The notes under the pieces were generated by a model. The model was not told the DNA's origin and did not search any database. It saw nothing but the letters and a program-made list of their open reading frames with translations. From the NCBI GenBank assembly GCA_951406725.2, contig OX597835.1:42036001-42100000 (forward strand): a stretch of 64,000 nucleotides of DNA, read 5' to 3'. This document shows positions 1 through 64,000 of the stretch, one piece after another. The translations under genes and the position numbers were made by a program. Within the stretch, counting starts at the first letter, position 1; the number at the start of each line of letters is the position of its first letter. The stretch is from Octopus vulgaris (Eukaryota).

Positions 1-124
1 TGTTTGTATGCGTGTGTGTATATGTATATATACACACATATATATATATCTTTTACTTGTTTTTATATATGTGTGTATGTTATATATATATGTATGCGTG
101 TGTGTATATGTATCTTTCTGCGTG

Positions 125-157
<33 letters not shown>

Positions 158-248
158 ATATATATATCTTTTACTTGTTTTTTATATATATGTGTGTGTG
201 TATGTATATATATATATATGTATGTGTGTGTGTATATGTATCTTTCTG

Positions 249-325
<77 letters not shown>

Positions 326-354
326 CTTGTTTTTTATATATATGTGTGTGTATA

Positions 355-396
<42 letters not shown>

Positions 397-415
397 CACA
401 CATATATATTTATAA
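1..415. repeat. Compound (TA)/(TG)/(CA) microsatellite with a thrice-repeated higher-order unit
   Basis: The anchors TATCTTTCTGCGTG and TCTT(TTAC)TTGTTTTT recur about every 120-150 bp; the overlapping YI/CV ORFs are artefacts. Confidence 0.95.
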
Positions 416-1011
416 ACTATATGAACGTTTAGGCTTGCTAGTTTTAAGGGTGGAGACAAAGAGAGGACCGACCTGTCGTTGAATATTTCACAATATAAAC
501 AAACAGACAAAAAAAATCACCAAATAACAACAACAACAACAGCAAAAGGTGATTAAAAGAACCAGTTTTTAATGCTGAGAAAGAGAGGAATATCTTCAGC
601 TTAACAAGTTGTATTTTTATTACCTGCACAAACAGCCAAGTCAGTAGTCAGTCAGATATTTGCACGTCGTCGTGGTCGTCGTCGTATCTCTCTCTCTATC
701 TCTCTCTCTCCCTCGACTTAACACTATTCGCCCGGCTTCTGTTCCTGTTGCAGCTTTGAAACCCCCGGTGACAGTCACATGCGATGCGTCATCCTTTCTC
801 TCACCCGCCTCCTCTCCCTTCTCCTATTTATGTGTGTCTAAGTGCGTGTGTTTGTGTGTGCGGGTATGTTTGTATGTGTGTGTGTTTATGCTTTTGTGTG
901 TGTTGTTTATGTTTGTGTGTCTAAGTGTTCGTCTGTGTTTATGTTTATATGCGTATCTGGGTATATTTTTGTTTGTGTATGTATGTATGTATTTTGCTTG
1001 TGTGGGGTATA

Positions 1012-1251
1012 CAGTATTCCCACGACTATCGCCGGTGATATACGTTCCAAAACTCCCCGCGATAGGGGAAAATCCGCGAAGTAGAAACAGTACTGTATTG
1101 TATATTTTTTAAAGTTATTTTTATAATTTGTATATATTTATTTTATCATAAATGCAAAAACAACACCACGAAGGACTCGACGTAAGCCTAAATAATAAAC
1201 CGCGATAGGTGAACCGCGATAGATGAACCGCGATATGGTGAGAGATTACTG
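1012..1251. mobile_element. Tc1/mariner (pogo/Tigger-like) MITE
   Basis: TA|CAGTATTCCCACGACTATCGC ... GCGATATGGTGAGAGATTACTG|TA: imperfect TIRs starting CAGTA, TA duplication, subterminal AACCGCGATA repeats. Confidence 0.8.
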
Positions 1252-1334
1252 TATTTCTGTGTGTGTATATATGTATTTGTGTGAATGTGTTTGTGTGTGC
1301 ATATACGTGCGGTATGTTTGTGTGTGTAGGTATG

Positions 1335-1372
<38 letters not shown>

Positions 1373-1884
1373 ATTGCCTGTGCCTGTGTGTCTGGGTGTG
1401 TTTATATGCGTGTCTGGGTATATTTTTCTGTGTGTGTGTGTGTGTTGCATGTGTGGGTATGTTTCTCTGTGAGTGCTTATATGTGTATGGGTATGTTTGT
1501 GTGTGTACATTTGTGTCACTGTTATCTGTGTGGGTATATTTCTCTGAGTGTGTGTGTGTGAGAGAGCTAGGAGACAACACACCTATCGCTTCATTTTATG
1601 TCACTTTTTTTTTCTTTTCAATTCAACTCGTTGATAAAATTAGATTTCGATGACCTCTTTAAATATTTACACCTCTTTCAGATAATTCTAATAAAAAAAA
1701 TATATATAAATTTCGATTTGCGATATATATATATATATATATAATATGAATTCTCTCTCTCTATAAATATATATATATATGCATGCGTGTGTGTGTGTAT
1801 AATATATGCATGTATATTGTGAGTGAACCGAACTGGTCTGCTTTGTTGGAAAGTTGCAGGAATTGGAATTCGTCTGCTAGAAAA

Positions 1885-2144
1885 AAAGCGAAAGAGAAGA
1901 GGGCAGAGAGACAGACTGAAAGAGAAGAGAGGGGGGAGAGGGTGTAGATAGACAGACTGAAAGCGAAGAGAGATGGGGAGAGGGTGCAGATAGCCAGACG
2001 GAAAGAAAAGAGAGAAGGGGAAAGGGTGTAGATAGACAGACTGAAAGAGGAGAGGGGGAGAGGGTGTAGATGTGTAGATAGACAGACTGAAAGGGAGAGG
2101 GGGCAGATAGACAGACTGACAGAGTAAGAACGACAGGCAAACAG

Positions 2145-2192
<48 letters not shown>
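1885..2192. repeat. Degenerate ~40-bp minisatellite (GAGGGTGTAGATAGACAGACTGAAAG core) followed by (GA)n
   Basis: About 5 visible units, then a pure (GA)n tract. Confidence 0.8.
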
Positions 2193-2195
<3 letters not shown>

Positions 2196-2766
2196 CCGAA
2201 TAGGAACCGTTTAACTTTATCTGTCAATATGTGTGTATATATTCCTGAATATATTACAATTTTATACACATTCACAAATCTACACTCGTACACACACACA
2301 CACCACAAAACCATACACACACGTGTATAAGATCGATGTTTGTGAGTTCTGCTTACATGCTCTAGATCAGATTCTGTTTTAGTGCAGTCCACTCCAACCC
2401 AATAATCGAAACTATTACAGCCGTGATCATCCCGCCTTTTATATCTATCCCACCCACCTCTTCCTGTTTAACAATGAAACTACGTCGTTGTCTCATGGGT
2501 CGGTCTCAAAAGGCAAGTAAACGTTTTACGTCAGTTTGAGGGAGATTTCTGTTACTATCTCCAGCAAGGTGCAAGTCGTACCGTAGAGCCATTTTCTTAC
2601 TATCTCTCTGGCTCAGAAACTATTAGTGATTAAATTGTTATTGGTATTATTATTATTTATCTTTGTCTTCAACATGATATATAACTTGATAATTAGTTCA
2701 TATTGATCTCACCTGAATAGCAACCACACCTGTCATCTTAACAAACTGTCTCTCGGCCTCACTTCG

Positions 2767-2806
<40 letters not shown>

Positions 2807-2865
2807 CGGAGTAAGCACATAAATGTGAAACAAGGTGGGAAAAAAAAAAGAGTACTCAGTGTGCG

Positions 2866-3180
2866 TAGGAGTGGCTGTGTGGTAAGTGGCTTGTTTACCA
2901 ACCACATTGTTCCGGGTTCAGTCCCACTGCTTGGCATCTTGGGCAAGTGTCTTTTACTATGTGTGTGTGTGTGTGCATATATTTGTGTTTGTGTTTGCCC
3001 CCCCCCCCCCCCCAACATCGCTTGACAACCGATGGTGGTGTGTTTACGTTCCCATAACTTAGCGGTTCGGCAAAAATAGACCGATAGAATAAGTACTAGG
3101 CTTCCAAACAATAAGTCCTAAAAGCGGTGCTCCATCATGGCCGGAGTCAAGTGACTGAAACAAGTAAAAGAGATAAAAGA
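2866..3180 (+). mobile_element. SINE family A, internally deleted copy
   Basis: Head AGGAGTGGCTGTGTGG...GGTTCAGTCCC and tail GCGGTGCTCCATCATGGCC...GACTGAAACAAGTAAAAG match the full copies at 44163 and 58386. Confidence 0.85.
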
Positions 3181-3214
3181 GAAGAAAAAAAGATACCAGA
3201 GGTTGAGTAATATG

Positions 3215-3461
3215 CTTTATTAGAAAGCAGCAGAAATATCACAAAAACTGTTGCTCAGAGTTTCGCGTGTTCGTTCGTCGGACAGTTTTGTTATTCAGTT
3301 GAAGTCAATATAAACTGACTAATTATCAAATTATCCTGTTGAAGACAAAGGTAAATACTAATAATAATAATGATACCGCTAATAACAAAACTGTCCGACG
3401 AACGGGAACGCGAAACTCCGAGTAACAGTTTTTGTGATATTTCTGCTGCTTTTAAATAAAG
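3215..3461. mobile_element. Inverted pair of ~80-bp Penelope-like pLTR fragments, each with a variant minimal hammerhead
   Basis: 3215-3295 is the reverse complement of 3381-3461; the + arm reads AAAACTGT-CCGACGA-ACGGGAACGC-GAAA-CTCCGAG-TA-ACAGTTTT. Confidence 0.65.
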
Positions 3462-4799
3462 TGTGTGTGTGTGTATATATGTATATGTGTGTGCGCGTGT
3501 GTGTAATATATATATATGGCTGTGTGGTTAGGAAGTTCGCTTTGCAACCACGTGGTTTCAGGTTCACTCCTGCTGTGTAGCACCTGCGGCAAATGTCTTC
3601 TCCAATAGCTCTGGGCTGACTAATGTCTCGTGAGTGAATTTTTTAATCAGAAACTTGTGTGAGTTGATTTGGTAAACAAAAGCCCAATATGTGTGCGTGT
3701 GTGTCTGTGTGTGTGCGCGTGCGATACACATCCAGGCAAACACAAAAGTGCAAGGCAAGGTGAGAAAAATAGTACTCGAATACTAAAGGTAGAGCAATAT
3801 GCTATTTTATTAAAATTGGCTTTAATAAATAGTACTAGACTATCGGCTAGAGACTATCAAATGTTGTTATACATCGCTGGTCACAATGCGCTTTGGAATG
3901 ACGCTACCTCAATGGCTAGGCGAGCAGGCCAACATATAATAAATATATATATATGAATGTATGTATGGGTGTGTGTGCATGAGCGCGCGTCTTTGTGTTC
4001 GGTCCTCCCTCACTTGACAACCGGTGTTGGTTTGTTTACATCCCCGTAACTTAGCGATTCAACAACAACAAAAAAACAATGGAATGAATATGCCTGACTT
4101 AAAACAAAAAAGACTTCAAAAACGTAAGTACTTGGGTCGATTTGTTCAACTTAAAAGCCTTCAAGTCGGTGCCCCAGCATGGCCGCAGTCCAATGAGCGA
4201 AACAAATAAAAGATAAAAAGATATGCTATCTTGCATAGCCATATTGTGTGATTATAGACTTCATTCAAACCCAAAAATTTATCTAAAATATCTTCCACTA
4301 ACTCCACTCTGCACACGTACACGCTCCCCCTCACTTCCTCTCTCGCTCTCTCTTTCTCTCTCTCCCCCTCCCTCTTCTCTCTTCCTCTTTATTGCAACTA
4401 CCTGTCTGTAAAATTAGGTTTCGGCCGCTTTCTGTTTTTTAAACGAAAACAACTTTTATTCTACCTTGGACAGGTTTTCTTTTTTATCTTAGCCACGTCG
4501 GCAAATTATTCAACGATTCTATGTAATTCCTGTTTTTCCTTGTGTGTGTGTGTGTGTGAAAAAGTAACGCAGAACGACGGAGGACCATACTGAAAACAAG
4601 AAGGAAAAAATAACGCAAAAGACTTGGTTACGCTCACCCCTCATCAGTCATCGACCAAAAGTCATCACCATTTTGACTCTTTATTGATATTATTATTACA
4701 ATCTGGTGATGTCAACAGCAGAATGCTGCTGAGGTTGTAAATGATCATACATAGAGTACAGAATGAAACAAGTACACACACACACACACATGCTTATAT

Positions 4800-5078
4800 A
4801 CCTATAAACGAACCTCCACTAACTACTCTGACTATGTATCTGTGCATACCTGTCAATGCCGTGTATGCCATAAAGTCTGCAAATCTAACGGAGGCCTTTG
4901 AATATCCACAAAGATCAAAACTTAACTGCAGCTCTTGGTAGTCTAAATCAGATATGCAATCTAAGTGGGTGTCTTTTCAATGCAATGTCTGGTTTAAAAA
5001 CCCCACATCAAACGCCATGATGGATCTAATGCGTAAGTAATAGAGGTGGTCAGACTCTGCGTAAGGAGTAGACAACCA

Positions 5079-5080
<2 letters not shown>
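4800..5080 (+). pseudogene. 3' end of an RTE-like LINE with two decayed C2H2-type fingers
   Basis: Manual translation CRVCHKVCKSNGGL/LNIH and ICNLSGCLFNAMSGLK/HIKRH with frameshifts, then a short tail running into (CA)n; the clade is inferred. Confidence 0.5.
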
Positions 5081-5127
<47 letters not shown>

Positions 5128-5449
5128 CTTGTGTGTGTGTATGTGTTTTACATTCTCCTTGGCTTGGCATCAAACAGTGGTAGTAAGCAAGTATCACTGT
5201 CATGCAGGAGGTGTTCTTCGTTTCCAGTTCTGTCACGTAAATATGCATGGGCATGGTGAAATATTACTTGGAAATAGGTGAGGGTTGGTGACAGGAAGGA
5301 CATCCACCCTGGCAAAATCTGTGATCCAAGCGAGCATGGAAATGTGGATGTTTTATATATCTATGGGTGTGCGGGTGCGCATGTGTATGATGGACATGCG
5401 CGCTTACGCGATTGCTATGACCATTTTTACTCCCTTACCTTTACTTTAT

Positions 5450-5795
5450 ATCTTTTACTTATTTCAGTCATTAGCCTGCGGCCATGCTGGGGCACCGCCT
5501 TAAAGGGCTTTAGTACTTATTTTTTAAAACCTAGTACTTATTTTATCGGTCACTTCTGCCGTACCAATAAGTTATTTACGAGGACGTAAACACACCATCA
5601 CTGGTTGTCAAGTGGTGATGGATAAAGACAAAGACTCGCGTACATAGATATATACGTATATACGACGGGCTTCCTTCAGTTTCGATCTACCAGATCCACT
5701 CACAAAGCTTTGGTTGGCTCGAGGCTAGAGTAGAAGACATTTGCCCAAGGTGCCACGCAGTTGGACTGAACACTGAACCATGTAGTTGAGAAGGC
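5450..5795 (-). mobile_element. SINE family A, diverged copy
   Basis: Reverse complement of the tail (TTTCAGTCA...GGCCATGCTGGGGCACCGCC) and of the head (TTGCCCAAGGTGCCACGCAG). Confidence 0.8.
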
Positions 5796-6316
5796 TCTCT
5801 TGTTGCCCTCCTGGTATCATCGGGTACTCTCATGGCATATAAATCATCGAACAGGATTTGAACTACGCTCTCTGTTCAGTTCCCGCCGAGGTCAATCATC
5901 TTTTCCTGTGATCCCTTTCGGAGTCGACAAAATAAAGTGCTGGTCTGGTACTGCGATCGATGAGTACCAACTTGCTCCCTGTGTATAAAATAATTGGCCT
6001 TTTGTCTATAATAGAAAGAATTGTTGTAGTTGGGACATCATCATCGTTTTAATTTGTCCAGGCAGGTTTTCTGCAACCGGACGCCCTTCCTGCTGCCAAC
6101 ACTCACCTGTTTCCGGGCAAGTTAATATTTCCCCATGGCCAATGATGTTTTCCACGAAGGGCTGGAAACGAACAACCTCGCTTATATGACGGTGATGCTC
6201 GCTTACAACCATCACATGATGTCTAGACAATGGAACACACGCACACACGGCAGCACATACATATATATACACATATGCATACATACATACATACATACAT
6301 ACATACATACATACAT

Positions 6317-6363
<47 letters not shown>

Positions 6364-7171
6364 TACATACATACATACATACATACATGCATGCATGCAT
6401 GCATGCATGCATGCATGCATATGGTGGCCTCGGCGCTGGATGTGGCGGGAATTTATCTCCTCACTAGCGATATAAACGAATGCATTTTTGTGCCAAAAGT
6501 CTATATGAGAGTTCCTCATATGGTATTTATCGCGGTAGATTTTGTTCGAACAGAATATCCACGTTTAGGTGGGAATACCTACCTACCTACCTACATAATA
6601 CGTACATGCTTGCATATAAACATACATACACACTTGTATGCATACATGCATGTAATATATTCATGCTTATACGACGGGCTTCTTTCAGTTTCCGTCTACC
6701 AAATTCACTAACAAGGTTATAGTCGCCCCGGGGGCTGTAATAAAAGACGGTTGTCCAAGATGCCTCGCAATGATGGGTTTGAATAAATCCGAGTTGGAAT
6801 TCTTAGCCGAAATCTTTCGTGTATTGCGCATTTATACATTGTATCTCGTGTGTGTGCGCATGTATACACACACATATATAAAACATGTATAATGTCAGTC
6901 TTCCTCATTCTATCGACCGGCGTCTTCCGCTTTGTTTTGGCTTACTTCCACTAACCATTCTATCTATGGTTGACCCAACAAAATCAATCAATTTGTGTGT
7001 GTGTGTTCAATGGAAAATGTCTTCGTGATTGGGTCTGATATCAGATAGCTTTCTGGGCTAAAATCATTTTTTTTTTAACAATATCTGATTCATTATCGTT
7101 TTTTTTTTAAAATCCTAAAATATTAAAATAGATTAGTATCCGACAGTTACCGGCATTGTTCTGTTGCTCTA

Positions 7172-7538
7172 TTCTTCTTCTTCTTCTTCCAATCAGGACT
7201 CGCGCCATTAGCCACAAAAAATAATCTCTAATTCGAGCCTTCTCTAAGCTACTAAGAGTGCGTGTGGCAACTTGAAGATCCACCCACCACACGCGATAGA
7301 CTGGTGGTTGCACGGGCGCGAAAGCTACGTTGTTATCCTCATTCCGTAAACGGTGGTTTTTAACGGGTGGAGAGCTGAACCATCCTGGGGTACAGAGGAT
7401 TCGCAATCTAGACTAGGGTCTGAAAGTTCACCCCCCCACCGTCCCGCCAGAGCCTCACAATGCCGGTCTGGGAATCGAAACCGCGTTCTTACGACCGCTA
7501 GTCCGCTGCCCTAACCACTGGGCCATTGCGCTTCCACT
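7172..7538 (-). mobile_element. tRNA-headed SINE family D ending in (GAA)n
   Basis: Minus-strand head GCGCAATGGCCCAGTGGTTAGGG...GGTTTCGATTCCCAGACCG (A and B boxes), shared with the 41435 and 57433 copies; different body and (GAA)n tail. Confidence 0.7.
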
Positions 7539-8569
7539 TTGTTGCGGTTTTTAAAATTTAGCCCTAGGTCAGCCGTAATCTCTGCATTTTATGGGTTACG
7601 AAGGGCTGCTTTAGGATGTTATTAAATTTCTTCCAACGACTTGATGTATTTCAAAATTTCACCAGATTATTTTCCAAAAATGATGACAAAAATTGTATAT
7701 TATTTATTATTAATTTCTAGAAAAAAAAATGCGTCATCACCATGCAGAATAAAAATTAATCCAAAAAAAAATCTTTTTTAATATTCGGGTTGGAAATTTG
7801 AAATCAAGCGGTTGGAAGGTCCCTTACAAAATCCCTTACATGCCTGCTTTGTATATATTTCAAGACAAGATGTGTTTTGACGGAGTTTTAGCTGCGATTT
7901 CCAGTAAGGTTAGCGACCATATGTTATTCAGTCATGGACAAACTGCAGCCCGCGGGACTTTCTGAATAGCATGCCTAACGGAAAATTACCTTTAATTTTC
8001 TATTAGTAGTGCGGCCCACCATGCCTCATGTGGGCCGTTTCTCGAAAAATGATGCTTCATGCTTGATATAAATAAATAATAACTCGTATGTATTTGTTGT
8101 TCTTTTAAGTTTAGGGCGGCCTTGACCGATCAGACTTAGCAATCACTGCCAGTCGATGTTGGATTATTTATTATTGCAGCTTATTTTCAACGGCTGCGTC
8201 GTTCGAAATTCAGTTTTAGACAGCTTACGGTGTGATTTGAGGGAACCGTGGCTGCTGTTTCTAGAGGGAAGACACTCGACATAAAGGCCTGCCCTTCTCG
8301 ATTCGAGGCGACAGCAACAACTACGTATCATGGCTTCTCTCTCCCTCCTCCCCTCACTCTCCTTACACCCCCTCTTTCTTTCTTTCTTTCTTTCTTTTGT
8401 TTGCTGTGTCACTCTGTGAAAGCACTTAAAATATTTATATTTATCGTTCACACATTCCTCGTGTACTTTGTCCGTACCATTCAAATTCATTCATTCACCC
8501 CGTCGTTATAGCATACTCCATCCATCCAGCCATCCACCGATCTATCTGTCTGTCTGTCCATCTATCCAT

Positions 8570-9113
8570 AAAAAAAGATGGGTGAATGTAGCAAGGATGG
8601 CACGTATGAATGACGAAGCCACCTTGAGCATAATCCTATGAACCCAGAAATTGAAAACAGAGGGTTACCCACTTGCAAACAAATGTGGTAACAAATAACA
8701 ATATTGACCAAGGTTACCGTGGTCTCTTTCGTAGGCTTTTCTTCCCACGGATAAACCTTACTTGCTTTCCCCTTTACACCATATATCATGACACTGTGAT
8801 ACACGATTCCTATTGATCGTTCTTTTTTTTCCTCTTCCCCTTTTTTCCCCCTTTTTTCTTTTTTCATTTCTCTTTTCTCTTGTTCCTTTTCCTTTTCCCT
8901 TTTTTTTCCTTTATTCTATTTTTTTTTTTTAATTTTTTATTTATTTAAATTTTTTTTGTTCTTTTCTTCCCTTTTACGATCCCTCTTGATCGAAAACCTA
9001 CGCCACCCCCTTTTTTTTTCTTTTGTTTTTTGTTTTCTTCATCCCCCAAAAGAAAAGCTCTACCTTGTAACTTGTCCCATCTGTGTGCAGCCCTGTGTGG
9101 CCAATAAAGAAAC
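8570..9113 (+). mobile_element. 5'-truncated Tx1/L1-like LINE (ORF2 C-terminus plus 3'UTR)
   Basis: Encodes KKRWVNVARMARMNDEATLSIIL*, homologous to ERWVNCARMASINGPILRFRL* at 13591; T-rich UTR; ends GCCCTGTGTGGCCAATAAAGAAA; TATCCAT on both flanks; the clade is inferred. Confidence 0.65.
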
Positions 9114-9125
9114 TTATCCATCTAC

Positions 9126-9344
9126 ACAAGGAGTTGTTGAAAAGTTCCTGGCTTTAAGGATATCGTGAAAGACCTGGTTGGACGCCCAACCATCCGATCC
9201 CATTTTACAGGGCTTAGAAAAACTGAAGGGCCACCGCAATAAGTGAGTGAATCTGAGAGGAGAATATGCAGAATAAAATCATATTTAACTGATCTCCCTG
9301 TATTTTCTTTTACCCAAAACCAGGGACCTTTTAGCAGCCCCTCG
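9126..9344. mobile_element. Mariner-like MITE (related copies at ~30810-30962 and 42093-42311)
   Basis: TIR of type CGAGGGG..GCTGAAAAGTTCCTGG with a terminal CCCCTCG|TA; shared interior AGGGCTTAGAAAAACTGA(A/T)GGGCC. Confidence 0.7.
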
Positions 9345-9703
9345 TATACATAGACACACAACACACAGGTGCCAGGCTGTGTGGTTAGAAATTTACATGG
9401 CACCTCGGACATGTGTCTTTTATTATATCCTTGGGCCGACGACCAAAGCCTTGTGAGTGGATTTGGTGTGTTTGTGTCTGTGTTTGTCCTCCAACCCCAG
9501 CTGCTTGACAACTGGTGTTGGTTTGTTTGCGCCCTCATAATGAAGCGGCTCGCCAAAAGAGCCACCACTGTCTTAGAAAATACGTACTGGGGTCGCTTTG
9601 TTCGACTATACTCTTCAAGGCGATATCCCAGCATGGCCAGTGTCCAGTCACTGAAACAAGTAAAAAATATCTATTTATACATACTCGCCCCCCTCTCTCT
9701 CTC

Positions 9704-9772
<69 letters not shown>

Positions 9773-10517
9773 AGTAAGTAGTGCTGTATGAACATTTAAT
9801 GTGGTTTTAGAGTCAAGTTTTGGCTGCTATTTCTAGCGTGGTGGTATCTCTCCGATACCCTAAATTTATTTTTATATATATATATATGTATATATGTGTG
9901 TGTGTGTGTGTGTGTGCATACAGAGGAGAGAAGTATATTTTTGTTCGTTCTCATCAACAGAAAAATTAAATCAGTTTAATCAATCGTTATTTTATTTTAC
10001 TTGCCATTTTATATTATTTAGTTTAAAATCTCTAATTTTTTCGAGGCACATGTATGAAGAAAGAATAGAATAATTTCTCGGACCAACGAGAGAAAGCCTC
10101 TATGTGGTCGACCGACATGCTAGAAGCGACAACAAAAAACGAGGCTTGCTTCTGCACGGTCGTTTACCTTGCTAAAAATAACACCCATGACACCCTCAAC
10201 TCACACACCATTGTCTTAAATCGGGTATAGACAACGTTTTTCGAGAAACGGGGTACATGAGACAGGGCTCATCATTTTATTTCTAAAAATATATTCAAGG
10301 TAGTTTTTTTTGTTCGGTGTGCCATTTCAGAAAGTCCCGCCGGGCCGCAGTTTACTCACAAACGTCTTAAGTACTGACACATCCAATGAAATAATCCTCA
10401 CTTGAATAATCTCTTTTGAAAGACGAGATAGTCACGGCTGGCATGTCTCTGATCCTGGTTTTGTTCGATTAAGGTTGACTTAACACCCAACGCTAATAAA
10501 CAGCAACAACAACAACA

Positions 10518-10753
10518 ATACCTATTTCTTTACTACCCACAAGGGGCTAAACACAGAGGGGACAAACAAGGACAGACAAACGGATTAATTCGATTATATC
10601 GACCCCAGTGCGTAACTGGTACTTAATTTATCGACCCCGAAAGGATGAAAGGCAAAGTCGACCTCGGCGGAATTTGAACTCAGAACGTAGCGGCAGACGA
10701 AATACTGCTAAGCATTTCGCCCGGCGTGCTAACGTTTCTGCCAGCTCCCCGCC
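10518..10753 (-). mobile_element. SINE family B, full length, young
   Basis: Near-identical to the copies at 11282, 21094, 27452, 54354 and 61339; central GCCTTTCATCCTTTCGGGGTCGATAAATTAAGTACCAG block. Confidence 0.9.
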
Positions 10754-11214
10754 AACAACAACAATACTAAAAAGTTACTTCGTTCGCAGTTGTCCCTTTT
10801 TGTACCCTTTATTCATCACCATACAACTACGGACCCTTTAAGACTAAAAACATTCGGCAGCAGAGTAACTAAACGAATCGCCTGTTTTTCCAGTCTTGTT
10901 TTTACTCTTTTTTTTATCGCCAGATAAATAAATGCCTGAAGTAACGAGAATAAATATTTATATATTCTTGTCTTGCCGTATGTTGAAGATTAGGGGCTGA
11001 TAAATGTATCTGCTGCCTTACGATGGGGGTGGCTTGTTGTTGATGTTGGAGTTGACTTCGCTGTTTTAGAAGCACGACAAGCATCCCACCCGTTCGTTAG
11101 TTTGCTGGTTCACCGTCGTTCAAACAACCGCCACCCGGCCATTTGTTGCTGGGTCATCGTCTTTGTTGTCATACACGACGGACAGAATCGCTACCCGGTT
11201 TCACTCGGTAGCTT

Positions 11215-12200
11215 TGTTGCATTTTTTTAATACCGATTAGGAGAGGTACCCGATATTAGCTTGTGGGTTATTGCATTTATTATACCTATTTCTTTACTAC
11301 CCACAGGGGGCTAAACACAGAGGGGACAAACAAGGACAGACAAACGGATTAAGTCGATTACATCGACCCCAGTGCGTAACTGGTACCTATTTAATCGACC
11401 CCGAAAGGATGAAAGACAAAGTCGACCTCGGCGGAATTTGAACTCAGAACGTAACGGCAGACGAAATACGGCTACGCATTTCGCCCGGCGTGCTAACGTT
11501 TCTGTCAGCTCACCGCCTATTGCATTTATTATACCGATTAGGAGAACTACCCGGTATTAGTCGGTGGGTTGTATTTATTATACTGATTTGGAGATCTACC
11601 CGATATTTAATTGGCGGGTTGTTGCATTTGTTATACCGATTAGGAGATCTGCTCGATATTAGTAGGTTGTTACATCTATGTTACCGATTAAGAGTGCTAC
11701 CCGATATTAGCTGGTGGGTCGGTGTCGCTGTATTACACCCGGTAGATTAGAATGCCACCCGCTATTAGACGCTGTGTTGTCGCTGTGTATTAATCATAAT
11801 ACACTCCCTCTTTATATTTGTCGGTGGTTCATCGTCGCTCTATTATACCCGATAGATAGAAATGTCAGCCGGTACCAACTGACGGGTCGTTATTGTATTT
11901 ATTGTATTTACATATTAAAATGCCAGTTTGTCATTGATGTATTAATCATCAAAAAACACTCCCACTCGGTTGGTTTGATCCTCGTTGTCGATGTATCATA
12001 CCTGATAGATAGAAGTCCCACCCGATATTGGTAACTGGGCTTTTCTTTTAATCATGAAACACCACCCATCCGGTATGAGTTGCTGGATCGTCGATAGTGG
12101 GTAGATGTTCGACGTTGTTGTATTCAACATGTTAGAACTCCCACCCCGGGTATTAGTTGCTGATATATTTGTTATACCCAAGTTGATGGAAGGTCGTTAT
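11215..12200. repeat. Degenerate ~50-60-bp minisatellite array interrupted by a SINE
   Basis: Recurring GCATTTATTATACCGATTAGGAGA..TACCCGATATTAG..GGTGGGT units that decay to the right. Confidence 0.75.
11282..11517 (-). mobile_element. SINE family B with target-site duplication
   Basis: TATTGCATTTATT(ATACC) at 11269 and again at 11518. Confidence 0.9.
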
Positions 12201-12291
12201 CTTCTTCTACCAGGTATTGTTCTCATTCTTATCGGAGAACGGTAAGGAAGAAACCGGGTATGGTGGCACAGTCAGTAAAGAGTCAGTCATT

Positions 12292-12612
12292 ACGCGGCTT
12301 AGTGGTTAGGGTATTCGGCTCACGATCGGAAGGCCATGAATTCGATTCCCGGCGGCGCATTGTGTCCTTGAGCAAGACACTTTATTTCACGTTACTCCGA
12401 TCCAGTCAGCTGGCAAAAATGAGTAGTACCTGTATTTCAAAAGGGCCAGCCTTGTCACACTCTGTGTCCCTCTGAATCTCTCTGAGAAATAACTACGTTA
12501 AGTGTACGTGTGTCTGTGGAGTATTCAACCATTTGTACGTTAATTTCACGATCGAGCTGTTCCGTTGATCGGCTCAGCTAGAACACTCGTCGTCGCAACC
12601 GACGCAGTGCCA
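12292..12612 (+). mobile_element. SINE family F (tRNA head, CORE-like block, tail shared with family E); other copies at 37808-38123 and 39046-39401
   Basis: GGCTTAGTGGTTAGGG A box, ATTCGATTCC B box, TGTGTCCTTGAGCAAGACACTT block, 3' CTCGTCGTCG(C/T)AACCGACG. Confidence 0.8.
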
Positions 12613-13152
12613 TACAATCAAGTTACGGTTAAGGCGACGAGCTGGCAGAATCGTTTGCACGCCGAACAAAATGCTTAGCAACATTTCGTCCGTCTTTACG
12701 TTCTGAGTTCAAATTCCGCCGTGGCCGACCTTGCCTTTCATCTTTGCGGGGTCGATAAAAGAAGTACCAGTTGAGCGCTGGGGTCGGTGGTGGAACCGAG
12801 TTATCGCCTTCATCGAAATTGCTGGCTTTGTTCCAAAATTTGAAACCAATATTTAGACACGGCTTCTTACGATTTGAGGTCGATTCCTGTTGAATTGGTG
12901 GTCGTCGTTGTGGAGGTAGAATTTATCTTTCCGACATCGATCAAAATATCAGTTATCATATGTTCGAGAACTGGAGGTGCAGCGGGTGTGAGCGCAGCCC
13001 CTAATTTCTAATGGGTAGGCGTTGGGGAGAAGGCAATAAAAATCCCATTGTAAAACTTCATCACCAAAACGAACGAGTTTAGAAACGTTTTTAGACGGAT
13101 TTGAAACATTACTTTTCCGTTATTGGATTGATCTGATTTGATTGATATACAA

Positions 13153-13207
<55 letters not shown>

Positions 13208-13321
13208 TTATTTCTTTATTGCCCACAGGAGGCTAAACAGAGGGGACAAAGCGATTAAGTCGATTACATGGACCCCAGTGCCTAACTGGTACTTATTTAA
13301 TCGAATAATAATAATAATTAA

Positions 13322-13770
13322 TTCTTTTATTGGCCACAAGGGCTGACAAAAATCAATTATTACATAAAGGGACAAAACGACGAAAGGTTACAAAGGGTTT
13401 TCTCCGTTTGTGAAAAAAAACGAGTAAAAACAGTGTATCAATCAAAAATTTTAACAACGAAAAACTCCCAATAGAGGAGACGCTTCGAAAAAAAGAAAAG
13501 GTCTCACGTGGAAAAACTCATAAAAGCCACGGGAGCCTGGTCCAAAGAGGGGTAGAGAGCCCCTTTCTCCTTTTATAATACCCTTTTCAATTACAGGCGA
13601 AACCTCAGGATTGGTCCATTTATACTGGCCATTCTTGCACAATTCACCCACCTTTCAGAAAACTTGCTGTCAGACAGCACTCTCCCCTCTAACCTCATCT
13701 TCCTTTTCAAGTGAAACTTGAAAAAGTTGATGAGGCCTTGACCAAAGAGGAAAGTGTCTGACTTTAGTAA
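13322..13770 (-). mobile_element. 5'-truncated Tx1/L1-like LINE 3' end
   Basis: ORF 13591-13782 gives LKSDTFLFGQGLINFFKFHLKRKMRLEGRVLSDSKFSERWVNCARM; 3'UTR ends CAGCCCTTGTGGCCAATAAAAGAA beside (TAA)n. Confidence 0.65.
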
Positions 13771-14524
13771 CCGATATAGCATGCCCCGGTAACAATAGGA
13801 TCAATGTGAAAGAAGAAAAAATAAACAAGTATGGCGATTTGAAGTGGGGAAATACAAACGTTGTGGTCAATGAAGAGAGTAGACGTGATACCAGGAGTAA
13901 TTGGTTCGCTTGGAAGTATCAGTACTCAACTACCAACATGGCTGAAAAAGATTGGTGCAAGTGTGAAGGTAGGACACTTATAAAAATCAGCATTGCTTGG
14001 AACTGCGAGAATCCTTCGCAGGGTTCTTGAAGTATGATCAGTAAACAAGTGTCACCTTAGTCTGCTGACTGTGGACAGCTGACACTTTCCATTATACCCT
14101 GCAAAATAAGATGCGAGTTTTCATCTAATAATGATAATAATTATCATTATTGTATCTGCGTTTGTTTTGATGCTAAGATTGGAATAAATCGACCTGGTTT
14201 GTGAAAAGTTTTGGGCCTGGGTTTGCATCTCCTGAGCTAATTCAGTTCCCGCACTTGCACCAGTAATATGGCGAGTTCTGAAACAAACAAGTATATAAAC
14301 ACAGCGCACGTGCACACAGAGGCAATCTTTCGGACGAACTTTCCTGGATATGGTCAGGAGAGTGGTTCTCAACCATTTTTTACCTATGGACTCTTTTGAT
14401 TCCTGTTTTACTTAAGTGGACCCTCATAACCATCGAACTATCCATCCATACTGCGCTTATTTGTGTGTGTGTGTGTGTATATGTATGTATGTAGTGTATA
14501 TATGTTTATAGATATATGTAAATA

Positions 14525-14557
<33 letters not shown>

Positions 14558-14568
14558 GCATACATAGG

Positions 14569-14686
14569 GCTTACGGCCATATCACGTTGAAAGCACCGGT
14601 TCTCGTCCGATCACCGAAGTTAAGTAACGTCGAGCCTGGTTAGTACTTAGATGGGTGACTGCTTGGGAAACCTGGGTGCTGTAAAC
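14569..14686 (+). rRNA. 5S: 5S rRNA full-length copy (likely retrocopy or SINE head rather than a functional gene)
   Basis: GCTTACGGCCATATCACGTTGAAAGCACCGGTTCTCGTCCGATCACCGAAGTTAAG...GGTTAGTACTTAGATGGGTGAC...GTGCTGTAAAC; 118 nt; helix I pairs with one mismatch; no oligo-T terminator; solitary copy. Confidence 0.92.
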
Positions 14687-15414
14687 GTCACACATTTAAA
14701 CGGCGGTGCATCAGCATGGCCGCATCTCTGAGCTGAAACTACAGAAAAAAAAATATATGTGTATATGTGTATACATGTGTATGTCTGTATGTGTGAACAA
14801 TTGCTAGTGTGTTGGTTGTTGTGTGTCTCTATATATGGAGGGATGTATTATGTAATTCACTGCGGTGCAGATGTGCTGTTGTGTAGTCGCTGTCTTACAA
14901 CGAGGCGCGGTGTGGCTGCATGCAATGCGTCACACTGTATGGTGCGGTAGGATGCGATCAAAGGTATCTGACCACGACACGGGTGGGGTGGTGCGTGGGT
15001 GATAGTGTAGGAGGTGTGACATTGTATAAGGCATAGTGTTGTATGAAATAGCAATAGATGTTTGTGTGTATGTGTGGAATGCTTTTATTTGGTCTCTCAA
15101 TGAACAGACTCATGAACAAAGACTCCCCAACCGTGACCAGTTCATTAATATTTCAGACGGTCGACCTAGGGCCCCTTCATTCAATAATAATAATAGTTTC
15201 AAATTTGCCACAAGGGAAGCGATTTTGGGGAAGAGGATGAGTCGATTATATCGATCGCAGTGCTCAACTGGTACTTATTTTATCGATCCCGAAAGAGATG
15301 AAAGGCAGAGTCGACCTCGGCTGAATTTGAACTCAGAACGTAAAGACAGACGAAATACCGCTAAGCATTTTATCCGGTGTGCTTAAGATTCTGCCAGTTC
15401 GCCGCCTTAATAAT

Positions 15415-15751
15415 AACAAGAACACTCAGAGAGCGCAAGGCAACGCCAACGTCCTCTCAACGAATAGCCAGAGATGATTTTTAAAACGAGAATATCTGAA
15501 ATAAAGTCGATTGCTCTCACAAACGAGAATACTAAAAATGAACCCGACCACTCTCAAAAATTAAGTAAAAAAAAAACGGAAAAATAATCCAGAATCTTTG
15601 TCTGGTACCGGATCGATCCCAAAACTTAATCAGTTCGTGCCAATCACAAGGCCAAACATTCCTGAAAGTTTCATCCGAATCCATCCAGCAGTTCTTGGGA
15701 TATCTTGTCCACGAACAAACAAACAAATACGCTTCGCTAAGGTGGAAGTAA
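15415..15751. mobile_element. Non-autonomous Helentron/HINE-like element (other copies at 54656-54948 and 55630-55816)
   Basis: Shared AACAAGA(G/A)CAC(T/C)CAGAGAGCGC start; subterminal inverted CCTCCGCC/GGCGGAGG motif in the 54656 copy; terminal hairpin CCTTAGCGAAGG in the 55630 copy; the class is inferred. Confidence 0.55.
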
Positions 15752-15765
15752 TAATAATAATAATA

Positions 15766-15815
<50 letters not shown>

Positions 15816-16058
15816 CCTTTCTACAATAGGCACAAGGCCTGAAATTTTGGTGGAGGGGATAGTCGATTACATCGATCTTGGTACTCGGCTGGTACTTAAT
15901 TTATCAACCCTAAAATGAAAGTAAAAAATCGACCTACGCAAAATTTGAACTCAGAACTTAAAACGGACGAAATATCGCTAAGCATTTTGCCTGGCGGGCT
16001 AACGATTCTTCACCTCCCCCATTGCATCATAACAAAAATAATAACAACAACAATTGTT

Positions 16059-16452
16059 GTTACACAAATACTAGAACTGGGCGCCACTGCATAGTGCCAA
16101 GGACTCTAAATTTGCCATCAAGATGTAGGACAAGATACTGTGATAGCCTGGGCTTCAGAGGCCCACAGCTCTTCAATATCCTCCCGAAGAACCTGAGAGA
16201 CCTGCATGGGGTGGATGCAGATGTCTTTAAAATAAAACTGGATCTCTTCCTGTCAGGTGTCCCAGATGAACCAACTTCACGGCAGGAGGTGCAGGTGAGG
16301 GCAGCTGCATCGAACTCTCTCATGCACCAAATGGCAATTGCTAAAAAGCATTCGTGAAGTAAAATCATGTAGCAACACTAAATGGCGGTGCCCCAGCATG
16401 GCCACAGCTCGTGAGCTGAAACTAGATAAAATAAAATAAAAATAAAATAAAT
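16059..16452 (+). mobile_element. 5'-truncated CR1-like LINE: open ORF2 C-terminus, short 3'UTR and (TAAAA)n
   Basis: SLGFRGPQLFNILPKNLRDLHGVDADVFKIKLDLFLSGVPDEP..RAAASNSL matches the F.R...(W/F)N.LP...FK..LD C-terminal pattern of CR1 ORF2; stop at 16355-16357; AATTGTT on both flanks. Confidence 0.8.
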
Positions 16453-16899
16453 AATTGTTTCAAATTTCGGCAAAAAAAAAAGCCAGCAAATTAGGGGGCA
16501 AGTCGATTACATCGACCTCAGTACTCGACTTGTTGAAGAGATCGTGTTGTGGCCTTATGTGCGCTTGAGAGGACTTACTGACAGCACTTACAGCTGTGTT
16601 GGAGCGAAAGAAGAAAAAGCGACATCGTTTTCTAAATAAAGCATCACAATCTAGGAAGTAGAAGAAGAATGATGGTATTTTCGGTTGATAACTGAGAATA
16701 TATTTCAAGTGTTGTTAGGTGTAAGGGTTGAGAGCTGTAAAAAGATCCAATTAGGTCATGTGATTCAAGGTTTTCTTATCTTGAGAGAAATCCTTTTGAA
16801 AGTAAGCAGCTGAGTTAACATTTTCGGATCACTTGACAAGGCTGGTGGCAGAGAAATGAAACTTCTTGAAAAATAACGGTTTTAGGTTTGAAGCTAAGT

Positions 16900-17383
16900 G
16901 TCATCTGCTGACTGATTGAATTTAGGTTTCGTGTGACTTGTGTATGGAGCCATGATTGAAACTGGGTGTTAAACGGAGAGCTAGAGCAGGATGCTATGAC
17001 TGAATGTTGGTATTATATGATTAGTTAGTATAAGGAGCTATGACTGAGCATAGGTTAGCTTATGACTAGTGTAGGGTGCTATGACTACATCTGGGTATCA
17101 TACGATTAGTAAAGGAGACTGTGATTGAATTTAACTAGTATAAGATTTATCTTGTATCTTTTAGCTTTTACTTGTTTCAGTCGGACTGCGGCCATACTGG
17201 GGCACCACATCATTATCATTTAACATCCGCCTTCCATGCCTGGCATACCTCGAAAAATTTTAGTTGAACAAATCGACCCCAGTACTTTTTTTTTTATGCC
17301 TGGTGCTTATTCTATCGGTCTTTTTTGCCGAACCGCTAAGTTACAGGGATGTAAAGACACCAACGCCAGTTGTCAAGCGGTGA

Positions 17384-17458
<75 letters not shown>

Positions 17459-18800
17459 TTATACTTTAAGCTTCTTTCGGTTTCCGCCTACCAAATCCAC
17501 TTACAAGGCTTAGGTTGGCTCGAAGCCACAGTAGAGGACACATGCCTGCCGAAGATGCCACGCAGTGTGACTGAACTCCGAACCATGTGGTTGGGAAGCA
17601 AAGCCACGCCTATATAGAGAGATCTGATTGTATCTATATATCATATGACTCGTATAGGCAACTATGATTCAAATGAATAAAATAGTTATGTTTAGTGTTG
17701 GGAGCTGTGATTGAACCTTGCTTGCTTATGACTAGTGTCAGCAGCTTTGATTAAATTCAGTGAAATATTTTATGACAAATGTAGGGAGCTCAGATTGGCA
17801 GAAACGTTAGCACGCCGGGCGAAATGCGTAGCCGTATTTCGTCTGCCGTTACGTTCTGAGTTCAAATTCCGCTGAGGTCGATTTTGCCTTTCATCCTTTT
17901 GAGGTCAAATAATAAAGTACCAGTTACGCACTAGGGTCGATATAATCGACTTAATCCGTTTGTTTGTCCTCTCTGTGTTTAGCCCCTTGTGGGTAGTAAA
18001 GAAATAGGTATTTCGTCTGCCGTTACGTTCTGAGTTCAAATATTTTCGTCGTTTTGAGACCGCGACTTGTTCACTGACAAAATTCCGTGCTTCATCTCTT
18101 TAGGTTTATAAGTCCAAAAATTGTCTACGTAGTGGATAAGAGCGCGCGCTACTAACCCTCGGATTCTGAGTTCAATCCCCAGGCAGGGACATGAGAAATA
18201 ATATCAACAAAAAATAACATCAGCAAAAAAACAAACAAAAAAAAAACGACTTTAGGCATGAGAACAGCTTCGAAATTCCATCAGAACACTTGATGAAGGC
18301 TGGAGAGTACATCAGTCGAAACTTGGTAACAACAAACAAGATGAGGACACCTCTCCGTCCACTGTAAATAATGTACATAATTCCTGATCCCCAAAATACA
18401 GAATATTATCCACGTTTAAGTAGAGATAGATATTACCACTCGGTATTTAATGCTGTCTCTGTTGCTAATATTTTGAACAGAGTAAAGTATTTGTGACTAG
18501 AAAACTGTGGCTGAATAGAGGTAACTTATGACTCGTGTGGGCAGCTATGATTGAATTAGGAAGGCATTATATACATTTCTTTACTACCCACAAGGGGCTA
18601 AACACAGAGGGGACAAACAAGGAAAGACAAAGGGATTAAGTCGATTACATCGACCCCAGTGCGTAACTGGTACTTAATTTATCGACCCCGAAAGTATGAA
18701 AGGCAAAGTCGACTTCGGCGGAATTTGAACTCGGGAAGGCATTATATAACGTGTAGAGAGATCTGATTGAACTAAGTAAGGTATTTTATGACCAACTTAG
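16900..18800. repeat. Old ~40-bp minisatellite (TATGACTAGTGTAGGGAGCTATGATTGAA-like) broken up by SINE A, SINE B and other insertions
   Basis: The motif recurs at 16930-17145, 17615-17790, 18490-18560 and 18740-18800. Confidence 0.6.
18120..18410 (+). mobile_element. Element with a tRNA-like Pol III head and a degenerate hammerhead-like 3' part
   Basis: TAGTGGATAAGAGCGCG and GAGTTCAATCC boxes at 18130-18178; AACAC-TTGATGA-A-GGCTG-loop-CAGTC-GAAA at 18285-18321. Confidence 0.5.
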
Positions 18801-19574
18801 AGGGATTCCTGGCCATCTGAATACGTGGTATGAATTTAGTTCTTGACTTACGCTGCTAATGTTTTTATGTGTGTGTGTGGGGGTGGTGCGTGAGCGTCAC
18901 AACCTCGTGCCTAAAGGACCCTTGGTGGATCGTTCCTTAACACAAACAAACAAAAGGCTTCTGTCAGTTGATTTTAGTTATTGAAACCGGTGCGAGACAA
19001 ACTAGACTTCGACTTGTCGCGTATCAGATATTGCTGTTTAACCTCGGGCTGGTCTTGACTGAGCAGACCTGTCATTAAAGCTTCTCCCACCATGACCATT
19101 CCGTCTAATTCTTTGACACTGTATACCTAGGACTACATTATTTATTGTGTAATTTATTTTATTTTTTTTTTAAAGACAGTAGTGATTCGAGGGAGATTTG
19201 GCTGCGACTGTTTAGGTCGAGCGACTATTTAGAGCCACGTCTGTCTTCGTTATTGTTGTTTAGTTCTAAGTCAACCGAGATCCAGTTAAGGCCATCTCGT
19301 CGGACATAGTGTATTTAGGAATACGTTGTCAAACAGGTCTCCGCTTTTTAAGACGGTGGGGTGTGATTTGACAGAGATTTTGGGTGCTATTTTTAGCATA
19401 TCGAGAGACCACCCAGAGCTTACCCTCCGTTATCAATCCATTTAATGTCTCACATTCGGTGGGGGTGGGGGTGGGGTAGCGGCGAAGCTTTTAGGGTACG
19501 CGTGAGGAGGGGGGGCACACATAACTGGAATATTTATTTGCACCAGTAACATTTGCACACCCACCCTTTCTCTA

Positions 19575-19880
19575 CGGTGGTGGTGGTGGTGTTAATGTTG
19601 TAGGTGTTTCTAGAAGCGGTGGTGGTGGTGGTGACAATGTGTTAATGGTGGTGGTGGTCTTGATGGTGGTTGTGATGTGGTGGTGGCGACGGCGGTGGTA
19701 GTGGTGTTGGTGGTGGTGATGATAATGGTGATGTTGAAGCTATACCTGGTGGTGGTGGTGGTGATAGTAGTGTGGTGGTATTGGTGTTGTTGTTGGTGGT
19801 GTTTCTAGAATTGATGATGGTAGTGGCAGTGGTGATGTGCTAATGTTGTTATTATTGTTGGTGGTGGTGGCAGCGATGTG
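19575..19880. repeat. Degenerate (GGT)n low-complexity tract
   Basis: Direct inspection. Confidence 0.9.
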
Positions 19881-20407
19881 CTGATGGTGTTGGATGCTGA
19901 GGTGACTAACAACCAAATACCAAGATGTTGGCATCTTATCAGAGACTAGTTAAGCTAAAATTGGTCACTTACCACCCACCGATGACTGCGTATGCAGGAA
20001 TCGACTTAGCGATCACGTTTCAAGAATTCCAAGAGCCGACCTGAAATAGCAGCTAAATCACCCTGAAATCCTACGTTTTTTTTTGTTTGTTTTGTTATTA
20101 TAGTCTTGAATACGCGAGGTCTTCATATAAGATTGGATGGTCATGGTCGGAACACTTTTGGTCATAGGTTTGAAATAGGGTTGATCTGTGCTAAAATACA
20201 AGTTTTATATTTATGTAAAAAAAAAAAACCCAGCGATCTCCAACACTTTTACATCATAGTTGCAAGTGTGGTTGTGTGATAAAAAACTTGCTTCCCAACC
20301 ACATGTTTCCGGGTTCTGACCCACTGCGTGGCACCTTGGGCAAATGTCTTCTACTATAATAGCCTCGTGAGTGGATTTGGGAGACAAAAACTGAAAGAAG
20401 TCCGTCG

Positions 20408-20448
<41 letters not shown>

Positions 20449-20478
20449 TTTAGGATGGAATTTATAAATATCTAATAC

Positions 20479-20611
20479 ATCGCTACGCGCGTTTCCACAA
20501 ATCACATGATTTTAACATCAGAGTCCGTATCCTTGGGATGAGTACAGTACAGTCCGTATTACCCGTGGGCATCCGATTGATCATAATCATTGATTCATTT
20601 CATCAGGCGAT
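20479..20611 (-). ncRNA. Type I hammerhead ribozyme with a 104-nt stem II insert (left pLTR)
   Basis: Minus strand ATCGC-CTGATGA-[104 nt]-GAAA-CGCGCG-TA-GCGAT. Confidence 0.7.
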
Positions 20612-21006
20612 ACTGCATTAGTAGATAAATCACGGAGAGATGTTTATCCGTTCTTGCCAGTATGGAGGCCAATCTGGCTGAGAGGGTATTTCTGTATGTT
20701 CTTGGTAGGGGGAAGTAGCTGATAGGAGTAGAGGAAGAAAGGGCGGGGATTGAGGTATGCGTGGTGGTGTTGGATTTATTTGCTGTTCATTCAGCAGATT
20801 TAAGGATGGTAGTACATTTCTTTGTTTACCCAGAGGGCATTATCAATAGAGGTAGTAATTACATGAATAGCCGCAGAATGCAAGAACTTAGGAAAATAGT
20901 GAATATGATAGGGAGCAAAAGAGAAAGAAAAACCATGACAATGGAGATAGATATAAAACAGAACCCATAAAACTACAGCCAAAGTTAGAAAGAGTCGCAT
21001 GAGGTG

Positions 21007-21590
21007 AAGGCAAATACCCAGAATGGTGTACCGTAGACACCATAAAAAATCTTCTGAGAACCCATCTCTCATCGTTTTCCAATATAAATAATATATTTCT
21101 TTATTACCCACAAGGGGCTAAACATAGAGGGGGACAAACAAGGACAGACAAACGGATTAAGTCGATTACATCGACTCCAGTGCGTTACTGGTACTTAATT
21201 TATCGACCCCGAAAGGATGAAAGGCAAAGTCGACCTCGGCGGAATTTGAACTCACAACGTAACGGCTGACGAAATACGGCTACGCATTTCGCCCGGCGTG
21301 CTAACGTTTCTGCCAGCTCACCGCGTTGAAATAATAGACACTCCACATCTCTGTCGAACCTTGTCTGAAGGCTAAAACGGAATGAAGTGGAATATACAAC
21401 CCACTGGTCCATTATAAAAGATGCTGCACCATAACGGAACTTCACCAATATGCAATATACTTCACCAATATGCAATATATTCTTTGAAGGAACCCTGAAA
21501 ATAATCACATCCAGGGAAAACGTGATAAATAGGGACTCTGAGCCGGTCATATGTAAACACAGGAACAAAATATTATTCATGAAATTTGAA
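21007..21590 (+). pseudogene. GIY-YIG endonuclease C-terminal remnant of a Neptune-like PLE, split by a SINE B
   Basis: With the SINE removed: KYPEWCTVDTIKNLLRTHLSSFSNINNRHSTSLSNLV*RLKRNEVEYTTHWSIIKDAAP*...CNIFFEGTLKIITSRENVINRDSEPVICKHRNK, matching the H..SF..ST.LS..W.LK..WSI..C..C..E..I..N..SE..C(R/K)H pattern. Confidence 0.75.
21094..21328 (-). mobile_element. SINE family B inserted in the PLE ORF
   Basis: AAATAATA target-site duplication at 21086-21093 and 21329-21336. Confidence 0.9.
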
Positions 21591-22044
21591 AAGATATTTC
21601 GAAAAAAGTAACAAATTATAGAACAGTGAAGGAACCCAAAGAAATAAACGAAAATTCCAATATTTGGGATGATACAAACTCTAACAACAGAAACAGTGAA
21701 AAGGTCCCATAAGAGGGGGTGGTATTAGTCAGTTCGGTCAACGAACCCCACTGTGTAGCAGCTGACCACCCGTTGGGTTCAGAATTTATTGAGGAGTGTC
21801 ACACCTTGAATGAAATAGAACAAAGATATGTACTTCCATCCTTAATTCTGCTGAATGAACAGCAAATAAATCCAACACCACCACCACCACACACCTCCAT
21901 CCTCATATTATTATTTTTCCTTCCTCTACTCTCATCGATTACCTCCCCTACCAAGAACATACAGAAATACCCTCTCAGCCAGATTGGCCTCCATACTGGC
22001 AAGAACGGATAAACATCTCTCCGTGATTCATCTACTAATGCAGT

Positions 22045-22177
22045 ATCGCCTGATGAAATGAATCAATGATGATGATCAACCGGATGGCCACGGATAATAC
22101 GGACTATACTGTACTCATCCCGAGGATACGGACTCTGATGTTAAAATCATGTGATTTGTGGAAACGCGCGTAGCGAT
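22045..22177 (+). ncRNA. Type I hammerhead ribozyme with a 104-nt stem II insert (right pLTR)
   Basis: ATCGC(22045)-CTGATGA(22050-56)-AATGAATCA...TGATTTGTG-GAAA(22161-64)-CGCGCG-TA|GCGAT; predicted cleavage after 22172. Confidence 0.7.
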
Positions 22178-22407
22178 GTATTAGATATTTATAAATTCCA
22201 TCCTATAACTGTTATTATTATATTTATCCTACATTATATCGATATAACCATGATGCAACCCCCAAAAGCTGACTCACTAGTCAGTATCATTAGACGGTAG
22301 CCACCATAATGAAATGGGAGCTTTATTTGCACACCCTAACGTTACCTTAAACGAATTTAAAAGATTATATATTTCCTTCCGGTCATTCAAAATGTGACTG
22401 CATGTGT

Positions 22408-22598
22408 ACCGTTGGCGATTTTTCCCCTCTGTCTTCCCTTCTCTGGGTCTTTCCTTCTCCTATGTTTCCGACGAAGAGCTCTGCTCGAAACGTTAAACCC
22501 TCCTTCTTTCCTTCTTTCCTGAGCGTCCAATAATACTATATTTGTTCCACGTCCTCGCGTTGTTGTGTTTTTTTGTGCTTTCTTGTTTGGATTAACTT

Positions 22599-22600
<2 letters not shown>
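22408..22600 (+). mobile_element. Short PLE-type terminal fragment with a minimal hammerhead (U4C core) ending at (TA)n; paralog at 50305-50495
   Basis: GTTT-CCGACGA-A-GAGC-TCT-GCTC-GAAA-CG-TT-AAAC at 22464-22498. Confidence 0.65.
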
Positions 22601-22631
<31 letters not shown>

Positions 22632-22811
22632 CGACTTAAAAAGCTTCCTATATTCGGAATTATATATATATATAATAGAAATATTAAAGGTTATATGGAT
22701 ACAGTTTGTGTATCAAATAGCTAACTTAAGGCGATGGCCTCATGGAGCTAATAAGCGGACAGCTTTATTCTTATTTTTATAAGAATGCCATATTAGTATG
22801 GCGATAACTAA

Positions 22812-22873
<62 letters not shown>

Positions 22874-23095
22874 TATATAGGTGATGAGAGGTAATGGTAT
22901 CAATAAGACCCAAAAGTGTTAGATAATGCTGAGTAAGTGCCTTGGACAGACTATAGTAAGGCTCCAGTTTCGGTGATTATGCGAATGAGTCCAACGTAGG
23001 TCATATATCAGCATGTGTATATATATAAAAAACAAAAAATTGAGAATGAATTAAAAATCCAAGATTGTGAAAGATTTTAAAACATTTATAAATAG

Positions 23096-23144
23096 GTCTT
23101 ACAGCTATTTCCGGGATATTTTATATAAACCCTTCATCGGAGAC
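23096..23144 (-). ncRNA. Minimal hammerhead-like motif (U4C core)
   Basis: Minus strand GTCT-CCGATGA-AGGG...CCCG-GAAA-TAGCTG-TA-AGAC. Confidence 0.55.
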
Positions 23145-23596
23145 GGTGTGAGAAAATGGTTAAGCAATAGTTATTTTAGATAAAATATGAAACAGAGTGA
23201 ACTGGAGAGTCACTTTAAGTAAAACCCTCGATTCAATAAAAACTATGTACAAGTTCTATACTTGGAATGACCAATTCTAAATACTATTGGAACTTATAAG
23301 GTATTGCAATCTTATATGCATGCCATTCTGTCTAAATAATGGATCTACAGATGCAATATCCCTGCATATCCCATGTCTATTTTCTGGCATATTGGCAGAA
23401 TCGTTACAGCGTAAAGAGGAAATGCTTTGCGGTATTTGATCCAGCTCTTTATATCCAGAGTTCAAATACCCTTTCTTGCTTTTCTTTTTTTTATATCTCT
23501 CCGGGATCGATAAAGTAAAGTTTCTGTGAAATACTGGAGTCAATGAGATCAAGTAGTCCCCTTTTCTCGGTATCTCTAGCTTCGAATGTTTGTGTG

Positions 23597-23642
<46 letters not shown>

Positions 23643-24035
23643 CATACATACATACATGTGTGTGTGTGTGTGTGTGTATATATAGATATGTATATATGTG
23701 TATATAGATATATGTATATATATATGTCGTATATATATATGTATGTGTCTGTTTGTACCCTTCCCTTCGTTTGACAACCGATGTTGGTGTGTTTACGTCC
23801 CCGTAACTTAGCGGTTCGGCAAAAGAGACCGACAGAATAAGTACCTCAGTTTGCAAAGAATAAGTCCTGGGCTCGATTTGCTCGACTAAAGGCGGTGCTC
23901 CAGCTTGGCCGCAGTCAAATGATCGAAACAAATAAAAGAATATGTTAGTGTGAGTGTGTGTGTGTTAAAGGGATAACTTATCCTGGCGGATGCCGTATCG
24001 TCTTAAAAAAAGCTATAGGTGCCAGATATCCAAGA

Positions 24036-24886
24036 ACAGTCCGAGTACATAGTACTCAAGCTAAAGAGAGATATTGATACTTGTAAGCTTCCCTTGTTCC
24101 GCGTTCCTATTCAGAATTGCAAATGGATCTTTTCGGTTTGAACGGCAGTTTTTTCTAGCGGTGTCATATGAAATTGTCACCCATAATTATGACCCTAGTA
24201 TCGATCTATTGCATTTCAATCTGTTTTAGGGTTAGGGTTAGTTAGAGGTGGGGAGAAGGGTATCTTTTTTCTTTACAAATGTAAATAAACCCAATCTGTT
24301 TCTTAAACGAGGGACATTTTCATACGGCACAGAATGTTTTTCACCTCAATAGACGTCAATGATTAGTTGAAATTGCAGAAATTGAAGAAGAAAACCCAAC
24401 AAATATCTTACAAACTATAGAATTTTCTCAATAAAGCCAAGAGAAAAAGATGTTTTATAAACACATTCTACCAGTATACGAAGTTTTAAAGTGTTTAGTT
24501 ACGTGGAAATTATTTTAAAAAACTGCCGTTCAAACGGAAAAGATCCCTGCAAGTATTCCGTAGAGTATGTTAATGATAACCAAAATGTGAGTGGATATTT
24601 ATTCACATCAAAAACTTGTTTAATCAAAAGAGTTTTCTATATCATACGTAACAACGAGCAACATATGTTTCTACTGCAGCAACTGCACATTGCTCTCTAT
24701 GCAATTATGCATCCTAGTGGCGGCAGTTTCATCCAGGGTCCCCTGGGCTATCAAATTCTATACTCTTCGGAATATTTGCAGTTCTAAATAGGAACACGGA
24801 ACTATCCAAGTGAAGATTATGAGTATCAGTATCTCTTTTAAGCTTGAGTATCATGTAATTGGACAGTTGTGGATAGCCGGCATCTG
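24036..24886. mobile_element. Old MITE with ~110-bp TIRs (Tc1/pogo-like ends) hosting a nested MITE
   Basis: 24040-24124 plus 24547-24559 is the reverse complement of ~24769-24885 (ACTCAAGCT...GAGATA(T/C)TGATACT...GTTCCTATT). Confidence 0.6.
24125..24546 (+). mobile_element. MITE family C with ~30-bp TIRs and internal TTAGGG-like repeats; copies at 37036-37545, 59920-60316, 63073-63378 and 63741-64000
   Basis: TIR GGATCTTTTCGGTTTGAACGGCAGTTTTT / AAAAACTGCCGTTCAAAC(G/C)GAAAAGATCC; probable 8-bp TSD TTGCAAAT/CTGCAAGT. Confidence 0.85.
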
Positions 24887-24906
24887 TCTGTCTGTCTATC
24901 TATCTA

Positions 24907-24937
<31 letters not shown>

Positions 24938-25091
24938 TGTCTGGCTATCAATCTATCTTGTCTGGCTATCAATCTATCAATCTATCTATCTGTCTTGGGC
25001 AAATGTCTTCTACTATAGCCTCGTGCCGACCAAAGTGGATCTGGTAGACGGAACTGAAAGAAGCTGTCGTATACACACACACACGCGCGCG

Positions 25092-25132
<41 letters not shown>

Positions 25133-25530
25133 GTGTGTGTGTCTTTGTGTTTGTGCCCCCACCATCGCTTGACAACCGATGTTGGTGTGTTTTACGCCCC
25201 CGCAACGTAAACTGTTCGGTTTAAGAGACCTATAGAATAAGTACTAGGCTTACTATGAGTAAGACCTGGGATCGATTTCTTCAACTAAAACCCTTTAAGG
25301 CTGTGCTCCAGCATGGCCATAGTCAAATGAGTGAAACATGTTTAAAAAAAATAAAAGAATAAAGAATATATAAAATAATATTATACACACACACACACAT
25401 GATGTTATTGATACTGACGATTATTACATTAGGTTAGTTTAAAACTTTCGGTTCGAAATTGACATATAAAAAATGGAGAAAATTCTCTCTTGATATTTTT
25501 TCATAGTACGAGTCGTTTCGGACTAAATAA

Positions 25531-25731
25531 ACTTGTTTCAGTCATTTGACTGCGGCCATGCTGGAGCACCGCCTTTAGTCGAGCAAATCGACCCCGGGAC
25601 TTATTCTTTTGTAAACCCAGTACTTATTCTATCGGTCTCTTTTGCCGAACCGCTAAGTGACGGGGACGTAAACACACCAGCATCGGTTGTCAAGCAATGC
25701 TAGGGGGACAAACACAGACACACAAACATAT

Positions 25732-25762
<31 letters not shown>

Positions 25763-25929
25763 CACATATACGACAGGCTTCTTTCAGTTTCCGTCTACCA
25801 AATCCACTCACAAGGCATTGGTCGGCCCGGGGACTATAGCAGAAGACACTTGCCCAAGGTGCCACGCAGTGGGACTGAACCCGGAACCATGTGGTTGGTT
25901 AGCAAGCTACTTACCACACAGCCACTCCT
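25531..25929 (-). mobile_element. SINE family A, full length
   Basis: Reverse complement of 44163-44572 with an internal (CA)/(TA) tract. Confidence 0.9.
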
Positions 25930-26384
25930 GTCCTGCACCTTGGTTTAATTAAATTATTAGTTATTACTATGCTACGGTATTATAATAGTACATTTTACTT
26001 TTCAAAAGAGAAAGTGTTTCGTACTCAGACCTTTCCAGTTGATATCAAGTTTTGTTCATTATGAAAGGTGTTTGAAGTGTAAAGGACATAGGGTATACAA
26101 TAGCTGAGTCTAGGGTGTGCCTGTGTCTGTGTGTGTGAAGGTTTGGGTGGGCGAAGGTGTGACAATTTCAAAGCATGACTACTCGTATAGTTGTGTTAAA
26201 GGTATTTTAAATGTGCATTCAGTCGTTCATTAACACACGTACACACACACACACACACACACACACAGAGATATATGCTCGCTCACTCACCCACTCGCTC
26301 TCTTTCTCACCATGTATGCGCATTCATTCTCACCTACATTTATACGTGCATACATGTGTCAGTAGGTGTGTGTGTGTGTGTGTA

Positions 26385-26517
26385 TTAATAGTCGGCAGAA
26401 AATGACTGACGCAAGAGCCGAAAGTTTTGTTGTTCATGGTCACATAATATAGTGATAAGCGCCAATGCACGAAATTCTTGGAACTTCAGTCACTCTCTCA
26501 TTTCTGCCGATTATTAG
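26385..26517. mobile_element. Small MITE (~133 bp)
   Basis: TAATAGTCGGCAGAAAATGA ... TCATTTCTGCCGATTATTA inverted termini. Confidence 0.55.
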
Positions 26518-26814
26518 TAAATATATATAACCACACACGTTCCGAGTTCAAATTCCGCCGAGGTCGACTTTGCCTTTCATTCCTTTCGGGGTGGATAAAT
26601 TAAGTACCAGTTACGTACTGGGGTCGATGTAATCGACTTAATCCCTTTCTCTGTCCTTGTTTGTCCCCTCTATGTTTAACCCCTTGTGGGTAGTTAAGAA
26701 ATATATATAACCACACACACACACACACGCATACACACATCGATGTGTTCGATTGAAACTCTTCGAGACTATGGCCCAGTATGGCCGCAGTCAAATGACC
26801 GAAACAATTGAAAA

Positions 26815-26880
<66 letters not shown>

Positions 26881-27451
26881 GACAGACAGACAGAGGTTGT
26901 TTTATATTTGAATTTAAAATTTTAACCGCTTAAAACAATCTTGTTGAGAAAGTATGTAGAGTCCGTTCCTCATTTGTAACAGTAATTGTACTTAGAATAT
27001 ATTGTTTAATTAAAATCATGTACAATTAATAAAACACAGCAGTCGAAGGGAAGATCGTTAGTCATAATAATAATTAAATAATTATGATGATGGAAAAACT
27101 TCATTAATTTTTGCTGAATAATTTCTGCATCAACGGTGGCCGTCTGTCTGCCGGGACAAATGGCATATTTTCTCATTTTATTGGTTTGTATAAGGTGTGT
27201 GTGTGTGTGTGTGTGGCTATTGTATCAGTAGTGTTGCTACGTCATGCAATTGCCTAACCTTGTGTCTACACACTATTCCGTTTCTGAGTTCTGAGTTCAA
27301 ATTTCGCCGGGGTCGACTTTGGCTTTCATCCTTTCGGGGTCCATAAAAGAAGTGCCAGTTGAACACTGGGGTTGGTGTAATCGGCTTACCCTTCCCCAGA
27401 AATTGCTGGCCTTGTGCTAAAAATTTTGAAACCATTTTTATTATTATTTCA

Positions 27452-27690
27452 ACGCGGTGAGCTGGCAGAATCGTTAGCACGCCGGGAGAAATGCGTAGCC
27501 GTATTTCGCCTGCCGTTACGTTCTGAGTTCAAATTCCGCCGAGGTCGACTTTGCCTTTCATCCTTTCGGGGTCGATTAAATAAGTACCAGTTACGCACTG
27601 GGGTCGATATAATCAACTTTATTTGTTTGTCTATCCTTGTTTGTCCCCTCTGTGTTTAGCCCCTTGTGGGTAGTAAAGAAATGGGTATTT
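27452..27690 (+). mobile_element. SINE family B, full length, within a cluster (27280-27775)
   Basis: Matches the family B consensus. Confidence 0.9.
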
Positions 27691-28943
27691 CGTTCGTCTA
27701 TACATTCTGAGTTGAAGCTCCGCCAGTGTCGACTTTGTTTTTCATCCTTTCGAGGTCGATGAAATAAGTACCAGAGAAAGACCCCCCCCCCACATTTTCT
27801 CCCAAATTTGTTTATTTTTGTAATTTTTTTTGCCAAAAATTCCCGTTTTCGGATACGGAGGTTCCAAAAAATTGCCAAACATCAGCAATGTGAAATTTCC
27901 TTCCCTTTCCCCCCAACTTCTTCAATTTTGATTTTTTTTCCCCAACACTAACCCTAAAACCCCTATCCTAACCTTGAAACCCTAATCCTATCTCTAAAAC
28001 CCTAACCTAACCCTAAAACTGTAACCGTAAGTACGGAAATGTTTTGAAATTTTTGTCCGAATAATGATGTCCATATTTTTCCGCATATTTAGAAAAAAAA
28101 AATTCTTTAAAAAAAACTTTTCAAAAATCTTTGTAAAATTTTTAATACTTGAATATTATTAAGAATTGTTTTCAAAAAATAAATTGTTAAAATATTTTGT
28201 GTATTGTAGAAATATAACCAGTTTAATGCACATAAATATTAACAACAAATTCTTATGTCGACCTCTAAAGGGCCATATGGATCCCTGTTGTATGAACCAC
28301 TGCTGTAGACATTCCTTTATATGTCAGACGGCGAGAGATGTCAGACTGTCTCCCCGCCTACCGCAGCAAGTGGTAGGTGTTAAGTGTTGCCTATCGAACT
28401 CTTCACCTCCAGCTCTGAAATCATAAACGGCTAAATATATTCACCAAGATTTATCCATTTTTCTCTGAAATAATTACTATTCTCCCCTCTTTCCCTTATC
28501 ATCCCCTTTTCTCCCTTTTTACCTCTCCCTCATCGCTCCTCCATCTCCTTCCTTTTCTCTTCCCTTTCTCCCCTGTTTCACTCAGGTCTTATCAGATTTA
28601 CAATAGAATGGGCTCCAACTTGGCAGCAAGTAAATAAGAAATTCCATAAATATCGATATGCTTCAGCTGTACAAGACAACTTCATTCTTTCCATTCTAAC
28701 CAACATCCAACCAACCAACCAACCAACCAACCGATTAAACCAATTGAGTATGCAAAACAGGGCGCTGAATTCCTTCATGTGTTGCTACATAGATTAAATG
28801 CGACAATGAAAAATCACACGCTGGAGAAAGTTTTGTATTAAATAAATAATACATCAAGCTGGAGTGCTACGTTGTATCACAAATTATCCTCCAGAAATTT
28901 TAATGATTTGTGTCTTTTAAATAATTTAGTACTGCACTTTAGA

Positions 28944-29012
28944 CGCCCGCCATTTGTAATTCAGAAAAAGAAAAAAAAAAATGGCGTCGCTGACGTCGAC
29001 GTCGCCGCCATA
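28944..29012. promoter_or_regulatory. CpG-rich cluster of YY1-like motifs (possible core promoter)
   Basis: CGCCATTT (28948), AAAATGGCG (28978) and GCCGCCAT (29004) flank TGACGTCGACGTCG. Confidence 0.35.
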
Positions 29013-29279
29013 GTTTTTCTTACGCCTTTGCAACTTGGCTGAGTCGCTTCAGTTGCTGTTCAGAATTTCAGTTCAACAAGCAAAGGAATTCGGAAAATGC
29101 GATGCATGCGGTTTGTTATGTGTTGCATGCATTTCCGCGCGTGCGTGTGTTTTGTGTGTGCTGAGTGTTTGTGTCTGTGTATGTTGTGTTTGTGTCTGTG
29201 TGTTGTTGTGCCTGTGCTGTCTATGTGTGTGTTGTGTTTGTGTGCGTGTGTGTGTATTACACATACTTATATACGCGTA

Positions 29280-29574
29280 TACAATAATAATAATGATAGT
29301 AATAATGATAATAATAATAATGATAATAATAATAATAATAATGATAATAATAATAATAATAATAATGATAATAATAATAATAATAATAATAATGATAATA
29401 ATAATAATAATAATAATAATAATATTAATAATAATAAACACTTGCAATGTGTGTATATGTGCGTGTGTGTGTGTGTGTGTTGCACGTATGTGCCTGTATG
29501 CCTATGTATATAATTTATGTATGTGTATATTTATGCAATCCATGTTGCATATAAACATATGTAGTATATGTATG

Positions 29575-29608
<34 letters not shown>

Positions 29609-29870
29609 TATTATCTATCTTTTCTTGCTTCTTGTTTATATATATATGTGTGTGTATGTATGTATATATATATATGTATATATATATGTGTGTGTGTGTG
29701 TGTATGTGTGTGTGTATGTATATGTATGTGTGTGTATGTGTGTATATATATATATATATGTGTGTGTGTGTATATATGTGTGTGTGTGTGTGTATATATG
29801 TGTGTGTGTGTGTGTATATATATGTGTGTGTGTGTATATATATATGTGTGTGTGTGTGTGTATATATATA

Positions 29871-29901
<31 letters not shown>

Positions 29902-29930
29902 GTGTGTGTGTGTATATATATATATATATG
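29280..29930. repeat. (AAT/GAT)n followed by compound (TG)/(TA) microsatellite
   Basis: Direct inspection; explains the 298-aa spurious ORF. Confidence 0.95.
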
Positions 29931-30591
29931 AAAAAAAATCAGGAAAAGAAAGTTCTTTTATGTGGAGTTTACTTCTCTGCAACTCCACAAAAAAGGGAGA
30001 CCAAATCGTTAACGAACTGGAATGGCATTTATCGATTCCAGAGAATCTCCGTCTGGTCTCTTCAAAATCCTACCCAACAAGCCGTAAAACCGTTAACCTT
30101 TCCACATACGGATAGATTTACGTGACATTGATATTGATGTGGCTACTGCTCCTGCGTGATGCCGATAATAATAATAATGGCTGACCGAGCTTCGATTTCG
30201 CCTGTCACTGACTGGATGAAGAATTCTATGTAATGGAATTTCTTATCCAACTGATGCTTCACTGGAATTGTCAGAGTCACGATGTCATGTCACGGTGATA
30301 GAATTCCAGCGTGTCATTGTGTTACCGTTTCATTGTAGCACGATTTCGCCATAACTAAGAAAGGCATGGCTTCGGCAATAGTATCTTTTACTTGTTTCAA
30401 TCATTGGACTGCGACCATTCTGGGGTTTGAAGAGTCTTTTTTTTTTGTTTTTTTGATCGAACATATTAACCCCAGGACTTAATCTTTGTAAGCCTAATAC
30501 TTATTCTATCGGACTCTTTTGCCGAACCGCTAAGTTACAGGGATGTAAGCACAACACCAACGCCGGTTGTTAGGCAGTGATGAGGTGGAGA

Positions 30592-30654
<63 letters not shown>

Positions 30655-30965
30655 ACACACAACAGGATTCTTTCAGTTTCCGTCTACCAAATCAAGTTTG
30701 GTACTTATTCTATCGGTTATCTTTCCCTGAAACCGTTTGGTACGGGGAGATAAACAAACCAACTGCAGCTGTCAAGTGATGTGGGACAATAAAGACAAAT
30801 ACCAACCTTCTAAGTTCTTTTATAGGGCTTAGAAAAACTGATGGGCCACTGTAATAAGTGTGTAAATCTGAGAGGAGAATATGTTGAATAAAATCATAAT
30901 TAACTGATCCCCCTGTATTTTCTTTTACCCAGAGCTAGGAGCTTTTCAGAACCCCTCCCTCGTGC

Positions 30966-31000
<35 letters not shown>

Positions 31001-31040
31001 CCAATAAGAAAATGGAAGGGATCAATAGGTGCTTCATCAC

Positions 31041-31112
<72 letters not shown>

Positions 31113-31120
31113 TACATATA

Positions 31121-31900
31121 TAGGCGCAGGAGTAGCTGTGTGGTAAGTAGCTTGTTTACGAACCACATGGTTCCGGGTTCAGTCCCACTGCGTGGCACCT
31201 TAGGCAAGTGTCTTCTTACTATAGCCTCGGGCCGACCAAAGCCTTGTGAGTGGATTTGGTAGCCGGGCGATATGCTTAGTAGTATTTCACCTGCCGTTAC
31301 GTTCTGAGTTCAAATTCAGCTGAGGTCGACTTTGCTTTCATTCCTTTCGGGGTCGAGAAATTAAGTACTAGTTGAGTACTGGGGTCGTTGTAATCGACTT
31401 ACCCCCTCCGCCAAATCTGAGGCCTTGTGCCTATAGTAGAAGGGATTATGATGGGAAGGCGGTGAGCTTATCGGTATTTCCTCTGTCTTCATGTTCTGAG
31501 TTCAAATTTTGCCGAGGTTGACTTTCCCTTTCATCCTTTCGGAGTCGATGAAATAAGTACCAGTTTAATACTGGGGTTGATGTAATCGACTAGTCCCCTG
31601 CCCCCAAATTGCTGCCCTTGTGGCAAAATTTGAAACTATTATTATTATTTATTATTAAGGCGGCGAGGTGGCAGAGTCGTTACCACGCCGGTTGATATGA
31701 TTAACAGCATTTTATCTGTCCATAGGTACTGAGTTCAAATTCCGAAGGAGTCGACTTTGCCTTTCATCCTTTCGGGGTTGATAAATTAAGTACCAGTTGA
31801 GTACTGGGGTCGATGTAATCGACTTAACTCCTACCCCAACATTTCAAGCCTTGTGGTTTTAATAGAAACGATTATTATTATTATTATTATTATTATTATG
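31121..31900 (+). mobile_element. SINE A 5' half followed by three tandem SINE B copies with the alternative tail
   Basis: Three TTCATCCTTTCGG-like blocks; tails GGCCTTGTGCCTATAGTAGAA and TGCCCTTGTGGCAAAATTTGAAAC, ending in (ATT)n. Confidence 0.8.
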
Positions 31901-31917
31901 GGAGGGAGAGAGAGTTT

Positions 31918-31976
<59 letters not shown>

Positions 31977-32536
31977 TACTCTATTGAACATCAGTCACCC
32001 TTGTACTTGGAGTGCTTCGAAAATGTTTAGCAATTGTTCCAAGCTGTGACCTTGTTCATGAAGCGTAGTTATGGAATAACAATTATGCAATAATACCCAC
32101 TGAACCTGTAAAATCCAACGACTAGATATTTAGTTCCAGTATAAGCTGGCATATACACCTTCTCGGGCCATGGATCGAGGTGAATTTTTTGAGGCTAAAA
32201 ACGCCAATTTTTAACATTACTGGACATTTTTTTAGCAATGACCGGGGATCTCGAGAATAATTTCAGGTTTAAGAAATATGAATGTACTTTCACAGAAGAT
32301 CCGCAAATCGTGAATTTACTGTACTCTATGCAGTATTTACTCTGAATCGAAGAGTACAGCATGAAGGATCAAAACAAAAGACTGTATGCATACCAGTAAT
32401 TAAAATGTTACCTTGTAATTTTAGTGGTTACACCTGTGCTTTTTAAAAAATCAATAGGAATACCGATAAGAACATTTGTACCAAGTGATGACAGTTGTTT
32501 AATATTTGTGTCAATTAATTTTGTTTACGAGAGGTT

Positions 32537-32655
<119 letters not shown>

Positions 32656-33479
32656 GATGTGATTCATTTCGCATGGTTTTCAGCTATGCTGTGAGTTTTT
32701 TTTTAAATTTTAAATACTGCATTTTAAAGCCCAAAAAACGGTTAAACAAAACATACATTAAATGTATGTGATCGATAATGTTTATGTTTTTAGAGCCGTT
32801 TCCAAGTCAGAATTTAATTCAAAAGCGTATTGCTGATGTCTGCGATTTTTTGAACGGTGCCATACTCATCGCTCCATTTAATTAATTATTGATTTTCTTA
32901 AATAGGGTGGAGCACCGAGTGACTTTCTTTGTAAAAATATATCTTAAAACATTCTCGCGATCAATTCATGCATGACAAGGCAAACGAGCCGTGGTTAACT
33001 TCTGTAAGGTTAAAAATCTAGGATAAAATTTTTGGCTTATATTACGGCATATACAGTATATTGATGACTGATTGAAATAAAAACCTCCATCGAGTTGACC
33101 TGATCAGTCCTGTTGTAAGATGCATAGACTTAGCTTATGTAAGAGGCACCGATTTAGATTAAGATCCTTGGCTCCAGTTTATGTACGACGCATAAATTTA
33201 GTTTGTTTAAGACCCATAGATTTAGCTTATATAAGACGCATCGATTTTATCCAGTCATTGGATTACGGTCATGAGGCACAGCGCTGAGGTGTTTTTATCT
33301 GACGAATCGACTGCCAGTCCTTATTTTTATTTAGAGTCTGGAGACACTTGTCGAAGGTGCTGACCAGTGAGACTGAACTGGAAACTACGTGGTTGCAAAG
33401 CGAACTTCTTAGCTGCACAGTTTTGCCTGCGCCTATGAGGAGATTTGACTGCTACTTCTAGCATATTAAGTGGCTGCCT

Positions 33480-34270
33480 CATTGGCTTTAACCTCCACTG
33501 TTAGTATTCGTGAAAGCAGTCTCTTAATGGAGGAAGATGTTGCAAGTGAGAGGTGTCAGCTGATTTCATTGGACCAATCAGAAATGCTTTCGATCAGTCT
33601 GATCAATTTTCAGGGTGTCGCCTATTTGCCGGAAGTGCAAAATTTTCGGGGGACTGGGTTGATGCCCTGCCTGCAGCCAACGTTGGTGGTCTACTCAGTC
33701 TGGATGAGAACCATATCTCCATTGCCGATGTCTGTGGGGGACTGACTGAGATGTCTCTGTGATGGGCCCTTCCACCCAACAGGCCTTCATGGTTTGTCTT
33801 GACGTTTCGCTCGTCACACTGAACTAAATCTGATCATTAAGCAGGCCCTGGCTTGGGTAAATACCTCCTCAGTTCTTGAGCTGGCGGGATTTTTATCGAG
33901 AAGTGATGGGAAGAGACTAGATGGTCTTACCTTTTGTCCCAGGGTAAGAGATATGTGCCTCATCTGAGACGTCACAGTATGTAACTCCTTTGCTCCCTCC
34001 CACATCCTGTATTCTGCAGTAAATGGGAAGGTCACTGCTTCCGTAACTGAACGGAACAAAATCCTTAATTATCGGAACTTGTCAATGAACCATCTTCTCT
34101 CCCAGTCTGTGGCGTTTGAAACATTTGGATGTGATGGACCGCTGACAGCAAAGTTCTTGTCGCTTTATCGAGGTGTCAGGTGATGCCTCTGAGGGTGTTT
34201 GGCTGTTCCATTGTCTTAGTCTCACCATCGCCCGCGGGAATGTCGCGAGCACTTTCGTTGATTCTAAGAT
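33480..34270 (+). pseudogene. C-terminal remnant of a CRE-like non-LTR retrotransposon (zinc knuckle and restriction-like endonuclease)
   Basis: Manual translation SGDWVDALP...GLHGLS..RFARHTELNLIIKQAL...LELAGFLSRSDGKRLDGLT..CLI*DVTV...ERNKILNY..VAFETFG..LSLTIARGN matches the RH..LN..DGKRPDG..WD.T..K..KY..ET.G..QRGN motifs. Confidence 0.8.
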
Positions 34271-34706
34271 AGACCGATTGATGCGATTAGTATTAAATTG
34301 CTTTTTTCTTTTTTTACCTTTTTTCTTTCTTCGCTCCTGATTATATTTTCTATTGTTTTGGATTAATATTTTAATGTAAAATATTTACGTGATTCAGTCT
34401 GCTGTCACCGGAAAATACAATCTTTAGTTTAAATTGTTAAATAGTTCACATATTGACTTGTATTTTTTTAACAAAATATTTTAGCATTTTTGTTTTTTTA
34501 TGATTCTTCGTTTCAGACTTTTTGACCTGAAAATAGTATTTGTTCTACTGGCAACAGATTGTCGATAAAATCTCTCTCTCTCTGTCACGCTTACACACAT
34601 ATGTATATGTGTGTGTGTATATGTGTTTGTGTGTGCATGCATGTGTGCATAAATCTACTTATATATGCTTATATATACACGCATATGCATATATGTGTCT
34701 GTATGC

Positions 34707-34763
<57 letters not shown>

Positions 34764-34914
34764 AAGAGTATGCAAATGTTCTTTTAAAAAAACTTCTTTT
34801 AATTTTTCCAGAATTTAATTGTTTTCCATACTTAAAGTTGAAAGAGTCTCAATGACTGAAACCGGTACTGAAATGTTTTTTATAAAATTATTTTAGCATT
34901 TTCTATTTTGACTT

Positions 34915-34944
<30 letters not shown>

Positions 34945-34945
<1 letters not shown>

Positions 34946-35158
34946 AGAGGGAGAATTCACAAAAAAAACCCCAAAAAAACAAAACGAAGACAGGTGGTGT
35001 AGACAAAAAATAGATGTATCAGTATAACGCTCGGGAAGTGAAAAAGTCTTTAACGTTTCGAGCCTACGCTCTTCCACAGAAAGGAACATAAAGAAAAAAG
35101 GAGAGAAAATAAAGACTGTGTAGTGGCTAGCGATCTATCATGGCGACTGCCGGACAGA
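34945..35158 (-). mobile_element. PLE-type terminal fragment with a hammerhead-like motif (CTGTGGA core) abutting (TA)n; relatives at 50660-50840 and 51745-51900
   Basis: Minus strand CTTT-CTGTGGA-A-GAGC-GTAG-GCTC-GAAA-CG-TT-AAAG at 35048-35083. Confidence 0.55.
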
Positions 35159-38100
35159 ACGATCATACAGGATGTGTGCGCGCGCGTACAAAAATGCGTA
35201 TGTATGTGCATATTTGTGCCTATACACACACATATACACGTATATATGCAACTAGTAGGGTTCCTTCTAAAACCTACATATCTGTAGGTCTCTACATATA
35301 TGTGCAAATGAATGGCGATGCCTAATTGACAGAAGCCCTCAAGACACATTCATATGTGAAGAAAGGACATGATGGTCGTAACTGGAATATCTTTTATCAT
35401 AGGTCTGCTGGGTCAGTATTGATAAAAGATATTCCAGCGACGACCATTTGACATAGAGCTAAAGAACCACAACGGGAACAGTACAACTGATTATCCAAAA
35501 AGCTTACATGTGGTTTACTCGACATGCTGCAAATAATAACCAAATTCCTTTTCAAATCACATCTTGTCTTTAAAGAGAAAGCACATATTTTATATGTCTG
35601 ATAAAAAAAGAAGAAAAACTACAACAAAAAGAACAAAAACAAAATTAAGGGTTGGTCACAGGTGGAACGTCACTAAATGTCTACGTAATCATACAAGGCC
35701 TGCTGACCTTGACCTAAGGCTATAAACAACCAACAGCAAACAATTTTGACATTTATTTTCATATCAGGAAAGTAATCTTTGTGTTGCAGTATATTCCTGG
35801 TATCGACATTATGTTTAACATTGAAAGAAGTCAGGTTTCGAAACTGGAAACGTGATATACCATCAAAACCACTGCCCAGACATCTTCGTCTGCACCACAC
35901 TTGCCGCCTTTTTTCCTCCCGCATACAATATGGCTACTGTCCCTCGTAATTCTGTCTCGCTGTTCCTTTATTGCTGACATAAACAGCACCTTTATATAGT
36001 CTCCCTCTTTCTCTTTTACTCACATAATCTCTCTTTCGAACTCACCCCCCCACCACCACCACAATCTCACTATCTTTCTTTTTCTCATCATCTTTCTTAT
36101 CACTTCTCTGCATCACATACATATATGATCTCTTTCTCGCTCTCTCTCTCTTTCCCACACACATACACAGTCTATCTTCTTCAATGCTTCTCCTTCCCCC
36201 CCTTCTCTGTTATCACCATTCTCTTTCTTATCACTCATCCGCATCACACGCAGACATACTCACACAAACACACTTATTCTCTCTTCCCCTCTCTCACTTA
36301 TTACTTCTCCCCCTTCCCCTCACACTGATTGTATCTACTCTCCCCCTTCTTTCTCACAAACACTCCTTTCTTTCCTCTCCTTCCCTCTCTGACACTTATT
36401 CTTTCTTCTCTTTCCCTCCGTCTTTCACCCGTGTTTGCTCTCCCTCTATCCCTCTCACACTCACAGCTTCTCTCTCTCTCCCCTTTCTCTATTCTTCTCC
36501 CTTCCCTTCCCACCTGTTCTTTAGTTGCTGAACTTCTTCACACTTTGTCCCTCTTTCCCCCTCCCATATTACATACCTTGTTTTCACCACTACCCTCCTC
36601 CTCCTCCTCCAAGACCACCAACATCTCCGCCTCCTCCCCCACCTAAATTATAACATCCTCCAATATTTATTACATTGAAATGTCATTGTTGTTCAAACAT
36701 GCAATAAAGACATTCGCACTGAAAGTTGCATATAATTATCATTATATTATCATATATTAAAATACATTACGGTTCTCACAACAAAACTGTCGCCACAGCC
36801 CCCTTTCCTCCTCCACCACCATCACCATTCGTTGTGTTTGAAACACAACTCTATTTAGACAGACGTTAACAATCGAACGCAGATCTAACCTTACCCTTTC
36901 CTGTTTTAAATACTAATAAAATAATCACAATAGACCGCCGTCCCCTCGCAGGTTTGGCTGTGGTAAGAGGTTTGCTTCCCAACCTCATGCCATCAAGTTC
37001 AGTCCCACCCCATGTCACTTTGGGCAAGTGTCTTCGGATCTTTTCGGTTTGAACGGCAGTTTTTTAGAATAATTTCCACGTAACTGAACACTTTTAAACT
37101 TCATATACTGGTAGAATGTTTGTAAAAAAATCTTTTTCTCTTGGCTTTATTGAGAAAATTCTATAGTTTGTAAGATATTTGTTGTTTTTTTTCTTCAATT
37201 TCTGCAATTTCAACCAATCACTGACGTCCGTTGAGGTAAAAGAACATTCTGTGCCGTATGAATATGTCCCTCGTTTAAGAAACAGATTGGGTTTATTTAC
37301 ATTTGTGAAGAAAAAAAGATACCCTTCCCCCCACCCCTAACCCTAACTAACCCTAAATCTAAAACAGATTGAAATGCAATTGATCGATGCTAGGGTCATA
37401 ATTATGGGTGGCAATTTCATATGACACCGCTAGAGAAAATGGCAGTTTTTTCTAGCGGTGTCATATGATATTGTCACCCATAATTATGACCCTAGTATCG
37501 ATCTATTGCATTTCAATCTATTTTAGATTTAGGGTTAGTTAGGAGTAGTTAGCTCAATAATAATAATCCTTTCCACTAAAGGCACAAGGCCAAAATTTGG
37601 GGGTGGGGGCTAGTCGATTACACTGACCCCCCCCCAGTGATCGACTGATACTTATTTTGTCGACCCCCGAGAGGATGAAAGGCAAAGTCGACCTCGGCGG
37701 AATTTGAACTCTGGACAAACGAAATGCCGCTAACGATTCTTCTAGATACTATACTAGTCTAAGGCGGCGAATCCAGGTAAAAAAAAAGTCACAGGCGTTT
37801 TGTCGGGTGGCCGGCGGGTATGGTTAGGGTATTCGGCTCACGTTCGTATGATTGTGAGTTCAATTCCCGGCGACGCGTTCTGTCCTTGAGAATGACAATT
37901 TATTTCACGTTGCTCCAATTCACTCAGCTGGCAAAAGTGAGTTGTACCTGTATTTCAAAGGGACAGCCTTGTCACATTTTGTGCCATGCTGGACCTCCTC
38001 GAGAACTATGTTAAGGATACGCATGTCTGTGGAGTGCTCAGCTACTTGCACGTTAATTTCAGGACCGGGCTGTTCCGTTGATCGGATCAACTGGAAGCCT

Positions 38101-38412
38101 CGTCGTCGTAACCGACGGTGTGCTACTGAATTCTTTCACGTTCATAGAGCCCTGGAAACGAAAGAAGCCTTTCTCTCGTTGCCATGGGTAAAAGAACTGA
38201 GGTGTTGTCGCTGTGTCGAAGTAGGATGAAAACTTTGCATACGACAAACTTGAAACATCTCAAAGCAACCATCACGTTAACAGATGATTAAAGATTAAAC
38301 AATAAACAATACAAATAGATATTTTTTTAGGGTTGAGAGTGGGAGAAGCTTCAAAAAGACCTGACCTTTAGCCTGACTTTTTAACCTTCATTTAACTACC
38401 GAACTACCATTC

Positions 38413-38479
<67 letters not shown>

Positions 38480-40444
38480 TACGTGTGTAAGCAGTGTGTA
38501 CGTGTGCGTGTTCGCATATCTATATCTATCTATCTATCTATATATATATATGTATGGATGAATGTGTATGTATACATATGTATCTTTATTGTATATGTGT
38601 ATGTATATATATGAATGTATGTATGCATTAGTACGTATGTATCACATGCATGAATGCCATGGAAATCATGTGGCTTATTATATTGATTTATTTATTTAGT
38701 TTACATGGCAATTTGTGAAGAATGCCATTATATAGATTTATCAAAGTCCACTCACTCACTAGTTTAGCTGTATTTTTGGCAGCGGAACGAACAGGCCAAT
38801 AACTCAATGCCAAAAAATATGGCAAAGGACTCCACTGGAAGAGCACCCGATTCGACGAAAGCTACGCCAGACCTTTGCTTTCAGAGTTCAAATCCGCTTA
38901 AGGTCAACATCACCTTCCATCTTTCCGTGGGTCAGTGAATGAAAGCACAAATGTACCAGTCTTGCGTCGGTAGATTGTCGACATTGTTGGGTAATCGGAC
39001 GATCAATTGTCTCATGGTATCTACTCCGGATTTACGTGTTTTGAGGTGAGGGCGCGTGGCTTAGTGGTTAGGGTTCTTTTTGAATCAGTTATTGATGGTT
39101 AGAGTGTTCCAGACTTCCTGGTATTACGGAATTCGTCTCGGTTTTCAAATAGTCCTTGAGCAAGACACTTTATTTCACGTTGCTCCAGTCCACTCAGCTG
39201 GCAAAAATGAGTTGTACTTGTATTTCAAAGGGTCAGCCTTGTCACTCTCTGTGTCACGCTGATTATCCCCGAGAACTACGTTAAGGGTACACGTGTCTGT
39301 GGAATGCTCAGCCATTTGCACGTTAATTTCACGAGCAAGCTGTTCCGTTGATCGTATCAGCTGGGACCCTCGTCGTCGTAACCGGCGGAGTCTTTTTAAG
39401 AACGTGTTTTGAGTTCGAAATCTGTCATCGGATTCTTGGTGACGGTAAACTGGTTCTTTTTGAATCAGTTATTGATGGTTAGAGTGTTCCAGACTTACTG
39501 GTATTACGGAATTCGTCTCGGGTTTTCAAACAATAGTCCTTATGGCCCAAAGTAATGCTTCAAACAGGCTTGGCGACGTTACCAGTTTCATTACTGACGA
39601 CACACACCGTCGGGAGATCCTGCAGACCAAACCTCTATTCACTACACCGGTTGTGCCTTTTCGATCACTTCGTAAGAAGATCATACATACATAAAATGAC
39701 TGTCACTGACCATTAGGTGACATCCTTACCCATCGCTCTTTTCCTTGTATTTTGCTGCTACTCTCACTCGTACTTTTTTTGCTTTAGTTTTCTCGTCTGG
39801 GATATATGAGAAATATCAGAGATTCTGGTCGTCTCTTCAACTTGCATCGATTTTCTACCCATTCGAATGTTTTTCAGTCGCTTATTCGTGACCTCCATCA
39901 TGCGGAAGGTTGCGACTTAGTTGATCATACAGCTAAAGATATGCAAATTCTCATGGGCCATATTTCTGCTTCTTGCACGGCATTTGGCCATGCACACACA
40001 CACACACACACACGTATATAAACGCATACATACATACGTACATACACATACATACATACACACATATACCTACATGCATACACATACACATACATACATG
40101 CATATACACACACACACGCATACATACTTGCATACATACATACACACGCAAACACGTTAAACACATTGCTATGCAATGTCTTGCGGTTGGTTTATAAATG
40201 TAGCATTAGCTATCAGGGAAGAATTTACTCGGGATAGTCTGCTCTAAACTGAGTTCCAACAATGTATTCCAAAGCAAGTAGATATATATTCAGCTGCTGT
40301 TATCGCTGCTGCGCTGGTATTATCGTTTAGCCCCTGGTCAGGCCCTGATGCAGAGGACTGATGCTCAAAGATATTTATAGTTTATTCATATATAATATAT
40401 ATACAACTACATATTACTTAAGATTCTTTTTAAATACAGCAGAG

Positions 40445-40565
<121 letters not shown>

Positions 40566-40630
40566 GCGCACATAATACATATAGTGCTTATATTGTGCAT
40601 GTGTGTGTTTTATGTATCAATGTATGTGTG

Positions 40631-40667
<37 letters not shown>

Positions 40668-40904
40668 TGTGTATGTGTGTATATATATATATTCCCTCCA
40701 CTTTTCACTTCACTATGTCCCTGTCATTTTTTCTTGCCCCTCCTTAATTCTTCTGTCCATCTGCTTCTACTTCTCTCTCTTCTCTTCCCCCTCCTTAATT
40801 CTTTTGTTCCTCTGCCTCTATTTCTCTCTCTTCTCTTCCCACGTGACCGATCGACCAGACTGCTCGCGCTTTCTTTCTGGGTCTGACTGTGGTCTGTGCA
40901 ACAT

Positions 40905-41345
40905 CGATATTCTTCCCTGTGTTTGTGAAACTTTTGTATCTCTGCCGTAAGGCTTCATTTCCACACTCGCCCAGCTTAATTAAATTCGTCCTTAGTCGAA
41001 AGACACCGGTTGTTATGTCCTGTTATAATTTTTATTGTATTTTGTTATTGTATCTATATTTGTGTAACATTGTCTGTTTTTTCGTCCTTGTGTTTGTATA
41101 CCTTCGATGCTTTCTTCCAAGGAATCTAATGCTCTTAGCTTAGTTTTTCTTTGGGGCTGGCCAGATTGGAGCAATCTCAAGAATATTCAACCGAAATTGC
41201 GAGGATAATTTGGTTCTTGACTGAAGATAGAAAACTTCGAATGACCTGTTCTTGTTTTCTTTGTATCGTCTATCTGGATGTTTTGTTGTCCCTTTTTGTA
41301 TCACCTAGTTGTCCGGATGTTTTGCGTTCTTGTCTCATTTTGTAT

Positions 41346-41347
<2 letters not shown>
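40905..41347 (+). mobile_element. Unclassified microsatellite-associated repeat (second copy at 48992-49341 on the minus strand)
   Basis: About 350 bp of clear homology (AATTCGTCCTTAGTCGAAAGACACCGGTTG ... GGATGTTTTGCGTTCTTGTC); both copies end at TA-rich microsatellites. Confidence 0.75.
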
Positions 41348-41393
<46 letters not shown>

Positions 41394-41434
41394 CCACACA
41401 CACACACACAACCACACACACACTCACACACACA

Positions 41435-41920
<486 letters not shown>

Positions 41921-42307
41921 ATGAGAATTACTAAATACAGTGTTTGAAGTGTAAAGGTGATTTTTTTTCTAAAAATTTAAAAAAATGTTATGAACTCTTT
42001 TATGAGGATGTTACTAACTAATCATGGGAAGAAGTTTTTTTCTAGTGTGTGGGCGCTTTCGTGTAACCTTTTCAAGTGCGCGTGCTTTTATACGAGGGAT
42101 GCTGAAAAGTTCTTGGTTTTTGGGTAAAAAAAGAAAATACCGGAGGATTAGTTAATTATGATTTCATTCAACTTATTCGTCTCTCAGATTCACACACTTA
42201 TTGCAGCGGTCCTTCAGTTTTTCTAAGCCCTGTAAAAGAACTCGGAAGGTTGGCTCTCCAACCAAACCTTTCACGACACTCTTAAAGCCAGGAAATTTCA
42301 GCAACCC

Positions 42308-42369
<62 letters not shown>

Positions 42370-42674
42370 ATATATATATCTATATATATATATATAAGGA
42401 TAAGATCAGTTATTTTAAATTAAATAACGATCTTATCAAGTGGCCAGCATGGAAATAAAAACCTTCAATGGTAATAATTATTATTAAAATTATAACTTAG
42501 GGTATCTTAGGGTATCTCTCGTAGATACCCACCCTAAGTTATAATTTTATGAGCGGTTCGGCAAAAGAGACCGATAGAATAAGTACTGGGCTTACAAAGA
42601 ATAAGTCCTGGGATCGAGTTGCTCGATTAAAGGCGGTGCTACAGCATGGCCGCAGTTAAAATGACTGAAACAAG

Positions 42675-42739
<65 letters not shown>

Positions 42740-43043
42740 TATATACGAAGAACTTTTCAGTACCCCCTTGAACACACACACACACTACTTGTGTGTATTC
42801 CCTGTATCAATATTATTGATAATCAATTTTGATGTGAAGAAGCACTTAATGCATTGACATATGCCTTGATTCACTTTCACAGCGGAAAGCGTTGACAGCT
42901 TCGTTGATAACCGACCTGCACATCGCAGCTTATAAAGTTGATGAACAATGCGATGACCCGAGGCCATTCGAGATTTATATCGGTATCTTATGGATCTACA
43001 TCTTCAGGAAACTTCAATGTTAGCGTCACAGTGAATGAACGAA

Positions 43044-43103
<60 letters not shown>

Positions 43104-43542
43104 GTGAAGGATCGCGCATGGCAAAGGAGTGAGTGGTGATGCAATGAATCAACTTCGAAGAAATACATTTAGTCTGGAAAACCAAACTACTATCTTGTAA
43201 AATGTATTAATCAGTATACTTATTATTCGGGTTATTGTCCCTATACAATATAGCCAGAGGTTTCGACTCTCGTCTCTGCGGAGAAGACTGATAATGCTTG
43301 AACATAAAGCCTCTCTCTCTCTCCACTCACACATAGTGTGCTGTTCTTTTGTTGGTAGGATTGACAAGAAAAGTACTCTATCCAGCGAGAGATAATTATT
43401 ATTTAGTAAATGTAGGATCTGTGTTTGTAAGGTAGTAGTGCATGGCATGCTTTATAAGTCCGCGCAATTACTGTACTATCAGAGCATGAAGCATGAGCTA
43501 ATATTTAAATCCTGCGTTAATTAAATATATATCGCGCGGACG

Positions 43543-43649
<107 letters not shown>

Positions 43650-43776
43650 GTAATGGATTTTAAATTTGGGTATACACCTTGTAGTATGTCATTTGCGAGT
43701 AAGTACAGACGACTACCAGAATGTATTCTAATCGAAATAAGCGAAACGGAAACTGAAAAACGAGGTACCTTTTGAC

Positions 43777-43886
43777 AAAACACCTGATGAGCTACATCTG
43801 CACCGAATGATGAACTACAACTATTTGTACACCATTTCACTCGCGAGGGACCGATGCATCACGGGTCGAAACGATCGTAGTGATTT
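43777..43886 (+). ncRNA. Candidate hammerhead with a 77-nt stem II insert
   Basis: AAAACAC-CTGATGA(43784-90)-[77 nt]-GAAA(43868-71)-CGATCG-TA-GTGATTT. Confidence 0.45.
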
Positions 43887-44100
43887 ATAAAGAATCTCGT
43901 GAATTCTATTTTCTTTTTCTTTCTATTTCTCTAATATGTTACATGAGGTGTAGGAGGTGACTGTGTGGTAAGTAGCTTGCTTATCAACCACATGGTTCCG
44001 GGTTCAGTCCCACTGCGTGGTACTTTGAGCAAATGTCTTCTACTATAGCTTCAGGCCTTGTGAGTGGATTTGGTAGACGAAAACTGAAAGAAGCTTGTCG

Positions 44101-44162
<62 letters not shown>

Positions 44163-44165
<3 letters not shown>

Positions 44166-44572
44166 GGCTGTGTGGTAAGTAGCTTGCTAACCAACCACAT
44201 GGTTCCGGGTTCAGTCCCACTGCGTGGCATCTTGGGCAAGTGTCTTCTGCTATAGCCTCGGGCCGACCAATGCCTTGTGAGTGGATTTGGTAGACGGAAA
44301 CTGAAAGAAGCCTGTCGTATATATGTATATGTATATATATGTATATGTATATATATGTGTTTGTGTGTCTGTGTTTGTCCCCCTAGCACTTGCTTGACAA
44401 CCGATGCTGGTGTGTTTACGTCCCCGTCACTTAGCGGTTCAGCAAAAGAGACCGATAGAATAAGTACTGGGCTTACAAAGAATAAGTCCCGGGGTCGAGT
44501 TGCTCGATTAAAGGCGGTGCTCCAGCATGGCCGCAGTCAAATGACTGAAACAAGTAAAAGAGTAAAAAGAGA
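44163..44572 (+). mobile_element. SINE family A, full length (tRNA-like head, CORE-like block, internal microsatellite, CR1-derived tail); about 20 copies or fragments in the window, including 17165-17610, 47785-48185 and 58386-58792
   Basis: TGGCTGTGTGG A box, GGTTCAGTCCC B box, CTTGGGCAAGT block resembling the MIR CORE, tail GGCGGTGCTCCAGCATGGCCGCAGTCAAATGACTGAAAC. Confidence 0.92.
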
Positions 44573-46257
44573 GTATATAAAGTGTAGGGATCGGTCGATG
44601 GAGGAGCAAGGTGGTAAGAAGAAAAGACCGGTGAATATGACTGAAAAAGATGAGGACGAATGGGGGAGTAAGAGGAAATATACACGGTATTACTCTGTAT
44701 AAAAATGTCTGGAGAGAAAAGATGAAATACCTTTGATCACAGGTTTACTGGACAAGAGCTGGCCTGGGGCTAAGAACTTTCCCAAACTGCTATTTTTATG
44801 CCATATTAAGCGTAAATAGAACAACAGCGTTGTTTATTGCACTAGGTTTTCTCCTTCCGCAAAAATATGAATTTTAATAGATTATCAAATTGAAAAGACT
44901 TCAAAGTAATTTCCTCTTTTGAAATGGTGTCGACCGAGTTTAAACATTCTTTTCCTTGTCACATGGTAAAGAAAAGAAATCTTCGTATATTCTTTTGTAT
45001 TGCTACAGACGAGAAAGAATGTCGAGTTTACTGAATTCTTTCCTGTCCTTCCTCGTCACTGTCATCCGCGGAAGTTTGTATTTTAAACCTTTTCAGGCAA
45101 TAACTATTGACGTCAGAAAGAAATATGACAAGAAAATTGCAAAAAAGAAAAGTCTCCGCCTTAAATCTTCGTTTGCAATAGTAACATATAATATCGCATG
45201 ACATATGTCACGTGACGCATTATTATCAACATCATCATCATAGTGGTCATCAACATCATCATCATCACCACAAGACACTGAGCTAAGCTGACTCATGTTC
45301 GGAAGAAATGCTTTTGCGGTATTTTTTTTTTACCGCGGGTTTTTTACGTTCAGAGCTCGAATCTTGTCATGGTGAATTTTGCCTTTCATCCTTTCCGTGG
45401 GTCCAAAATACAAGTACCCGATGAACACTAAGGCCGATGTAATCGATTTACTCCTCTCCTTAAATATGGAGCTATCATCATCATGCTCATCATCATCATC
45501 ATCATCACCGTCATCGTAGTCGTCGTCACCTCATTCATCATCACTATCGTCATTATCATCATAGTCTTCGTCCTAGTCGTCGTCATCCTCATGATGATGA
45601 TGATGATGATCATCATCATCGTTATCAAAGCAAGCAAACTGGGAGAATCTCCTGGGTGTCGGAAAAATATTTTGCGATATTTCTTCCGGATGTCTATTTT
45701 TCTGGTTTCAAGTCCCACTGAGGTCAAATTTGTTTTTCATCCCACCCAGTCAAGCACTGGGGTTCGATGACATCGACCTACCCCTACCCCTCACAACTGC
45801 TGGCCTTTTGCCTAAATTAGAAACCATTGGCAAGCGGGTAGAATCGTTAGCCAGAAAAAAATACTTAGCCATACTTAGTCCGTCTTTATGCTTTGAGTCC
45901 GCTTTGAGTCCAAATTTCGCTGAGGTCGCATTTACTTTTTCGGTGTCGATAAAATAAGTACCTTTTCTTTTCTACTCGAGGCACAAGGCCCGAAATTTTG
46001 GGGGAAGGAGCCAGTCGATTAGATCGACTCCAGTACGCAACTGGTGCTTAATTTATCGACCTCAAAAGGTTGAAAACCAAAGTCGACCTCGGCGGAATTT
46101 GAACTCAGAACGTAAAGACAAACGAAATACCGCTCAGCATTTCGCCCGGCGTGCTAACGTTTCTGCCATAAAATAAGTACCAATCAAGTACTGGTGTCGA
46201 TGAAATCGACTAATCGCCACCCCTAAAATTTCAGGGCGTGTGCCTAGAATAGAAAAG

Positions 46258-46296
<39 letters not shown>

Positions 46297-46832
46297 GAGT
46301 GAGAGAGCAGTGCATGCCATCAAAATGACATTGGGGTAAAATATACGAAGACCATCATGACTGTCTGATAAGGGTACACCAGGTACATACATCACAATCC
46401 TATGTGCGTGACATGGCGATCTCATATCAAGATAAATAGTGCATGACCTTGCAGGTGGAGGCACCAGTTAGAATTTTCTTCAGGTTAAGTAACCCATCCC
46501 ACTAAAAAGGTCCCTGGATAAAGTTTGTTTAAGAATGATGAATGAAACACGCATGTTTCCAGAAGTGAATTATCCAAACCCCAAAGAATTCCTTTCAACA
46601 CACGGCTATGGTGTCCCCCCACTACTTCTGCTCCTGATCAGAGATGCTCATATCGTCAGCCACTAAGGGACATGTTCAACTGGTTAACGTGAAACAACTG
46701 ACAAGCACATCTGTGGTATTGAGCAGAGTATTTGCTGTAGCCCATCTTTTATACCAAGGCAAAACAACGTACATGATAACACTTCCAATGAGTTAAGATC
46801 AGAAGCCATGAGAGCCACTGCTTGGTACTGCA
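46297..46832 (-). mobile_element. Probable LINE 3'UTR inserted in (TAA)n; shorter 5'-truncated copy at 59398-59505 (+)
   Basis: Shared end GATGGCAT(G/A)CACTGCTCTCTCACTC(AAT)n; both copies have (AAT)n on both sides. Confidence 0.6.
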
Positions 46833-47264
46833 TATTATTATTATTATTATTATTATTATAAATTTACACTAATATTTACGTCGACTGTTTCAAACTGCCA
46901 CGTGATATTCAGACGCAATTAGCGAGATTCGGTAACCAACAGCAAGCAAACGTGGGTGCTTCTATGTGGCGTATCGATCTGCTAGAAATACGTGCTAAAT
47001 TTCTCTCCAGTCTCAACTTAGCACTTGTAAAATCGAATGTTATAAACATCCAGCAAGAAGGCGTTGGACAATATGGTTGCAGTTAACTTATGGTTGAATG
47101 AAGGATAGAGTGGTGATTATTAGACCATATTTGGATAATGGACTTGCAGTGACTTTTATAGAAAGCTCAATCAGATTCACGTTAGTTCAATGGACGGTTG
47201 ATTCAGCAACAGAATCCTCTTGATGGGGGAAACGGAAGAGAATTATCTGCCCGTTAGTCTGTCT

Positions 47265-47496
47265 ATCCATCCATCCACCCGTCCGTCCATCGGTCTCTTC
47301 GTCTATTCACTTGTCTGTCCGTCCGTCCATCCAAATGTCCGTCCATCGATCCGTACGTCCGTCCGTCTGTTCATCTATCCGTCCATCCATCCATCCATCT
47401 ACCCGACTGTCTGTCCGTGCACCCGTCTGTCCGTCCATTTGTTCATCCGTCTGCCCAACGTCCACCCAAACCCACTCATGCACCCACCTGTGTGTT

Positions 47497-47558
<62 letters not shown>

Positions 47559-47560
47559 GC
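47265..47560. repeat. Degenerate (ATCC/GTCC)n followed by (TG)n
   Basis: Direct inspection. Confidence 0.9.
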
Positions 47561-48621
47561 GACAATGAAGATTAAGGTTTATAGGTCATTGATAGCAAAG
47601 CACATGATATCATAGATCAGTTGTTGCTATGGAAGCCTACACACAGCAATAAAAAATTTTAAATAATCGTACATCGATCAACTGGTAGAAAGCAGTAGGA
47701 TGAAGCGGCAAAATCTGCTTATTGCGATTATGGACGGTCGTACTTAGTGAGAGTGCCTTCTCTCTCTCTCTATATATATATATACTCTTTACTCTTTTGC
47801 TTGTTTCAGTCATTTGACTGCAGCCATGCTGGAGCACCACCTTTAGTCGAGCAAATCGACCCCAGGACTTATTCTTTGTAAGCCTAGTACATTTTCTATC
47901 GCTCTCTTGCCGAACCACTAAGTTACGGGGGCGTAAACACACCAACATCGGTTGTCAAGTGATGTTGGGGGGACAAACACAGACACACACATACACACAC
48001 ACACACATACACATATACATATATACGACGGGCTTCTTTCAGTTTCCATCTACCAAATCCACTCACAAGGTTTTGGTCGGCCCGAGGCTATAGCAGACGA
48101 CACTTGCCCAAGGTGCCACGCAGTGGGAAGGAACCCGGAACCATGTGGTTAGTAAGCAAGCTACTTACCACACAGCCACTCCTGCGATATATATAATTGC
48201 GAATTAAAAGCAGCGCTAGTGTTGGAAACATTAAACATTCTCGACCGCGCATACTCAATGTTTTTGTATTCCTTGTTTGCCGGTTCGCTGTGGAATATCA
48301 CTTTGGAGTATGACTCCCTAATAACGCTGGGTGTTAAAACACCTGAAAATGAGAGACAGGTCAGATAACTAGCCCCAAATGTCATTCGGGAGTGATAGAT
48401 ATCACTATTTCACCATTTTTGTTGTTTACCAACATCACGTATTAGAATCGAACCAGGGACGAATCGAATCGCCTGTCTATGACTATAGACAAATACTGTA
48501 AGAACCATTTTCTGGTATACCTATCGGGCTCAAACTAGAATGGTAAACGGTAGTTTTGTAAAAGCCATTTTCCAGTTCGCTCCTGATAAAGAGAAAGGAA
48601 AATGTTTGCCTTCTTTTCAAA

Positions 48622-48693
48622 ACTGCCTGTGGGCCTCAAACCACGCGTTTTCTGCAACCTAGGCAGACATGTTACTACTTGCGCCGAAGCAGC
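48622..48693 (-). pseudogene. tRNA-like 72-nt relic (AGG in the anticodon position, Pro-like)
   Basis: Acceptor GCTGCTT/AGGCAGT, anticodon stem TCTGC/GCAGA with loop CTAGGTT, degenerate T arm GGTTTGAGGCCCAC; poor D arm. Confidence 0.45.
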
Positions 48694-48945
48694 CCGCTCT
48701 CTTTATTCCATCGAATTTAACGAGAAAAATTGTTTACATTTAAGTCACAAATCGAAAAATACGTTTCGATTTACCTCGAAACAAATACAACAAAGCGTAG
48801 GTGTGGCTGCGTGGTAACAAGTCTCCTCAGTCACTTGATTCTGGGTTCAGTCCCACTGCGCGGTACCTTGGGTGTTTTCTATTATAGCCTTGGGCCTACC
48901 AAAGCCTTGTGAGTAGATTTGGTAGATGGAAAATGAAAGAAGCCC

Positions 48946-48976
<31 letters not shown>

Positions 48977-49912
48977 TGTATGTATGTACGTGTATTAAAA
49001 TGCAAAATGGGACAAGAACGCAAAACATCCGGATAGCTAGGTGATACAAAAAGGGACAACAAAACATCCAGATAGACGATACAAAGAAAACAAGGACGGG
49101 TAATTCGAAGTTTTCTTTCCTCGGTCAAGCACCAGATTATCCTCGCAATTTCGGCTGATTATTCTTGAGATTGCTCCAATCTGGCCAGCCCCAAGGAAAA
49201 ACTAAGCTAAGAGCATTTGGAAGAAAGCATCGAATGTATACAAAAACGAGGACGGTAAAAACCGACAAAATTACACAATATAAATACAATAAAAATAATA
49301 ACAGGACATAACAACCGGTGTCTTTCGACTAAGGACGAATTGTATGTATGTATGTATGTATGTATGTATGTATGTATGTCGGAAACTGAAATAAGCCAGT
49401 CACGCGTGTGTGTATCTTTCACTACCGCTTGACAACCAGCGTTGGTGTTTACGTTCCCACAAATTGGCTGTCCGGCAAAGGAGGCCGATAAAATAACTAC
49501 CAGGTTTTAAAAAGAAAGTGCTGAGGTCTATTCGTTCGACTAAATTTCTTCAAGGCGGTGCTCCAGTATGGCCATAGTCTAATGAGAGGAACAATTTGAA
49601 AACAAAACAAAACAAACCTTAGCTAGTATAAATTGTTTGAAATATAGAAACTTCTGGTATTGCTTTGTCATAAGGTTATCATCAGATCTAAGTTCATTTG
49701 CCAACTCTCCCCACCTCTACCTGTCAGTGAAACGAGGGGAAAATATCGATGATTAATTTTGATACTGGTGAGATCCATGCATCTGTGACGTGTGTTTTAC
49801 TCGCATGAACGAACATCTCTCTCGTGGCCTTTCATGTGTGACATGTCAGTAGTCTATTATTAAGGTGCTGAACTAGTTCTATCGGTAGAGCGCCGTAAAA
49901 TAAAATACTTAC

Positions 49913-50062
49913 TTGGTGTTTAAATATAACAACGGCAATTAGTATTGGGCTATGAACGACAGATACTGTGTTCGTAGCTAATGAGGTGCAACGAAACAGA
50001 AACATGTCCTCCGGTTCGATTACGCCATTCATGGCCCAGTGTTGTGATTTCACAAGTATTAT
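49913..50062 (-). CDS. Candidate 150-nt internal exon of an unidentified gene
   Basis: TTTTCCTCATAG| ... CAA|GTAAGT; open in phase 0: IILVKSQHWAMNGVIEPEDMFLFRCTSLATNTVSVVHSPILIAVVIFKHQ; no recognisable domain. Confidence 0.3.
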
Positions 50063-50364
50063 CTATGAGGAAAATTTATCTCTTGTGAAAAATTTCGCTG
50101 CGTAGGTTTTTTCACGTTTCAGTGTTCACGAACATATAAAATATGATTGTGCACACCTCTAAATACCTAGCAGTTTTTCTTCCGGCTCTTCACTTTCTGG
50201 GTTCAGTTCCCGCTGAGGTCAGCTTTGCTTTTTCATGCTTTGGGGGCTCGACAAAATAAAATATTTCGTATATACAAATACACACACACATATATACGCA
50301 TGTAGATCGTTGGCGATTTTTTCCCCTCCGTCTTCCTTTTCTCTTGGACTTTCATCCGTCTCCT

Positions 50365-50400
50365 GTTTCTGACGAAGAGCTTTGCTCGAAACGTAAAAAC
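50365..50400 (+). ncRNA. Minimal type I hammerhead with a canonical core
   Basis: GTTT-CTGACGA-A-GAGC-TTT-GCTC-GAAA-CG-TA-AAAAC; palindromic ACGT in place of stem III. Confidence 0.7.
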
Positions 50401-50533
50401 CACCTTCCTTTCCTTCCCTGAGCGTCTGCTAATACTTTGCATGTACCACGTCCTCGCATTGTTGTTTTTTCTTGTGTTTGTTCTTCGTTTTCTTTTTGGT
50501 GGGGGGGGATTTACTATATATACACACACACAT

Positions 50534-50593
<60 letters not shown>

Positions 50594-51054
50594 GCTCATA
50601 TATATATATATATATATATACACTCACACACACGCACGCATATATATATTAGTTGGAAATTATAGAAAAACGAAAGGCGAAGACAAGTGTATGAACAACA
50701 AACAGGTGTATTAATTTGATACTCGGGAAAGTGAAGAAGTCTTTTCGAGCCTATGCTCTTCAACAGAAAGGAATAAGAGAAAATAAACAGAGAGAATAAA
50801 AAAAGAGACTTGTGGATTTAGCTGTCAAGCATGGCGGCTGATTAGAAAAAATGGTTTGACAGGAAGGGTTGAAAGAAGGGGGAGGTAATAAAGTATTGGT
50901 GATCCCAAAAGAAAGGTGCGCGTGCGTGTGAGAATGTGTAAGTGTGTGTGTGTGTGTGTGGCTAGTGACTTTGACTTGTGTGGATGATGGTGTGTGGGTG
51001 CTGGGAAGTGGTTAGTGTTAGTGTGTGTGGAGTCGTGTGATGTGGTGCGGTGGT

Positions 51055-51108
<54 letters not shown>

Positions 51109-51651
51109 TACACACACGCGCACGCATATATACATATGTTTATATATACATATTCAAGCGATGCCTATGCACCATGATTTTTTTTATATTGGGGAAAGGA
51201 CTTGCACCAATCCAATCCCACTCTCTGACCATGGACAACATCATCGAATATTGTCAACAATAAATTGTGAAATTTGATTTAAAATTGTTATTATTGCTTG
51301 CAGACAGTTTTTTGAAATCAGTGACGGAAGTTACTAGAAAAACCCATAAGTATTTGCAAACAGGTCTTCCTTTCATCGTAAACCGGTGATTACCGTACGT
51401 TGACAAGAGGCAAATTACCTCGAAATTGCAGTCCGTGCGTATCGTTTAGGTTTACGAGAGAGGGATGACCTCCCTTTGCAAATACCATAAGAGCACAGAA
51501 AGTGTGCCTAAAGCCAGCTGGAGACGATGATCTCCTGGGGCTAAAAGCTACAGTAATACCCACCCTTAGTGGTTAGCCATATTGAGATGGCTAGTATACT
51601 TTACGTTGTCGAGCGGTTACTGTTTACATCTCGTTCAGAGATTTATTATTG

Positions 51652-51705
<54 letters not shown>

Positions 51706-52071
51706 TTATACACACGCACACATATTTATATATGGTTCATATGTACAGAAAACAAAAGAGAGAGATAGGTGAAAGAGTAACAAGTAGGTGTATTAGTCGG
51801 ACACACGGGGTTCGAATGGAAAAGTCTCTTGACGTTTCGAGTCTGTGCTCTTCGAAAGAAAAGGATGAGAGGAAAAACAAAAGAGAGAAAAAAAGTGTGT
51901 CGATATTAACAATTCCGATCCTTCCGTCTCTCTTGGACCCTCGTCTTTCCTATCTTCTATTCGAATCTTCGGTACCTTTCCTTATCCACGAAGTTGGCCC
52001 CGATGTTGGAGTCAACTTTGCTCAAATCTCTGAACTGAGGAGAAGCTGGACTGGTACCAGATCCTGCTGTG

Positions 52072-52134
<63 letters not shown>

Positions 52135-53535
52135 CACACACTGGATTCTCTCGTCGTGAATAACAAATGAGTGTTCAGTAAAATAAAGCATTAATCATGT
52201 TCTATGGACACGAACGTGTCTCTTGAGGACTCAGTTTTTATGAGTGCTTCTGGACCATTTGCTCTGTGTTTCCTTGAGTGGGTGGCACGGCCTGCTTTGC
52301 TTCGTGCCACAAAACCTCAATGACAGGTGAAGCTTTCATTTAGAGGTGCAGCGTTTTGCCTGTGTGCCTTCGTGCTTGTACGAAGATGGCCCCGAGGTTG
52401 GAGTCGACTTTGCTCAAATCTTTGACCTGAGGAGAAGCAGGACTAACACAAGCTCCTGCTGCACATACACACGCATGACGGGCTTCAAGACAGTTCCTTC
52501 TCTAGCAAATTCAGTCACAAAAAAAGTTAGCTTGGGGCTACATTAGAAGACGCTCGCCCAAGGGTTACCGTGCAGTGGGACTAAACCCGAAGCGAGTTTC
52601 TAAACGATACAGGCATGTCTGCATCTGCCTCGTTAATAAAGTTTAATGAAATCATTACGTAGCGATTTAAAGAAACACGAGATATTGCTCATAGCATGTT
52701 TGCAATAATATTTAAGCTGGACGATGACTGTTCGTGGTTGCGTGACTCCATACCGTTTGACTAATACTAGTTATAAAGTCTAGTTTGGTGATCGCATCTT
52801 GTTGCCAGCGTTACAACAGCTTGTCCGGGATAGAAAAAAAAAACCGTATTTTGTCTCGCATCCGTTTATTGTCCCGGAAACTGAAAGGGAGAAGGAGAAA
52901 GTATAAACAGCTCCTAATTAGGAGCAACGAGATCAGTGATCAGAAACAATGATATTTAATTGATAGATTGAATAATACTTTGTAGCAATGAATGACTAAA
53001 CGCTTGCAGCAGTCAGTGGCATTGATGAATAAATATATTTAGCTAGGGAAGAGGTTGGGCAGACGTCAGAATGAGATGAGACGAGATGAGATGAGATGCA
53101 TTTGGCGAGGGCCCAGAGCTTGTTGTAAATGTTAGCTTCTTTGGATTCGTTTCAAGCAGTTGCATCATTAGTATGACAAAAAAACAACAACAGTATTTAA
53201 GGATGATAAAAGAGACTCTAATTTCTGTGTGCATGAGGTGGTGGTGTAAAGTATCTCCCCATTATGCCCCCCACTCCCGACTTCGTCATATAATTGTTTT
53301 CACAGCTCATCGCTATAGATATATATATATATATATATGTACGTATGTGTGTATAATATGTAGATGATGCATAGAGTTAGAATAGAAAACAGGGAAGGGT
53401 TCTTACAAAGCGAGGAATAATAGGTTGGGTCGGTTTTTGTGTGAGAGGAATAAATAAATGATTACATACGTACATACATATTGCATAAGTATGTATGTAT
53501 GTATGAGAAGTATGTGTGTATGTTATGTGTATGTA

Positions 53536-53566
<31 letters not shown>

Positions 53567-53680
53567 GCGTGTGTGTGTGTATATCTATATGTATATGTGT
53601 GTTTATATAAGTATATGTTGTAAGTATATGTATATATATATGCGTGTGTGTATACGTGTATATCTATATGTATATTTGTG

Positions 53681-53723
<43 letters not shown>

Positions 53724-54353
53724 ATATATATATACGTGTGTATGTATATGTGTGTATAAATATATGTATATATTTGTATACGTCTGTGTATATATATATA
53801 TATATCATAGCAGGGGTCCCCAAACACCGAGCTGCAAATCATTTGGTATCGGGCTTGACAGGAAAAATATATTTTAAAATTATATTTCAATTTTATTGAC
53901 CTGTCGCTGTCTACAGAGTGTTTTTGTAATATTTATCTCTTATTATGTAATATACTAAGGTTGCGTATTGGCAGAGTCGTTAGAAAGCTAGGTAAAGTGT
54001 TGTAGCGGCATTTCGGCCGCCTCTAGGTTCTGAGTTCAAATTCCGCCTAGGCCGCCTTTCGGGGTCGATAAGGTAAGTACCAGTTAAGCACTGGGGGTTG
54101 ATGTAACCGATCAACTCCCTTCCCCGAAAATGCTGGACTTGCTCTGAAATTTGAAACCAAGGCGGCGAGCAGAACGCTTAACGGCATTTCGTCCGACTCG
54201 GTTCGGATTCCATCGAGTTCGACTTTGCTTTTCGTCCTTTCAGGGTCGATAAAATAAGTACCAGTTGAACACTAGGGTCGACTAACCCCTTCCCATGAAA
54301 TTGCTGGCCTTGTTCTGAGATTTGAAACCAGTATGTAATATATGTATGTAAAA

Positions 54354-54590
54354 GGCGGTGAGCTGGCAGAAACGTTAGCACGCCGGGCGAAATGCTTAGC
54401 AGTATTTCGTCTGCCGCTACGTTCTGAGTTCAAGTTCCGCCGAGGTCGACTTTTGCCTTTCATCCTTTCGGGGTCGATTAAATAAGTACCAGTTACGCAC
54501 TGGGGTCGATATAATCGATTTAATCCGTTTGTCTGTCCTTGTTTGTCCTCTCTGTGTTTAGCCCCTTGTGGGTAGTAAAGAAATAGGTAT
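54354..54590 (+). mobile_element. SINE family B, full length, in a cluster (53965-54590)
   Basis: Consensus match; GTATGTAATATA occurs near both ends. Confidence 0.9.
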
Positions 54591-55115
54591 GTAATATACA
54601 GGGTGTCTATAAATTATCTTTGCAATTTGAAACATTCAGATAATAAAAATAGAAAAACAAGAGCACCCAGAGAGCGCGAACCTCCGCCGAGGCAACACCA
54701 ACGTCTTCTCAACGATTAACCGGAGAGGATTTTTAAAATGAGAATATATGAAATAAACTCGACTGCTCTTACAAACAAGAATACTGAAAATGAACTCGAC
54801 CGCTCTCAAAAATGAAGTTTAAAAAAACCCGGAAAAATAACCCAGAATCCTTATCTGGTACCTGATTGATCCCAATAGTTTATCTTTATCTAATACAAGC
54901 CAAAGTTAACAAACTCATCATTCAATATAGTTTCAGAGGCGGAGGTAATAATAAGTTCTACTCAGGAATATTTAAATGAATAGCATGAGACCTTTTGGTT
55001 TTTTTTTCTTCTCTTAAACTCCGGCCTTCTTTAGTATTCCTGTTGTTTTACATCGATGTATAGAGGTATGTATATATGTAAGTATACTGCTAATATGTAT
55101 GTATAATATACAATA

Positions 55116-55411
55116 TCTTTATATATAAAAGTGAAGTTGTGTGTCTGTCTCCTACGATTTAGATTCCTAACTACTCCCACATTTTGCGGTGCAGTTTAAC
55201 CAAATTCGGGTATCTTATAGTCGTGATCCATATCGAGCCCTTCTGGGTATTAGCGCGCGTCTACGATGAGTCTACGATTTAAAAAAAAATTACCATCATT
55301 TTTTCCCATTTTTAATGCATTTTTGCTATTATATAAGGGAAGTAACTCTCTAAAAATGCTTATATAGTTATTTCCCTTACAAACCCGAGCAACGCCGGGC
55401 GATACTGCTAG
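55116..55411 (+). mobile_element. Non-autonomous Helitron
   Basis: A|TCTTTATATATAAAA start, 3' hairpin CCCGAGCAACGCCGGG and terminal CTAG|T, with no TSD. Confidence 0.85.
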
Positions 55412-56051
55412 TATATTATAAAAATATGTGTTATTTAATTTCTGAAAAGTTTTGCTGCCGTATATTTATGTAGTTTGATTTCTTTACTCATCAGTTTCTG
55501 CTAAGATAGAGACGCGAATAAAATTAGTAATAGAGAAACGAGAATAAAACTTTGGGAACGGCTAAAGGAAGATAATTGAGAAGGACTTGAAGGTCAATGT
55601 AAGATCGTAATCATGTAAAGTAAATATAACAAATAATCCAGAATCCTTGTCCGGTACCGGGTCGATCCCAAAATTTAATCCCTTCGTGCTAGTCACGAGG
55701 TCAAACATCCCTGAAAGTTTCATCCAAATCCATCCAGCAGTTCTTGAGATATCTTGTCCACGGACAAACAAACACGACTGAAAACAATACCTCTGCCTTA
55801 GCGAAGGCGGAAGTAATAAGGATAACTCGGCAAAGTTTACTGGAAAACATAGACAAACGAATTAAATTTTATTAGAAACATCAGAACACTTCCATGTGGG
55901 TTCTGTTGGTTCCACACAATAAATAGCTACAATAAATTGCGGAAGTTGTAAAGATAATTAATGGACATCTTGGATGTGTGCTATATAGGTAATAAGTAAA
56001 TCATATACACTTTGATACTCTTTTTTATTATTATTATGCATGTGTAGCCCG

Positions 56052-56495
56052 TCCGTGGATGGATGAGCGAACGAACGGGTGGATGGTTGAACGAACGGGT
56101 GGGTGGACGGACGGACAGATGGATGGACAAACGAAAGGGTGGATGGATGGACGGGCGGACAGACGGGTGGATGGACGAACGAACGGGTGGACGGACAGAT
56201 GGATGGACAAACGAATGGGTGGGTGGATGGACGAACAAACGGCTGGACGTGCGAGTGGATGGGTGGATGGACGAATGAACGGGTGGGTGGACGGACGGAC
56301 AGGTGAATGGACGAACGAACAGGTGGATGGACGAACGAACAGGTGTATAGACGGGTGGACATACGGGTAAATGGATGTACGGGTGGATGGACGAACAAGC
56401 GGGTGGATGGATGGACGGACGAACGGTTAGATGGGTGGACAGACGCACAGGTAGATGTGCGGTGCATGGACGGACGAACAGGTGACGGATGAACA
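56052..56495. repeat. Degenerate (GGAT/GGAC/GAAC)n tetranucleotide tract
   Basis: Direct inspection. Confidence 0.9.
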
Positions 56496-59355
56496 AAGAA
56501 AAAAAAAAGAAAAAAAAATCGCGGCCGCTGAATTGTAAGTTATAGGCTTGGTCGAGTGATTAAAAATTCGCCTCACAATCACCAGGTCCCAGTTTCGAGC
56601 CTACTGTTTATTTAGAAGTACGTTTTTTTGAGAAACTTTGTTGCTTCTCAAAGTGAATCCACGGCGTTCATAAAAGACACGTTACAAGAACGGGATGTAA
56701 ACAGTTTTATGATGAAGTCCAAAAAGCAAATCACATTGTTATAATAGACTACACTTCCTCACCAAACAAACACGCTCTCTCTCTCTCTTACTCTCACTCA
56801 TACTCACACTCTCTCACGCATACACATGCTCTCTTTCTCACATACACACGCACTCATTCTCTCTCTCTCTCTCTCACACACACATGCTCATTTTCACACA
56901 CATTCTCTCTCACACATACACTCACACGCGTGCTTTTTCTCACACAAGTATACACACACGTACACATATGGTTTCTATTTTCCTCTCTTTTATGTATATA
57001 CACATGCTCTCACTTTGTTTATCACATGCATGATCCTTCTCTCTCTCTCTCTCTCACTCACACACACACACACTCGTATACTATAATCCATAGAAGCACT
57101 CCGTCGGTTACGACGACGAGGGTTCCGGTTGATCCAAATCAACGGAACAGCCTGCTCGTGAAATTAACGTGTAAGTGGCTGAGCACTCCACAGACACACG
57201 TGTACCCTTAACGTAGTTCTCGGGGATATTCAGCGTGACACAGAGAGTGACAAGGCCGGCCCCTTGAAATACAGGTACAACAGAAACAGGAAGTAAGTGT
57301 GAGAGAAAGTTGTGGTGAAAGAGTACAGCAGGGATCACCACCATCCCCTGCAGGAGCCTCGTGGAGCTTTTTAGGTGTTTTCGCTCAATAAACACTCGCA
57401 ACGCCCGGTCTGGGAATCGAAACCGCGATCCTATAATCCATACATATTGCATGTAAAGAGTTAACATAAAAATGAGGTCATCCCAGTCGAGAAGAGAATT
57501 GCATTGCAGATGCGACTCTGATATCGGGAGTCGATGTGTCCTATACTGAGAGGGCGATACTTCTAAACAGCAGCTCTTCATTGCAACACTGTTACCGCTC
57601 TAATATCCGGGTCCAAAGTGCAGATATTGAGCACAGAGACAGATCATATCTAGACTGTAAACTAGTGATAAAACCAGAGAGATAGAGAGAGAGAGATCTT
57701 GTCTACTGCTACAATATCTGACAAAGTCAGCTGTAAGATAATCAATGAATTTCGTTCCTGAACACTCGACATTTCTATTTTTATAACCACCCAAGTATCC
57801 TGCCGATGTTCTTTGTCCCTCAAAGAATCTTAAACCTAAATAACTACATCTATTTATCTTCTATCGCTTACATGTATCAGTCCTTGAACTGCGGTCATAC
57901 TGGAGCACTGCCTTCAAGGGTTTTTAGTCGAACAAATATATCCCAGTACTTTTTATAAAAAAAAAACATTGGTACTTACCCTAACGGTCTCTTTTGCCAA
58001 ACCGCTAAGCAACGTCCAGGTAAACAAACCATCACCGGTTGTCAAGCTGTTGTGGGGGAACAAACACACGCCCACGCGCGCACATTTATGACGGGCTTCA
58101 TTCACTTTCCGTCTACTAAATCCATTTGCCCCCAAACTACATGGTTCCGGTTTCAGTCCCACTGCATGACACTTTTGTCACCTATAGCTTCGGCCGATCA
58201 GTCAATACCTTGTGAGTGAATTCAGGAAACGGAAACTGTGTGGAAACCCGTCATGTGTGTGTGTGTCTGTGTTTGTTCCTCCCATTGCTTGAGAACTGGT
58301 GTCGGTTTGTTTGTGTCCCCTTAACATAGCGGTTCGGTAAATGGACCTGATAGAATACGTGCCATACTTAGCAAAAAAAAAAAAAAGGAGTGGCTGTGTG
58401 GTAAGTAGCTTGCTTACCAACCACATGGTTCCGGGTTCAGTCCCACTGCGTGGCACCTTAGGCAAGTGTCTTCTACTATAGCCTCGGGCCGACCAAAGCC
58501 TTGTGAGTGGATTTGGTAGACGGAAACTGAAAGAAGCCCATCGTATATATGTATATATATATATATGTATATGTGTATATGTTTGTGTGTCTGTGTTTGT
58601 CTCCCCAACATCGCTTGACAACCGATACTGGTGTGTTTACGTCCCCGTAACTTAGCGGTTCGGCAAAAGAGACCGATAGAATACGTACTGGGCTTACATA
58701 AGAATAAGTCCTGGGGTCGATTTGCTTGACTAAAAAGTGGTGCTCCAGCATGGATGGCCACAGTCAAATGACTGAAACAAGTAAAAGAGTAAGTACTGAG
58801 GTTAATTTGTTCGGCAAAATCCTTCATGATGGTGCTCCAACTTGGCCGCAATCACAAATATAAAAAAAAAGAAGACAAAAGATAAAGTCAACACTGTAAG
58901 AGATACAAAGATTGTATGATCAATGGCTGAGGAGCGACTTCATTGATATATTGGTCTGTACGATCAGGGCATCAGGATTGACCGGGGGCTAAACATCAAC
59001 GAAATCGATCTCCGCATGTGACAGATGGTTCTGTGTAGTTTTAATCACGACCATTTGTTGACATAGCAACCGCGGTTAATTGTCTTTGTATAGTACTGGA
59101 TGGGTGGCATGGTGATGATGATGATGATGATGATGATATTAATAATAATGGCTTCGAAATTTTCCACAAGTGCAGCAGTTTTTGGAGAAAGGATGAGTCA
59201 ATTACATCGACCCCAGTGCTCAAGTGGTACTTATTTTTACCGGCCTCGGAAAGATGAAAGGTAAAGACAACCTCGATCGAATTTGAACGTAGCGACGGGC
59301 GAAATATCGCCAAGCATTTCGCCTAGCACGCTAACGATTCTGCCACTTCGCCGGC

Positions 59356-59397
<42 letters not shown>

Positions 59398-60476
59398 GCA
59401 TGTGCCTGGTGTACCCTTATCAGACGGGTAGTCATGATGGGTATATTGGGCTTCGTATATTTTACCCCAGTGTCACTTTGATGGCATACACTGCTCTCTC
59501 ACTCAATAATAGTAATAATAATAATCCTTTCTACTGTAGGCACAAGGTCTGAAATTTGAGGGAGGGTCAAGTCGACTACATCGACTCCAGTACTCAACTG
59601 GTATTTATTTTATTGACCCTGGAAGGATGAAAGGCAAAGTCAACCTCGGCGGAACTTGAACCCAGAACGTAAAGCCGGACGAAATGCCTCTAAGCATTTT
59701 ACTCGGTGCGCTAACGATTCTGCCAGTTCGCCAACCTAATGATGTTGACGATGATGATGATGAAGAAGAAGAAAAAGCAATTCATCCAACAAAAGCCTTT
59801 CGAGGCGGTGTCCCAGCACGGCTGCAGTCCAGTGACTGAAAAAAATTGAAAGATCAAAGTTTTTCTTTATAATAACTCTGTTTCTGCAGTTATTAATAAC
59901 GTAATCCGAGAGTTGTTAGGGATCTTTTCGGTTTGAACGGCATTTTTTTCTAGCGGTGTCATATGAAATTGTCACCCATAATTATGACCCTAGTATCGAT
60001 CTATTACATTTCAATCTGTTTTAGGGTTAGGGGTGGGGTATCTTTTTTTCTTCAGAAATGTACATAAACCCAATCTGTTTCTTAAACGAGGGACATATTC
60101 ATACGGCACAGAATGTTTTTTTTACCTCAATAGATGTCATTGATTGGTTGAAATTGAAGAAAAACCACAACAAATATCTTACAAGCTATAGAATTTTCTC
60201 AATAAAGCCAAGAGAAAAAGATGTTTTATAAACACATTCTACCAGTATACGAAGTTTAAAATTTTTTAGTTACCTAGAAATTATGTTAAAAACTACCGTT
60301 CAAACCGAAAAGACCCGAAATTAGAAATATAACAATTTAAACTTGTTACCAATTCCTATATGTATAAGACATGAGTAACCCGTAACAAAGCCATCCTACT
60401 GCATTTCGTCATGGAGAAAATGTTTCGCTGCAGACAAAAAGGTGCCAACACACCAAGTCATACCGTCTGTTTCGTG

Positions 60477-60516
60477 GATGTATGCACTTCGGATTAGTTA
60501 TCTCCTCTTCAGCATC
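60477..60516 (-). ncRNA. Minimal hammerhead-like motif with one core substitution
   Basis: Minus strand GATG-CTGAAGA-GGA-GATAACTAA-TCC-GAAG-TGCA-TA-CATC (GAAG instead of GAAA). Confidence 0.5.
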
Positions 60517-60922
60517 TTCTCCTTGACAGCAATCAACGTTTTTCTTACGGGTTCGAATATCCCTCACGCATATTCGAACTGGTAGCAAGCTTATATTTGT
60601 GCATATCACCGTTTGTTTTTAATATAGACACAAAAGCCATCGGTTTTAAGAAGAAAGGGGCGACCAGTCGATTACAACGATTCTAATACTTGACTGTTAC
60701 TTTATTTCGTCGACCCCGAGAGGACTAAAGCGTTGTTGAATGCGGCGGTTTTGAACTCTTAAAATTAAATCAGAATAGTTTAGTAGTAAATAATAAGTGT
60801 CTATTGTCAGTTACGCAACCATTTTGCTCTATAATCTTCACGTGGAGTACGGTCGACAGTATCGGCCATGATGAAAGTGTACGCCAACATGACTGGACAT
60901 GATGCATGACATGCCGAATGAG

Positions 60923-61191
60923 TTGGTCCAGTTTTAAGCCATTTATGCAGATTTGTTTAAATTGGGCCCCGCGCCAAGACAGGGCCCCGCGCACACGATC
61001 GAGCGGGGGACTGCTATGATGAATTTTTAGTGTATCATTGTGGCTAATGATGGCGCCTCAAACCCTCAATGCTTTTTGATTGGACTGATGTACTATACGA
61101 AGCTTAAAACATTAATCTTCGGCTTTTGTAGAGTAGAGGGCCCCACTGACAATTCTCTAATTGGGCCCTGCACTTCTTAGCGCTGGCCCTG
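60923..61191. mobile_element. hAT-like MITE
   Basis: 8-bp TSD CGAATGAG at 60915 and 61192; right end CTGGCCCTG; subterminal GGGCCCC repeats. Confidence 0.65.
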
Positions 61192-61338
61192 CGAATGAGT
61201 ACGGCCAACACTGCCAGATACGATGACGGAGTATGGTCAACGTTGCTAGTCATAATGAGGGAGTACACCAACACTGCCGAGTATGATAACACTGCCAGAC
61301 TTGATGAAAGAGTATTCAACAAAGGGTATTCAACAAAA

Positions 61339-61573
61339 GGCGGCGAGCTGGCAGAAACGTTAGCACGCCGGGCGAAATGCGTAGCGGTATTTCGTCTGCC
61401 GCTACGTTCTGAGTTCAAATTCCGCCGAGGTCGACTTTGCCTTTCATCCTTTCGGGGTCGATAAATTAAGTACCAGTTACGCACTGGGGTCGATATAATC
61501 AACTTATTCCGTTTGCCGGTCCTTGTTTGTCCTCTCTGTGTTTAGCCCCTAGTGGGTAGTAAAGAAATAGGTA
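61339..61573 (+). mobile_element. SINE family B, full length
   Basis: Consensus match; GGTATTCAACA on both flanks. Confidence 0.9.
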
Positions 61574-61863
61574 TTCAACACCGCTGGACATTAAGGAGTA
61601 CTCCAACATTGCCAAACCCAGTGAAGGGGTGCACCAACATGGCTAGACATGATGAATAGGTACACGAGAGGAAAAAAGGTTTCAGAGCCCCTGGTCTGAA
61701 TAAAATGTACATTCTGGGGCATTGTGACGGTATTCGTACCTGACGGCAGTCATGAGTGTGTAACTGTTCAACTCTGTTGAGCAGATGAAAGACAATGTCA
61801 CACATTTATTCATTGCGTCATAGACTTTTACCGAAATATTGCCGATTTAAGCGCTATTTGCTG

Positions 61864-63550
61864 TCAAATCGAAGCTGATATACCTCGGTATATCACATCT
61901 TCATGATTTATTTTAGAGAAAGAATTATGTGTTATAACAAACAGACGACTGTCCTAACAAATTCGTACAAAACTACTCCCTCAATAGAAAAGATGTTTTC
62001 TTTAAATGGCTGCCGTATGAATAAAGCAAGGATATAAATTATGTGTACGTTTTGGATGTTATCTGCTTGTTTTTTCTTGATGTATTTTTAATGAAATAAT
62101 CGGATTTATGTACTTAAGAATAGACTGTAATATAAATTATAGATTACATAAAATATAGAAATAATTCCTCTTTTGAATGCCATAAACAGATGCAGTGAAA
62201 ACAGAAAGCAGAGCTTCTGTGTAATTACAGAAGTTTAAGCGGCTGTAAGAAAAGTGTGTGTGCGTGTATATATTTATATGGGGGGAGTGGCTGTCACCGT
62301 TCGATGTGGGTGTTGCGAGTATATATATGGCTTAGTCCATAAGATTACAAGCAGCTACAACAGCTGACGTAGCTGGAGTTAAGTTGTACACCTTCGTTTG
62401 CACAGACGAACGAAATATGACGACATTGTTTGGCAGTTTTGTTGTTGTTGTTGTTGTTAAAAACTAGATTATGTCTAACGGCTATGATCAGATTTGAGGT
62501 TTTAACTTGTTTTCAGTTTCTCTGTCACTGACCGTATTAATAAGAACGTAGCAAGTAGTGATGATAAATTTATTAAGCGCTCGCAGCCCTCAGCCAGTCG
62601 GACGCTGCGATAGGTGGAAAAGTCCACTTTATTAGCGTTTTATTGAGGATTAGTGGAAAGAAAGTGCGACAACGTTCTCGGGGAGACCTTGGGCGTCGAA
62701 AACGATCAGGCTAGCCGCTCTCTTCCGGAGAACTATCGGCCCCAAGTAGCAAACTTGCAGAATCAGTAGAGTGTTGGAGAAAATACTTTGTGGTATTTGT
62801 TCCGGCTCTTTACGTTCTGAGTTCAAATCCCACCCTGGGCCTACTTTGTCTTTCATCCTTCTGGAATCGGTATGTGGTTAAGAAGTTCGCCTTTTTAACT
62901 TCATAGTTTCCGGTTCTATCCCACTACACAGCACTCTGTTCCAATCAATTCGGCTCATCCTTTGGTGGTGTACTGATTTCAAAATTCAAGAAGGTTATGG
63001 GGATATTTTTATTTTGGGTGGTGGGGGAAAGCCATAGAGATATTCACGATTCATCCGTTATTTTGGCTCTCTAGGGTTAGGGGTGGGGGAAGGGTATCTT
63101 TTTTCTTCACAAATGTAAATAAACCCAATCTGTTTCTTAAACGAGGGACATTCATACGGCACAGAAAGTTTTTTTTTACCTCAATGGACGTCATTGATTG
63201 GTTGAAATTGCAGAAATTGAAGAAAAAATAACAAATATCTTACAAACTATAGAATTTTCTCAATAAAGCCAAGAGAAAAAGATGTTTTATAAACACATTC
63301 TACCAGTATACGAAGTTTAAAAGTGTTTAGTTACGTGGAAATTATTTTAAAAAACTGCCGTTCAAACCGAAAAGATCCTTCGCTCAGTGCTATTCAAATC
63401 GAAGCTGATATACCTCGGTATATCACATCTTCAATATGATTTATTTTAGTGAAAGAATTGTGTTGCAACAAACAGACGACTGTCCTAACAAATTCACACG
63501 AAACTACTCTCAAACGAAAAGTTGATCTCTGAAAATGGCTGACGTATGAA
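61864..63550 (+). repeat. Pair of ~158-bp direct repeats (61864-62021 and 63394-63550)
   Basis: TCAAATCGAAGCTGATATACCTCGGTATATCACATCTTCA is identical in both; homology continues to AAATGGCTG(C/A)CGTATGAA. Confidence 0.85.
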
Positions 63551-64000
63551 CATATTTCGTAGACTTTCTCAATTTTAACGGAGGACGAAGAACGTTCATC
63601 CTAGAGATACATGGCATGCAATTAAGAGATTACCACATTCCATCCATCTCGACGCAGAGTGGGGATTGCTGGTCAATGCCACCGCGCAGAACAGGCCATA
63701 TCAAATATTTTGGAGACTTTGTCCTGTTAATAGAGGCCCTGGATCTTTTCGGTTTGAACGGCAGTTTTTTTCTAACAGTGTCATATGAAATTGTCACCCA
63801 TAATTATGACCCTAGTATCGATCTATTGCATTTCAATTTGTCTTAGGGTTAGGGTTAAGAGTGGGGGGGGGAAGGGAATCTTTTTTTCTTCAGAAATGTA
63901 AATAAATCCAATCTATTTCTTAAACGAGGGACATATTCATACGGCACAGAATGTTTTCACCTCAATAGACGTCATTGATTGGTTGAAATTGCAGAAATTG

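Follow-up and report, generated by a model that had tools for sequence, protein, structure and literature searches.

Hammerhead ribozymes tolerate long extensions of stem II, as type II hammerheads and aptazymes illustrate. In the discontinuous CLEC2 hammerhead of mammals, which Martick reportedly described in 2008, the halves of a type III motif are said to be separated by a long insert in stem I, within the 3′ UTRs of host mRNAs. The motif described here also has a long insert, but in stem II rather than stem I, and in a retrotransposon rather than a host mRNA. Penelope-like elements (PLEs) carry minimal hammerheads with a palindromic stem III, for which a dimer mechanism was proposed: stem III would arise when the palindromes of two copies on one tandem transcript pair with each other (PMC4209133; PMC6765202). 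These motifs occur as opposite-strand pairs 100–700 bp apart and have low activity in vitro; their helix II, at 6–8 bp, was itself called 'larger than usual', and G10.1–C11.1 is highly conserved in them, whereas our family A lacks it (Cervera and de la Peña 2014, PMC4209133). The hammerheads of Hydra-clade PLEs (Craig et al. 2021, PMC8557442 File S2, including Hydra-1_Obim) agree with ours in host clade, 3′ UTR position, type I form, a stem I of 4–7 bp, a near-palindromic 4-bp stem III and a frequent 1×1 mismatch at the base of stem II. The relaxed search in that work allowed 7–17 nt between the core halves, and its 26 published rows for the clade, from 25 families, reach no more than about 26 nt from A9 to G12, compared with 55–107 nt in the present families (PMC8557442).

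PLE-X1 of the spike-moss Selaginella, marked as deviating in the same table, also has an extended stem II region, which by our count spans about 54 nt in PLE-X1_sMoe, the longest PLE case tabulated there, but concerns single cases in endonuclease-less plant elements, at half the length and with another stem III; the table gives no family-wide covariation (PMC8557442 File S2). The 'HHR_half_core' entries of Naiad elements (PMC8557442 Methods and File S1; eight families including Naiad_Ovul) likewise have halves 35–50 nt apart, beyond the descriptor limits and in PLE 3′ UTRs. Naiad elements have an N-terminal endonuclease, and in those files their motifs are never modelled as complete hammerheads, whereas the motifs here have three stems that covary. 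In the literature that we searched, a long stem II across a whole lineage of PLE hammerheads is nowhere described, although Repbase, Dfam and further supplements may contain such families; the part of a 2026 retrozyme preprint available to us (10.64898/2026.07.22.740005) leaves stem II unmentioned.

We analysed a 64,000-nt stretch of the Octopus vulgaris genome (contig OX597835.1; hereafter the window, in which all positions are given). A type I hammerhead motif was located by sequence and fold in the right arm of an inverted pair (22045–22183, + strand). Its stem I is formed by ATCGC (22045–22049) and GCGAT (22173–22177) and is extended, past a 3-nt bulge, by six further pairs (22036–22041/22178–22183). 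The core halves CTGATGA (22050–22056) and GAAA (22161–22164) lie 104 nt apart, and stem III is the palindrome ACGCGCGT at 22164–22171, which has 8 nt and no loop, with the predicted cut after A22172. The left arm carries the mirror image on the − strand (20484–20606), with core, 104-nt stem II, palindromic stem III and a predicted cut after 20484. A perfect core, a 5-bp stem I, a palindromic stem III and halves 104 nt apart had been claimed for both arms in a preliminary description, and all lie where it placed them. The sequence has the CUGANGA and GAAA core, an A15.1–U16.1 pair and an NUH cleavage triplet, which is GUA in the window and in 58 of 65 copies of its family (family A) and GUC in 30 of 41 copies of family B. 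Position 10.1:11.1 is A·G in the window rather than the usual G10.1–C11.1, a pair that is strongly favoured in hammerheads without being obligatory; U·U is tolerated at this position in other hammerheads (PMC3088659; also PMC8557442 File S2).

The preliminary description had also argued that the expanded stem II would escape length-limited searches and had called for a search with a longer stem II. Indeed, none of the 33 Rfam matches at E ≤ 5 over 18000–25000 was to a hammerhead family, and both arms were thus missed, whereas a descriptor fitted to the motif, which asked for the core, a stem I of 5 bp, a stem III of 3 bp, 7 of the 8 basal pairs of stem II and an insert of 20–200 nt, matched twice in the window, once in each arm, and not at all in each of 60 shuffled windows. 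Judged from sequence, these RNAs, whose self-cutting is a prediction, likely represent a variant overlooked by standard ribozyme searches. Between the arms, 6 of the 104 positions of the insert differ and 0 of 29 in the core, stem I and stem III, as first reported; as a sign of selection, however, the contrast was rejected, because it is at chance level (Fisher p = 0.34).

Both arms belong to a dead, broken, 5′-truncated Penelope-like copy. Without gaps, 20429–20711 and 21945–22227 are 96% complementary over 283 nt; gapped comparison stretches the arms to 20826 and 21819, about 380 bp plus the (TAA)n edge, in keeping with the length originally given. The left arm (20451–20826, −), an inverted pLTR, is an inverted 5′-truncated copy of the element's 3′ end and abuts a (TAA)n tract. 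The sense strand continues with an ORF remnant from directly after the RT thumb region (20827–20999, about 80% match to L048, L049 and L061), behind which about 600 nt found in longer copies are absent, and then with the 5′ part of a decayed Hydra-type GIY-YIG endonuclease coding region (21000–21091). A dispersed repeat foreign to the element follows (21092–21328); many element-independent loci match it, family copies join 21091 to 21329, and its size and dispersal suggest that it is a SINE. The endonuclease resumes, with stops, at 21329–21611 (+), as judged from its translation and by-eye comparison with Hydra alignments. The decayed GIY-YIG C-terminus reported between the arms is thus present, but as a remnant split by the repeat. 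Related copies of this abundant SINE-like repeat lie near 17796–17970 and 18609–18732, and also within or beside other family copies.

An inferred 3′ UTR of about 430 nt (21612–22044, +) contains open frames without a Pfam match; one of them, 21713–22012, was considered as the endonuclease C-terminus and rejected on that ground and because the real endonuclease stops at 21611. The right arm alone has a tail of about 165 nt (22206–22372, +) that is common to many copies, and the element therefore continues to about 22372, not to the end at 22205 that had been proposed. As the last 34 nt of the tail match the stretch immediately upstream of the RWK-bearing N-terminal frame of L063, the tail likely represents the beginning of the following tandem unit, with its 5′ UTR and first codons. 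The insertion consists of the inverted copy, from 20826 to 20451, followed by the direct copy (20827–22372), and both arms are presumably products of a single insertion; inverted 5′-truncated copies and one-sided tails are standard for PLEs (PMC8557442).

The locus had been labelled Penelope/Neptune-like. It is a Penelope-like element with an inverted pLTR, but its protein motifs, compared by eye with published descriptions and alignments (PMC8557442 section 11 and supplement), point to the Hydra clade rather than to Neptune. In three longer copies (L061–L063) RT, thumb, linker and endonuclease follow in this order, giving a C-terminal GIY-YIG endonuclease; PF01541 matched weakly, in 2 of 10 aligned endonuclease fragments, neither from family A. 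The N-terminal RWK motif is present in L063, the one decayed copy read at the DKG/DKT position, where it has DKS and the Hydra clade is expected to have DKT. Translations of L062 and L064 contain a CxCX5C linker, and the endonuclease, judged by eye in L065, the window, L124 and L152, has CxxC and CxH around conserved E and N but no CCHH. Neptune was rejected on the absence of the endonuclease CCHH motif and the CX2-5CxxC linker, and Naiad, which has an N-terminal endonuclease, because here the endonuclease comes after RT. The left end adjoins (TAA)n and many copies, by impression rather than count, terminate in TA-rich runs; the Hydra clade targets (TA)n-type microsatellites. The hammerhead departs from the clade's canonical compact form in its stem II, 104 nt against at most about 26.

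The stem II insert of the right arm (22057–22160, +) begins with the A·G mismatch and an 8-bp basal helix (22058–22065/22152–22159), followed by a 1-nt bulge and 5 further pairs (22066–22070/22146–22150); the remaining interior has no well-supported fold. Pairing at the base of the insert had been predicted, and the basal helix does form in the unconstrained MFE fold of both arms. Family A has two adjacent G–U pairs near the base of stem II. The insert carries the 9-mer ATACGGACT twice, as previously noted, at 22097 and 22126; a repeated 9-mer arises in 1.5% of 5,000 shuffled inserts. This 9-mer and two motifs of the window hammerhead were not found in the supplement text of PMC8557442, where line-wrapping could hide a split match. 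Stability of the window insert is not unusual against shuffles (z of −0.43 and −0.66 for the two arms), and alignment folds give z of −0.5 and −0.4 for the family A subsets A1 and A2, +0.3 for family B, −5.4/−6.1 for C and −3.5 for D. The interior is a strong hairpin in C and D and has no clear fold in A and B. The idea that the insert arose when the 5′ half duplicated in tandem was rejected (p = 0.14 against 2,000 shuffles).

To place the window copy among its relatives, we searched the genome. The arm region has about 1,470 first-look candidate copies, 40 of which were scored, with full-length matches 86–100% identical. An endonuclease search yielded 13,160 candidates, of which 150 were scored and 70 checked downstream. 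Endonuclease homology, with the motif unused, led to families B, C and Y, and like family A these were first reached in this way rather than through the motif. Insert lengths are tight within each family and range from 55 to 107 nt overall: 104/105 nt in A, 77 in B, 88/93 in C and 55 in Y, all endonuclease-linked, and 77 in the unlinked family D. Family D and several minor families came from pattern searches. Genome-wide patterns gave 222 matches with inserts of 79–140 nt and 89 with inserts of 8–72 nt, and family-specific patterns gave 67 and 151, with 0 in each reversed control. From the loci examined we extracted 235 instances, in clusters of 76, 48, 37 and 22 with 52 in small groups or single; copies near modal length were kept for counts (65 A, 41 B, 35 C and 16 D).

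Within the 1.5 kb upstream of the motif, a sense endonuclease is present in 11 of 65 A, 17 of 41 B and 4 of 35 C copies, and in most linked copies the motif follows the endonuclease match by about 300–630 nt on the sense strand, where Hydra hammerheads also lie. The same 1.5-kb search upstream of 16 D copies and 17 minor-family copies returned no sense endonuclease, and family D is therefore tied to the lineage only by its motif. A tree built from 45 short endonuclease rows places A, B, C and Y on the same side of a 97/93 branch, together with one outside protein; a single origin of the long-insert families is possible on these sequences. Of 106 scored family A 5′ ends, a set biased by the query, 27 fall at 21970–21999, with many short head-to-head pairs; this cluster is possibly a transcription start or a preferred template-switch point.

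Family Y (L308:1508–1625; L152, L309–L319) is a very young Hydra-type family with 1,685 first-look candidates and many inverted pairs, and scored full-length copies are 95–100% identical. Its hammerhead motif has a 55-nt stem II, a perfect core, G10.1–C11.1 and a GUC site, and an intact copy may exist. Further minor families (L249, L251, L270, L272–L276 and L283–L287), of few copies each, have the same core and stem I with unrelated inserts of 63–100 nt, the base of which pairs in several of them. Contigs of run X6, labelled as another organism, carry family A over window positions 21330–22400, so family A is not confined to this assembly. A word search outside the genome returned no longer protein relative, viral contigs no relatives and metagenome contigs no match to the one lineage pattern searched; these blanks say little, because the collections contain little animal DNA.

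Comparison between families separates the motif from its surroundings. Collecting paralogs had been proposed as a check on the motif, and across families core and stems are better conserved than the flanks, which are alike at 7–16 of 25 positions. By commonest letters, core variation is limited to N7, which is U, A or G, and to a U4-to-C change in family B; GAAA is invariant. Basal stem II was in no search pattern. It pairs at 8 of 8 positions by commonest letters in A1, A2, B and C, compared with 5–7 of 8 when 3′ strands are swapped between families; family D, at 5 of 8 in ungapped register, is no better than swapped. Stem I changes from G–C to A–U between families A and B, the basal helix of stem II is compensatory between A, B and C but weak in D, and stem III is palindromic or nearly so in three other sequences. 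Position 10.1:11.1 is A·G in families A and D, with no standard pair in any of the 65 A copies, and G–C in B, C and Y.

Among 20 natural copies drawn from four families, both sides vary in 6 of the 18 named pairs, across stems I, II and III, and 85% of cells pair, compared with 15–48% when partners are slid. The covariation score is reached by 0 of 500 shuffles; it rests on 4–5 lineages, not 20 events, and two of five shuffle measures, those counting pairs or pair types, are not above control (458/500 and 499/500). Within families, alignment folds of decayed A and B copies were uninformative on covariation, and conservation of stem I and core is biased because both are part of the extraction patterns; per-region decay was discarded for the same bias, and the A2–A3 comparison (three copies, misregistered flanks) was used for N7 only. 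We conclude that the long stem II is not an accident of the window copy and probably reflects a lineage-wide expansion.

The most probable reading, in our judgement, is that the window holds a dead 5′-truncated Hydra-clade copy with an inverted second 3′ end, each arm of which has a hammerhead motif with a 104-nt stem II inherited from the lineage-wide expansion, and that an active ancestor cut its tandem transcript as a dimer, with the insert folded as a closed arm. The motif would then work like a dimeric PLE type I hammerhead within a Hydra-clade element, a membership that we treat as provisional. In this mechanism, the palindromic stems III of two tandem pLTR copies would pair and complete the active site, the insert would fold away as one closed arm, and selection would have kept the catalytic fold while the insert interior drifted. 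Being a palindrome without a loop, stem III could form only between two copies. A hammerhead-compatible fold costs about 5 kcal/mol per window arm as computed, a cost that the predicted palindrome duplex, at about −13 kcal/mol, covers. The energy of the duplex between arms was better than in shuffles (p ≤ 0.05) for only 40% of the A copies and 38% of the D copies; the minor families gave 0–50%. In the window itself, the two arms are unlikely to cut, because a transcript would hold one of them in sense and the other in antisense orientation, and these would pair with each other.

Cleavage in the ancestor was probably slow, conditional or protein-dependent. Genomic copies end 30–200 nt downstream of the predicted cut site: of 105 scored family-A-like 3′ ends, required to reach 22170, possibly including sister families and running on into microsatellite, 52 fall at 22200–22229, 22 at 22360–22379 and 3 at 22170–22179. 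Because such copies came from RNA left uncut at the site, slow or protein-dependent cleavage would follow. The distribution also fits a report on an anole PLE in which uncut RNA is the main template and hammerhead cleavage needs protein (PMC11167929). Three RNA runs placed 67–116 reads per run, mostly less than 90% alike and in both mate orientations, and these sparse, diverged reads showed no pile-up of read ends at the cut; being few and diverged, they decide nothing.

The same 3′ ends, only 3 of them at 22170–22179, could mean instead that catalysis has been retired and that the motif persists for a structural or dimerisation role in the pLTR RNA, with an arm that grew once cleavage ceased to matter. 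The departures from consensus, A·G at 10.1:11.1 in family A and U4C in family B, point the same way, and hammerhead mutants of another PLE insert unimpaired in vitro (PMC11167929). We nevertheless regard retirement as doubtful, for the invariant catalytic letters are kept in families whose endonucleases are only about 40–50% identical and whose flanks are near random, while N7 changes freely. A 1×1 mismatch at the base of stem II occurs in 15 of the 26 published Hydra rows by our count (PMC8557442), and the young family Y has a perfect core with G10.1–C11.1. Somewhat less doubtful, but still unlikely, is that the insert works as a module with its own function: as a platform it would bind the RT or endonuclease that the element encodes, make cleavage, translation or template choice protein-dependent, and diverge by family in a lock-and-key manner. 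Every multi-copy family of the lineage keeps a long arm of tight length; the 89 short-insert matches contain no apparent recurring compact family and read as deletion derivatives. A short motif near the start of the insert is common to families A and B, and in the anole PLE, whose hammerhead cuts only with protein, the protein-binding region overlaps stem II (PMC11167929). Yet family A interiors are alike at only 2–5 of 21 positions with those of B, C and D, lengths vary from 55 to about 107 nt, and alignment folding across families found no common inner fold. The repeated motif is confined to family A (among 107 copies of B, C and D, 2 have it, once each), and the interior has changed between A1 and A2 no less than the flanks have (6 of 61 positions against 2 of 33). 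The RT-recognition or regulatory domain that had been suggested is therefore unsupported: interiors differ, the 9-mer is family-specific and the pattern of arm differences is that of chance. We would give an equally small chance to its strongest version, a lineage of Hydra-clade retrotransposons with natural allosteric hammerheads, in which a family-specific stem II arm of 55–107 nt binds its own RT and gates cleavage like an aptazyme and, by extension, the PLE clades Naiad and Chlamys, reported to lack hammerheads, and other retroelements hide many long-arm hammerheads beyond the reach of present descriptors.

Least probable by far is that the insert is removed or bypassed in RNA, either as an intron or by a compact alternative fold through a second CTGATG at 22135. 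PLE pLTRs can contain introns that alter the hammerhead (PMC4209133), and this core-like CTGATG with a short hairpin does precede GAAA. The intron reading was rejected: three RNA runs, at low depth, gave no joint that removes the insert, and the insert ends are not GT...AG. Genomic copies, although RNA-derived, all keep the insert; the second core lacks A9 and a stem I partner, with the duplication that would explain it at p = 0.14; and the same basal helix closes the long hairpins into which families C, D and Y fold. Dimeric cleavage by an active ancestor, with the insert as a closed arm, remains our preferred reading.

Surveys of ribozymes in animal genomes depend on short stem II limits, and such limits hide real motifs. 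With a lineage of thousands of candidate copies and a stem II of 55–107 nt, the claimed absence of hammerheads from some PLE clades is worth retesting. Families that differ in the arm and share the core, one of them very young with copies 97–100% identical, form a natural series for studying dimer cleavage and protein dependence. The surprise is limited, since stem II cases of about 50 nt were already tabulated in spike-moss elements and long extensions are known to be tolerated.

One further locus (L281; G000:C7:117938300–117941200) has, over 1.8 kb, three hammerhead motifs of family A: two stand head-to-head and the third repeats the sense of the first, so that tandem and inverted arrangements occur naturally together. 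Right behind the window element, a different repeat carries an ordinary compact PLE-type minimal hammerhead motif (22468–22498, +) with a 4-bp stem II and an ACGT palindrome. Another compact motif at 3390–3429 (+) has 10 nt between its core halves and a stem III that resembles published Hydra rows, and a similar motif occurs in an inverted pair elsewhere in the genome (L126). Compact and long hammerhead forms are both present in this genome.
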